64,000 nt of DNA from Mobula hypostoma (lineage: Eukaryota): contig NC_086108.1 of assembly GCF_963921235.1 (NCBI RefSeq), forward strand, positions 72,480,001 to 72,544,000, written 5' to 3'. Each line of letters starts with the position of its first letter. Within the stretch, counting starts at the first letter, position 1. The notes beneath the pieces are model-generated. The model was not told where the DNA came from, made no database searches, and was given only the letters and a program-made list of their open reading frames with translations. Shown here one piece after another: positions 1 to 64,000 of this stretch. The translations under genes were made by a program, and so were the position numbers.

Positions 1-875
1 TTTTTCAGTGGAGTGTGTCCTGCACTGTAAATCTCCACGATTAAATTGACAGCCTAATGTAATTCATTATTGTTGCAAATTATCAACAGGACTAGGAGTG
101 TTATTAACAAAGGTAGCATTGGGACGACATGCATTACTTATGGACGGAAATTGGATTATTTCTGACTCAGTGATACAAGGAGCACATCATGTTGAAGATG
201 GTGAATCATATGCAATTTAGAGTGTTCCTGCTGGGACATCATTTTTATTTTATAACTTACCATCCTGCCACATCACCACAGTAATAGAGACTGCTAGCAG
301 GTGGTTCTGTGGTCTGCATCGTGAAAGCGTGAAACATGCTGGAGGTCAGACGGGGGTATTTCACACTTAAATCATCATTATTAGCACCCCTCAGCATGGC
401 CTCCTTCACTTCAATAAGGCTCTCATTAAAAAGGTTAGTTCAGCTAAGCTGTTTGTTTTTCTCTTTTTTTTCACACTGTTTATTGTATTTGTATTTTAAT
501 TCATTTACAATAGGTCAATGTTTTAAATTAACACATTGTTTTTAATTTATTTTAATTATTTAACTTGCCTATTTTTAAATGTTTCTGGATTTGGAATGCT
601 CAGAAAATTATAGTATGTGGAATATCACGAGGAGGTGGTAAGTAAATTATACCAGGATATTAATATTCCATACAAATGATGCTGAATGGAAATTATATAA
701 GACATGAGAATGCCATTTGCAAAATAGGGATTGGTCTGATGAAAGTCACTTAAATATTTTATTTTTGGAAAGCCATTTAATTTGCCACCACCCACCCCAA
801 ACCGTAACACAATTCGTTTTAATCATTTGTGCTCTGAATATCATTGGCTAGGCTGCTATTTGGGGTAATTGGTTT

Positions 876-3800
876 ACAAACAGAAGCAATGAGAAGTGAG
901 ATTGCTGGCAAGGAGAGGCTGATGACAGGGCAAAATTGCAGTCAATAGGATGAGTTGCAATGTAAAAGGTGGCTAAGATTGAAAAGGGTGATTGAATACA
1001 GGTTTGAAGGTGTTACATTTGAATGCACACAGTGCATAGAATAAGGGTGATGTACTTGAAGCACAGTTACAGCACAAAAATGCAATCAAAGCATTAGAAA
1101 GCGGTGACACAGAGTTGGAAGGTGTAGAATTGTTGTGAGTAGGGTTAAGAAGCTGCGAAGGTAAAATGACCCTATGGGAGTTGTATACAGACCTCTGCGC
1201 AGTAGCAAAGATATGGGCTTCAAATTACAATATGAGATAGAAAATGCATGTCAAAATTGCAACGTTGCGATAGTCAGAAACAGAGTAAGGTTTCTCATCA
1301 CCGGCATGTGTTGTGAAATTTGTTAACTTAGCAGCAGCAGTTCAATGCAATACATAATATAGAAGAAAAATAAATAAATCAATTACAGTAAATGTACATC
1401 GGAGATTAAAAATTGTGCAAAAACAGAAACAATACATATTGGAAAAAGTGAGGTAGTGTTCGTAGGCTCAACGTCCATCCAGAAATCTGATGGCAGAGGG
1501 GAAGAAGCTGTTCCTGAATCGCTGAGTGTGAGCCTTCAGGCTTCCGTACCTCCTACCTGATGGTAACAGTGAGAAAAGGGCATGCCTTGGGTGCTGGAGG
1601 TCCTTAATAATGGACACTGCCTCTCTTCTTGAAGATGTCCTGGGTACTTTGTAGGCTTGTAACCAAGGTGGAGTTAACTAAACCCACAACTGTCTGCAGC
1701 TTCCTTCAGTCCTGGGGGATTTCAATATGTAGGTAGGTTGGGAAAATCATTACATCTGTGATGGATGCTAAGAGGGGGTAATTTGTAGAAAAAGATCACT
1801 TTTTAGAGCAGCTCATGGTGAAGCCTACTCGGGGATCAGCTATTCTGGATTGGATGTTGTGTAATGAATTGGAATTGATTAGAGAGTTTAAGGTAAAGGA
1901 ACACTCAGGGGACAGTGATCATAATTTGATAGAATGCACCCTGCAATTTGAGATGGAGATGCTAAAGTCAAATATATCAGCATTATAGTGGGGAAAAAAG
2001 GAATTACAGAGAATCATATAAGAGAGGGGCTGGTCGAAAAGGACTGGAAGGGAACACTAGCAGGGACGATGGCAGAGCACCAATGGCTGGAGTTTCTGGG
2101 AGCAATTCAGAAGGGGCAGGATGGATATATCCTCAAAGAAGAAAAGGTATTCTAAAGGCAGGATGGCACAACCATGGCTGACAAGAGAAGCCAAAGCCAA
2201 CATAAAAGCCAAAAAGAAGGCACATAATAGAGCAAAAATTTAGTGGGAAGTTAGAAATTGGGAAGCTTTTAAAAAAACAACAGAAGGTAATTAAAAATTC
2301 ACAAATAAAGAAACTATGGAATATGAAGGTAAGCTAGCCAATAATATCAAAGAGGATACCAAATGTTACTTCAGATATATAAAGTGTAAAAGAGAGGTGT
2401 GTAGATATTGAACCACTAGAAAATGATACTGGAAAGGTAGTAATGGGTGACAAGGAAATGACAAAAGAACTGAATAAGTATTTTGCATCAGTTTTCACTA
2501 TGGAAGACACTAGCAGTATGCCAGAAGTTGTGATTGTCAGCAGACAGAAGTGAGTGAAGTTGTTATTACTACAGAGATGGTGCTTGGGAAACTGAAAGGT
2601 CTAAAGTGGATAAGTCACCCAGACCTGATGGTCTACAACCCAGGGTTCTGAAAGAGGTGACTGAAGAGATTGTGGAGGCATTATTAATGATGTTTCAAGA
2701 ATCATTTGTTTCTGGCATGGTTCTGGATGACTGGGAAATTACAAAGTCACTGCACTCTTCAAAAAGGGAGCGAGGCAGAGAAAGGGAATTATAGGCCAGT
2801 TAGTCTGACCTCAGTGGTTGGAAAGATGTTGGAGTCAATTGTTAAGGATGTAGTTTCGGGATACTTGAAGGCACATGATAAATTAAGTTGATGTCAGCAT
2901 GGTTTCCTTGAGGGCAAATTTTGCCTTAAAAATCTGTTTGAGTTCTTTGAAGAAATAACAAGCAGGTTAGACAATGGAGAATCGGTGAATGTTTACTCAG
3001 ATTTTCAGAAGACATTTGACAAGGTGCCACATATGAGGCAGCTTAACAAGTTAAGAGCCCATGGTATTACAGAAAAGATACTAGCATGGATGGAGCATTG
3101 GCTGATTGGTGAAAGCAAAGAGTGGGAATAAGGAAGCCCTTTCTGGTTAGCTGCTGGTGACCCACGGTGTTCCACGGGTCCGCGTTGAAACCATTTCTTT
3201 ATAAGTTATGTAACAATGATTTGGTGATAGAATTGATGGCTCTGTGGCCAAGTTTGCAGACGATATGGATATAGGTGAAGGGGCAGGTAATATTGAGGAC
3301 GCAGAGAGACTGCAAAAGGAGCTAAACTGATGACAAATGGAGATAAAATTCAAAAATGTAATTGCAAAGGGATTTGGGAGTTGAAGTGCAGGATTCCCTA
3401 AAGGTTAATTTGCAGGTTGAGTCGACGGTGAGGAAGGCAAATGCAATGTTAGCATTCATTTCAAGAGGACTAGAATATAAAAGCAAGACTGTAATGTTGA
3501 GACTTTATAAGCACTGGTGAGGCCTCACTTGAGTATTGTGAGCAGTTTTGGGCCCCTTATCTAAGAAAGGATGTGCTGACATTGGAGAGGATTCAAAGGA
3601 GGTTCATGAAAATGATTCCAGCATTGAAAGGCTTATCATATGACGAACGTTTGATGGCGCTGGGCCTATACTCACTGGAATTCAGAAGAATGATTAAGGT
3701 TTCAATGAGATCCCATTGAATGTAGAAAGTACTCAATAGAGTGGATGTTCCCTGTGGTTGGAGTTTCTTAGGCAAGATGGCACAACCTCAGAATAGAGGG

Positions 3801-4062
3801 ATGTCCATTTTGAATGGAGATGAGGAGGAATTTCTTTTAACCAGAGAGTGGTGAACTTGTGGTATTTGTTGTCACAGGCAGCTGTGGAGGCCAAGCCATT
3901 GGGTATACTTAAGGCTGAGGTTGATAGATTCTTGATTAGCCAGGGCATGAAGGGATATGGGGAGAAGGCAGGAGACTGAGAGGAAAATGGATCAGTCATG
4001 ATGAAATAGTGGAGCAGACTTGATGGGCCAAATAATTCTACTCGTATATCTTATGGTCTTGG
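876..4062 (+). mobile_element. CR1-clade LINE, near full-length decayed ORF2 (APE endonuclease + RT), interrupted by a Rex1/Babar fragment
   Basis: EN start GLKVLHLNAHS near 1000; GDFN motif split at 1276/1713; ORF pieces DKSPRPDGLQPRVLKEV and NYRPVSLTSVVGKMLE; KFADD near 3250; CR1-type 3' end near 4060; many stops and frameshifts. Confidence 0.93.
1277..1712 (-). mobile_element. Rex1/Babar LINE 3' fragment nested in CR1
   Basis: Minus strand reads HALFSLLPSGRRYGSLKAHTQRFRNSFFPSAIRFL, the Rex1/Babar C-terminus; splits the CR1 'atagtca|tgggggatttcaat' motif. Confidence 0.85.
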
Positions 4063-4169
4063 TGCCTATTCTTGTGTCTACTCGAGTAGGCAACTGTGGG
4101 CCACATTTTGGTGTTTGAAGTCAGGTAATGTTCAGAATGCAGTTGGGTTTCTATAACAAAATGGATGCC

Positions 4170-4400
4170 ATGGCTCAACTGGTTGTAATCTGTCATCTGA
4201 GTCCTGGCCTATGGGTTCTGAAGCTCATGCTATAAGCACAATCTAAGGTGACTCCAGTGCAATTATGGGCAAGTGCTGTACTGTCAGAATCAATATGTTT
4301 CAGGTGAAATATTAACCCTAATGACTCAAGTAGTCATAATTGTCCCATCCAAAGGACAACAGGTTTATCCATGGTGTGTCAGCCAAAAGTTTCAACATTA
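4170..4400 (+). mobile_element. Ancient Deu-domain SINE relic (AmnSINE/SacSINE-like)
   Basis: Degenerate resemblance, from memory, to the Deu core 'gcacaatctaaggtgactccagtgca...gtgctgtactgtcaga...ggtgaaatattaacc', preceded by a tRNA-like TGGCTCAACTGG box. Confidence 0.45.
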
Positions 4401-5952
4401 CAAAGTAGAATAGATTATTTGGATATTATTGCATGAGGGGTGGGGGTTGGGTCGTAACCACGTACAGCCACTGTGTTCATTTGCAATGCATTATAATGAC
4501 CTGGGTTTTACAAAACTTTGATCAAAATGTTTAATTTTACCAGTGGCAGATAATGGGCATTAAATCAGATATTGCCCTGTTTGTACCCCCCACAAATTAA
4601 ACATTTCTGCCTTAGGTTCCAAAAATATTGTTGATGTTTTTTTTTGGTAGATCTCAACTGACTTCTCAGATTTGAGTAGTATTTGTCAGTTGGGTTCATA
4701 AATCTTTCCATGGGTAAATGGCTGAAGCTTGCTCCCCACCACCTGCCGAGTGCCTATAGAAGTGTAGTTTTCAGCCGGGCGATGCATTCCAGTCCATGGA
4801 TCCAATAATAGAATACAGCACCTAGGGAGGCTGCTCAGCTCACAGTGTTGGTAGAGTACCCGATTACTAACCTGCTTTCTGTCATGGGATTTTGTTTTCC
4901 CTTTCCAGGTAGTTAACTAGTTCTTCCCTAGATGTTACAATTTGCTTTCATGAGTCCTTGGAGTCACACATTCAAAATAGTTCAAGTTTGTTGTCATGGG
5001 CATCCATACACAAGGCATAACTGCCATGAAAATTGGTTCTTTACAGCCGCCAAGATGTACTTGTACAGATCATTTCATTGGGCAATTCATTAAGGGCATT
5101 GTATAATGAGGTAAACTCTGCATAGTCTAAAATCCCAGATACCATTCTGTGAATTCTTAAATCTGTAGATTAATTGTTCCTTATGGAATTTTAAAAAAAA
5201 CTGTAAGATCGCTAGATATGTGAATAATGGAAAAGTAAAAAGTTCCTATTTTGACATCCAGTGTCAATGTGAGGTGAGGCCTTAAAGAAGTGGAGAATGA
5301 AGCCTTCTTCATTTTTTCACAGATCGGTGCAGTAATGCAGTTGACCGTCAACATCATCAGAAATGCCTTTCCTAACCAGGCGTTTTGTACAGTCCCTGAG
5401 GAATGTTTTCTATTTAGTGAGCCAGACCTGATTATATCTGATCTTTACATTTGGAAATGGAATGCAATAGAAGACTTCCATTAGCAGCAGTAGCTATGTT
5501 TTATTTCTAATATTTAGCAAGGTTATTGATGAGGGAATGTATTTTATAGCAGCAGTTTTTTAAAAAAAAAGCAAATTGGAGAAATTGCTCATCATGTGAT
5601 TGCTTTAATCTAGAAGTTTTAAATACTGCTCACTCTGCAGCAACAGTAACTACCTGTAGAGCAGTGACTTTGGATTGCTGGTACTAAATAAGTCATCTCA
5701 GAGTAATGGCTTATTTCTCCACCAACTGAACAGAGAGTAAACAATCTGCTTTACTGCCACACAGCTGGAGCATCGGTAACAAAGCACAACTTATCAGCAA
5801 AGCATTGGACCAGACGTTCACGAACTTTGAACATAGACAAAATTAAAATTGTATGGACCTTTGCATTGTTCCATTGAGAGGATTCAATGTCGATTAGGCA
5901 GGTGAACAGATGAGGCTTTCCCTATTGCTGTTGGATTTTTCCTGCACAAATA

Positions 5953-6007
5953 TAATAGACAATAGGTGCAGGACTAGACCATTCGGCCCTTTAAGCCAGC
6001 ACTGCCA
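5953..6007 (-). mobile_element. CR1 extreme 3' end fragment
   Basis: 'aatagacaataggtgcaggactagaccattcggccc' is the reverse complement of a CR1 3' tail and stem-loop. Confidence 0.65.
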
Positions 6008-6507
6008 GCATCATAGCTATGAGGTACAAAAGGATCCGTTTTCACCAGCTGATGAAAACTGAATTCAGTAGGAAATAATATAGGGAAAAAAAGCTGCTGA
6101 AGTAATGATATTCTGGCTATGTGTATCTTTAGCATTATTTATTATGATACAGTATATGTAACATTCAATAAGCAGAACTTCAACTTACTCTTATTATTAA
6201 TTTGTCAGTTGCCTATATGATGTTGAAATGAATCTTTTAAAATACTTAGCGCAAAAGTGATGATGTATGTTTTGCCTACCGGTCGTCTGGGCCAGCGTTT
6301 TTTTCCTTTTTCCAGCAGGATTTCAGTGTTATTCTTGTACGCCTTTAATGGAGGTAATTTATTTTCCTATTGATTGTGGGGCAGATATGAAACCATTTAT
6401 TGACAGCCTTCAATTGGGTTGTGATTGCTTTTGCTACCCAGCCCAAAGGTGCTCTCATTTTCGCATGAATTGGCACTATATCAACAGCCACGCCTACAGA
6501 AAATAAA

Positions 6508-6760
6508 AACACAATTGCAGATGCTGGAAATCTGAAATAAAAACAGGCTGAAATAAAATCTGAAATATAAACAAGCAAAGTGAGTATGCCCACAAGAAAC
6601 CAAATCTCAGTATTGAATAGTAATCTGGAACCATACTGTATATATACTTCAATAATAAATTTACTTTGAACTTGCGAACATGCTGGAAGCACTCGACAGG
6701 TCAGGCAGTATCTGTGGTAAAAGAAACAGTGTTAACATTTCAGGTGGTGTCCCTTCATTT
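6508..6760 (-). mobile_element. Old Penelope-like terminal-repeat relic with a short Rex-type tail inserted
   Basis: 'tgcagatgctggaaatctg' and 'gctggaagcactcgacaggtcaggcagtatctgtgg' resemble the PLE repeat at 56165-56260. Confidence 0.55.
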
Positions 6761-9512
6761 TTCCTCTCTTTCTTTCAATAATCTTTTAAACAGAAGGCTT
6801 CTTAAGCATTGAGGTAATCTTAGCAACCGTAGCTTCATCTGAGCTGCTACTTTCCCATTGTCCTACGTATACTGCTCCTCACCCAATTTAAAACTAACCT
6901 GTTTTTTCATATTTGCAGTCCTGATGAATGGCCTTTAACTTGCTGTGTGTTTCTAGCATTTTACAGTTGTAACCTCACCTACTACCAAACAGCTGATGTA
7001 AAGAAGCAGGATATCACAGTGCTGCAGGGGCAAAATCATCTCAAGTTCTGGCTAAGATATTTGAAAAGGGGAAAGTAGAGTTAAGAGTCCAAATTAAAAT
7101 GGTGTTTATTTGACTTTGTTTAAAAGGCAACATTTTGCAGCACTTTCTACATTCCCAACATTGATCACTTCTGCAAGAGTTTAGAATTGAGAAGCTAACA
7201 ATATCTAGTGCAAATCCTCATTTAGTTCCATTTCCCAACGCTGTACTGAAATGTACATTAATCGGTTTCATACCAGTTATCAGCACCATTACTATGAGTA
7301 GTAAATTTCCATTTTCATTCAATAGATTCCACTTTTCCCTCAGGTGATCTGTTGGAATCCTCATCCATGTCTTTTATACTTGAGCAAACAATATACCATT
7401 AATGGACCTCCCATTTTCTATCCTCCATCAATTCAAGGTTGTTCAATCTATTTCTGCTTGTGCTCCAAGCAGCAACATGTCAGGCTATTCTTTACCCCTG
7501 CTCTCACTGATCTAGATTGACTCCCAGTTATGGGGTGGTTCAGTGTTAAAGTTCTCAGCTTTGTTTTCAGATCCCTGCACTGTATTGGCCCTCCTTTTCC
7601 TTAGCATTGTAATCCTCTGGGGTGACTATACTCCTCCTGTTCTGGTTTCCTGGGTGTCCCTGAATTCATTCACTCATTCCATCATGAGTCTTGTACAATC
7701 AGCCACTCAGTTCCCGAGTTCTGGAATTCCATCTTTAAACCCGCCTGGTGGAAAGATGGCAAGGCAACTGCCTCTCTTTGTTCTTCGACCATCTTTATGG
7801 CCTTGTCATGGAATTATGTGCCATTGTTGGGGAACATGGTTGAAAAGTTACTTTGACTTTTAGCAACTCAGCCAAATCTTTCCACTTTAGCATAGCAGAA
7901 GTTCATAGAATTCAGCTACTGTGATCACTATGACTGAAATTTTGTGGTGATCCTTTTCATTGCTTGGGTGCATTTGGGAAACTCCTATGAAATCCCAGAG
8001 AAGATGGATCAATCTTCCCTGAACTCTTAACACAATCATCCCACCAATGCACTTTGCAAAATATTCTTTAGCAACATGTATGAAAAAGAATAAACAGTCA
8101 ACATTTTAAGCCTAACCTGCTGAGTGCCTCCAGCATTCAGTGTAAGCTGCTTTGGTTTTCCAACATCTGCAGACTTTCTCATGTTTATTCTTTAGCAAGC
8201 TTTTTGTAAATGTTGTTGATACTGGTGTCTTGAATCTTGTTTTTAGGTTTGGCTAATTCTCTCCTTCTACTTTGCACATCTGCAATAATATTATGTCCTA
8301 TGAGAATTGAGGACTGGAGAGAGCCCAGACCCAACTGGTACCAATGAATAAATTAAGTTCTTCAATCGAGTTGCAAATGAATGGTAGACAACTGGATAAA
8401 AGTAACTACTTTTTCCTACTTAAGTCTAACTGTTAAAAGTATTGAGCTTTGTGATTTTACATAAATATCATTATGCTGTAAACTTTCACTATAAGGACAG
8501 GCTGATGAACTTTGTGTTTTTTTAAGAAGTTGTTTAGTTGTTTAACTTTCTCTGTGGGGCAGGCTAAACAAGTAGATAAGCTATTTTTTTGAAAGCTGAA
8601 GGACGGGGTCATTAAAGGACTCAAAGATAACTGCTGCTACCAGGTGCGGTCTTTCATGGTTCAGGGTGATCAAACTGAGACAGTACAAAAGAATAACAAC
8701 ATAACTTGATAGGGCATTATTACTGTGGAAAAATATCCCAGGGTGTTTCACAAAGCTAAAACAGTTAACAATTATGTGAAAATAAAAGAGATACTGCATT
8801 TGGAATCAGGAAACATTACTTGCTGTTTTGCAACATATCTGACCTGTATCTTCTGTAGATTTTGATTGAAGTCTGTTGAGGATGAGAGAGGTAGAAGGGC
8901 ATAACTCCTGCCCTAATCTTAAACCTAAGGGAGGGTTAATTTCAAATAATCCCTTTCTCTTGAGGTTCGAGCCTGGATGACTGAGTGGAGAAGAGATTGG
9001 GAAATATACAAGAGGCAAAAGTTGAAGGAATGCAAAATTAGTTTTACAATATAAAATTCCAAGCTATGATAACTAATTGGTGTGAATTCTCCCACTGATG
9101 TGTACTCAATGTCACGATTGATTCATGGAGAACTATTAATATTAGTCTTAAAAAGCTTTATGGTAACATTTCAAATTAGACAAAATTGCACAGATGAACT
9201 GAACTGGCATTAAATCTTCAGATGAGAATATACGATTTAATCATTTGGGAATTTTGTATCTTAAAATGCTTTTGGCATTTTTACAAATTCACTTCAGCAG
9301 CTGTGAAATAACTTTTGCAAATCTCGGTGGTGCCAAATTAAAATTTACTGCTGAGAATTACAGCCAAGTAAGTTATGTTGTCCCATAATCCTTTGGAATC
9401 CCCAAGGATGCCGCTGGGTTTAATGAATTTTGTTAGATTTAACATCTGGTTCAGATTCTCTAACTTGTTATGATTTGTATTGATTAATAATCATCCTTCA
9501 ATTAGTTTTCTA

Positions 9513-9765
9513 TCATTCTGTGGGTGAAAACACCTCGTTAATGGAAGAGGTTAGAGGAGAATGGCTAGACTGAGTCCGGGTAACAGGAAGGCAACAGTAA
9601 CTCAAGTAACCATGCGTGACAACAGTGGTGTGCAGGAGAGCATTTCTGAATGCACCACACGTCACACCTTGAGGTGAATGGGATCCAGCAGCAGAAGACC
9701 ATGAGCATGCACTCAGTGGCCACTTTATTAGGTACAGGAGTTACAGATAAAGTAGCCACTGAGTG
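9513..9765 (+). mobile_element. Tc1/mariner non-autonomous derivative (transposase fragment ending in a double-TIR hairpin)
   Basis: Decayed Tc1 transposase segment (RGxRRMARL...RKATVTQVT...TTRHTL...MGSSSRRP) followed by cactcagtggccactttatt...ataaagtagccactgagtg (9710-9765). Confidence 0.8.
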
Positions 9766-10201
9766 TGAAATAAATCGCACGGTTCAGGGAAATTCATGTG
9801 ATGTCCAGGCCTAGGTTTATCACTCATTCAGCAATATTACATCAGATCATCAGATTATTTAATTTTATTGTTTATATATGGGATTGGACTGTTGTGCACA
9901 TTGGATTCAATGGCAATAACATTTCAAAAGATAGTTAAATTGGCTTTTGAGATGTTCTGACCCATGAAGAAAGTGATATAAATTTAGGTTCATTCTTTGT
10001 TGATTTAAACATCACAGAACGAAGTGACAAAGCTTGACAACTTCTGAAGGCGAAGTAAAATTCTGAGCAGTGATTAATTGTTGACACATGACAATAAATC
10101 TTGATTTCATACAACTGGTATAAAATTGATGAGAACAAGTTAGGAATCTGCTTGGTCGTTCTCCTAATTCTTCTTTCTATTATGGATGTTGTAGGTAGCT
10201 A

Positions 10202-10516
10202 CACTTAGTGGCCACTTTACAGCTGTACACCTAGTTAATGCAAATATCTGATCAGCCAATCGTATGGCAGCAACTCGTACATAAAGACATGCAGGCATGG
10301 TTAAGAGGTTTAGTTGTTGTACAGACCAAACATCAGAATGGGGAAGAAATCTGATCTCTGTGACCTTGATAGTGGAATGATTGTCAGTGCCAGACGGGAT
10401 GGGTTGTGCATCTCAGAAACTGCTGCTCCCCTGCGATTTTCACGCACACCAGTCTCTATAGTTTACAAAGAACAGACAGCCTGGTTCAAGGTGCCTAATA
10501 AAGTGGACACTGAGTG
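10202..10516 (+). mobile_element. Tc1-derived MITE with TIRs and TA target duplication
   Basis: TA|cacttagtggccacttta ... taaagtggacactgagtg|TA; internal ORF MGKKSDLCDLDSGMIVSARRDGLCISETA is a Tc1 N-terminal HTH region. Confidence 0.9.
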
Positions 10517-11190
10517 TATTTTACACTGACACGGTGAACAATGACTGACTATAATAATAAAACATTATTTTGGCTTCTATGGAAAATCCTGTTTATTTTC
10601 CTTTCTACATCTCACGTTTTAACTGCCTGTGTTAACTAGAAACAGTCAAAAAACAGATAGTTGGTGACCTCTTTCCAACTAGTGTATCTGGATGTATGAT
10701 TCAGTACTGCAAACTTAGAGCCCAGAGAGCAGCTTTGGTCTCTTTGTTTATGTACTTACTTTGGAAACAATTCAGGGAAGGTTCATTGAGTTGTTTCCTG
10801 GAATCGAAGTGTGAATTTGAGGAAAGATTGTGTAAGTTATAGAGTTCAGAAGAGTGGTATGATTTTATCGAAACCTGCGGTATTAGAAGAGAGCTTGATT
10901 GGGTAGATGAAGAGTTTTGAGGAAAACCCAGTGACCTGAAATATTAACTGTGTTTCTCTGTATACAATGTAGCCTAAACTGCAGAAAATTCTGAACATTT
11001 TCTGTGGTTATTAGAATTTTAATGCTTGCAGTATTTTGCTTTCAGTCTAGAGGATGTTTCCCAGTGAGTGGGAGTCCAGGAGATAGACTTTCCAAATGAC
11101 AGGGTGGGGGGAGGTGCGGAGGTTAGGTAGGTCACTAATTTAAGTCAGAGGAGGAGAATTCCTGATCCCAGAGCTACCTGTTGTGGTAAC

Positions 11191-11836
11191 ACACATAAAA
11201 GTTGCTGGTGAACGCAGAGGCCAGGCAGCATCTATTGGAAGAGGTACATTCCATGTCCCATTCCCATTCTGATATGTCTATCCACGGCCTCCTCTACTGT
11301 AAAGATGAAGCCACACTCAGGTTGGAGGAACAACACCTTATATTCCGTCTGGGTAGCCTCCAACCTGATGGCATGAACATTGACTTCTCAAACTTCCGCT
11401 AATGCCCCACCTCCCCCTCGTACCCCATCCGTTATTTATTTTTATACACACATTCTATCTCTCTCTTTCCTTTTTCTCCCTCTGTCCCTCTCACTATAAC
11501 CCTTGCCCATCCTCTGGGCTTTTTCCCCCTCCCCTTTTTCTTTCTCCCTGGGCCTCCTGTCCCACTATCCTCTCATATCCCTTTTGCCAATCAACTGTCC
11601 AGCTCTTGGCTCCATCCCTCCCCCTCCTGTCTTCTCCTATCATTTTGGATCTCCCCCTCCCTCTCCCACTTTCAAATCTCTTACTAGCTGTTCTTTCAGT
11701 TAGTCCTGACGAAGGGTCTCGGCCCGAAGCGTCAACTGTACCTCTTCCTAGAGATGCTGCCTGGCCTGCTGCATTCACCAGCAACTTTGATGTGTGTTGC
11801 TTGAAATTCCAGCATTTGCAGATTTCCTCGTGTTTG
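11191..11836 (+). mobile_element. Penelope-like element, 5'-truncated, with short inverted arm
   Basis: TSD ctgttgtggtaac (11178-11190 / 11837-11849); GIY-YIG endonuclease C-terminus RLEEQHLIFRLGSLQPDGMNIDFSNFR*; 11191-11248 is an inverted copy of ~11737-11795. Confidence 0.92.
11701..11738 (+). ncRNA. Minimal hammerhead ribozyme motif in PLE repeat, degenerate (GAAA changed to GAAG)
   Basis: tagtc CTGACGA a gggt-ctcg-gccc GAAG cg TC aactg; homologous to the intact-core copy at 57108. Confidence 0.6.
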
Positions 11837-11919
11837 CTGTTGTGGTAACCTCTATTTCGAAAAAGGCACACTCGACAACTTCATGCCAAAGAAACAACTT
11901 TATCTCAAACGTCAAAACC

Positions 11920-11923
<4 letters not shown>

Positions 11924-11951
<28 letters not shown>
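11924..11951. repeat. (TA)n microsatellite
   Basis: Uninterrupted TA run. Confidence 0.95.
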
Positions 11952-11958
<7 letters not shown>

Positions 11959-12516
11959 GTTTTCACAACCCGTACGGCATGGCAGGAACACCATATACAG
12001 AGCACACTGGAAGTGAACCCCCCCCCCCAATTATCCTAATTAGTATCAATTGGCTTTTAATAATGCTTACATTACAACACCTGTGATTCAGAGTTCCTTA
12101 CCCTGATGCCTGTGGCACCTGATGCATTGAATGAATTCAAAGCTGAGCCAGGCAAAAATTTTGGATGAGAGGGGAATTTGAAGGGGATGGGGAATAGGCA
12201 TTAAAGTGAGCTTTAGTAAGATTGGATCCTGATCTTGCTGATCTGTAAAGCAGGTCCAATGGAATATATGGCCAATTCCTGCTCCGATTGCTTCATGTAT
12301 TGGAATATCTTCGGTGCAAATCTTGTTTCAGCTCTCAATTTTGCTGAAGGAGTAAGGGGTAACATCCAGGCTGCTCTGCTGAACAGCTATGGCAATGCCT
12401 TCCGTAGTGCAGTCAGGTTGTATGTCATTAGACAGTACAGTCTTCCTCACAGGACACCGCTCACATACGGCAGAATCCACACGGTATATGTAACTGTGGA
12501 GTCCCACACCACCCCC

Positions 12517-12855
12517 CAAATTCAAGTTCATTGTTGTCAATCAGCATAAATAGATAGGATATAAATGCCATTAAAATCACTGCTTGCAGCAGCAGCATAG
12601 TACGCTACAAGGCAAACAAATTTACATAAACTTAAATTTACACAATATACACAACTTGCGTGCAAAATAAACAACAAAATAGTCATAAAATCCAAGGTAA
12701 ATAAAAAGAAAAATCCGAAGTAGTGTTAAGAATCTTTGGTCAAGTCGAGAGCCAGCTGGCAGTAGGGAAAATTTATTGTTGAGCATTGAGGTGCAGGTCT
12801 TCAGGCTACTGTACCTCCTGCCTCAGGGCAACAATCAGGGAGAGGCACGGGCCAT
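12517..12855 (-). mobile_element. Old Rex1/Babar 3' fragment
   Basis: 'aattcaagttcattgttgtca' tail and 'gtcttcaggctactgtacctcctgcc' (reverse complement GRRYSSLKT). Confidence 0.6.
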
Positions 12856-14616
12856 GCATCATCTGCTAAATGCCTTTTAACCACTCCGTTTACCTGTTCA
12901 TTGCTTTCAATGTACTCCTGGGTTCCTCTGTTTCATCACACTCCTTTATACCCCATCATTCATAGTACAACTCCTATAGTAGTTTGAGTTTCCAAAATGC
13001 ATTGTCTCACACTTTTCGGTATTGAAAGCCATTTGCCACCCTTTGGACCACTTCCCTGACAAATCAAGGCATGCTGAATCTCGTTAAACTTCGAAGAAAG
13101 TAGATATGCTGGCGTGCAACCTTCATGGTTGCATCTAGAAGATGATTTGAAGCCGCTCACCCTGTCCACTGCAGGTCCTTCAATAAGGATAGATTGTACA
13201 CACTGCAGACACACCCTTCTGAAATCCCCAGCACGTGCTTACACATTGCTTTACTGTTCCCATGCACTGAAGCTAACTCTGTGTTCTCCTCACATTACAA
13301 GTGGCACACTCTGTAATTGCTTTGTAATTCCAGCTCTCTGCAGTCTACTCCCTTTGCAAGTCCAATGCCCTGATCTGCATCCATGTTGTAATTCAACACT
13401 CTAAATTCCACTCCCACAAGCACACGCTGCGGTGTTCACTGCCACCCCAACACGTTTTAGATTGAATGCTCCACAGTACATTCAACATACAAACATCGCT
13501 CTGCTCACACTGTAAAAACACCATGTTCAATCCCTTCACACTGCATCTACCACAATCTCCAGTCTCTATGTAGCAAATATAATACACTGCTTTCACCTCA
13601 TTTTGCAAATTCAATGGTCTATATTCCTTTTGTATGTAAGTGGAATGCTGTACCCTCGCATTGCAACTGCAATCCACTGCAATCTGCTCACATCAATGCA
13701 AGCGGCCCTCACAACGTAACAGGAACAGATCTGATCATGCATGGTGATGGAACACTGTTGAACTGAGCTGATAAATATCTGTTTTGTTAGCTGCACAGAA
13801 TGTGTTCTTCCTTCAGATTGAAGGTAATATTTCACTTTCGAAATCAGTGACAATTGTCAGCAATGACTGTAGAGTTAAAGGAACTGTGACCTTTGAACTG
13901 ATGTCAGTGTTGAAATTTGTGTTTTCTCATTGATTTTCTTTCTGTCACGTGATCGGCTGCTCGTATCAAGAGAAAAAGGCAAGCAAGTTCTCAGTTTCCT
14001 AAAAACGCTTCCAATGCATTGCACACCTTATCTGCACAGTCCATCATGTGACTGGTTGGTGCACAGAGTTCAATGTGAACCTGAGCCAAACTTAGCAATG
14101 CAACCATCCATTTTGACAGGTGAAGCTTCAAGTAAAGGAGACTTGCTCGCTATATTGTGTGCTCATAATCAGTGGGAAGCTGCTTAAATTAATTTTCGTT
14201 AAAGGAAAAATCTGAATAAGTGCAAGTTTTCACCTGATTCTCCCTTAACTGCATATTAGTTTCTTTGAGCTAGATATATTTCCTCCTCCATCACAAACGC
14301 AAACAATGAGATAATTCATGTAGGATGTATATTAACCTGGACAATGAAACAAAAGACCTTCAATGTATTGCGAAACAGTTGATACCAATAGGGATTTAGA
14401 GATCACTTCGTATTTGATCTTGTCAGAGGCAATTCAGCAGAATACACTTCAGCAGTTTTAATAACCTGCAAGCAAAACAATTTTGATTGCAAATATGAAA
14501 ATTATATTTCATAGACCATAGGGCAGTATGGAATAGGTGCAGTCTCCTCTGCCCACAGTGTTTACGTCAACCATGATGCCAGTTTAAACTATTCCCTTTG
14601 GCCTGTACATGCCAGC

Positions 14617-14812
14617 CAGAGGTGTGGTGCCATCTGCACTAGACCTTGAGGCACGCGGTCCCGGGTTCAAATCTGGCCGGCTCCTTGCATACTTCCAATC
14701 TTTGCTAGGTTGAGCGTTGAGCTAGCAACTTGGCCTCATAAAACAAAACAGGCTAATGCTAAGAAAACAGCAAAGGTTGCCACCCAGTGCACCACAAGGT
14801 GTGGAGAGGAGC
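14617..14812 (+). mobile_element. tRNA-derived SINE
   Basis: Pol III B box GGTTCAAATC near 14664 after a tRNA-like head; non-tRNA body follows. Confidence 0.6.
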
Positions 14813-16654
14813 ACATTTTTTGCTTGCACGTGGTCAATATCCCTGCCTGTTCATGTGGCTGCATTACAGCTTCTGAAATGTTTGTTGTTATCTGCTTCCA
14901 CCACCTTCTGTCATTTTGCATTTCATTTCAGGGGTATTTCAGACACCCACCATTCTTTGTGCAAAGCAAAGATTTTTTAAGCAAATCTCCTTGAAAATAT
15001 TTTCCCTCTCACCCTAAATTTATGCCCTCTGGTATTTGATATTTGATACAGGTAAAAGATCCTGAAAATTTACCATATGCTATTGGGTAAATTTATGTCG
15101 CAGATCAAGTAGCAATGATTTAGGAAGGTATGGTTTTAATAGCATGAGGAATGAAGGCCTGGGAGGATTTCAACACATTAATGTTTCAAATACTGCAGTG
15201 TACTTGCATTAAGGGAAAATGGCTTAGAGTGCCAACAGGCATAATGAGGTCTTTCAGGACTCTGACAGAGACTATAGGGATGATGGGTAAACAGCAAATG
15301 GTCCGCAAGTTTTGTTTTGTGCTATCTGCTCTAAGACTTTGAGAAATAATAGAACTATGAACAGGCTTTGCCCTTGTACTGAATTAAGAGTTGTTGAGGG
15401 TAAAATAATTTTTGAAGCAGGTATTGTATCTCAAGCAATATTTGTGGAAGTGGGTGATTCAGTTGGCAGTAAGTAGCAAAGATAAATTATGTTCCTGCAA
15501 TAACGTAAACTAGAAACAGTATTGTGAAGACAGTACTGTGGCAGATGTAATTATTGTTATCAGACAGTATATTACTATCCATCTTCTACCAGGAGGCATT
15601 TTATACAACACAAGCAAAAATGCTATTGGAATTGGAAGTCTAAACTTAAAATAAAGTGCTTGGAATCCTCAGCAGGTTAGGTTGCATCCCTGGCGAGGGA
15701 AACGCAGATACCAATTCAAGGGCCTTTTAATTTTTAATACCAGTATTATGATGAAAACAGTTGTGCTATTGAGCGTATCATTTTGTAAGGCTTTGAAATA
15801 AAATGGCAGAGCATTGTCATTACGGTAAACATCAAAACCTACTGCATTTCTGAAAGTAATTACTAGGTAGGGCAAGACACAAGACTCATTGAACGACGGA
15901 CGAAGCTGTCAATAAACACAAATACGAATGAGGACTTTTTAAAGCTTTTAAAAACGTAATGACAAAGGTCATGTTTCAAGTCACTAAACTCCTAAGTTTC
16001 TCTGTTAATTATTTATTTTGCATAAAGGTCACGTATATTAATCTCTCAACTTTAATGCATTTGGTGAGATTCATTTAGCTTCTCATCTACTGGTGGTTGG
16101 GTTAATGAGAACTATGCCATTTGCAATGTGTCAGGGGATTTGGGATTTGATTTTGTATTTGTTTCACTGTTTATGGGTTTATTAGAATATAGAAAAAATA
16201 GTACAAGTTCCAGAAGTCTGGCATAAACAGAAAATGCTGGAAGCAATCAGCAGATCAGGCAGCATCTGGAAACATTCTGCCTACAGAGTGTGCTGTAGCT
16301 AGTTAGCCATTCTATCTATTTCTAAACATTTGCAATTTTAACCAAAGTTTCCTGCTCCTTCTGAGAACCTGTACAGGTGTGTTTGTGTTTAATCATTGTA
16401 CACTCTTCACTGAGAGTGAAACTTTATGTAAAGCTAACTGAAGTCTGGAACTGAAATAGAGGCTATCATATTGCAGCAAATTCAGCCAATAGCGTGGTAC
16501 TCTGAAATGTACTTCCTCATTAATTATAATTGTCTGTAGCCTTAAAGTATAGCATGCATAACATTGGTGGTGAACAATAGTCATTGCTCTATGGATGTCT
16601 CCCCTTTCTGGAGCATGACATGTAACTAACTGGGCTGCAACAGTGTGTACAGAG

Positions 16655-18772
16655 CAGTGGTTCTGAAACTTAATTGGGTTACTGCCCCCTTGGCTCCCAG
16701 TTCACATCCCCAGCAACCCCCTCTCCCTTTTCAGCCATTATATTAAAAACTACAAATAATCTTGATTTATGATACACAGAGGAAGGACCTGGAACCCGCA
16801 CATTCGATACCCTGACAAATAATTGCAAAAATATTTAAATCTATTTAAAGCTACAAATAAAATTATTCTTAATTACAGTAAAAACAATTTTCATGAACAA
16901 TTTTAGAGTGTTCATTTTTTTTCAGCTTTCAGTGAGATGGATGGCTGGGTGCAGTGATATCAGCTTCTCAACATCAGGCTGAAAGTCACCCAGAAGGGGT
17001 CTCAAATCCTCATGTTCAGTAATATACAGTTTGTTTTGTTGCTTTGAAGGAAGGTTGGCGACTGTACTGAAACCATGCACCCCTAAGTATGATGTTGGAA
17101 AGGCAAAAAAAAACATATTGATCTTTTTCCACAATTCAGTAGAGCATTCAGAGATTCTTTCTGCAACCATAAGTCTTAATGATTTTTCTGAACTTCGGTG
17201 TCAGCTCAAAGTTGTTTTGTATTGAGATCAGTTCTTCCTCCATCATTCCTGTTAATTCCTCATTACAAGTGTTCAGGAATGGATTTATTACCAATTTGGA
17301 GTTTGGATCGAGTGAAGATCCTGAAATCTCTCTGACATGTATACAGTTCACCCACGTGGGCACAGTATACTTGAAGATCATCATCTGGTATTTTTTCCTC
17401 TCTCTTCCAACTCGGGTTCAGAAATTGGAAAAGGTTGTGACAGCAAGTGTTCAAACTGTTCATCATTCTTAGTACAAAGCTCTCGAAATAGTTAAGAATT
17501 GAGAGCATGAGCTTTGATTCTATTTACTGCTGTGATAACAGTATTTAATGATTTTTGCAGCTGATCATTTAGGTTCTTTGTGACAAGGGTAAATTCTGTT
17601 GGCCTTAAGTATGTTGCACAATGTGTCTTCCTGATTCTCAGACATTTCATCTATTCGTCTTTGAGCGGAGTTGTCGCTGAGCACAATTACTTTAATTATT
17701 TGGTCTGACCACTCTCAGAATCTCCCTTACTGCTGGCAGAATCAGTTCCTCCCCAACTGTATGGGGCTTTCTAGATTTAGCAAAGAGCAGTAGAATGTTG
17801 TATGAAGCACGCAAAGCACCACTGTTTATTTTTGTGAAGTGCTGGCAAACATGTTTTGAAGTGTTTTCCGTTTCTGAAAATTTTCACGAAGTAACTGAAA
17901 ATAAACTAGTTTCTTGGCTCGTTCTATGAGAGTGTATTCTCTTCAAATGTTCAAGGAGCCTGGATGGTTTCATTGCCTCATTTTGGGGGGAAAAAGATTC
18001 TTCACACAGCAGACATTTTGGCTGCTGTTGGTTGCTTGGTGCTGGTATAAACCCATATTTCAGATACCTCACGTGATGCTGTCAGTACTTGTTCATTTGG
18101 GCTGCTTCTGCCATTTTTTGTTAAGGATTAATAGCCACGGTCAATTGCCTATTGTTTAAGTCCAACCATAAGCACTGTGATCAATAAAGGCGAAAGCTGT
18201 GGTGTCCTCATACCTCAGGCAAAACCTGATTCTCTGTCTAAAGGCACAATAAGTGGGGAAGCGAAATCTTGGTTGGGCCATGGGCTGGAGAAATGTGGTC
18301 AAGACCATTCGAAAGGGCAAATTCTGACCTTTACCCCATTGAACACCACAATCTAATTCATAGTAATTGCATCACTGTGTGATTAGATTATGGGAACTGT
18401 ATAGCTAACACTGTACTGCAGTAGAGAGCGGCAATAATGTCTGGGCCAGGTCTGGAAATGACACGATTTCTTTAGTCCAGATTTCTCATGATATGCCAAA
18501 TATAGAGGCGTCACATTGCTTTTCAACAACTATACATGCTTTAGGCAAAGTCTAAGAGAATAGTGGGTTAGCAGGAGATGGTGATTACATGTTCATTGTA
18601 ATCAATTATGATGCACTGAAAATGTAATTAATTTCTTAAATTAAGTCTCTGATCCTTCAGCTACCCTCCTTGCTACTGAGCACCGCTCAAAGCCCCCTTT
18701 ATCTTACCACTCGCTTAGAAGTCCCCACTGCCCCTGGGGAGGAGGTGATATCACCCACTTTAGGAACCATTG
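16655..18772 (-). mobile_element. hAT (Charlie/Buster-type) DNA transposon, internally deleted and decayed
   Basis: TIRs cagtggttct / aggaaccattg; 8-bp flanks gtacagag / gtggagag; BED-finger ORF YLKYGFIP...PKCLLC...EAMKPSRLLEHLKRIH; C-terminal DLRPLLGDFQPDVEKLISLH. Confidence 0.9.
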
Positions 18773-18950
18773 GTGGAGAGAGTTTCAAAAGCAGTCTGTG
18801 AAGAATCCTTGACAGATTATTCTGCACCTTGTTTCGAAATCCTTGCATTTCACACACACCAGTCTGTAGTCTGAACTTTATAGGAGGCTAAGATCTCAGT
18901 GAGCACACATACTGCATATGAATGACAATGTGCTCCCCAAGGAGGAGTTA

Positions 18951-19720
18951 GATCATAAGACATAGGAGCAGAATTAGGCCATTCATCCCTTGGAGCCTGC
19001 TCTGCTATTCCATCAGGGTTGATCCTGGATCCCACCTTCTCACCATAACCTTTGATGCCCTGACCAATCTGGAAACTATCATTTTATGCTTTAAATATAC
19101 CCACGGACTCGGCCTCCACACCTGTCAGTGGCAGAGCATTCCACAGATTTACTATTTTCCGGCAAAAAAAAATTCCTCTTTACCTCTGTTCTAAAGGGTC
19201 GCCCCTCAAATTTGAGGCTGTGCCCTCTAGTTCTGGACATCCCCAACATAGGAAATATCCTCTCCACATCCACCTTATCTAGTCCATTCAACATTCAGTA
19301 GGTTTCAATGAGATTCCCCCCCACCCCACCGTATCCTTCTAAATTTCAGTGAGTACAGGACTCTGCCTAACACTCCTCATATGTTAACCCTTTCATTCCT
19401 GGAATCATCCTCATGAACCTCCTCTGGACTCTTTTCAATAACAACACACCCTTTCTGAGATATGGGGCCCAAAATTGTTGACAATACTCCTAGTGCAGTC
19501 TGGCTAGTGTTTTATAAAGGCTCAGCATTATCTCTTTGCTTTTTTTGTATTCTATTCCCCTTGAATTAAATGTAAACATTGCATTTGCCTTCTTTACGAC
19601 AGACTCAACCTGTAAATTAACTTTTTCCTTTGTAGTAGCAATGGCACTCATTCCTGCTCCCTGACACTCATGGACCTCTTGCACACTGCTAGTGTTTTCC
19701 ACAGTGAAGACTGGTGTTAA
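18951..19720 (-). mobile_element. CR1 3' fragment
   Basis: Tail 'gatcataagacataggagcagaattaggcc'; ORFs MLNGLDKVDVERIFP and VVKKANAMFTFNSRGIEYK; internal deletion near 19625. Confidence 0.9.
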
Positions 19721-19822
19721 GTTCTGCTTCCATTACTGGAGGTTGCATTAATTGAATAGGGAATTTGTTTAATCAGTTTAATAATTTAAGGGGCTCTGCA
19801 ACAACCTATTGACATAAAATCT

Positions 19823-20095
19823 AGGGTGGCATGATTGGGCAATGGGAAGAGCTTTTGCTTCATTGACCTCATTCATCCCTGACCTGTGTTCCTGTGGAGC
19901 TTGCACGTTCTCCCTGTGACTGTATGGGTTAATCAAAGTACCCAGGTTTCCTCCTACGTCCTGAAGAAGTGCAGGTTGCTGGGTTAATTATCCAGCCGCG
20001 GGTGAGTGGTAGAATTGGGGTGGAATTTTTGGGAATGTGGGTGACTAAAATGACACAGTGATGTTGGTCATGGAGGTTCACTTGGCCAAAGATTA
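19823..20095 (+). mobile_element. V-SINE (HE1-like)
   Basis: V-domain 'tgtggagcttgcacgttctccctgtgactgtatgggt...ggtttcctcctacgtcc'. Confidence 0.7.
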
Positions 20096-20103
20096 AAGAG
20101 AGA

Positions 20104-20378
20104 TCAGCTTTTTTTCTCCTGTGCGTTGAAACGTGCAGTGAAATTCATTGTTTGCATCAGGGAGGATTGTGTTGGAAGTGTTGCCACACTTCTGATTCCA
20201 GCATAGCATCCCCACAACCTGCTAACCCTAACCATTAATATTTGGAATATGGGAGGAAACCAGAGCACCCAGAGGAAACCTGTGCAGTAATGGGGAGAAC
20301 GTATAAGCAGGCAGTGGTGGGTATTAAACCCTGATTTTATAATTGGTGCTGTGAAGAGTTGTGCTGACTGTGCTGCCC
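20104..20378 (-). mobile_element. V-SINE-type element, tail-to-tail with the previous copy
   Basis: Reverse-complement V-domain 'gggaggaaaccagagcacccagaggaaacc...ggggagaacgt'. Confidence 0.7.
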
Positions 20379-21575
20379 AGTTGGGGAGCCTATGGCCAAT
20401 CAATATCAGTCCTTGACTCTGAAGTTAAGTTCACAGAACATAGTGCAAACTAATATGTGGAAAATGCCAACCAACATATTATTACTGTGAAGCTTATGAG
20501 GCACAGTTCAGTGTTGAAGGATTTACAGTTTGTTCCAGAAGGTACAGAAGGATTTCTTTAAAATCCCCTGAAGGTCTCACAGGATAGAGTGGAATATATC
20601 CATAATTTCCTGGAATGTCAGTTGTAAAGCAATTACATAATCTCTACTTTGATCTAATGCACTTAGCTAGGCTGTAACAAATAAATTACTCATTTGCTAG
20701 AACTCAGCTAAATGGTGTAAACAGTCATATTCACATCGAGTAAGTGGTGTGCATATACTGGTTACGATTATAAGCTAAAATAACTCTTAAGGTATTAACT
20801 CATAGGCCGGTATTTTTATGGAAGTATTTTGTTATAGCTTAATTTATTATTCATGTGATTTTGGTACTTCAGCAGGCTAGCGCTATTCAAAGCTGAAGAC
20901 TGAATTCTCTGCCTCATTCACAGGATTTTGTAGTTCTGCATAAAATACTTGGGAGTAATTTCCTTCAGGGAAATTGTTTTTTTCCCCTCTCAATGTTTGC
21001 CTCTGCATTGCAAATGATTCTTCTATTCAGGCACACTGTTGTAAATAAGCTTCAGTCAAACAATCAGCTGCTTTATTGTTAAGATCATGGCAGCCTGGAG
21101 AATTGATGGTGTGCTCTGTTTATCTCCACACTGCCCAATTAAAAATGAAATTTTCCCAGGAAGAAATATAAAAACATTTCTGGGTCACTTCGTGTCACTA
21201 TAAAAAACTAAATCGGGCACTTTGTGGAGTAGTTACGAGACATGCATCGAAGGATGCCATTCAGTATTTGGAACGCTGCTGGGGAAATCGGCCCACGTTG
21301 TCATGGGAGCAACCATCATTGGACATTCCCAGGACTACTGTCCTCAGTTATTGTCAGACTGGCAACCTACTGAGATGAATCCCATATTTGTTTCTATCCT
21401 TTGGGTCTGTGCATCCCAGCCCAGTTCTCCCAGGAAGTCCAACCCTCAGAACTCAGAAACTGTGTCCAATATCTCTAGTTTCAATACCACTCTTCACTAG
21501 CTCCTATCCCAGTCCTGGTATTCTGAATGCTAATTTCGCCTGCCCCTTGATCATTGACCCTCTCTTCTCTTTGGA

Positions 21576-21785
21576 CATAGAACATGGAAAACAGTCTAGG
21601 CCCTTTGTTGGCACAGAATGTTTGCCAACCTTTTAACTTGGTCAATCTCACCCTTCCCTACTACATAGCCCTCCCATTTTTCATCTGGCTATCGAAAACT
21701 TTCCTGAACGCCCCTACTGTATCTGCCTCTATCACTACCCCTGGCAGGGCATTCCACGCACTCAGCACTCTCTGCGTAAAGAACT
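21576..21785 (-). mobile_element. CR1 3' fragment
   Basis: 'catagaacat' tail; 'gcagggcattccacgcactcagcactctctgcgtaaa'. Confidence 0.7.
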
Positions 21786-22024
21786 TGCGCAGTTCTTGTC
21801 AATCCAATCTGTGCTTCAATTACTCATCAAGCTACCTTAACCTCACCACTTTGGTGATATCCCCACTGTACAGTCCCAATCTCAACCTTGATTCTCTAAT
21901 TACCAATTATGCCTTCTGGGTGCATGCACTCTACCCCAGCTTGCCTCTTAAGTAGTTGGCAACCTCCAACTCTGCCTCTGTTCCCAACACCGTCAGGCTA
22001 AATAGGGTTGTAATGTAATAGAGT

Positions 22025-22378
22025 AATAGAAAACAGAAATGCACCCTTCTGTCCAACTGGCCCTGCTGACCAAGATTCCCATTTGGCCCATTCCCGTCTA
22101 AAACTGGGGTTCCCAACCTGAGGTCTGTGGACCCCTCGATGAATGGTAGGAGTCCATGGTATTAAAAAGGTTGGGAACCCCTGCTGTAAAACTTCCCAAG
22201 TGGTGTTTGAAATATGTTACTGTACTTGCCTCAGCCACTTTCTCTTGCAGTCCATTCCATTTAGTGACCACCCTCTGGGTGAAAAATTTGCCCTCTAGTC
22301 CCTATTAAAGCTCCTTTCACATTAATCCTACTCCTAATGGTTCTTGATTCCCCAATCCTAGGAAAAAATCTGTTCACT
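22025..22378 (-). mobile_element. CR1 3' fragment carrying a hAT MITE
   Basis: Reverse-complement CR1 3'UTR phrases 'aaacagaaatgcacccttc' and 'accaccctctgggtgaaaaa'. Confidence 0.6.
22104..22183. mobile_element. 80-bp hAT-type MITE
   Basis: TIR ctggggttcccaacct ... aggttgggaacccctg; flanks gtctaaaa / ctgtaaaa; second copy near 38615. Confidence 0.8.
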
Positions 22379-24043
22379 TTAGATTATTTAAGCTCTGGAT
22401 CTGTCTCATCATCCCCATCCCCTCTCCCCCACAATATTTAGCCAGGACATTCTGGATTTAAAAAGTAAAGGGGCCTGTGTATTTTGACTCATTACCATTT
22501 TTCAAATTGTATTCAAAACCAACAGCACATAAAATAAATCTATTAAAACAAATTAAAGAAAGTCTCCTAAAATAAACTCGGTGAAAGAGACGGAGGGATG
22601 CTCCCAGAAATTTTCTGTGCAACGTGTGTGAGTTTATCTTACTACTGAGGCTAGATCAGAAGTCAAAGTGCAAAATAATGAATTGGAATGTCCTTGCTTT
22701 AAGAAAGCATTTCTGAGATGTATTGTTATTTTTGGAAAAACAGCAGCAGCAGCAACAGCAATCCCATTCTTACCCCTGGGCAATGGGGCAGCATTGTTGA
22801 CGATGCCACTCACATGGAGCTAAACGGTGCGAGCATCACAACAAACAGAAGTGTAATATGGGCAGAGGTAGAGGTGACAGCACTGGTCTTCGGAGGGAGG
22901 GCTGCCCTGGATATCCTCAGATGACCCTGACTCTCTGTCAGTCACACCATCAAGATATAAATCAGCACTTCATGCATGGCTTAATTTACACTGACTGCCA
23001 GCAATGGAGCTGTTTATAGAAGAAAACACATCACTGTCAATGAACTTTAAGACATGAAAATAATATTCTGAGGGGACATTTTAAATCATGGCAGTTTCAT
23101 TTCTTTAACTGCATGCCAATATTCCTGTACTAAATTCCACATCGTTGATCCATTTTCTGCCGAAGTAAATAATAACCACTTTGCTTATTGTTGGCACCAT
23201 TACCTGCACAAAATACGGCAGGCAATTAACGTCTGCGTTGGGGTGAATCATGTCAGCAAATGCTCGGGCCAATTTCCTGATAGGAGGGACCACACTGTGA
23301 AATTTCTGCAAACCCTGCAAAATGTGCTCAAAGTCACATGTCTTCCCTGATTTGCTCACTCAGAACAGCCACAGATTGATTTTCTCTAATCCAGTTTATA
23401 GGCTGTTTACTTCCTGGGCGGACAACATTATTCAGCTTCAAACTGAGTATGACCACAGGTACAGGTTCATGGAGAACGGATGAAATCACTAACAGTAGCT
23501 AGAAATGATACAATAACAGGATTCCAAGCAAGACCAGAGCAGTCTTGCAACGTAGCTCTCTGCCGAATGCTCTTCATTGTGGCTTACTCTATAATTAAAA
23601 ATTCAATTTAAACCAGCCTGAATCAAAGGCTGATTTTATGATACTGTTCACAAGATGAATGGGTCTCAATGCAACCTGGTTGTCTCAGGTTTGTACTTTA
23701 TCCTTGTCTGTGATACCTTTACAACACAAAGATCCTGGACAAGAAGTTGTTCATCATTTGGAATAGTGTGTTAAGGCTGAAAATCAACAAACATTTTTTC
23801 CCAAATGTTTTCCTCTCCAAACTCGTGGAAAGTCAGAGAATAAGGGTAACACACAATAGTAATAATAATAGAATTGCATATTAAATTTATATTTTGCACA
23901 GTGATAAATGCTCATTTTAATGACTTTTGCTTGATGTAATTTACACAATAACAATAGGTTCCTGGGAGGTCACTTAATGTCGGCAAATAATAGATACAAT
24001 GGTGTATCTTTAATATGATCTTTTATTTTGGCTGTTCCAATTG

Positions 24044-24492
24044 TATTCAGTGGCCACTTTCCTAGGTACAAGAGGTACCTATTAAAGTGGCCACTGAGTG
24101 TATTTCTGTATGTTCGTGGTCTTCAGTTGTGGCAGCCCATCCATTTCAAGGTTCGAAGTGCTCTGTGTTCAGAGATGCTCTTCTGCACACCAGAAGATGT
24201 GTAGTTATTTGAGTTATTGTCACCTTCCTGTTAGCTTGAACCATTCTGGCCATTCTTCTCTCTCTTCTCTCATTAACAAGGCATTTTCACCCGCAGAACT
24301 GGGTGTTTTTTTTTTGTTTTTCACATCGTTGTCTGTAAACTCTAGAGACCACTGACCATGACAATCCCAGAGGATCAGCATTTTCGGAGATGCTGAAATC
24401 ACCCTTTCTGGCACCCAACAACCATTCCACAGTCAAAATCATGGAGATAACATTTCTTCCCCTGTATATTGCTTGATCTGAACAAAAACTGG
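24044..24492 (-). mobile_element. Tc1 non-autonomous derivative with double-TIR hairpin
   Basis: Hairpin tcagtggccacttt...aaagtggccactgag (24047-24098); minus-strand GARKGDFSISENADPLGLSWSVVSRVYRQ transposase HTH relic. Confidence 0.85.
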
Positions 24493-24799
24493 ACCTATAT
24501 GAGATCAAATCAGAGTTTAAGTGCTTAAAACTTTTGATCTTGGTAGACAGCATTGAAATATTTAAGAGTAACTTGGTCTTGAAAAACAGTTACCACAAAG
24601 CAAGTGGACATCTGGCCTGAGAGGAGTACTTCAGTGACAGTGGAAAATATAGAGAAAAGGCTCATGGGAATATTAACCCTGGCATTGACCAGTCTGCCTT
24701 TTATTGGGATTTGGGTCTTTTATAAAGCTCTGACGGTAAAGTCTCAGATCTGAAATATTAACTCAGTATCTCTTTCCACAGAAACTGCAGAGCTCTTTT

Positions 24800-26737
24800 C
24801 TTTAATATAATATTTTTTCTCAGCATAACAAAACTTATAATTTCCAGATACGCTTACATTTATATTTCTTCCCCTCACAGATATCAGGCATCAGAACACT
24901 GCCATCAAAATATAAACATCACCACAACATCCTATACAAAAGCCCTTATTAGTATAGCAGACAGGTTTACAGCTATATACTGCAGAAAAGGTTGCCATGT
25001 TTTATGAAAGCTATTTGTTTTTGAGTGTACCATACACGTCAAAAAGTCCAAAGGAATGTATTCATTTGATTAATTTATGCCAACCAAAAAGTCCAGGGGC
25101 CTTATCGGATATCCAACAAAGTAAAATGTTCTTCCTCGCACAAAAAGTCAGGATGTTAAAAAGTTTTTTCTGATGTGCATTAATAATACAACTGCTGAGT
25201 AAGCCTAAGAGAAAAGACACTGGGTCCAGTTCAAGCTCCATCTTCAGAATCTTTTCCATTTCACCCAAAATATCATTCCAGTATGCCTAAAGTTTGGGAC
25301 AAGTCCAAAAACAGTGGGTGGAAGTTCCAGTATTTACTTTACATTTAGAACACATTGGAGAAACCCCTGTCTTAAATTTTGAGAGACGATCTGGAATCAG
25401 ATGGGCTCTATGCAGAATTTTGAGTTGCAATGTTTTGGTTCTATTACAAACTGAAATCTTCTTTGCATTATCACAGATGCCTTCCCATGTTTCAGCTGTA
25501 ATTTCTACTCCCAGACCTTTCCCAGCTGCTCAGCTTCTCCACAAGAACATTCCCTCAGGATGCTGTAAAAAGTACTAATAGAGATTTCACCCTTAGAATG
25601 AAACACCCTCTTTTCTGTGTCAGAACTATGGAAATCAGTTAACAATGATAGCAGGGCTGCCCTTTATCACCACTACTTTTCACACTAGTAATCGAGCCAT
25701 TGGCTGAGACTATTCGGCGAGACCCCAAAATATCTGCTCCAGACATAGGACTAAAGTCACATAAAATTACATTGTATGCGGATGATGTTCTAATTTTCTT
25801 ATCAAACCCTGCTATATCAGTGCACCACCTTATACAATGCATCAATTCATTTAGCGCCTTTTCAGGTTATAAAATCAACTTTACTAAATCAGAGGCTATG
25901 CCTCTGGGGAATCTGCAGCAGGTGCCTGACACAGGGTGTTTTCCCCTTTAAATGGTCGCAGACAGGTTTTGTTTACTTAGGCATATTTATCACACCTACG
26001 TTTGATCAATTATTCAAAGCTAACTTTACACAGTTATTTGACAAAATCAAACAGGATCTTGAACGATGGAGCACTCTTCCCATTTCTTGGCTTGGCAGAA
26101 TATCCTTGCTTAAAATGAACATTCTTCCTCATCTGCTGTACCCAATACGAATGATTCCAATCATTTTTACCCAACAAATACTTAAAAAAAATAAATGGCT
26201 GGTTTGTTTCTTTCATCTGGAACAAAAAAAGACCCTGTATTAAAACATTTAAGTTACAGCTTCCCAGTAGTCTAGGGGGTCTGGATTTTCCAGACATCAA
26301 AAAATATCATTTAAGTTCCTTTTATCTTGTGTGGTTGACTGGGTTTGCAGGGACCCCTCCTCGATTTGGCTAGGCATTGAAGCTTCACAAGCAAAATGCC
26401 CTCTTATTAATTTGCTTTTCCTCAATAAGATGAAACTAGTTAAGGAATATTGTCGCAATCCAATAACAATTAATACAGTCAGGGCTTGGAGGGTGGTGTA
26501 ACAGATTGAGGGCAACACAGCGAAAATATCACCTTTCACTCCAATAACTGGCAGTCCAGATTTTCAGCCTGGCGTAATGGATTCCGGATTTAAACTTTGG
26601 ATTTCTAAGGGTATTTTCCGTCTAGGAGATTTGTTTGATGAAGGAATGATGATGTCTTTTAGTCAAATAGTACAGAAATTTAACATACCCAACAAGGATC
26701 TTTTTCGTTTCTTTCAGATAAGAGATTATATACAGAA
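24800..26737 (-). mobile_element. L1-clade LINE, 5'-truncated and 5'-inverted
   Basis: 24800-25645 (minus): ORF2 C-terminus with CSKCK...HCFWTCPK knuckle, 3'UTR and A-rich tail. 25646-26737 (plus): RT QGCPLSPLLF, LYADD, GYKINFTKS. TSD agagctctttt at 24789 and 26738. Confidence 0.92.
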
Positions 26738-26847
26738 AGAGCTCTTTTTTTTTGTTCTTACTACTTTAATGTGCAGAAACTAAACTCATATCTAATCCAG
26801 TTCTGCCATCACAGATTTAGTCACTTCAGTTTAAGTTGAGACCAAGC

Positions 26848-27200
26848 CAAAGTTCAAAATAAATTTATTATCAAAGTACATGTATGTCACTGTAAATAAT
26901 CCTGAGATACACGTTCCTGTGAGCATACTTAGTAAATCCAAGAACCATAATAGAATTGATGAAGGACCGTACCCAACAGGTCGGACAAACAACCAATGTA
27001 CTAAGGTCAACAAAATAATAACAATAATAATAAATAAATAAACAGTCAATATTGAGAACAGAGAGGAAGAGTCCTTGAAAATGAGTCCATAGGTTTTGAG
27101 AATGATGGGGAAAATGAAGTTATTCCCACTAGTTTAAGAGCCTAATGGTTGAGGGGTAATAACTCATCTTGAACCTTGTGAGAGTCCTGAGGTTCCTATG
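26848..27200 (-). mobile_element. Rex1/Babar 3' end
   Basis: 'aaagttcaaaataaatttattatcaaagtacatg' tail; reverse complement RFKMSYYPSTIRLLN*. Confidence 0.8.
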
Positions 27201-27584
27201 CATATGCCAAGTGAGACATATACCAACTGTGTGAAAAATGAATGACTAATGTTTGTGTAGGAAATTATTGGATACCTTTGTTTAGATTCCAGCAATGGAA
27301 AGGACAGAAACCCTTCATGGAATTTTTAATGGGGTGTGCATTTAATGCCTGAGTCAATTGCATAGTGCCAAAGGCAGATAAGTCAATTAGTTTAATCTAT
27401 GTGAAGCTGTACAGGACTTCATCCATTGCTCTTTCTACAGCCTAGTAATGAGGTTAGTTGGTACACATGATCTATATTGAGCCAACAGTGATGGAATCCT
27501 GGAAACCTTATTTCAAGGCACAAAAGCAATTTCTTTGAAAAATCTGCTGCAGTGTACTCTTATTAAAATCCCAGTCCTAGCAAA

Positions 27585-27715
27585 AAATTGGTAAATTTGT
27601 TTATTATTGTCACATGTACTGAGAAAGACTTTTAAAAACTTGTCTTGAATATCTTCCAAACAGATCAATTCATTACAACAGTATATTGAGGTAAAATAAT
27701 AACAGAATGCAGAAT
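27585..27715 (-). mobile_element. Rex1/Babar 3' tail fragment
   Basis: 'aattggt...tttattattgtcacatgtactgag' tail type. Confidence 0.55.
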
Positions 27716-30460
27716 AAATCAGAATCGGGTTAGATATCACTGGCATATGTCATGAAATTTGTTGTTTTAGGACAACAATACTTTTCAATGCATAATAAAA
27801 TCTATAAATTACTGTAAGTGTGTGTGTATATATATATATATCTCTCAAGAAAAGAAAGTAGTGCAAAAAAAGAGGGGAAAATACTGAGGTAGTGTTCATT
27901 GTCCATTCAGAAATCTGATAGCAGAAGGGGGAAAATGTTCCTGAAACACTGAGTGTCTCTGGTACTTCCTCCTTGATGGCAACAATAAGAAGAGGGGATG
28001 TCCTGGGTTGTGGGAGTCCTTTATGATGGATGACTCCTTTCTTTGAGGCACCAACTTTTGATAATGTCCTGGATACTGGGGAGCTAGTGCCCATTTATGA
28101 AGCTGGCTGAGTTTGCAAATTTCTGTAGCTTTTTCCAATCCTGTGTAGTGGCCTCTCCATAGCAAGTGATGATACAACGAATGCTCTCCACAATACACAG
28201 TATTTCATTGTAATTGCATCAATATGTTGGGCCCACAATAGATCCTCAGAGATGTAGACACTTTGGAACTTGTAACTGCTCACACTTTCCACTTCTCATT
28301 CCTCTGAGGACTGGTGTATGTTCTCTTGACTACCCTTCCCTGAAGTTCACAATCACTTCCTTTGCTTACTGACGTCGTCCAAGATTGTTGCTTCTGCACC
28401 ACTCAAACAGCTGATTTAACTCGCTCCTGTATGCCTCTTTGCCACCAACCGAAATTCTGCTAACAATAGTTTTGTCATCAGCAAATTTATAGATGCTGAT
28501 TAAGCTGTGCTTAGCCACACAGTCAAGGGTGTAGGGACAGTAGAGCAGTAGGCTAAGCATGCATTCTTGAGGTGTGGCAATTTTGATTGTCAGCAAGGAG
28601 GAGATGTTATTTCCAATCCATACAGTTTGTGGTTTCCCAGTGAGGAAGACAGGATTCAGTTGCAGTTGCAGGTAGAGGCCCAGGTTTGGGTTCTTTTTGA
28701 TTAGAGGGTATGATTCTGAGTGTGGAGCTGTAATCAATAAGCAGCAGCCTGATGCAAATGTTACTGTTGCTCAGGTGATCAAAGACTGAGTAGAGAGCTA
28801 GTGAGATTGCATCCACTGTAGACATATTGTGCTGATACGCTAATTGCAGCAGGTCCAGATCCTTTCTTAGGCAGAGTTGATTCTACGTCTCAAAGCACGT
28901 CATCACCGTAGATGTGGGTGCCGCTGGATGATTGTCGTTGCTTTTCTTGGGCACTGGTTTGATTGCCTCCCTTTTGAAGCAGGTGGAAACTGCTGACTGT
29001 CGCAGTGAGAAATTGAAGATGTCCTTGAACACTCCCAGCAGTTGGTTGACACAGGTTTTCAGAGGCCTACCTGGTACACTATCAGGTAGGGTTCTCCCTC
29101 TTGAAAGATGTTCTGACGTCAGCCTCTAAGACAGAGATCACAGGGTCATTAGATGCTGCAGGGATTCGCACAGATGTAGTTATATTCTCCCATTAAAGGC
29201 ATGCATTAAAGGTGTTGAGCTCATCTGGGAATGAAGCATCACAGCCATTAATAATGTTAGGTTTTGCTTTGTAGAAACTTAATGGCTTGCAAACACTACC
29301 AGAGCTGATGTACATCTGATCTTGTCTCTGGCCTCAATTGAAATTGTTTTTTCACCTTTAAAATAGGCTTCTGTAGGATACACCTGGACTTTGTCAAAGT
29401 TCAAAGTAAGTAAAATTATTTCAAAGTGCATATATGTCGCCATATTCAACCGTGAGATTAATTTTCTTGTGGGCAATCACAGTAACTACAAGAAACAGAA
29501 GAGAATGGATGAAATACTGTACCCAACAGGATGGATGACAACTAATGTGCAAAAAAAAACTGCAAATACAATAAGAAAGAGGGGAAAAAACGTAATAGTA
29601 ATAAATAAATAAGCAATAAATATTGAGAATGTGATGAAAGAGTCCTTGAAAGTGAGTCCGTAGGTTGTGGGAACAGTTAAGTGATGGGTGAGTGAAGTTA
29701 TGCCCTCTGGTTCAAGGGCCTAATGTTTGAGGGGTAATAACTGTTCCTGAACCTGTTGTTATGGGTCTTGAGGCTCCTGTACTTTTGTCCTGATGGCAGC
29801 AGCAAGAAGAAAGCATGGCCTGGATGATGAGGCTCCTTGATGGATGCTGCATTTCTGCAACAGAATTCCATGTAGATGTGCTCCTTGGAGGGGAGCGCTT
29901 CACCCATGATGGACTGGGCCGCATCCACTAATTTTTGTATGATTTTCTGTACAAGGGCACTGGTGTTTCCATCCCAGGCCACGATGAAACCACTCCATAT
30001 ACTCTCTACCACACGTCTACAGAGGTTTGTCAAAGTTGTAGATAACGTGCTGAACCTTAGCAAACTTCTAAGAAAGTAGAGGCACTTCCGTACTTTCTTC
30101 GGAATTGTAGTTATGTGCTGGACCCAGGCCAGATTCTCTGAAATGACAACACTGAGGAATTTAAAGCTGCTAACTCTCTCCACCTCTGATTCCCTGATGT
30201 GGACTGGCTTTTGGACCTCTGGTTTCCTCCTCCTGACGTCAATAAACAGCTCCTTGGTCTTGCTGACATTGAGTGAGAAGTTGTTGTGGCACCACTCAAC
30301 CAGTTTTTGATCACAGGTCGTGAATGCCGTAGATCTAACTGTCGGCTGATTACAAATTTCCTCGTTCATCCAGAACTTCTGGATAAAGTGTTCCAATACC
30401 GAGAAGGTGGAATGCAAGTAGGCATAAGGTGCATTGTCACAACATGATGGTGGAGTCTTG
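27716..30460 (-). mobile_element. Rex1/Babar LINE (RT region), interrupted by a second Rex copy
   Basis: ORFs STVDAISLALYSVFDHL...LLIDYSS, SIYKFADD, VSSYKF and HPLFLLLPSRR; upstream part resumes after 30302 (QKFWMNEEI). Confidence 0.88.
29393..30302 (-). mobile_element. Rex1/Babar 3' fragment nested in another Rex copy
   Basis: LVEWCHNNFSLNVSKTKELFID...VERVSSFKFL...RFRNSYYPSNIRPLN; 'tcaaagttcaaagt' tail. Confidence 0.9.
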
Positions 30461-30961
30461 TTCTAGGGAAATGTAATAGAAATGGAAAATTAAGGAAAAT
30501 ACACATTTTGTATAAAATTAAATTAAAAATGTAATTTTATGAAAGTATTACTGTGTTTACCATGGTGTTTGAGTCTACCTGTGGACCTGAAATAATATCC
30601 AAGATTCAAAAAATAATTACTCAAAATCAGTTTGAAAGCCAGTGTCTTCATGGAAATGAACAGGGTCTTTCCACCTGTCACTTCACCGAAGGAAAATTCA
30701 GTAGAATCAAAGAGCATGCACCTTAATTTTCAGTCTCCGATATCATCTGGTATGGGAAAATTTGGGACTGGAATGAAAACATAGCTGGACTTTCCAACAT
30801 TGATTTGAATTTGCAAAGTTAGTCATAGGAATAGGGAACTGGACAAATCAGGTAAATGTATGCAGCAATATTCCTCAGACAGATGCTTAAAACAATGTTG
30901 TTCCCAGTAGGGCAATGGAGTAAATATCATTTACATTTAACTTGAGGGTCTTGCTTTCCAT

Positions 30962-32734
30962 CAGGGCCGGACTTTAGGCAGGGCTAGGCTGGGCTGCAGC
31001 CCAGGGGCCCGAGCTGCAGGGGGGCCCAAAATAGGTAGCTATCATCATGGTGGACAAAAAAAAATACGCGAGTGGAGCACATGAAAGAAAAAAGAAACAA
31101 GAAAAAGAGGACTGTGAGAAAGAAGCATTAAAAATGACATTGAAATTGACAGAATTTTTTAAACCTGTTCTCGATGTTGCAGCAGTACCATTGCTCTGGT
31201 CACAGTCTGAGACCGGTGGACAAACAGTGACTTGTTCAACAGCTAGCGCTAGCACCAGTATTAGCATAGGACCACCATCCTTGCCACAGTCAGCAGCTAA
31301 TGTTGAGGAGGCAGAGAGCATGACTTTAGGATTCCCAACCACAGAGGCTTCCGAACAACCAAGTCGGGCCGTTGTTAACGTTAATGTTACCGCTACTGAG
31401 GATCCTTACAGCACTGATCCTGAGCGCTGGGCTAAGAAAGGGCCGGAGTCCTGCCAGAATAAGGATGTGGATATCAAAGCTTTGAAACGAGTATACAAAC
31501 AGCAGAGATTTTTTTCTCCAAATTTCACTTCAAACGCAAGCTCATAAATGGTGAGTACAATATCAAGGCAATGGCTCTTATACTCCCCTTCTACCGGCTG
31601 TGTGTTTTGTTTTGCATGCCGCATCTCAGTGATGGTAACTGTCAGTCCATCTTCAAAACTGGTTTTAGCGACTGGAAACATGCCGCTGAGCGCATAGGAG
31701 AGCATGAAAATAGCGAACACTACTGGAAAACGATACTGACCTACGTTACACTAGCATCTGACAGTGGAAGAATAGATACAGAACTGCAAAAACAGTTCGA
31801 GCCAGAGTGTGTCTACTGGACTGACGTATTGAGAAGAGTGTTGGTGGTTGTGAAGATTTTGGTCGAGAGGGGACTGGCTATCCGAGGCTCCAGTGACATA
31901 TTTGGCAGGCCTGATAATGGCAACTACATAGGCTCAGATCCACAATGGGACAGGACAGGCTGAATCATCTCACTCTGATGTCACTTGAAAGTGACCTTGT
32001 TCAGAAACTGGATTTTAGTGATCTGATCAAGGACTTTGCTGCAAAGAAATCCAGAAGAACTAGGCTTTAATTTTGAAAAACAAGCATCTGACTTTGTAAA
32101 TATCTGGGCTTGTCTGTCAGTGCTGTTGGTATTTTTGTGGCAATAGGCTAATAGTTGACTGTTTACAAACTTAGTAAGTAATAAGTGGTCTTTACTCTGC
32201 AAGCCACACAGTACAGCAATAGGTTAGTATGTGCTAGATCTCATTTTTCAAAAAGATTGTTGGAGTATTGTCAAGTTTCCTAGTTTCCCATAGTGCCATC
32301 TCTCTTGGCCTTTTTGTCTCTCATTTCCATTTTACTTTCTCAGAACACACAGTTGAGAAAAATACCGAGATAAAAATGTTTTGGCATTGTTTGAGAGATA
32401 AGGCCTATGGTATGTGCAACAATAGCTAAATAAAGATTTAAGATTGGGTACATCATACTTCGTCTCCCTCATAACTTTACTAAGCCAACTAAGCTTAGGT
32501 CAATTTTTGAGTGGTTTAGATATCCTTCAAACTAAGAATCTGCATTACTTTCTGTCCTCCCTCTTAAGGCCCGTAAGTTTATAGCCTACGTATTGTACTA
32601 AACCAATGTCTTGGTCCACAGCTTTGATAATTAGACCAGTACGACCTTTGCTCTTGTTCTTGCATTTTTTTTGCTTGGTACAGCAGCATCTTACGGTGTT
32701 GGCAGGGGCCCCGGCCCCACTAAATCTGGCCCTG
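30962..32734 (+). mobile_element. hAT (Tip100/ZMYM1-like, TTF zinc finger/DUF4371) DNA transposon, internally deleted
   Basis: TIRs cagggccgga / tctggccctg; 8-bp TSD ctttccat / cttttcat; ORFs SGAHERKKK, WLLYSPSTGCVFCFAC, GFSDWKH..HENSEH, LVERGLAIRG..NGNY, then a jump to C-terminal RSTMGQDRLNHLTLMSLE. Confidence 0.93.
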
Positions 32735-32814
32735 CTTTTCATTGTTAGATTCTTACGCTTTCTGGAAATATCACTTTTGTGAATTTCATTGCTGAATGGT
32801 ATTTGCTTATTTTT

Positions 32815-32985
32815 TATTGTTTGCATAATTTGTTTTTTTTTCCTTCACACTGGGTAAGTGACAGTATTCCATTTTATTAGGTTCTTTTGGGTTTCTTTGT
32901 TTTGTGCCTGCCTGTAAGAGAGGAGACGAGTGTCAAGGTCATGTATAGTATTCATACTTTGACAATAAATATATTGAACTTTGAA
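32815..32985 (+). mobile_element. Rex1/Babar 3'UTR tail
   Basis: 'catactttgacaataaatatattgaactttga' is the reverse complement of the tails at 26848 and 44785. Confidence 0.6.
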
Positions 32986-33232
32986 TGCATAGGGTAATCA
33001 GACTATTGGTTCACCAAGTCTGTGTGTACACTTAATCACCTGGACCATTCCTACCATGTGATCCACGCAGAGAAGTACTACCCAAATCAAACCCACCAAG
33101 CCTCAACATCTCCTGTTACCACCTCTCACTTCCTTCCCCCCCAGGTGATTTAGGAGGAGAAACGCAATGCCAATCATCTGAGAGACAACTTCATAGCTCT
33201 GTCCAGCTTCATATATAATCAATACAAAATGT

Positions 33233-34335
33233 AACACACACAAATTGCTGGAGGAACTCAGCAGGTCAGGCGGTATCTATGGAAATGAATAAACAGTCAG
33301 TGTTTTGAGCCAAGACCCTTCATCAGGTCTGGAAAAGAAGGGGAACATGACAGAATAAAAAGATGGAGGGAGGGGAAAGATGACAGCTGGAAGGTGATAG
33401 ATGAAGCCAGGTGGGTGGGAAAGGTAAAGGGCTGGAGAGGAAGGAATCTGATAGGAGAGGAGAGTGGACCATGGGAGAAAGGGAAGGAGCAGGGAAACCA
33501 GGGAAGGTGATGGGCAGAGAAGAGGTAAGGAACCAGAGTGGGGAATAGAAGGGGGGAAATTTTGTTTTTTACTGGAAGGAGAAATCAATATACATGCCAT
33601 CAGGTTGGAGGCTACCCAAAAAGAATCTAATGATGTTGCTCCTCCACCCTGAGGGTGACCTCATTGTGGCACAAGAGGTAGTATGGACCGATATGTCAGA
33701 ACGCGAGTATGAGTCGGAATTAAAACGTTTGGCCAGCGGGAAGTTCTGCTTTTGGTGGATGAGGCAGAGATGTTCGGTGAAGCTGTCTCACAATGTACAG
33801 CGGGTCTTACCAACGTAGAGGAGGCTATGTCTGGAGCACCGTAAACCACAGGTGGCTCCAGCAGATTTGTAGGTGAAGTGTTCCCTCGCTTGAAGGACTC
33901 CTTGGGACCCTGAATGGAGGTGAGTGAGGAGGTGAATGGGCAGGTGTAGTACTTTGGCCGCTTGCAAGAATAAGTGCTGGGAGGGAGATTAGTGAGAAGG
34001 GATGAATGGATGAGGGAACCATGGAGGGAGTGATCCCTGCAGAAAGTGGAGAGAGTGATCCCTGCAGAAAGTGGAGAGAGGGAAGAGGTAAAGATATGTT
34101 TGGTGGTAGGATCCCTTTGGAGATGGCAGAGGTTGCGGAAAATGATGCACTGGATGTGGAGGCTCATGGGCTAAGGACAAGAGCTCCCCCACTGTTAAGG
34201 CAGCAGGAAGATGAGGTGAGCACGGGTGTTCAGGAAAAGGAAGCGATGCGGGTGAAAGCAGTGCCAATGGTGGAGGAAGGGAAACTCTATGTTTTGAAGG
34301 AGGGGGACACATCTGATATCCTGGAAAGGAAAGCA
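33233..34335 (-). mobile_element. Penelope-like element fragment (GIY-YIG region + terminal repeat with decayed hammerhead)
   Basis: Minus-strand LQRDPTTKHIF...CKRPKYYTCPFT...LYVGKT; decayed HHR ctgatgaagggtcttggctcaaaac at 33293-33328; ~25-bp internal tandem duplication 34028-34080. Confidence 0.88.
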
Positions 34336-34355
34336 GGTACCTTTCCCATTATACA

Positions 34356-35232
34356 TCAGTGATCAGGATGACAGAATTGTGGCCACGTAGCAGATGACAC
34401 GAAGGTAGGTGGAGTGGCAGGCAGTTTTGAGGAATCAGGGAGCCTGCAGAAGGACTTGGACAGATTATGATCATGCACTTTGGTTGAAGGAATATTGGCA
34501 TAGACTATTTTCTAAATGGGGGTGAATTCAGAAATCTGAGCTGCAAGGAGATTTGGGAGTTCCAGTGCGAGATTCCCTAAAGATTAACTTGCAGGTTGAG
34601 TCAGTAGTGAGGAAAGCAAATCCAATGTTAGCATTCTTTTCAAGAGGACTAGAATATAAGAGCAAGGATATAATGCTGAGGCTTAGTAAGGCATTGGTTA
34701 GGTTCCATTTGGAGAATTCTGAGCAGTTTCGGGCTTCTTATCTAAGCTGGCATTGGAGAGGGTCCAGAAGAGAGTTTAAAAGAATGATTCCAGGACTGAA
34801 ATGGTACAAGGAGCATTTGATGGCTTTGGGCCTCTTCTCGCTGGAGTTTAGAAGAATAATGGCAGTGGGCGGGGGAACTCAGTGAAACCAACCAAATATT
34901 GAAAGGCTTAGATAGAGTGGACATGGAGAGGATGTTTCCTATAGTAGTAGAATCTAGGACCAGAGAGCACAACCTCAGAATAGAAGCATGGCCCTTGAGA
35001 ACAGAGATGAGGAAGATTTCTCCAGCTAAAGAGTGGTGATTCTGTTCGCAGGCTGCTGTGGGGGCCAAGTTATTGGGTATTTTAAAGCAGAAGTTGTTCG
35101 GTTCTTGATTAGTAAGGGCATCAAAGGTTACAGGGAAAAGGCAGGAGGATGGGGTTGAGAGGGAAAATAACTCAGTCATAACTGAATGGTGGAATTCGAC
35201 TCCTTTGTCTGATGCCTCACATCTTATTTTGG
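34356..35232 (+). mobile_element. CR1 3' fragment
   Basis: ADDTKVGG; NLQVESVVRKANPMLAFFSRGLEYKSKD; CR1-like 3' end. Confidence 0.88.
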
Positions 35233-35302
35233 TCATTGAGGCAAAACCCAATACACTTCCCGTTTGAAACTAGGTGTTTAGAACTGAAATATTGACCTGA
35301 CA

Positions 35303-35715
35303 GATTGAATTGAATTGGCTTTATTACTTACATCATTCATATACATGAAGAGTAAAAATCTTTGTTATGTCTCTGTCTAAATGTGCAATGTGCAATTTAT
35401 AGTAATTTATAATAAATATTAAGTACAACAGGACAGTCAGTATAACATAGAAATACAGTTGTATCAGCCTGAATTAATCAGTCTGATGGCCTGGTGGAAG
35501 AAGCTGTCCCGGAGTCTGTTGGTCCTGGCTTTTATGCTGCGGTACTGTTTCCCAGATGGTAGCAGCTGGAACAGTTTGTGGTTGGAGTGACTCAGGTCCC
35601 CAACGATCCTTCGGGCCCATTTTATGTACCTGTCTCTGTAAATGTCCTGAATAGTGGGAAGTTCACATCCGCAGATGCACTGGACTGTCCGCACGACTCT
35701 CTGCAGAGTCCTGTG
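35303..35715 (-). mobile_element. Rex1/Babar 3' fragment
   Basis: HKLFQLLPSGKQYRSIKARTNRLRDSFFHQAIRLINS; (attga)n tail. Confidence 0.9.
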
Positions 35716-38614
35716 ATAAACAAGCAAGGAGAAGTAAATTCTGTTAGTTTTACAGTTAATCAAATTGTAGGAACAGTCACTTTTATTTGTGTGATGTAGG
35801 CAAACAAGGTTTATTGAGCAGCAAACCTGAATTTTAGAAAGTACCGACTAAAAATTGAGCCCCAAAAGACTGCAGATACTGGAATCTGGAACCACACACA
35901 ATCTGGTGGGCAAATTCATTTCAAGCAGCATACTTGGGATTAAAAAAGATTTGTTTCAGGTCAAAGTGGTTTTAACCTGAAAGATCGATATTTCCTTTCT
36001 TTCCACAGATGCTGTTAATTTCCTAAACCAGGTTGTGTTAACTAATGAATGGTCCTTTACATCATTACATTCAGAGCAGACTCCCTCTACCAAGAGCAAT
36101 ATTCCAGTCCACTTCCACACCCATGGCCTTGACACCATTCAACAGCAGGGATAACAAGTGCGTGAGACTATTCCTCTCCAAATAATACACCAAGTTAACA
36201 ATTCGTGGCAATATATTGCTGTTCCTTTTCTTGCTATTGGGTCAAAACCATATAATTTTCTATTTGACGCCACTATCAACAGAAGGACTGTGGTAAATCA
36301 AAGGGCATTTCAGCTTAAGCTTCTGAAAGTGGCATAGTGTTGGGCATTACATGTTTTCCTTGCCGGTGATGCCACATCCCATATATGAATAAAGAAATAC
36401 AAAGGCAAAAGGGGCAACAGCTGCTGGAGTCAATATAGAAAAGAAAGTTCTGGAAGAGCTCAACGGGTCAAACAGCGTTTTTGAATGTGATTTTGGGTTG
36501 AGAAACTGCAAGAAAACAAAGCTCTAAAATCGTCACTTTTGAGAAGATGTGTCAAACATAATTGATTTGGTTGTGTTGAGTGACTACATCCAAAATTCTT
36601 GTAGAAAATGCTAAAACATATTTTAGTGTTTAAGGGAAGCAGCCCAAATGTGTTGGCTTTTGATGGACATTTCCAGCACCATTTAGATAAAACAATTTTA
36701 GCTGACTTTTTTGAAGATCCACAAAGCTTCTGCAAATTTATGTATTTTGTCATATACCAGTGATGCTTATGCTGTTACCATATTAAATTCGGGTGGTCTT
36801 CTGCAATTACAATTAATTTATTTGCATGATAGCTTATAATTGGATTGTAACTGGAAAGTGCTGCTTGCTTAATTTGGTTAATTTGAATTCATGTTGTCTA
36901 ATCATAATTCTTACTAGGATATAGGCTGCTGCATAAAGAAATATCTGCATCATTACAATATTAATTGGCCAGTGTATTCATTAATTATTTTAATCATGAA
37001 TAAAAATGTCACTTTTTTCTAATCTATGCAGGCATGTTATATTAATGCAAATGGAGCTATTTATCAGTTTGAATCCATATTCAAGATCTGGCTTCAGGTT
37101 GGAAGATGGAATGAAAGTTCCCTCTGTGCTGCCTGTAAATGCAGAATGTATTTTGGTTGATTCAGTCCACTGCTGAGTAGGCTGTGGATGGATTCACAGC
37201 AAAAAAACAATCCCTTAAATGTTTAATGGCTGTGACAAAAGAATTTGACTGGCTCAGTAAGGGATACAGGAAAAAACTGATCATTGGTAGAGGGTGAGGG
37301 AGGAGAAAAGTGATGTTTATCTTCATCTCCTCCAGATGTTTCTTTGGCATGGAGTACTTTGTTCTTCCTGCTGCTTTGACCATTTTATATGGGCTTCTTT
37401 CTCTAGATTTAAGATTGCTGTTAGACAGTTATTGCCTTGTCTTCTGTCTAGCCTGGGGGATCTCAGTGTTTATTAAATGTATTCTATTATCAGTTCCTTC
37501 TACCATCCCTGACACTAGTCACCTTGCTGCATACATACTTCATGCTCAGAATGTTCAATGCAAGACAATATTGCATATCCCTGCCATAAAATTTCATGGA
37601 CAAGGTTTAAACAAAAACCCTCAAGGCCTTTATTATTAACAACAAATTATTTGAGGCTGTGACAACCATCTAATTACAATAATAAATGAAACTTTGTATT
37701 TTGTGCCATTGAGAGCGGACCCTGTAGTAAATTAAGAAATACTTTGACCGCTATTCTAGCAATTGAGAATCTAGCTTTTGAAGTAGTGATGTTCAAGTCC
37801 TTTAAGTGATACTTTCCTTACTCCTCCACCATGTGTGCTACTGAAGCCCTTGCAAATGGCAGTAGTTTAAAGTCACTGTCCAAATGCTAGGTTTAGCATT
37901 TGGCACATTATTAACACAGCAGTAACCCTGAAAGTTGTTGAATGAAGCCCCCTGGCTGTCAAATGCTATTTTATGTCCTCAAAATAATTCTTTACAGTTT
38001 AATTTCCTTTTTAAAAGTAAAGTTTCATCAATTGCATACTTGTGTTCTAGTCTTCATTCCACATTTTGTAAAAGCAATCAATATGAATGATTACACTAGT
38101 TTACATCCTGCGAGAATTGATTGATCAACGTATCATCACTGCCAGGGACACCCACATTTCCAGGAAGTGGAAATACATGCTGTTAAAGTGATTGGTTGAC
38201 TACTTTTGCAGCCACTAGCAAGGATTATTACCTCAAAGCTGATTTCAAAATCATGTCTTGTTTCAAGTTCAAATTGAGAGTCTCTTCAGTTAATTTGTTC
38301 AAAGGTAGGAGACACCAGTGTTGAATTGGTTTTTTTGTCTAACAATAGCTTGGACATTGACTCTGATGATCAGAATAGTTCAGTCAGAGCTGGCATCACA
38401 CAACAGGTATGTACTGAACTCTAGAGAATAGAGAAGGGTTGAAGAGAGGACACTTGGCCGAGTCTCTGTGTACTGAACATGCTTATGGACCTTAAAGTAT
38501 CTCTTCAATTTATGATTCACACATTGGGATTAAAACTAATAAAGCATAGGACAGATTTGAAGTGAGAAATTGGGGTTAAGTGTGTGAGATAACTTCAGTA
38601 CCATGGAGCTGTTA

Positions 38615-38694
38615 GAGGTCCCATTGTTTTTAAAAGCCATGGACCCCCTCAGTTAATGGTAAGGGTTCATGGCATAAAAGAGGTGGGAACCCCT
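38615..38694. mobile_element. hAT-type MITE (same family as 22104)
   Basis: 'ccatggaccccctcagttaatggtaagggttcatggcataaaagaggtgggaacccctg' followed by ctctagta, a Charlie-like target. Confidence 0.65.
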
Positions 38695-38951
38695 GCTCTA
38701 GTAACATACTATGGTTTACTTTGTACATGGTACTGAAGGAAATTATAAAATTGTGAAGGATTTTTACCAGAATTTCCCATCCCATTGTCATAAATAACTT
38801 GTTGAAACAGCTTCTTTACTTCTGACATATTTGCGACAGCAGAACAGACCTGCTCTGAAGAAGTCTCTACCTTTTGGCTGGTTTAGTGTTGTGTGTCATA
38901 TCTGTTCACTGTGTGATGCTACTTAACTAAGCAAAAAAAAATAGGTCAAAC

Positions 38952-39008
38952 TTGTGTATATAATATTTCAATAATACTTGAGTAATCTTGTACGTGTGTT
39001 TATATATG
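38952..39008 (+). mobile_element. 5' fragment of a Gypsy-like LTR, homologous to the LTR at 43868
   Basis: ttgtgtatataatatttcaataatacttgagtaatctt aligns ungapped to ttgtgtactttatgtttcaacaatatttgtgtcatctt (8 mismatches in 38 nt by hand count). Confidence 0.6.
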
Positions 39009-39605
39009 TGTAACACTTGGCTTGATCAACTCACGTTCGTCTAAGGGAAGCTGCCGTCTGCCCGCCAAACTGTGTCTCACGTTTGCGTAGATGCTGTGTA
39101 ATGCACCCTGGTACAAACCCACAATGTAAAACATCAGACAATACACAATATGCGATTAAATGATTACACTTTATAACTCTTATTTGGTGATGTGGTTAGT
39201 AGAAAAGCAAGATAGTAAAGAACAAGGCGCCACTGTAGTTAATTTTAATTAGTCTGTGCACAAGTAAATTCATTGGAGCTCACGGAACCAGGTCTCCTTT
39301 CCACCAATCAATCTTCTCTGAACTTGGTTGACCCTCGGCTGGGACCACCCCTGGTGGCCTACCAGAGCGCTCGGAGTGCGTCCTCCCTCTTCTCCTCGAC
39401 GAAAAGCCCGTGCACTAACTCCGGTTCCCACAGCTACAAGATAGAATAACATGACTTCCATTGGTTAGTTCCCCGTTATCTGTAGTTATAACCCAAACAT
39501 CGCAGCTACAAGAAACATTACCTCATCAGTTAACATTACAGAGAAGCCATTTCATTATAACACTACAGAGAAGCCATTGTATTATTAGCAGTTAACATTA
39601 CTGAG
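39009..39605 (-). mobile_element. Solo-LTR-like element of a second family
   Basis: Minus strand ends ...GTGTTACA; CCAAT box and short tandem 'aacattacagagaagccatt' units at the other end; CpG-rich relative to flanks. Confidence 0.6.
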
Positions 39606-39609
39606 AACC

Positions 39610-40028
39610 CCCCCCCCCCACATATGTATGTGGTAACAAATTCCACAAATTCACCACCCTCTGGCTAAAGACATTTCTCTGCATCTCTGTTTTAAATAGA
39701 CACCCCTCTATCCTGAGGCTGTGCCCTCTTGTCCTCGACTCTCCCACCATGGGAAACATCCTTTCCACATCTACTCTATCTAGGCCTTTCAATGTTCAAA
39801 AGGTTTCAATGAAATTCCTCCCTTATCCTTCTAAATTCCAGCGAGTACAGACCCAGAGCCATCAAACATTCCTCATATGATAACCCTTTAATTCCTGGAA
39901 TCATTCTTGTGAACCTTCTCTGAACCCTCTCCAATGCCTGCACATCTTTTCTTCTAAGGAGCCCAAAATTGTTCACAATACTCAAGGTGAGGTCTCACCA
40001 GTGCTTTATAAAGCCTCAGCATCACATC
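39610..40028 (-). mobile_element. CR1 internal/3' fragment
   Basis: MKGLDRVDVERMFPMVGESRTRGHSLRIEG. Confidence 0.88.
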
Positions 40029-40107
40029 TATCTATATATAATATATATATAATTATTATTATAAATAATATATAATAAATGTGTGTATGTAGATATATAT
40101 ATATATA
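40029..40107. repeat. TA/TAA-rich degenerate microsatellite
   Basis: tatatataatatatatataattattattataaataatatatataataaat...atatatatatatata. Confidence 0.85.
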
Positions 40108-41344
40108 AAATCAATTTTTCTCACCCCTTATGGGTGGAGTGTATGTGTATTTTTCCCTCAATCTCAGGTCCTCCATCAGAGGCCTGGGAGCTTGTGGATT
40201 CAGCACAGTATCCTTGCTGTTCCTAGTAGTGCACTCTTCTGGACCGAGATCCTGGATGTTGTTCCCAGGATTTGTTGGAGCCACTCACCCAGTCCAGGTG
40301 TCACAGCTCCAAGTGCTCCTATCACCACTGGGGTTACTCTGGCTTTAACCTTCCACATCCTTTCTATCTGCTCTTTCAAGCCCTGGTATTTCTCCAGCTT
40401 CTCATATTCTTCCTTCCTGATGTTACTGTCATTCAGGATTGCCACATCTATTACTATTGCTTTCTTCTGTTCCTTGTCCAGTATTACTATGTCAGGTTGC
40501 TTATCAGCCGGTATTTAGAAGTCCCACAGGATCTTAGCTCTGTCATTATCCACTACCTACTCGGGAGTTTTCCCATTTGGACTTGGGAGTGTCCAGTCCA
40601 TACTCAGCCCAAATGTTCCTGTGCACAAATCCTGAAACTTGGTTATGCCGTTCAGTGTGTGCTGTCCCTCCCTGCACTTTACACCCTGCTACTATGTGCA
40701 GGATGGTTTCAGCGGATTCCTTACACAGTCTGCATCTTGGGTCTTGTCTGGTGTGATCGACCCCTGCTTCTTTGGCTCTTGTGCTCAGCACCTGTTCTTG
40801 TGCAGCCATGAGCAGTGCCCCTGTGCTGTACCTCAGCCCTGCCATTTCCAGCAATTGGTAGGACTTTCTTACATCAGCCACCTCAGATATCTGGTGATGG
40901 TACATCCCGTGCAGTGGCTTATCCTGCCGTAGCCTCTGGTCCTCTGGCTCTGCTTCACCCACTTCCATTTCCATATCCCCTGCCTGCTGTCTGAGGTATT
41001 CTCCTAGCAGGTCATCCTTAGGGGCAATCTTCCTGACATGCTCATGGATGTTTTGCATTTCTTCCAGGACTGTGGCCTTGACACTTCCAAGTCCCCATCC
41101 TCCTATATTCTGGCTGGTGTCAGTTGTTCGGAAGAAATCCTCCATGTATTGTTAGTAATTTCCGGTTCTTGATGTCAGCAGCTTCCAATTTGTTCCTTGG
41201 CCAGCACACTATTGTGGCTGGGTACCTGATGACTGGTAGGGTGAATGTGTTGATGGCTCTGATTTTATTCTTCCCATTCAGCCGACCTTTTAGGTCCTGT
41301 CACACACTTTGGAGGTATTTGGATGTTGCAGCCTTCCTTGTGTC
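40108..41344 (-). mobile_element. R4-clade (Rex6/Dong-like) non-LTR retrotransposon, 5'-truncated
   Basis: CCHC knuckle CRLCKESAETILHIVAGC; RHNQV; restriction-like endonuclease KILWDF..QPDIVILDK..VIDVAI..EKLEKY..PVVIGALG; 3' end abuts the TA repeat. Confidence 0.9.
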
Positions 41345-41940
41345 TGACTGCAGTGGTTTTTGTAAGCAGCATATCTGTGAAAGATTCTGATATGTTCATC
41401 GGGTAGTTACTTGCAAAATGTGGCTTGGCTATAAGCCAGAAAAATTCAGGGCTTCAGTAAAGTTGCAAGCATTAGGATTTTGTGAATATAAACAACCAGA
41501 GCTCTGGTATAAAGAACTCTGCATGCACTAAAGTTCTTGCATGAACTTCAAGTGGGAGACAAAAAGCTGCTTGTCGAAGTAAATGCTAAGTCCAAAGCCC
41601 AGCAGGATGAATGGAAGGCCAAAAGGAATGGAGTCAATGGAGATATGAAAACAGAGGATTTGTCAGATGATGTTGCAGATGCAGAAACCAAGAGGAGAGA
41701 TCAGATTGTGAAGGAAACAATGGAAGGATTAATAAGACTACTCCAGTGAACTAAATGCAACTTCCTGAGATCAAGGTGCACAAACTAGAAAGAAGAAATA
41801 GGAGGGGGAAGATGGAGAAAAAGAATGTGAACTAGAAAGAAAAACTGTGAAAGAGAGAAGGAATGTGCAAAAGAAAAAGAAAGGCATGGAAGTAGGTGCA
41901 GAGAGAGAAAAGGAAAAGAAAGGTGACCAGAGGTGGAAGA
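41345..41940 (+). pseudogene. RBM25: Processed (intronless) RBM25 pseudogene fragment: RRM through RE/RD-rich region, with stops, frameshifts and internal deletions
   Basis: VFVSSISVKDSDMFIG*LLAKCGL / KLQALGFCEYKQPE / LHELQVGDKKLLVEVNAKSKAQQDEWKAK / ETKRRDQIVK / YSSELNA / EREKEKKGD match RBM25 as I recall it: VFVGNISEKASDMLIRQLLAKCGL, KLQAFGFCEYKEPE, LHDLQIGEKKLLVKVDAKTKAQLDEWKAK, ETKRRDQMIK, YSSELNA, EREKDKKRD. Confidence 0.92.
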
Positions 41941-41944
41941 ACTA

Positions 41945-42125
41945 AGAGTTAACTTCTACAACTACCACAGAGGAGGCCCCAGAACATGAGATTGTTTCAT
42001 CGCCACAAGTCTCACCTGCCAGGCAGAGTAACCCGTCCCCCCGTCAGGAAAGATGTTACCAACAAGAATAAGAAATCCTCCGCAGCAGTTAAATCTTTAG
42101 GCCTGAACAGGACAATTTAAATTTA
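41945..42125 (+). mobile_element. Gypsy-like LTR retrotransposon pol C-terminal tail and start of 3'UTR
   Basis: TTTTEEAPEHEIVSSPQVSPA...ERCY(P)TRIRNPPQQLNL* (stop 42098-42100), an RRYPxRxRxPP-type tail seen after Gypsy integrases. Confidence 0.75.
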
Positions 42126-43765
42126 CCATGGTGAGGACAATATGAGTGAGGTTGATGTTCTGGAGCATGTTGATATTAAGGGAGAGGAGGTGTTGGAGTT
42201 GTTAAAATACATTAGGACGGTTAAGTCCCCGGGGCCTGACGGAATATTCCCCAGGCTGCTCCACGAGGTGAGGGAAGAGATTGCTGAGCCTCTGGCTAGG
42301 ATCTTTATGTCCTCATTGTCCACGGGAATGGTACCGGAGGATTGGAGGGAGGCGAATGTTGTCCCCTTGTTCAAAAAAGGTAGTAGGGATAGTCTGGGTA
42401 ATTATAGACCAGTGAGCCTTACGTCTGTGGTGGGAAAGCTGTTGGAATAGATTCTTAGAGATAGGATCTATGGGCATTCAGAGAATTATGGTCTGATCAG
42501 TGACAGTCAGCATGGCTTTGTGAAGGGCAGATCGTGTTTAACAAGCCTGATAGAAAGAGGTGACCTTTGAGGAGGTGACCAGGCATATAGATGAGGGTAG
42601 TGCAGTGGATGTGATCTATATGGATTTTAGTAAGGCATTTGACAAGGTTCCACACGGTAGGCTTATTTAGAAGGCATGGGATCCAGGGAAGTTTGGCCAG
42701 GTGGATTCAGAATTGGCTTGCCTGCAGAAGGCAGAGGGTGGTGGTGGAGGGAGTACATTCAGATTGGAGGATTGTGACTAGTGGTGTCCCACAAGGATCT
42801 GTTCTGGGACCTCTACTTTTCGTGATTTTTATTAACGACCTGGATGTGGGGGTAGAAGGGTGGATTGGCAAGTTTTCAGATGACACAAAGGTTGATAGTG
42901 TTGTAGATAGTGTACAGGATTGTCAAAGATTGCAGAGAGACATTGGTAGGATGCAGAAATGGGCTGAGAAGTGGCAGATGAAGTTCAACCTTGAGAAGTG
43001 TGAGGTGGTACACTTTGGAAGGACAAACTCCAAGGCAGAGTACGAAGTAAATGGCAGGATATTTGGTAGTGTGGAGGAACAGAGGGATCTGGCGGTACAT
43101 GTCCACAGATCCCTGAAAGTTGCCTCACAGGTAGATAGGGTAATTAAGAAAGCTTATGGGGTGTTAGCTTTCATAAGTCCAGGAATAGAGTTTAAGAGCT
43201 GCGATGTAATGATGCAGCTCTATAAAACTCTGGTTAGGCCACACTTGGAGTACTGTGTCCAGTTCTGGTCGCCTCACTATAGGAAGGATGTGGAAGCATT
43301 GGAAAAGGTACAGAGGAGATTTACCAGGATGCTGCCTGGTTTAGAGAGTATGCATTATGATCAGAGATTAAGGGAGCTAGGGCTTTACTCTTTGGAGAGA
43401 AGGAGGATGAGAGGAGACATGATAGAGGTGTACAAGATGATAAGAGGAATAGATAGAGTGGATAGCCAGCGCCTCTTCCCCAGGGCACCACTGCTCAATA
43501 CAAGAGGACATGGCTTTAAGGTAAGGGGTGGGAAGTTCAAGGGGGATATTAGAGGAAGGATTTTTACTCGAGAGAGTGGTTGGTGCGTGGAATACACTGC
43601 CTGAGTCAGTGGTGGAGGCAGATACACTAGTGAAGTTTAAGAGACTACTAGACAGGTATATGGAGGAATTTAAGGTGGGGGCTTATATGGGAGGCAGGGT
43701 TTGATGGTCGGCACAACATTGTGGGCCGAAGGGCTGTACCGTGCTGTACTATTCTATGTTCTATG
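42126..43765 (+). mobile_element. CR1 LINE, 5'-truncated, the best preserved LINE in the window
   Basis: KSPGPDGIFPRLL; 321-aa ORF with SGVPQGSVLGPLLFVIFINDL and KFSDDTK; ctattctatgttctatg tail; a few stops and indels. Confidence 0.96.
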
Positions 43766-44107
43766 CTGTGGGTGTCTGTTTATAGTACCTGTATTATATA
43801 GTATACAGTGTATATAGTTGTGATGCGTTTGCTATTGAGTTGGAGTTTATAGCTAAGTATGGAGGAGTGTTGTGTACTTTATGTTTCAACAATATTTGTG
43901 TCATCTTATGTGTGTAGCATTTCTATTCATTTAAATAATTAATTTTGGGTTATATGTAAAAATACGTTAATTGTATACGTTATCATGCTACCAGGTGATA
44001 CATTGGCAGCTTGCTTAAAGTAAAGACCAAGTTTCATCCGCAATCTCAGACTCTCTTGTCTTCATTTGAATTAATTTACAGTAATGTTTTGAAGTTACAA
44101 AATGTAG
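43766..44107 (+). mobile_element. Gypsy-like 3'UTR remainder, polypurine tract and 3' LTR
   Basis: Purine tract ggaggag (43861-43867) directly followed by TGTTGTGTA (LTR start 43868); inferred continuation of the tail cut at 42125; LTR 3' terminus degraded. Confidence 0.7.
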
Positions 44108-44121
44108 AACTATTTTCAGAA

Positions 44122-44307
44122 CAAACAAGAGAAAATCTGCAGATGCTGGGAATCCAAGCAACACACACAAAATGCTGGAGGAACTCAGCAGGCCAGGCAG
44201 CATCTAAGGCAAAAAGTACAATTGAAGTCTCGGCTCCAAATGTCAAGTGTACTGTTTTCCATAGATGCTGCCTGGCCTGCTGAATTCCTCCGGCATTTTG
44301 TGTGTGT
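44122..44307. mobile_element. 186-bp PLE-derived fold-back insertion (two inverted terminal-repeat arms only)
   Basis: 14-bp TSD aactattttcagaa (44108-44121 / 44308-44321); arms acacacacaaaatgctggaggaactcagcaggccaggcagcatcta and tagatgctgcctggcctgctgaattcctccggcattttgtgtgtgt. Confidence 0.9.
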
Positions 44308-44784
44308 AACTATTTTCAGAATATCATTTATTGAAGTTTAAAACATTCAAAAAATCATTGGAATCTGGTACAGTAATCTAGCAAGATCACACCACTTGGT
44401 GTACTCAGTTCTTGGACATATATTTATACATACAAGCAGATACAAGCTGTCAACCCAACCCTTTATACATTTGAAGACAATCTATACTCTATGTTCAATA
44501 TTTCTACATGTACGCACAGCTCTCAGCTCAGCCTATTATAACTTTAATCAACTGCTTCCCTCCGTGATCTGTCAGTCCTTCCCATCTGCAAAGGTACATG
44601 TTGATATCTCTGAAGAGCCCAGTGATTTTTTTTTCTCAGCTTTAGTAGGCTGTGTAACGTTCATTATTGTTGTGACTCCAACCCATGCCTTGTTCAACAA
44701 TGGCTGCATCATAGAAACCATCCAAAATTTAAATAGGTGCTTGATCTGAACATCCTGTACTTGATCATCATCTTCTCAAAGTAG

Positions 44785-45430
44785 TTCAAAGTTCAAAGTA
44801 ACATTTATTATCAGAGTACATACATGTCACTACACACAACCCTGAGATTCTCTTTCTGTGGGCATTCTTGGCAACTCTATAGAAGAGTAACTGTAAACAT
44901 CAGGAGCTGTAAACAAACTGTGCAAATGCAGATAATAAATAAATAGCAATAATTACAAGCATGAAATAACAAGGTAAGAGTTCTTAAATGAGGTAGTTAA
45001 CCCCTTTTGTTCAAGAGTCTGATGGTTGAGGGGTAGTAACTGTTCCTGAACCTGGTGGAACGAGTCCTGGGGCATTTGTACCTTCTACCTGATGGCAGCA
45101 GTGAGAAAAGAGCATGGCCTGGGTGGTGAGGATCTTTGCTAATAAATGTTGCTTTTCGATGACAACGTTTCATGTGGATGTGCTCAATACTTGGGAGGAT
45201 TTTACCTGTGATGTACTGGACTGAATCCACTACCTTTCGTAGGATTTTCTGCTCAAAGGCTTTGATGTCCCCATACCAGGCCATAATGTCAACACACTTC
45301 CACAGAAGTTTACCAAGGTTTTTGATGACATGCCAAATCTACGCAGATGCCTGAGGAAGTAGAGGTGTTGTTGTTCTTTCTTCACAATTATGTTTATTTG
45401 ATAGATCCAGGACTGGTCCTCTGAGATAGA
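44785..45430 (-). mobile_element. Rex1/Babar 3' fragment
   Basis: HPGHALFSLLPSGRRYKCPRTRSTRFRNSYYPSTIRLLN; ttcaaagttcaaagt tail. Confidence 0.9.
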
Positions 45431-46419
45431 GGTCTTGGGTATCACACAAATGTATTAATTGATGTAAAGAGCACTTTAGAATCACTTTGTCATATTGCAC
45501 AGAAACAGGCCCCTCAGCCTGTCATGTTCATATTGACCATTGCATTTATCTGAACTAATCCCATTTACCTGAATTTGGTCCATTCCCTTGGTATTCATGT
45601 ACATGTCTCAATGCTTCATTAACTGGTCATTTGTTACCCATTTCCGCCATATAGTTCCGACATCCAGTACTTCCACAATATCCCCATGGTTCCATTTTGA
45701 CAATCCATTGTGACCTGATGAACGGAGATCTTTTACAATGTCTCCCTGTGCTGAAACCATAAAACAATGACGGACATTCAAAGCTGCTTCGCTGGTGTCC
45801 TGAGACAGGGGCGTGGCATAACTAGCTGTTAAAACCTCTTTAGCAATTGTGTGCACAGGAAATGCTGTGGCCCCACCACTTGGTGGATTTTGTGTATAGA
45901 AGGAATCACACTGTAGGGCCTGTCAGTCCATGGAGGGATCCATACAGAGAAGATTTAGAAGTTGTGGGGAGAGAAGTACCAAATTCAGTTGGCTTTTCAC
46001 TGCCTTGAAATTCTGGCCCATTTTTTTAATATACGTCGGAACAAACAGTCGTAGGAAGACTTGCTACAAAAGTGAACCAGAGATGCCAAGTATGAAACAG
46101 CAAGTTAAAGGTTCTGATGCTGTCGTAATCAAATCCTGGCTGCTGGGAGCAAATGTTTGTCTCTGGCACTAAACAGTCAAATGCTATTGACAGAGAAATG
46201 GCACCAGGCAGACTGCTCAATCTCTTCATGAAGTATTTGGCTAAGAAGGAAAGAGCTTTAAAGTACAGGATTTAGTCTTTCAGCTGGAATTTAGCAGTAG
46301 AAAAACAACTGATTAGATTCTGGATGTCAGATTGAACTCAATGTATTCTTCCTTTGCCATATAAAACAGGAATAGTTGTGAAAGTACTGCCTTTAATTTC
46401 TGCTTTGTACACAAAATAC

Positions 46420-46976
46420 CAAGGCCCTCTGATGGTTGGGGTTGACCATGAATGTGGTATTCCAACGATCCATGTGATATGCAAGCCAGGGCAGTACTGT
46501 ATGGAGAGCAAGTTGTTGCCCATGTTACAGGCTCACCCTCTCCTGATGAATCGAAAGGAACGGCAGAGACCGGTACAGTTTGGCACTAGTGGTATTGCAG
46601 GAGTTTCCAGTCAGCATTGAACTCTATGTAGGACTGCCTTAGTAACTCCACCTGCAGGTTCTTCCTTCGGGTTACTCCCGAAGCCTTCCGCATGGGTGGG
46701 TGTAGCCACAAGGCAGTGGAGGCTTGAGGTCGGAGTTCTCCTTCTAGATGAGCTGCCAACCATGACTGACGAGCCCCATCTGCCCGAAGCAACTGGTTTT
46801 AACTTGTCGGTAACCTGCTTTTTCCTCTTCTCCTGTCAGTAGAAAGGGTTCTACTGAGTAGCCAGGAGCTGGGCTTGATTGTCAGGGGCTATTTGAGATG
46901 CACTCCATTGTGAGCATTTAATAGGTAGTGGCTTATCCCAACTACCAACCCCTGCTATAACAACCTTAAGGAACCA
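46420..46976 (-). mobile_element. RTE-derived non-autonomous retroelement
   Basis: Minus strand has an RTE-5'UTR-like 'ggcagctcatctagaaggagaactc' (from memory) and shares a block (gtgccaaactgta...ggagagggtgagcctg...catgggcaac) with the SINE at 53630. Confidence 0.55.
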
Positions 46977-47679
46977 AAATATTAATCAAAGAGCAAGCTA
47001 AAATAACATTATGTTCTGAACATTTAAAAATATATAAAATACTTTACTGGAAAACATGGTTATTAAAACATGCTTGTTTCAGAGGCTATCTCTTTATGCA
47101 GCTCAGCATGAATTCTGCAGCTTTTCCATACATTTAATAACCCTGTGATGCAGCAATATCTCGACACCCAGTAAAAGTCCAGAATATGGATTATGTTCTC
47201 ATTAAAGTGTCAGTGCAATTTCCTCTGAGTAGAGAATATACAAATGGCTTTGTTTCTAAATTGAAACCACATGTTTGAAAACCTAGCAAAAAAAAGCCCC
47301 TGAATACTTTTTGGTTGACCTGAAATGCAAATTGTTTAGGTATGTCGTATTTTATATACGGTCTGCAGTAAACCGTCTTGCAGAATGCTGAGTTCAATCT
47401 CCCCATTGCCACAGTCCCTGTCCCCAACTACTAGCCAATAATTCTCTTTACTCTGCATTTCCCCATTATAAGGGGATTATATGTTGCAGCCTCTTTAAAA
47501 TTGCTATTCCTGGCAATTTACTGTGTACAAATTACCTCGCATTTATGTCATGCCACATCTTTGACTGCAATACAAGAAGCATTTTATTGGCTGTAAAGCA
47601 TTCTGGTTATGGTAGGGGTAATATAAACAAAAGTTGTCTCTTTTGTTGTACCTTGTTCCGTAGGGAGCACGTCAGAACA

Positions 47680-48858
47680 ATTGGCGCCCTGTCACACTCA
47701 TCTCATTTATAAGCAAATGCTTTGAGAGGTTGGGTTAAAGATTATATCTACAGCATGCTACCACCCACACTGGACCCTCCACAATTTGCCTACCAATGGA
47801 ACCAGTCTACTGATGGTGCCATGGCCACAGCACTGCACACCGTCCTCACTCACCTGGAGAAGAGGAATGCTGTTCCTGGACTACAGTTCAGTATTCAACT
47901 CCATAATTCCCTCCAGACTTGACAGGAAGCTCAGAGAACTTGGCCTGCACCCCACCTTGTGCAGATGGATCCTGGACTTTCTATCAGATTGCTGACAGGT
48001 GGGAAGGATGAGCACCCTCACCTCTGCCCCTCTGACCCTCAACACAGGTGCCCCCAGGGTTGTGTCCCTTTACACCCACAACAGTGCTGCCGCACACAGC
48101 TTCAATCTGCTGATCAAATGTGCAGATGACACGACATTGATTGGCCTTATTTCTAGCAGTGACGAGACAGCCTACAGAGGAGAGGTTAACACCCTCTCCC
48201 TCAAAGTCCAAAAAAACAAAAGAGCTGATCGTGGATTACAGGAGGAATGGAGACAGGCTTGCCCCAATCAACGTCAACGTGAATGCAGTTGAGAGGGTGA
48301 GTAGCTTCAAGTTCCTCGGTATACACATCACCAAAGATCTCACCTGGACTGTACACACCGGCTGTGGGGCAACAAAAAAAGCACAACAGCATCTCTTCCA
48401 CCTCAGGGGACTGAAGTTCTGCACGAGCCTCCAAATCCTCAAGACCTTCTGCAGGGGCACCATTGAGAGCAACCTGACTGGCTGTATCACTGCCTGGTAC
48501 GGGAACTGCACCAACTTTGGTCGCTGGGCACTGCAGAGTGGTACAAACAGCCCAGCATATCTGTGGACATGAACTTCCCTCCATTGAGGAGATTTATAGC
48601 AGCAGGTGCATAAAGAAGGCCTGGAAGATCATCAGGGACACCAGTCACCCAAACCATAAACTGTTTCAGCTGCTTCCATCTGGGAAACGGTACCGCAGCA
48701 TTAAAGCCAGGACCAACAGGCTACGGGACTGCTTCTTTCTACAAGCCATTAGACTTATAAATGCACATGCCTGTACATTGCGACGGAGTCATTACAGAAA
48801 GATTTTTACTCCCTCACATTTGTGGGACAGATGTAAGATTTAAATAAATTCACATTCA
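47680..48858 (+). mobile_element. Rex1/Babar LINE, RT to 3' end
   Basis: [67 protein letters not shown]. Confidence 0.92.
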
Positions 48859-48994
48859 CAGTCTGAACTACCAATGCGGGTGGGTAGGGATGTGTGGAGC
48901 AGATGGGTAATGTGTTCCCTCTGATTCTATGGATTTCCATAGCTGAAGATACAAAATGAGAAGACTCCATCTAAAAATCACACAACAAAATCGG

Positions 48995-49360
48995 AATGTT
49001 TATTTATTCATTTCTGTCTTCAGAGGTACAGCACAGAACAGGCTCATCCAGTACAACAATCTGCACCACTCTGCAAGCTACCTATTTAACACTAGTCTAA
49101 TCGCAGGACAATTTACGATGACCTATTTAACACTAGTCTAATCGCAGGACAATTTACGATGACCTATTTAACACTAGTCTAATCGCAGGACAATTTACGA
49201 TGACGAATTAACCAGCTAACCAGTAGGTCTTTGGACTGTGGAAGGAAGCCTGAGCACCTGGAGGAAACCCACACAGTCGCTGGGAGAATGTACGAACTCC
49301 TTACAATTGGACTTTGAACTTCAAGTTGTAATAGTGCTGCGCTAACATATACCACTCGTA
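48995..49360 (-). mobile_element. V-SINE containing a tandem triplication
   Basis: Reverse-complement V-domain 'tttggactgtggaaggaagcctgagcacctggaggaaacccacacagtcgctgggagaatgtacgaactcc'. Confidence 0.75.
49080..49204. repeat. Perfect 41-bp tandem repeat, 3 copies
   Basis: acctatttaacactagtctaatcgcaggacaatttacgatg starting at 49080, 49121 and 49162. Confidence 0.97.
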
Positions 49361-52300
49361 TTGGGCTGAAGTTGAATGAATCCAGGTGGTGCAGTGTAAT
49401 TTTAAGAATAATTTGTGCTGTCTTATCACTGAGAAAATTCTTCTCATCTTTTTAGGCACTATTTTCAGTGCAAAGTCTCCCTAGGTAATATCAATACTCG
49501 GGCAAAAGGCAGAATTTTATCTCCAATGAGCTATTTCTGAAAAAAAACCAGTAGCTCCTGTGTACTCTCAGAACAAACAGCTCTTGTTAATCCCATTTCC
49601 AATAAAACCAATCTAATTTATGATTCAATGCCCAAATCCCATTCCTTATATTCACTGAGAGCTGTGATTTCCTGCACCTGCTAATACCTTCAAGAGGAGA
49701 AGTTTGAAAACTCATGAGGGAACACCAAGTAATTCCATTTTCAAAGACGCTTTAGGACACAGCTCATGATGCTGTATTCATCAAATTTACTGTTCATTCC
49801 TTTCATTCACTGCAGCAAATCTGATAGTGCAGTATTAACTTTGAAGTGTATTTGGGATAGAAAATTGTTCTCAGTTGCGTGCACTAGATGCATATATGGA
49901 GAAGCATATATGCACATTTTCTTCTGTGTCCAAAATTCAGGTCCAGGTATCAGAAATGGACTATAGCATGCAGCAATTACAGCATCTGGTTTAGCATGTG
50001 GCCAAGCACAAACTTCCAGTAACACAGTCTTGTTTAATTTGCCTCTATTAGAGTGATTTTTGGGTGTAGCACATTTACATTTAGCAAGTGACTTTGGCTA
50101 CCAGTCTTCACATCTGAATATGTATTGTGGATCTAGTTTGGAGAACAGCTCTGAACTATGGGTTCCTAAAAGCCATGAATTCCAGACCAGACAGTGCTGA
50201 TTAAAATTTATTTGCATGCGTGAGAATCAGGAGGTATGAAGTCTGTGTGTAGTTTTAAAGAAAGCATTGTAGATACATTGTAAATATGGAACTGTCTTTT
50301 GATGTTTAGCACATAAAATATTGAGCCGCACATTGGGCCTGCAGACCTTTTGAATGAAAACGTCTCTGTATAATGCCTGCTGTACCTTGTTTTGTTGAAT
50401 AAAGAAGCTGCTTTGTATCTACCAGTACTTTTTTCCAATGACTTCATTTATGCAACAACAGTCTCTTGCCTTTATTTGGGCTTTAATGTGGGGCAAAGAG
50501 ATGTCCATCTATTCTGTATGTGGTTATCTGATGAGTATATCCAGCACCACCATCTTCACCCATTAGATATTCCTGTTAATTAACAATATTTGTGTCATAA
50601 AATATGGTCACTACATTTTGCAATGTTAATTTAAGGTTATACTGAACAATTTGATACAGTGTAGTTCAAGCAAATAATTTCATATATACTCTATGTAGTG
50701 GGAGGATGAAATGAAAAACATTTAATTCGAGACTCCTTTTTAAATGAGAGATTAGCTGTTGGGAACATCACTTTCCTCAAAAATGGTTCAGATGCCTTTT
50801 ACAGTTAGCTGTGTTCCAGGAATGAAATGTGATTTGAGGGTGGGTTATGAAGGTGACTGAATTTTCCAGTAATACTATTTATGAAACGCACAGGGTTCCC
50901 AAAATTGGGCTGCCTAATCCCATTTACCCAGACTAAGGCACGATTTGTTGGTTTCTATTTTCAATCACAAGTCACAGCTGGTATTTATAGCATGACATGT
51001 TACTCAGCAAACTGTGTTGTGTTGTGGATGGGGGGGTGGTTGCAACACACATAGATGCATGCGGGGTAATCAGGTGATGAATTTAATCCTTGTGCAGTGC
51101 TGCTTTGAGCTCTGCTAGGGCTGTGATGATCCCACTAATGCCACTATGTCAACCGTAGTGTATAATTTGCTGGAAGAGCCCAGTCCAACCCTGTTCCCCA
51201 CCCCCCACACCACCACCACTAGGTATGCAGTTTAAAGAGATCCTCAATGATTTGAAATTAGAAAATAAACTGCTGGAGGAACCTGCTGACATGAACTTTC
51301 TCTTAGACGCTGACTATGTTCTGCCAGAGCTACCAACACAAGGGCACTTGTCATGCTCCAGCAAAGATTTGGATACTGTCCTAGGTCTAGATATGAACTA
51401 GGGTGTATCTTGTTGCATCCAGTACAACGTAGACACCGCATGGCTACAACAGTTGGAGGAAGAGGTAGAGGATCAAGGGAAGAGGTGGCAATTTTCATGC
51501 GTAAGAGGCTTTTCATCTGCACTAAGGAACATCAGAAACAACGGCAAGGCTCAGCGAACGAAACAGGCATTGGTCACATGGTGCAAAACATTCAAGCTTG
51601 TGCTGATAGGTGGCGAGAAGCGTCCATGTCCTACAAAAGATCAATGACTGTGTCAAACATTTCCATACTGTAGCCAAAAGCCCCACCAGATGCGTGCTTG
51701 GGAGAGAGAAGTCAGCTTGGAGTTGGGACAGGGTACAGATGGTTAGGTGGAAGGGTAGGGCTGAAATCTTGCTTAGAATTTGATATTGAGGCCAGCTTTT
51801 GTTCTATAGTGTGGGATGGTTGACGTTGTAAACATTGGAAGCAAAGTGTTTTTGATTAGAGTGCACAATGAGGCAGAGGAGGTAAATTACTTTGAAATGG
51901 CATGCAGCAAAAAAAAATCTTAAGATTTTTGCATGAAGCGATGAACAGCAGAGGTTATGCTGCCTGTACTTGCCAAAGTGATAGGGAGGTGGAAACAGGA
52001 ATCTTGTGTCTTACCAGCAGAATGTTTGACTAGTGTGGATTAGTTATGCTTTGCCATTCAGTTTTTGTTTACCACTATTGTCCGATTTCTTTACAAAGAT
52101 TTTAACTGATTAAAAATACTGAAATATATTTTGTCCACATTCATTTTCAGAGTTAAATGCTGTGTTTGAGCTATGGATGGTGCAGTGGCTGCAGGCTCTA
52201 TTTCTGTTTTCACCATTTGGAGGATGAGGCTTAGCACTACGAATGTCCTTTGGGAATCTCTCACTTGGATGCCTGGTAAATGGGATTCCTGCCACATTAC

Positions 52301-53629
52301 AGATGTCAATCAGCAAGCTAACATTTGGCATATATTTTCAAAATACTTGCAGGGCTGAAATATTTGTAGCTGGTTTTACACCTGACTTTAGAACCATGTT
52401 CAAATAACAGGTCGCTGTACACTAGACATTTAATTGTGAAACACCTTCTATCATTTTATCTACCTGAGTCACTTTGTTACCTGCAGGTAGGTTCAAACTC
52501 TGCCAGAAATTGGGCCAGCCTGTTCAGTTATGCTCCCTGTCTACCACAACAGACACAGCACAGGCAGGGTGAAGATGCTCAGCCACCAGGCCCTGGTTCC
52601 CTACGTTACGACCATTAATCTCTTCCTGGTAGACTCCTTCCACTGACCAGTCACCCACCTTGGGCAAAGTAAAATGGTTTGTTGCTGTGGGGTAACACAG
52701 CTAATGAAAAAATATACTTGATTTTCTAGAGAGTCTACCATGATGCTTAGTGCAATTAATCACTGTGTTCAATCAGTCTGTGATTAATTATACCAGGCAA
52801 GGCAAAGCTATGAAGCTGAAATCCCTCCAGACCACAGGCATTTTTAAGCTCAGTGCTGTTAAAGTCCAAGCTCTAACAAGTGAATATGACAGGCAGACGA
52901 AAGTCATTCAGACATGATCCACACTCATGACTCGGCATCTTGTAAACCCATAGCCCAGAAATATTCTAACAGAGTTCACTTGGTTTTAGTAGCCCTGAAT
53001 AGAATAAGCTCCAGGCGACAATGCTCTCCTTCACTGTTAAAATACTTGTGCTTTACAAGGTGCAAGCCTAGCCTTGAACAAAAAGCCAGCTGCAAAAGCA
53101 GCATGCCCCCAAAAAATCGTGGAGAAACTAGAAACCCTGAGCAGGTCAGGCAGCACCTGTGGAAAGAGGAGTGGTTCACAGTTCAGCTCATCAAATGAGC
53201 TCTTTTCTGAAGCTGTGGTGAGTTAGCATACTCTGAACAAGATTGCAGTGTGTAGATCAGATTCACACTGCACTATGCCCAACAGCATACCTGTTCTGAC
53301 TCATGCACGGCTCTTGGCTGTCTGTCCTCAGTATGTCAAACTAAAATCGTATTTTGCTACGTAGGTAGTTTGGCTCCCTTGTTATGTAATAGAAGTCAAT
53401 CCAGTCAAACTGAATCTATACTGCTGTAACAAAATAGGGTTTAGTTTTAAACCTATCTGAGTAATCAGTGGCAATTGCTTCTGTGGGATTGTGTTTTGAC
53501 ATTCTACTTCTACTGGAGAGCTTCTGAAGTTGGAATAAATCATGTGTTTTACATAATTATGAATGTCTTTTTTTATTCTGAGTATTCTCCAGTAAATATG
53601 CAGAAATATTGATATGTCACATATATGTT

Positions 53630-53935
53630 GGCATGTGGCCAAGTGGTTAAGGCGTTCGTCTAGTGATTTGAAGGTTGCTAATTTGAGCCTTGGCTGAGGC
53701 AGTGTGTGTGTCCTTGAGCAAGGCACTTAATCACACATTGCTCTGCGACGACACCGGTGCCAAGCTGTATGGGTCCTAATGCCCTTCCCTCGGACAACTT
53801 CGGTGGCGTGGAGAGGGGAGACTTGCAGCATGGGCAACTGCTGGTCTTCCATACAACCTTGCCCAGGCCTGCGCTTTGGAAACCTTCCAAGGCGCAAATC
53901 CATGGTCCCATGAGACGAATGGGTGCCTATAATAA
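53630..53935 (+). mobile_element. tRNA-derived SINE with RTE-like body
   Basis: A box TGGCCAAGTGG, decayed B box, 'tgtgtccttgagcaaggcacttaa' core, taataa end. Confidence 0.8.
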
Positions 53936-53939
53936 ACCA

Positions 53940-54450
53940 TTGGTGGTTGTCTGCCATGTCTGATGATGACAGGAAAGCCTGTGCGGGAGTTTTGAAAGTG
54001 GAAAAGCCATTGCACTCTCTTGACCTTAGAAGTCCAAGTCAAGTGGTATCAGCAAAGGCAACAAACAGGATCTTGGTTGTAGCGAACGACCATGATGTCT
54101 CCTGTGTCATGTCATGCCCTTCACTCTCCATGGAGTGTTGTAGTACCACTTTCCTGCCATTTGGATCTCATCCGCCCAGTCGGCCAGAGCCAACTTTACA
54201 TGCTGGGGCAGGCATGTCCCTAACTCACTGGGGTATGAAGCTACCAGCTCCCCACATCTGGTTTAGCCTGCCTGTCGAAGTGGTGGATCGGGGTGTGGCC
54301 ACTGTCACATGTGAACAAGTACTTGGAGCCACAGGTGACAGCTGCGTGTCTGGTGGGGACTAAAGGTGAGTGAGCTGCCCCAGAATGGATATGACAAGTT
54401 CCTTCACCAGAGGTGCTACCCCCTGCTGGACAGCCCATACACCACACATA
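53940..54450 (-). mobile_element. RTE-derived non-autonomous element (5'UTR-like plus 3' piece)
   Basis: GC-rich block with RTE-5'UTR-like phrases as I recall them ('ggctaaaccag', 'tgtaaagttggctctggc'); family assignment tentative. Confidence 0.45.
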
Positions 54451-56164
54451 ATCAAAATTATTGTTATTTGTCATAAAGTAGAAATTCCATTATTTAAAAA
54501 TATTAATAAAATATATTACTGTGCAACAATGACGCTAGTGATGTTTCTGATAACTTGATAACTATTTGGCTCTTCTGTATTGTCTTCAATCTTCCTAACA
54601 ACATCTGATCCACTTAAAATAATATTCCTCACATTATTTTTCTATGGTTAAAAAATGAAGTTAGTTGCATTGCCTTTTTGTATGATGACCTGTACTGCAT
54701 TATTCACACCTGTTGGGCACGTTGAGATAGTGTCTAATTACAGATGCGTGACTTGAAAAATTTAGCCAGGATTTACAGAAATTTGCAGATGTGACCATCA
54801 CATTTTGTACATTTGTCTTTAGACCATAAGACATATGCCAGATTTTGTGATAATACTTCAAGAAATGTAGTTTGAGAAATCAGGGGCAGTGTATGCTTTA
54901 AATCAGCACAGAATTGACAAAAAAAAGACACACTTTTTATACTTGTTCGGACATGGGGTTCAAAATGCAGATTGTACTATTTTATTGTGGGATAACTATC
55001 TAGAGTAAATTTGTTCATCTGCTGAATTTAAAATGTAGAGATCATTTAAGAGAATAAATCACCAAATTATTACAAGTTGGTGTGTAGAGCACTGTCTGCT
55101 TTGTAATAAAATTTTTACTTGGAAGCTAATTGTTAAATATAGTCTGATGCTCACCATATTAACTCTGAAATTCACGATTTTGCTTCTGAGTTGTAAATGC
55201 AGATGATGTGTTAATGCCTGGAAACAGTTGAACATGCTGTGCTAGACTTGAAAGGAACAGTGAATGCATGAACACAAGTTCTACAATATTCTGCATGGCC
55301 TGCGGAGCAGTTCACTGAGAAACAGCTGCAGTTAGGTGGTCTGTAACTTTAAAAACTTGCACCTCATTAAGACTCTCCCTCAGGAGTGCCCCATCTCTGT
55401 TCCACTCAAAGGCAATCCTAAAACTGCCAAAAGAAATCAAACTTCACTCCCACCAACCCGACTGTGACATCAACTGCCTCCATTTACACTGCGAAGGCAA
55501 GATGGGAGTGAATATATTCCTGGAAATTCAAGGCGTATGCAAAATAGGCATGAGTTGGCAATGGTAAATTAGGAAAATACATTAAAAAATGACTAACACT
55601 TAAAGAGCAAACACATATTAAATAATGTAAATCCCTATAAAAGGTAAATTGGTCTATCTATGGCTTAAAGTGAGACCTCTTATTTTTTTTTACGCCTATT
55701 CATCACATTTGCACCCTTTGATAGTAAAATAGAAAGTTGCAGAATTTTTTAAATGCTGAAAGACTGAAATTTGCCAGAGATCAAAGGGACCTATGTGCCC
55801 TTGTGTAAATTTAACTTTCAGATACAAGAAATATGGAAGGTGGATGCTGGGTTGAGCTTTATCACAAGAGAAGTGGAGGAGAATGGAATTGTCTTATAGT
55901 TGAGCTCTGGTGAGACTGATCTGGAATACTGTGTACAGGTGCGATCCTGCAGTCCACGTCAAGATAGGAGGAGAGCAGATGAATGTTACAAATCTGTGTG
56001 CTGAGAAAACACTGAATACTGAAGGTTTCTTAACTTGTATATAGAGTAATGTGGCATATTTGTGTTTTTTTTAATTAGACAATCTCTTTTTTTCCTTTAT
56101 GTCATCATTCTCACCAAACATAAAAACCACATAACCTTGTCTAAAAAAGGTTAGTGGGATTATT

Positions 56165-57202
56165 AAAAACGCAAACAGGAGGAAATCTGCAGATGCTGGA
56201 ATTTCAAGCAACACACATAAAAGTTGCTGGAGAACACAGCAAGCCAGGCAGCATCTCCAGGAAGAGGTACAGTTGACGTTTTGGGCCGAGACCATTCGTT
56301 AGGACTAACTGAAAGAAGAGCTAGTAAGAGATTTGAAAGGGGGAGGGGGAGATCCAAAATGATAAGAGAAGACAGGAGGGGGAGGGATGAAGCCAAGAGC
56401 TGGACAGTTGATTGGCAAAAGGGACATGAGAGGATCATGGGATGGGAGGCGTAGGGAGAAAAAAAGGGGGAGAGGGGAAGCCCAGAGGTTGGGCAAGGAG
56501 TACAGTGAGAGGGACAGAGGGAGAAAAAGAGAGAGAGAAAAAAATAATAATAGTAAGTAAATAACGGATGGGGTACGAAGGGGAGGTGGGGCATGAACGG
56601 AAGACATATAGCCAGAGAAAGCAGGATCTCCCAGTGGCCACACATTTTAATTCCACATCCCATTTCCATTCTGATATGTCTATCCACGGCCTCCTCTACT
56701 GTCAAGATGAAGCCACACTCAGGTTGGAGGAACAACACCTTATATTCCGTCTGGGTAGCCTCCAACCTGATGGCATGAACATTGACTTCTCAAACTTTCG
56801 CGCTATTGCCCCACCTCCCCTTCATACCCCATCCGTTATTTATCTATCTATTTATTTATTATATATTTTTTCTCTCTCTGTTTTTCTCCCTCTGTCCCTC
56901 TCACTATACTCCTTGCTCATCCTCTGGGATTTCCCCCTTCCCCTTTCTTTCTCCTTAGGCCTTCCGTCCCATGATCCTTTCATATCCCTTTTGCCAATCA
57001 ACTTTCCAGCTCTTGGCTTCATCCCTTCCCCTCCTGTCTTCTCCTATCATTTTGGATCTCCTCCTCCCCCTCCCACTTTCAAATCTCTTACTATCTCTTC
57101 CTTCAGTTAGTCCTGACGAAGGGTCTCAGCCCGAAACGTCGACTGTACCTCCTCCTAGAGATGCTGCCTGGCCTGCTGCGTTCACTAGCAACTTTTATAT
57201 GC
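56165..57202 (+). mobile_element. Penelope-like element insertion with long inverted terminal repeats
   Basis: 15-bp TSD gttagtgggattatt (56150-56164 / 57203-57217); 56165-~56595 is an inverted copy of the repeat at ~56805-57202; GIY-YIG C-terminus DLPVATHFNS...RLEEQHLIFRLGSLQPDGMNIDFSNF between the arms. Confidence 0.95.
57108..57145 (+). ncRNA. Minimal type I hammerhead ribozyme (intact core) in PLE terminal repeat
   Basis: Stem I tagtc/gactg; CUGACGA (57113-57119); extra A; stem II gggu-cuca-gccc; GAAA (57133-57136); palindromic ACGU in place of stem III; GUC triplet ending at 57140. Confidence 0.8.
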
Positions 57203-60200
57203 GTTAGTGGGATTATTGTGTGTTTTAAAGTGTGATGGTAGCTGAGATTAATCATTGACTTTTGTGCGAGATTCTTTTGAAATCCAGAATCTTTGAAAGG
57301 ATTAACGATGATTGGTAAGATGATCCCTGCCAGTTCTGTTGTACGTCCTTACTTTGGAAGTTGTGTGGTAATCAGTGGGTAGGTAGAGTCTTCCTGCTTC
57401 TGTGGTCCTGACTGATACAAATAACTCCCAACATGGATGGAAATTCATCGTGCAGAACCACACCATATTGAGCTCATTTCAGCACGTTGACCTGGCAACA
57501 CACCATCATGTTGAATCACCACAACTGGTATTGAGCCCGATATTTTGGCCAGCAACATTCTTCTTCTTTGCTTGCAATGTCACTGTGGCATTATCACACA
57601 CTGCAGATTGCCAGGGGAAATAATGGATATGGAAAATAGGATGACTCCGCAAAGAAAATATATGCAAAATAGCAACAGAAGAACTAATGTGTGTTCAAGG
57701 AATGCAACTGAGTGACTTATTACATGACCTATCACTGGAAAAGATTTTGACCAGGACTATGATGTAATTCAAGAGCCTTTCAGTAAACTATTAATTCAGT
57801 AACTATATTAGAAACAAAATCTTTTACATTCAGCATTCTGTTAATGTGTTTCTGTCGACAGCTTGGAAGTATTTTCTTTCTGTCTCCAATGCATAATTAA
57901 AAGAGTCATAAAACTGTATGAGAAAGGTTGGTATAATCACAATAAAATCATAAAATGGGAAGAAAATAAAGTTCCACTGTGAACTCTCTCCCTGGTTTTA
58001 AGATCCCTTAGGAACATAAAATGAAATGTATCCAGTCCATGATATTCAGGTAGAGGACAGGCAGCAGCAGTCTTGTACATAATGATTTGAAACATGCCAT
58101 TTACAGCTGTCTACTTTGCACTTCTAATTGAATAAAAGCATTTGAGTCTGATGGATGACACTGAAGATAGAATCTGTCAAGCATCTGCTGTCTTGCATTC
58201 CCAGTACAGACAAGCACAGCCCAGTTCTGCAGTTAAATACACAGCTATTTAAGGCGAGAAGATACTTGTGGAATTTGAACTGGTTGCTGCCCTTCGTGTT
58301 TCGGATGACTTGGTTGGTCCTTAGAAGGACAAAGAGAGGATTCTTGCCAGGGATAGGGGGTACTATTCAGGTCTATCAATTGGTGCATCTCTATAATTCA
58401 TCTCTATAATCAATGAAATATTCTGCTATTCAGTTGACGGTGGCCAAAATGGACTTGGCTCTGGGTGGTGTTTGTATTACCCTTTATAAATTATTAGCTA
58501 TTCCTGTAGCACTTTTGTGTTCATGTGTGTTATTGGAATAAGATCCTAATGTGCGAGATCAGTTTTCCTGGAGGTGTCTTGCTTTTATCTCGAGTGTTAC
58601 TATAAATCAGCTTTTGACAGCCTGTCTAGTAATGGCAGACATTAGCTAAGAAGTTAAATTTGGAATCAAGATATATAAAAATAATTTACTAAATTCTGAA
58701 AGGTATTAATAAGACTGCTTGTGGCATGGTGGCCTTTTAAATATACTTCATAAGGTTTCATATCATAATATGATACTGTGTTATGATAAAAATGTTAATC
58801 CTTCAGGAAGTGGGTCAATGACATGATCAATAAACTGTCCTTCATCTCATCAGCCATGTTTGAATTCAGACCTGAGCAATCTGTTCTCTATTGATTGTGA
58901 ATCAGGCATTTCAGCATATAATTCAATCTATTTTCTAATGAATGAATGCAAGTATAAATTTGTGTATGTTTCACAAGCTGAACAAACTGGAAAATCATGA
59001 CGATAACTGGTGTGGGAAATGTAAGTGCCCAACTACGGAATAGAAATAGAACCATAACACACAGGTTGATTACCCATCCTGTCTGAACTTGGTCTTGGAA
59101 AATGAGAGATGAATCTATTATCCACAAGTTTTTAGAAATGATTTTAAACTTATGATTACTTACCCACTCACCAAGGAAACTGCTATTTTTTATACTTCAT
59201 TAAAATGTCTGCCAGTTCACCTCTTCATGTTCTCTGTTTCAGAGGGATAATCCAAACCTCTTTCCCAGCCTCATCTCATAACTTGTGTCCCTCTTCCCCT
59301 GCCGTGTCCTGGTAAGCCTTCTCATACATCGCTCCACCTGTGGCTCCCAGAATCAGCCAGTTACACTCCAGTGGACCCTAACAACTGACCTATAAATTTC
59401 TAGCATGATGTCTTTAATTTTGTTTTCCCACGTTACTCAAAGTAGGTAATCAATTTTATTTTGTAATAACCTTATCAATTCCTCTGTGAAATTCACCGAA
59501 GTCTTTTTACTTTGTGAGAGGTTAGAGAGAAATTGCAGAAATCTCTGTGGAAATGTTTGCTTTCTTGTTCACTACTGGTGAAATTCCTGAAGCCTGGAAA
59601 AAAATCTCATGTTGTTTAAGAAGGGTAGCAAGGACGAGCCAGGAATCTTCGGGTCGATCAGCCTTTGAGTAATGTCATGAAGAACCTTAGCAGTGATGCG
59701 GACTGCAATAATTGGCCTCTGGTAGCATGATCCTCTTTCTATTAGTCCAGCTGTCTCAGCTTGGACCATCATCCCCCAGAAGTTATTGGGAAATAATTTG
59801 CGTGGGTGAACTGCATTGGTTCAAGATAGATCTAGTTGTCAGGTGGCTTGCTTTGTCACTTCAGTGAGCGAATTAGAGTCAGGTGCTTTGTATCAGATAT
59901 GAACCAACTGTGGGCAAAGAGGCGATAGTCGATATTCTCAAAGGACCAAAGCGGCTTAGAGATGACCTTTATTTAACCCCACCAGGGACAAATATATTGA
60001 ACTAATTTCCTCACATCTCTTTGACAATTTGGACTCTCAATATCAGAGCTACTTGTCCAGTAGCGTGATCGGCCCCCACTACCCTTGCAGTGTGGGCTTT
60101 AAAAGGCTTAATGCTTTGTATGTGGTTCAGTAAATGTCTCATTAATCAAATGAATCACCAGATCGTTTACTTTTAATGTTTTCCAGCTGCAAATTTTTTT

Positions 60201-62439
60201 TACGTGTCAACTTTTTAAATTAACATACTGTACTTCTTTAAATAAAACGTAGAGACTTGCTGCGATGTCACACTACGTATAGCATGGCTGATTGGAGACC
60301 TAATTCATAAAGAAACTGCCATAGCAACCATAGAGCAAGATTAAATCAATAACATTTTTTAATTTAGAAAATCCCCTATTAATGTTTAACATAAATCAGG
60401 AAACAGCTGGAAGTTAAGCTAAACGTTTGAGTTTTAATGATATTGCTTTAGCTCATGTCACCCGGCTGAGCATCGGTAAATTTAAGAAAAAAGTGCTGAG
60501 AGCAGCAAAAGCAACAGTAGGAGAGATCTGTGATGGAAAATATTTTTTTTTCAAAGGAGCAGCAATTTTTGGCGGCTTTCCATGGCAAGGGATAAAGGCT
60601 CCTATTTGAATCCCTGTTAGCATATGTTTGCGTGCTCGGCCTGCTTTAATTTGCTGCTGAAAGCCAGTTGAGATTTGTTTCCACTGAAACTGATAGTGAC
60701 TGGGTGTCCTTGGCACAGCAGGGCAGCAAATACTGGCATGAATATTTAGAAAGCATATCACCCAGTGGAGTGTGAGAAAGAAGCTTTCCTGGCAGAAGGC
60801 AGCTGAGAAGAGAAATAAGGCCAAGATTATCACTTGTATGTTTTGACCACGAGATAAGTTTGTGAAAGATAGCTTTATCAAATATAAACTTTGTGTCAAG
60901 ATTTTAATGTAGACAAAATGGCAGATAATTTTTTCCCATTAACCAGCACACAGATTTTAAAATATCTGGGAAATTCTAAGCCTGTCTAAATACTGTGATA
61001 TAATTTATACATTTTTCTATCATTGGTTTGTATCTTCACAGAATATTCGTACATTTTTCTCATCTGTTTTTTTGTCTTGTGCCTGGATACACGTTGAAGG
61101 ACTCACATTGTGGACACTTATCCAGATTATTAATATTTATTGATCCATCCCTCTCTATTAAATGCCGCTGCCATCTCCGGATCTTTTGTAGTGTACGCAC
61201 ACTTACATGTTAAATATAATCCTAATACTTGACAAGTATGAAAAAGAAGAATTGAGCAATTTTTCTTTTGTTAAAATGACTATGAAAGTAGACATGGCTA
61301 AGCTGAAAATGTAATACACAGAATGTTGGGGTAACTCAGCAGGCTAGGAAATGTATCCTCTTTTTACTCAAGTCAGCACTATCCAGTGCTAGAGGAGAAG
61401 AGAGAGTCTGCTCTGCACAAAAACTAATCCGGAGCAGATGGTTCATTTCATGACAGCCTTCTGGGCCGATATTATTAATGGTACTAGGTTCTATTAGCTT
61501 GTCTTCTTTGTACACTGGAGTTGATTTAGAGTGCACTGCAAGAGATCGCTGACCTCTCACCTGTCAAACATGGTATCACCACTGTGGAAGATCCTTCCCA
61601 AGTTATTGTTCAGCAGAAATATGCACAAACTGTATCTTAAAATATGAAGTATAGTAATGATAAATGAAACATAGTAACTAATGAAAGGAGCAATGTTAAA
61701 TATGTACTGTAAACCAATGGTCTCCAAAAGTTCAGTATACCCTGAAACAATCGTCCCAAAGTTCTGATGGAAAACTGCGTGACGTGGCATTAGTAATTGC
61801 TGGGAAGTTGATTGTTTGACTGGTGTCCCATGTTATGTGCAGGATGACTATAAAGCAATGGTGTTGGATTATAATACCTTCACAGTTCTGTAAATATACA
61901 CAGTATTCTCAATTTTAAAATATCTGAATAAATAGGATGTGGGCTAGAAATGTTCACACATCTCTGTGGGGACAAAAGCAACATTGTGCAGTTAAGTTAA
62001 AAATTAGCTTGACCAGGTGTAGAACAATTTTACACTCATTTCTATGTGTTCTAGTATTTATCAAGAATCCATCTGCTCGTTGATTGAGATTTCGGTTGCC
62101 CCAAATGTTTTTTTACCCCAGAGAGATGGTCCCCAAAAGATACCACCTGTACTGCAAAACACAACATATATAGACAGTGAGCTTTTCAACTCCATTGGCC
62201 TGAGAAGCATCTGTTTTTATTTACTCCCAGAACAACCGGATTTTACTAGTCCTATTTCCCCTGAAAGCACTCAAACTGCTTTATGTAGCTGCAGAGATCT
62301 TTAAACTCTTATGATTTAAATAACAGCCTCGTGTGTGCCGTAACTGTTTAATACCCTCTGAATCATGTCAGGGTATACTATTGACCTTTGCTACATTTCA
62401 CAACTAACTGTTTACTGCTGCAATAGGGAGACATCCAAC

Positions 62440-62775
62440 CTCCACGGGCAGTAAAGCGTTTAGCTGAATAACCTTGCAGCGCCAACGATCAGCGATCAGG
62501 GTACAATTCCTGCTATTGTCTGTAAGGAGTTTGAATGTGCTCTCTGGGGCCATGTGGCTTTCCTCCACATGCTCTGCTTCCCTCCCACATTCCAAAGGCG
62601 TAGGGTTAAGGTTGGTGAACTGTGGGTATGCTACGTTGACGTCAGAAATGTGGCGACACTTGCATCGTCCTAAGACTATGTTGGTCGTTGACACAAAATG
62701 CTGCAGTTTACTATGTGTGTTAATGTTTCAATATACACGTGAAAAAAAAAAGCCTTTTATTGATAAAATTAACCT
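62440..62775 (+). mobile_element. V-SINE-type element
   Basis: 'tctgtaaggagtttgaatgtgctctc...tttcctccacatgctctgcttccctcccacattccaaaggcgta'. Confidence 0.7.
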
Positions 62776-64000
62776 CTCTGTCTCCAAACTCTATACTTAA
62801 GGAGAGGAGATCTCACCTCCTATTCCTTGAGGTGTGGTCAGAACTGGCATAGATATTTTCCAGCATTGCAGGTCTCCTTTATGTGCAGGCTCTTGGCTGA
62901 CACTCCAGCATTGGTTCACATGGGTTTTGCACTATTGTGACATTCAAAAAATAACTAGAAGTAGAAAGGAGAAATACTACAGTGCTCCTTAGAGAAGGTC
63001 AAAAAGTGAGACTAACTAGTTACCCTTACATAGTGCTGGTAGAGACTTTATAGGCTAAGTGGATTGTCTTGCAACTGTAACCTTTCTATTAAGTCCTCTG
63101 CACTTTCAGATAGCTAAAATTCTATGAATAATCTCTGCTGTCACATCTAATATTTACCCACAGTCAACATCACAAAGTCCAGTCACGACGCTCTGCAAAA
63201 ATTGTCTACATGACAACCATGGCAATGCTCCAAAACTACTTCATTGGCTGTAGAGTGCTTTGGGCCAACCTTGAGGTGCCTTTCCTTTATCCTTCACAAA
63301 TCTCAAGTCTGGAACAGAATATAGGATGAATCTTTACTGGGTCCTCTCCTGTCAGTTGCAATCTTTTATGTAACGGAAGTTCCCCTCTACCTTTTTTCCA
63401 GATTTAGACCAATAGAGGAGATGAGCTGCCTCTGTTGCTGTGTGGTATCTGCTGGTTTCTTTGTCCTTCTAGAAAATCATACTAATTTATTTGGTGTTGG
63501 AACTGTTGTGGCACCACTGTGTGGATATTACAAGCATTGCACATATTTTATTACTAAATTGTAATGCAGTCACAGTTTTTGTACAAATAGCATTATGGGC
63601 ATTGTTGCATCACCATATTGTAAAACTTCAGGTTTGTATCATAATTATTTAATGCCAGTATTCTGTAAAAATGGATAACCAATTATGCTGTAGTATAATA
63701 TCCCGGGGTTGCCCCATTGGCTAATAAATCTGGATAATTTCTAGTGTCCATTCCTGCCTTATGCTATGTTAGCCAATCTTATTTTGAGGAATGGGATAGG
63801 GGGCAGAGGTGGTGCTGTGCTTGAAGAACGATTGGCTAAGAGGAAAAATTATTGTTGCTTCCATTCCTGCTCCCTCCCAGTGACCCCTTCTTGAACTGAA
63901 TTGTTGACTGAAATGCCAGCTACTCTCAGTGAAAGCTAATACAGGATGAACAACCAATTCAGCGAAGTAGGCAGTCAGTGCAGAGCACCCATTCAACAAC

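Follow-up and report, generated by a model that had tools for sequence, protein, structure and literature searches.

Organization of the locus

The window – the whole 64-kb stretch of DNA analysed here – is repeat-rich vertebrate DNA in which no tRNA genes were found. Between 38950 and 44109 it holds a fragment of RBM25 coding sequence that leads into the likely 3' end of an LTR retrotransposon, together with a number of elements inserted later. The features, in order along the window, are:

38950..39008, + strand: remnant of a 5' LTR head that lacks the terminal TG and likely pairs with the 3' LTR
39009..39622, − strand: solo LTR from a different family, inserted later; length 614 nt, TG...CA ends, with a TATG duplication (4 bp) at 39005-39008 and 39623-39626
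39627..40028, − strand: fragment of a CR1-type LINE without its 3' end; about 400 nt, 71-77% identity to three other copies in the window
40030..41344, − strand: 5'-truncated non-LTR element; ORFs at 40546-41151 and 40200-40514, zf-RVT match at E 8e-4 (below cut-off)
41346..41813, + strand: RBM25 coding piece from spliced mRNA; contains most of the RRM together with the acidic/basic region that follows it, exon joins at 41415/41416, 41469/41470 and 41641/41642
41814..41945, + strand: purine-rich, Arg/Glu-like tract; 75-100% purine in 20-nt bins, weak tblastn match to RE tracts (E 0.004)
41946..42100, + strand: Pro/Ser/Thr-rich tail; two frames, RxRxPP-like motif at its end, stop at 42098-42100
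42101..42130, + strand: first part of a 3' untranslated region, placed by its position between stop and CR1
42131..43765, + strand: younger CR1 LINE, 5'-truncated, with an intact 3' tail; RVT_1 match (E 3e-13) in a 328-aa ORF
43766..43867, + strand: remainder of the 3' untranslated region, with a purine tract (43855-43867) at its end
43868..44109, + strand: 3' LTR; TG start, about 240 nt, AT-rich, 3' end blurred with no clear CA

Elsewhere in the window, a tandem array with a period of 41 nt (about three near-identical copies) occupies 49080-49214, and a young repeat is present in two copies (11248-11848 and 56160-57205) that are 89-97% identical. The second of these contains a 215-nt inverted arrangement, 90% complementary and 304 nt apart. 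Repeat sequence at 48141-48569 gives a weak Pfam match to ALKBH8_N (E 3e-4, just under the cut-off), a domain model that probably also matches the 3' portion of one of the LINE families.

A decayed and intronless fragment of RBM25

In a protein search with the 73-residue translation of 41525-41743, the best match was an RBM25-like protein from Heptranchias, a sevengill shark (79% identity, E 1.6e-25), and on this ground we take the host to be a cartilaginous fish. Matches were obtained for 16 of the 50 candidates: all carry the RRM Pfam domain, and those with names are RBM25 or RRM-domain proteins. Read in place, 108 of 148 residues are identical to shark RBM25 in four blocks over 41347-41813, and the identification of an RBM25 fragment, made previously from the letters of the window (hereafter the sequence-only reading), is thus borne out. 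The piece is disabled, with three stops and three frameshifts within 41346-41813. Since a second shark-like RBM25 ortholog is identical to the same shark reference at 148 of 154 residues, the loss seen in the RBM25 piece is attributable to decay and not to distance between orthologs.

As the reference for introns we used a genomic rbm25 ortholog (contig L001, MDSQ01119326.1; the one confirmed among 509 pattern matches), which is of bony-fish type and is not the host's own gene. Positions 1-2000 of this contig are a vertebrate rbm25 fragment with six exons that is present as host DNA in a metagenome collection. Its introns in the RBM25 region are GT-AG introns of 373, 157, 209 and 104 nt. When four L001 exons were aligned singly they abutted, at 41346-41415, 41416-41469, 41470-41641 and ~41642-41813: the first three introns (373, 157 and 209 nt in L001) are missing from the RBM25 piece at the exact exon junctions. 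The sequence-only reading had called the fragment intronless and had proposed an alignment for lost introns as the means of confirming this; checked against the ortholog, the claim holds. Because it crosses three intron positions of the ortholog without introns, the RBM25 piece is spliced cDNA. Both the 5' and the 3' border of the third exon are read-through points in many of 43 vertebrate proteins, and a shark gene model (P0003) ends abruptly at the fourth border.

The purine-rich tract and the likely retrotransposon tail

No credible match to the next L001 exon was found after 41813, the best being 28 of 39 nt in low-complexity sequence. One RBM25 exon is absent at 41813/41814: the parent reading is left at the end of an exon and is followed by the Arg/Glu tract. 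A gene model from carp (P0016) makes a similar join. The jump coincides with the end of an exon and the carp model joins similarly, so that capture of an exon-skipped message is possible at 41813; loss of sequence between purine runs at a later time is just as possible. The tract at 41814-41945 is likely to be the decayed RE region of RBM25, entered after the missing exon, on the grounds of its composition and its weak match to RE tracts. The border between RBM25 and the tail falls somewhere inside the low-complexity sequence from 41814 to ~41920 and cannot be placed exactly. The extent of 41345-41940 given previously for the RBM25 fragment is therefore clear as far as 41813, but from there to ~41920 it consists of low-complexity, Arg/Glu-like sequence.

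Other aspects of the earlier description of this end were upheld. The RBM25 match does stop within coding sequence, in front of the purine-rich bins, and it lacks a poly(A) tail, a 3' UTR of its own and the PWI domain: within 41340-42140 there is neither an A-run of six or more nor an AATAAA or ATTAAA signal, and tblastn gave no match to the PWI region.

The tail at 41946-42100 is likely the C-terminus of a Gypsy pol protein, ends of this kind being a feature of pol proteins of fish Gypsy elements. A protein search with the tail confirmed none of seven candidates, neither an atlas (no usable match) nor Pfam yielded a match, and a 19-mer taken from it had no match in viral contigs. The 3' untranslated region amounts to about 130 nt in total and is split by the younger CR1; two matches to a 21-mer from this region in prokaryote genomes were rejected as chance, each being 24-26 nt long and situated in a gene of a bacterium or archaeon. 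The region ends in the purine tract at 43855-43867 (11 of 13 purines), which is directly followed by TG at 43868 and is likely the polypurine tract. A polypurine tract followed by an LTR that begins with TG is common to all LTR classes. The succession of tail, 3' untranslated region, purine tract and LTR is thus present as the sequence-only reading described it, while the names Gypsy, R4 and polypurine tract are given by anatomy and not by a database match. The carrier is likely of the Gypsy (Ty3/Gypsy) class, on the strength of the tail motif, the reverse transcriptase, RNase H and integrase domains being absent here.

LTR pieces, later insertions and a probable deletion

On the 5' side of the locus, 38952-38997 aligns with the head of the 3' LTR (43870-43915) at 35 of 46 identical sites (76%), without gaps and on the same strand; the match begins at base 3 of the LTR, and it stops because the solo LTR begins at 39009. 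The piece scores 40, compared with a maximum of 33 in 1000 shuffles, and under lenient scoring it is the top of 3188 window tiles (score 24; best unrelated tile 17). With strict scoring and the whole LTR as target, however, the piece (40) is closely approached by an unrelated tile (37). The match is only 46 nt long and lies in AT-rich sequence. A 5' LTR fragment beginning at 38952, as proposed previously, is thus supported by its match to the LTR head, but the piece covers only ~38950-39008. The stretch at 39000-39099 was also considered as a 5' LTR piece of a different LTR family and was rejected: 398 of 500 shuffles were as good against the 3' LTR, and the stretch is solo LTR. A 17-nt match at window position 50582 was discarded as chance.

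None of AATAAA, ATTAAA or TATAA occurs in the 3' LTR. Nor is a target duplication of the LTR pair evident, since the sequence flanking the 5' remnant has no 4-mer in common with that at the 3' LTR end; the ends of the pair are eroded, with a SINE at the 3' end, and at such decay an absent duplication is uninformative. The SINE-like insert (44122-44307) is palindromic and is flanked by a 14-bp target duplication. Its arms (44161-44225 and 44243-44307) are 91% complementary, and related sequences are found at several places in the window.

The later inserts named in the sequence-only reading – the solo LTR at 39009-39622, a CR1, an R4-like element and another CR1 – were all recovered. With the solo LTR removed, the 5' LTR remnant adjoins the CR1 fragment at 39627-40028. 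The missing part of that fragment was sought to the left of the solo LTR, where the continuation of the other CR1 copies found no match. The element at 40030-41344, which is probably R4/Rex6-like, cuts off the RBM25 piece on its 5' side. The CR1 at 42131-43765 is flanked by a 5-nt near-duplication (four of five identical).

The simplest account of this arrangement is likely a single deletion with one end within the 5' LTR and the other within the CR1 upstream. Such a deletion would have taken the primer binding site (PBS) together with any gag and protease, as well as the 5' junction of the hybrid and the distal side of the R4-like insertion. No reverse transcriptase, RNase H or integrase of an LTR element was found among 57 other ORFs of the window, and the upstream interior has probably been deleted. 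The 5' junction was described previously as obliterated, and so it is: RBM25 is cut by the element at 40030-41344, and the probable deletion lies upstream.

Age of the RBM25 piece and of the LTR pair

If the hybrid was inserted ready-made, then the RBM25 piece and the LTR pair are expected to show decay of similar size. The RBM25 piece differs at 27% of amino acids, versus 4% between two shark-like orthologs; in simulations on the codons of the RBM25 piece, 27% less the background of 4% corresponds to ~10-14% neutral base change. The divergence of the LTR pair is 14% per copy (95% range 7-27%). The two values are similar in size and, within a wide interval, suggest a single insertion of a ready-made hybrid. 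The same agreement would also be expected, however, had a retrocopy entered the element shortly after the insertion of the element itself.

These data bear also on the relation between the two LTR pieces. The hybrid may be the member of a family while the sequence at 38950-39008 is either an AT-rich match that arose by chance or a separate LTR brought to its position by deletion. The brevity of the match, the loss of the terminal TG and the lack of a target duplication are all compatible with this, and the deletion could have been of any length; yet the ungapped, same-strand match starts at LTR base 3 and ranks first among the window tiles, and its divergence agrees with the decay of RBM25. 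We regard an unrelated 5' piece as very improbable.

Origin of the hybrid

LTR elements are able to generate partial retrocopies without poly(A) by double template switching guided by microsimilarity (Tan et al. 2016, PMC5131818). Such retrocopies are often 3'-truncated, lack L1 hallmarks, replace part of internal ORFs and can be retroposed again (PMC5131818). Set against the criteria of Tan et al., the host part of the present locus derives from spliced mRNA (three introns of the ortholog L001 are absent), and it is a partial copy with neither poly(A) nor L1 hallmarks. As to LTR flanking on both sides, the 3' flank is complete by its anatomy and the 5' flank is the 46-nt match to the LTR head, which lies beyond the inserts and the probable deletion.

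Under a capture mechanism, the reverse transcriptase of the element would have switched onto a co-packaged RBM25 message and then back, with the switch placed at the purine-rich tract, and the hybrid would have been mobilized in trans by intact relatives, as a non-autonomous element. The order of events at the locus would then be as follows. The hybrid inserted, and an R4-like element inserted into its RBM25 part; a CR1 inserted at the tail of the R4-like element, and the deletion took place; the solo LTR, the second CR1 and the SINE would have been the last to insert.

A different route to the same arrangement begins with a LINE-made processed pseudogene of RBM25, which inserted into an existing LTR element and was joined to the pol tail by a later deletion of its 3' half and poly(A). 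The locus has a history in which this might be accommodated: it bears at least one large deletion, as we infer, and five later insertions; the RBM25 exon missing at 41813 implies that internal loss is possible; and both of the junctions that would decide the matter are either lost or of low complexity. A LINE-type 3' poly(A) with a target duplication was not found at the locus, but a later deletion could have removed both. The route demands, however, that the pseudogene inserted in the sense orientation and just before the end of pol, and that a second deletion of more than 1 kb followed. We consider it unlikely.

The number of copies bears on whether a captured hybrid went on to be amplified. 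A second copy of the hybrid was not found in the 64-kb window, and no protein joining RBM25 to the tail was present among the 16 protein-search matches or among the 43 representative proteins. All 43 representatives are ordinary RBM25 or single RBM25 exons, and none matches the tail. A search for short proteins with the RBM25 piece did not confirm its one candidate, and a PDB search with the first RBM25 block (stop read as X) gave no matches. Part of 41340-42120 is contained in 17 of 20 listed sequencing runs (seven studies), a count that is not a measure of copies or of expression. Among the listed runs, organism A (0.24-0.65) and organism B (0.24) alone reach shares of at least 0.2 of this region, and no RNA run is among the listed runs that contain it. 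The lack of a second copy in the window and of a chimeric protein, together with an anatomy that fits, is as expected of a true capture by template switching that took place a single time, at this site, with no amplification afterwards; decayed copies would, however, be missing from protein sets in any case, and a capture of this solitary kind seems to us a very slim prospect.

The capture proposed in the sequence-only reading gains from these analyses a piece of coding sequence that is spliced, partial, in the sense orientation, free of LINE hallmarks and flanked by LTR pieces of one type, but on the 5' side that flank consists of a 46-nt match only. From the sequence of this one locus, LTR-mediated capture would be given slightly less than an even chance. 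Our preferred explanation is that the dead, intron-free RBM25 fragment and the likely Gypsy-type 3' end are one old copy of a hybrid that likely formed when an LTR element captured the RBM25 message and that was likely copied further, and this we hold to be quite probable.

Relation to known systems

Capture of this kind is a mechanism already known from animals (Tan et al. 2016) and from maize Bs1 and other plant cases (PMC13317346), of which the RBM25 locus is probably a fossil example. Like the animal retrocopies of Tan et al. 2016 (PMC5131818), the RBM25 copy is a partial, spliced host mRNA in the sense orientation, without poly(A) and with LTR-element sequence on its 3' side and probably on its 5' side. 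Those retrocopies replace part of an internal ORF, and two of them, CG17604_r and CG10212_r, were secondarily retroposed as non-autonomous elements (PMC5131818). One flank has been lost from older copies in zebrafish and chicken (PMC5131818), as at the RBM25 locus. Whereas the published cases are of recent origin, with few insertion sites each (PMC5131818), the RBM25 copy is old and dead and resides in a cartilaginous fish.

In maize Bs1, too, the interior of an LTR element holds exonic pieces of host genes, and all copies have common switch points (PMC5131818, PMC13317346). Bs1 has drawn on three donor genes, exists in 1-5 copies and has a translated hybrid product (PMC5131818, PMC13317346), whereas the RBM25 locus has one donor and no open frame. 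The human FAM8A1 retrocopy resembles it in being a piece of vertebrate mRNA with remnants of an LTR element and no L1 hallmarks, but its carrier is an endogenous retrovirus (PMC5131818), whereas that of RBM25 is likely of Gypsy type. With LINE-made processed pseudogenes the locus shares an intronless and disabled copy of a housekeeping gene; it differs from them in that the RBM25 3' end lies inside the coding sequence, without a 3' UTR, and adjoins LTR-element sequence. Literature searches found no RBM25-LTR hybrid, and a recent preprint on batoid genomics has no 'RBM' in its main text.

A more far-reaching proposal is that a non-autonomous, Gypsy-type family of cartilaginous fish took up, a single time, an RBM25 message with a skipped exon and multiplied to thousands of copies with the help of its cargo, and this we put forward as doubtful. 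The help might have come from a fusion in which the RNA-binding RRM and the Arg/Glu tract followed Gag, or from host-like sequence that blunted silencing by small RNAs, a suggestion we hold just as loosely. If the proposal is true, then no captured mRNA would be known to have spread further in any vertebrate, and the amplified cargo might give rise to small RNAs directed at the parent splicing factor. If the family is large, then captured splicing-factor hybrids can become major repeats, versus the few insertion sites of the animal cases described in that study (PMC5131818); the family would provide a dated series of copies for testing selection on the cargo in master elements, and it would caution annotators of ray and shark genomes against spurious RBM25-like genes.

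Follow-up and report, generated by a model that had tools for sequence, protein, structure and literature searches.

A sequence-intact minimal hammerhead motif joined to an inverted sister arm in a ray Penelope-like element: a likely silent relic

Introduction

Does a hammerhead ribozyme whose core is complete cut RNA in the place where it is found? The question is raised by a 38-nt motif at 57108-57145 on the forward strand of the 64-kb stretch of Mobula hypostoma DNA analysed here (the window). A sequence-only reading had seen in it a minimal hammerhead borne by a Penelope-like element (PLE), belonging to a high-copy family and able to cut host pre-mRNA if a sense partner was available. The explanation that we favour, and consider highly probable, is that the motif is a sequence-intact minimal hammerhead at the 3' end of a truncated PLE, joined to an inverted arm of the element, and that the copy is probably silent, a relic predicted to be trapped in a hairpin. 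An intact core is insufficient to infer activity, and the presence of an inverted sister arm needs checking too.

Anatomy of the motif

57108..57145 (+), minimal type I hammerhead motif, read directly base by base; the sole match to our descriptor in the window
57120 (+), extra unpaired A between A9 and G10.1, from the sequence; a conserved feature of PLE minimal hammerheads according to PMC4209133
57136..57139 (+), palindromic ACGU (positions 15.1, 15.2, 16.2 and 16.1), from the sequence, with the dimer structure evaluated

In the conventional hammerhead numbering, stem I pairs 57108-57112 with 57141-57145 through four Watson-Crick pairs and, at its end, a U-G; the first core box C3-U4-G5-A6-C7-G8-A9 occupies 57113-57119, stem II pairs 57121-57124 with 57129-57132 (three G-C pairs, including G10.1-C11.1, and one U-G), and the second core box G12-A13-A14-A15.1 lies at 57133-57136. 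The bases C15.2-G16.2-U16.1-C17 (57137-57140) end in a U16.1-C17 step of the required U16.1-H17 type, and the sequence predicts a cut after 57140, the position that had been given before. The base-by-base reading also bears out the complete core, the stems and the ACGU palindrome described earlier; A57120 was absent from that description. As ACGU is self-complementary and there is no intramolecular helix III, helix III is possible only with a second copy.

The insertion that carries the motif

The motif lies toward the 3' end of an insertion of 1038 bp (56165-57202), which is built as follows:

56150..56164 (+), left copy of a 15-bp target-site duplication, from the sequence
56165..56603 (-), inverted sister arm, with 3' UTR, a dead hammerhead at 56270-56307 and a one-sided extra tail of ~45 nt (56165-56209)
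56611..57202 (+), sense arm, a 5'-truncated PLE copy; the family sequence departs from the window before 56611
57203..57217 (+), right copy of the 15-bp target-site duplication; its first 3 nt also fit the element end

The right junction is bridged by a contig in run X1 (0 differences) and by one in X5, which carries a different organism label (5 differences in 252), so the insertion is older than that split. Within the sense arm the order is the end of a GIY-YIG endonuclease ORF (to about 56801-56807), a pyrimidine-rich 3' UTR/pLTR, the hammerhead and ~60 nt of 3' end; at ~310 nt downstream of the GIY-YIG C-terminus, the motif thus occupies a position in the PLE terminal repeat. The 66-aa endonuclease-tail peptide (56604-56801) shares 94% identity with the Mobula hypostoma protein P0001 (E 2.2e-31), and the five matches after P0001 are all from Hypanus sabinus, which points to a myliobatiform ray as the likely host. 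Besides RT motifs and a CX4CxxC linker, P0001 has a GIY-YIG domain, with a weak Pfam match (E 4.6e-4, under the curated cut-off); the relatives P0001, P0002 and P0005 match PF01541 at E 4.6e-4 to 2e-3, below that cut-off, and a Pfam search of the three truncated endonuclease peptides in the window gave no match. From its sequence, the insertion can be assigned to the EN+ PLEs, in whose relatives here the C-terminal endonuclease follows the RT and of which this copy keeps the last 66 aa only. The CX2-5CxxC linker is present in P0001 and P0002, was lost by truncation from the 57108 copy and also occurs in Nematis; a Neptune-type clade label would rest on the relatives, not on the truncated 57108 copy itself.

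The inverted arm is 87% identical over 399 nt to 56807-57205. The homologue at 56270 that had been listed separately is in fact part of this arm, and hence of the same insertion as the 57108 motif. The arms are separated by seven bases (56604-56610) that can be assigned to neither of them, nor to the family sequence upstream of 56611, and that are possibly untemplated junction bases. An inverted 5'-truncated arm, a one-sided tail and a target-site duplication, which are described for EN+ PLE insertions (Craig et al. 2021, PMC8557442; Arkhipova et al. 2013, PMC3846280), are all present.

Sibling copies and decay

11191..11836 (+), sibling fold-back insertion, with the sense arm from ~11250, a damaged hammerhead at 11701 and a 13-bp duplication at 11178/11837
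33226..34352 (-), older subfamily copy, with a longer ORF remnant and a dead hammerhead at 33293-33330
44122..44307 (unstranded), mini fold-back insertion, both arms of which start inside the hammerhead; 14-bp duplication at 44108/44308
about 8075..8185 (unstranded), highly decayed mini fold-back remnant, with a 13-bp duplication at 8062/8186; weak alignments, scores 18 and 22

The homologues previously placed at 11701 (+), 33293 (-) and 56270 (-), each said to carry core mutations, are confirmed in position and in damage. At 11701 the copy carries A15.1->G, and its first stem I pair is a C-A mismatch; the copy at 56270-56307 shares that mismatch and has G5->A, G10.1->U and G12->A; that at 33293-33330 has G12->A, a destroyed palindrome and one stem I mismatch. 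Partial copies at 11187-11251, 44122-44307 and about 8075-8185 had been missed. In the 11191-11836 insertion the inverted arm is short and its 5' end maps 0-4 nt after the cut-site equivalent; the start of this arm lies at 11248-11251, a 4-nt overlap common to the sense arm. All four head-to-head PLE insertions in the window have target-site duplications of 13-15 bp, and none was found on searching the older copy at 33226.

How one copy came to remain intact can be judged from the decay of its siblings. The three sibling arms differ from their majority at 52 of 1059 non-CpG and 10 of 66 CpG positions, rates drawn from three sequences only by majority rule. Several hammerhead lesions, e.g. those at G12 and at the base after C17, are at CpGs. 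At these rates one or more of the three arms would stay intact with a probability of 0.38-0.68, or 0.16-0.38 with a doubled CpG rate; with a survival chance of 0.16-0.68, no selection on the 57108 copy is needed, and neutral, CpG-driven decay is compatible with a single intact copy among the three. At the level of the family, the subfamily of 33293 aligns with the flagged copy in the endonuclease and then again only from the stem I edge onward. To judge from these alignments, such a restart of conservation would fit selection on the motif and the 3' end in active masters.

Abundance of the family

Contig records aligned to 817 element bases at 80% identity or more number 150,559 in X1 and 138,650 in X5; these are records and not copy number, and they show a very abundant family, in keeping with the high copy claimed earlier. 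Among the variants listed within the motif are 57128 A>G (the majority) and 57132 C>T (~44% of X1 depth). Among the loose-end sites listed, 57109, at the stem I edge, occurs in all 4 runs (789, 651, 91 and 40 contigs) and is in each the strongest near the motif. The agreement of these loose ends is low (0.39-0.5) and their consensus resembles the upstream sequence of the older subfamily, so they may reflect subfamily divergence, which is inseparable here from truncation. No starts or ends were shared among the contigs aligned to the element, and the higher summed depth over 57108-57191 is not usable, as depth cannot rank element parts. The 57108 locus itself is a minor one, a single decayed insertion of a known motif class; with very many copies whose 5' ends can be mapped, the family is usable as a model for the role of the PLE hammerhead in vivo.

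Role of the motif in the family

The double hammerhead is the established arrangement through which minimal motifs would act. In a tandem (pLTR-ORF-pLTR) master RNA, two motifs would pair via ACGU into such a double hammerhead and cut after C17, and a lone motif would rest in an off-state rod, from which refolding likely needs the element's own protein. When the 57108 copy inserted, both target strands were likely cut by the element's enzyme, which would have started two cDNAs at sites ~45 nt apart; these would have become the two arms, each truncated at its 5' end and with its 3' end facing outward, one of them with a tail. A precedent is PAc (Poseidon of Anolis carolinensis), which in vitro cuts and extends both target strands, with two internal start sites (Frangieh et al. 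2024, PMC11167929), a reaction that would yield twin arms. Each arm has since drifted by ~5% at non-CpG sites, the left hammerhead dying and the right one likely surviving by chance.

Cleavage in the masters is not the only role that the motif might have. It may be kept for its fold, as a protein-binding or RT stop/start signal, with no biologically relevant cleavage rate; this alternative, which concerns the family and is compatible with the explanation of the 57108 locus as a silent relic, we regard as somewhat unlikely. It draws on the anole element, in which hammerhead mutants have no effect on in vitro insertion and no RNA-seq reads start or end at the cut (PMC11167929), and on the Naiad PLEs, which thrive without canonical hammerheads (PMC8557442). 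In the window, of the four arms with ends near the motif three stop within it and not at the cut, and 57109, the strongest nearby loose-end site in 4 of 4 runs among those listed, would also suit a stop at the fold, but the low agreement of these ends possibly marks subfamily divergence. All the catalytic bases are kept in the family state, however, and a purely structural role would presumably not need them; moreover, published dimers of this class do cleave, if weakly (PMC4209133), and dimer cleavage by Lunse et al. is cited in a review (PMC6765202).

The arm ends carry a further suggestion. Of the nine in the window, four fall in the motif or no more than 4 nt past the cut site: a single one maps 0-4 nt beyond the cut, and the other three lie about 7, 10 and 18 nt short of it (the 7-nt case with a weak alignment). 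This is a hint toward cDNA 5' ends set by the motif; against this, short copies end near the motif anyway. One might speculate that the hammerhead is a protein-triggered switch setting where reverse transcription ends in vivo, the rod or the cut end fixing the 5' ends of the twin arms, an idea that we consider doubtful. If it were true, fold-back insertions would be a genome-wide fossil record of ribozyme action, and if the motif does set the arm ends, those ends would be the first footprint of a minimal hammerhead acting in vivo.

Predicted folding and activity of this copy

In a read-through RNA the two arms are predicted to form a hairpin of ~400 bases (MFE about -722 kcal/mol), and in this context the inverted arm takes up 35 of the 38 motif bases in pairs with P>0.9, leaving both hammerhead stems at P 0.0. 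For the sense arm alone, the predicted state is a rod in which G5-A6-C7-G8 pairs with C15.2-G16.2-U16.1-C17 (57115-57118 with 57137-57140; P 0.98-0.99), and the open hammerhead fold has P 0.0007. A double hammerhead is put at -16.7 kcal/mol, less stable than two rods at -12.9 kcal/mol each or the best predicted dimer at -29.0, by nearest-neighbour energies that take no account of Mg2+, co-transcriptional folding or tertiary contacts in the core. Such an off-state rod between core box and cut site could arise in every minimal hammerhead that ends in ACGUC. In the double-hammerhead geometry as modelled, we infer that the 57108 core would cut the site of its partner, its own site needing an intact partner core.

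According to these models the 57108 copy is likely buried in the hairpin with its inverted arm and so would not cut RNA. Burial in the arm duplex, the off-state rod and the lack of an intact sense partner in the 64 kb together argue against cutting. An RNA starting inside the insertion after 56604 would be without the inverted arm.

It would be very unlikely, in our judgement, that the copy is live, that is, that through a plus-strand transcript lacking the arm, or through folding ahead of it, the motif meets an intact RNA of the family and forms with it a double hammerhead by which transcripts of the host or of the element are cut. The 57108 core is intact while that of the sister arm is dead, but this survival fits chance. 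Stems I and II are predicted at P 0.89-0.995 when the inverted arm is left out; the arm lies upstream, however, and is already transcribed when the motif is made, to bury it as predicted, and the off-state rod is favoured in the predictions. The abundance of the family means that partners could exist; within the 64-kb window a search for an intact sense-strand partner motif found none, and a trans pair would have no more to hold it than stem I, of 5 bp, and a shared helix III of 4 bp. The nearest full copy to the motif is the inverted, dead one, and the earlier proposal of cutting given a sense partner meets, in the window, a sole other full copy on the sense strand (11701) that is 45 kb away and damaged at A15.1.

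The proposed cutting of host pre-mRNA likewise finds no support for the 57108 copy, the motif being predicted buried and no host exon having been found, the latter a weak test. A splice-site scan of the window gave 14 candidates, and Pfam was run on 148 ORFs (144 top-ranked of 702 unmasked, and 4 of the 14 splice-site candidates); it returned only two RT-family matches and two near E 0.01, none a host exon, in a scan by which short exons can be missed. We also considered A-to-I editing of the hairpin. A>G places number 13 in X15 and 19 in X16, compared with 10 and 10 in DNA runs, and were not taken as editing; X15 and X16 are contigs, only guessed to be RNA, from which ends, strand and level are unreadable.

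Is the resemblance to a hammerhead due to chance?

The core boxes alone occur 6 times in the 64-kb window, compared with 5.84 expected, and 51 of 100 shuffles reach 6, i.e. the boxes alone are at chance frequency. A descriptor demanding stems and the U-H site, composed after the motif had been seen, matches the window once (57108-57145) and gives a match in 1 of 200 dinucleotide shuffles. The Infernal hammerhead scan that the sequence-only reading had proposed was run and was negative: Rfam had 0 matches in the whole window at the gathering score, and 3 matches at E<=10 in 55900-57500, none of them to a hammerhead family. With no score and no monomer helix III, 57108-57145 falls outside the canonical hammerheads modelled in Rfam. 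The folding z-score of the 38-mer is -1.84, with 12 of 200 shuffles folding equally well. Among the four aligned copies only, two-sided change is seen in 0 of 9 stem pairs and one-sided change in 2. Outside copies for covariation were sought at 114 metagenome loci with the 19-nt tail pattern, of which 0 had at least 35 nt of element homology, and element copies gave 0 matches in viral contigs and 0 in genome contigs. Box frequency, the silence of Rfam and the weak folding z-score would all suit a chance match, but this has next to no probability given the rarity of the full descriptor in shuffles, the location of the motif where PLE hammerheads are reported with four diagnostic features beyond the core boxes (PMC4209133), and its presence in two subfamilies whose upstream UTRs do not align.

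Other elements in the window

The region 41290-41798 (+) resembles RBM25, with 78% identity over 74 aa to an RBM25-like protein of Heptranchias. It is without introns, is frameshifted and aligns with P0020 in four adjacent blocks in three frames; from these alignments, it is likely a processed pseudogene. The endonuclease tail is found, at 69-88% identity, inside the ray/skate gene models P0003, P0007, P0009 and P0018 (named DIPK1C, NMUR1, VKORC1L1 and ABHD14A), as either an exonised repeat or an annotation error. Other ORF remnants include what we take to be a long CR1/L2-like RT fragment at 42121-43604 (+) and, presumably, L1/Tx1-like, hAT-like transposase and RTE/R4-like fragments at 25065-26783, 30974-31963 and 40200-41151 (-). 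The L1/Tx1-like remnant carries a zf-RVT match in Pfam.

Comparison with known systems

The motif class is already published. Minimal hammerheads have been described in the Xena, Poseidon and Neptune PLEs of fish, with ~4,000 in coelacanth and 9,000 in Xenopus; they are inactive as monomers and of low activity as dimers (Cervera and De la Pena 2014, PMC4209133). Like these, the 57108 motif is of type I, with a helix I of 4-5 bp, an extra base between 9 and 10.1 and the pair G10.1-C11.1, and like them it has palindromic bases at 15.2-16.2, no helix III and a pLTR position; they too are mostly single copies in truncated elements (PMC4209133). Differences lie in helix II, which has 4 bp here but 7-8 bp in the Schistosoma families, and in the spacing of opposite-strand motifs, 100-700 bp in that work and about 800 bp here (PMC4209133). 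In the portions of PMC4209133 covered, text and supplements name no cartilaginous fish, and no paper describing the ray family appeared in the literature listings searched for hammerheads or PLEs of cartilaginous fish.

The insertion resembles those of EN+ PLEs in its head-to-head arm, the tail at one end, the duplication and the strong 5' truncation (PMC8557442; PMC3846280), and the CX2-5CxxC linker of its relatives is the layout of Neptune/Nematis PLEs (PMC8557442). The target-site duplications are longer, 13-15 bp in 4 of 4 cases compared with 8-10 bp in the rotifer examples (PMC3846280), and the one-sided tail has ~45 nt compared with 30-40 in the published EN+ examples (PMC8557442; PMC3846280).

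Non-LTR retrozymes also carry type I hammerheads, related to PLE pLTRs; they have been reported from one chondrichthyan genome and are intron-depleted in Xenopus (bioRxiv 10.64898/2026.07.22.740005). Unlike these direct tandem repeats without an ORF, the 57108 locus retains part of an endonuclease and stands without a direct tandem partner, and it thus lacks the combination of at least two direct tandem units, complete hammerheads and no ORF that marks the group.

The in vivo function of PLE hammerheads is called unclear in PMC8557442. The closest experimental system is PAc, whose hammerhead cleaves only with protein and is dispensable for in vitro insertion (PMC11167929). As in PAc, a PLE hammerhead here adjoins a two-site tail; unlike PAc, the ray element probably belongs to a different clade, and activity was measured for PAc whereas the 57108 motif is known from sequence alone (PMC11167929). 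The earlier assignment to a PLE-borne minimal type I hammerhead, of a class described as dimer-dependent, agrees with all the features of sequence and context: the 57108 copy is a member of the known class (Cervera and De la Pena 2014), whose activity, by analogy, would likely be dimer-dependent and protein-assisted.
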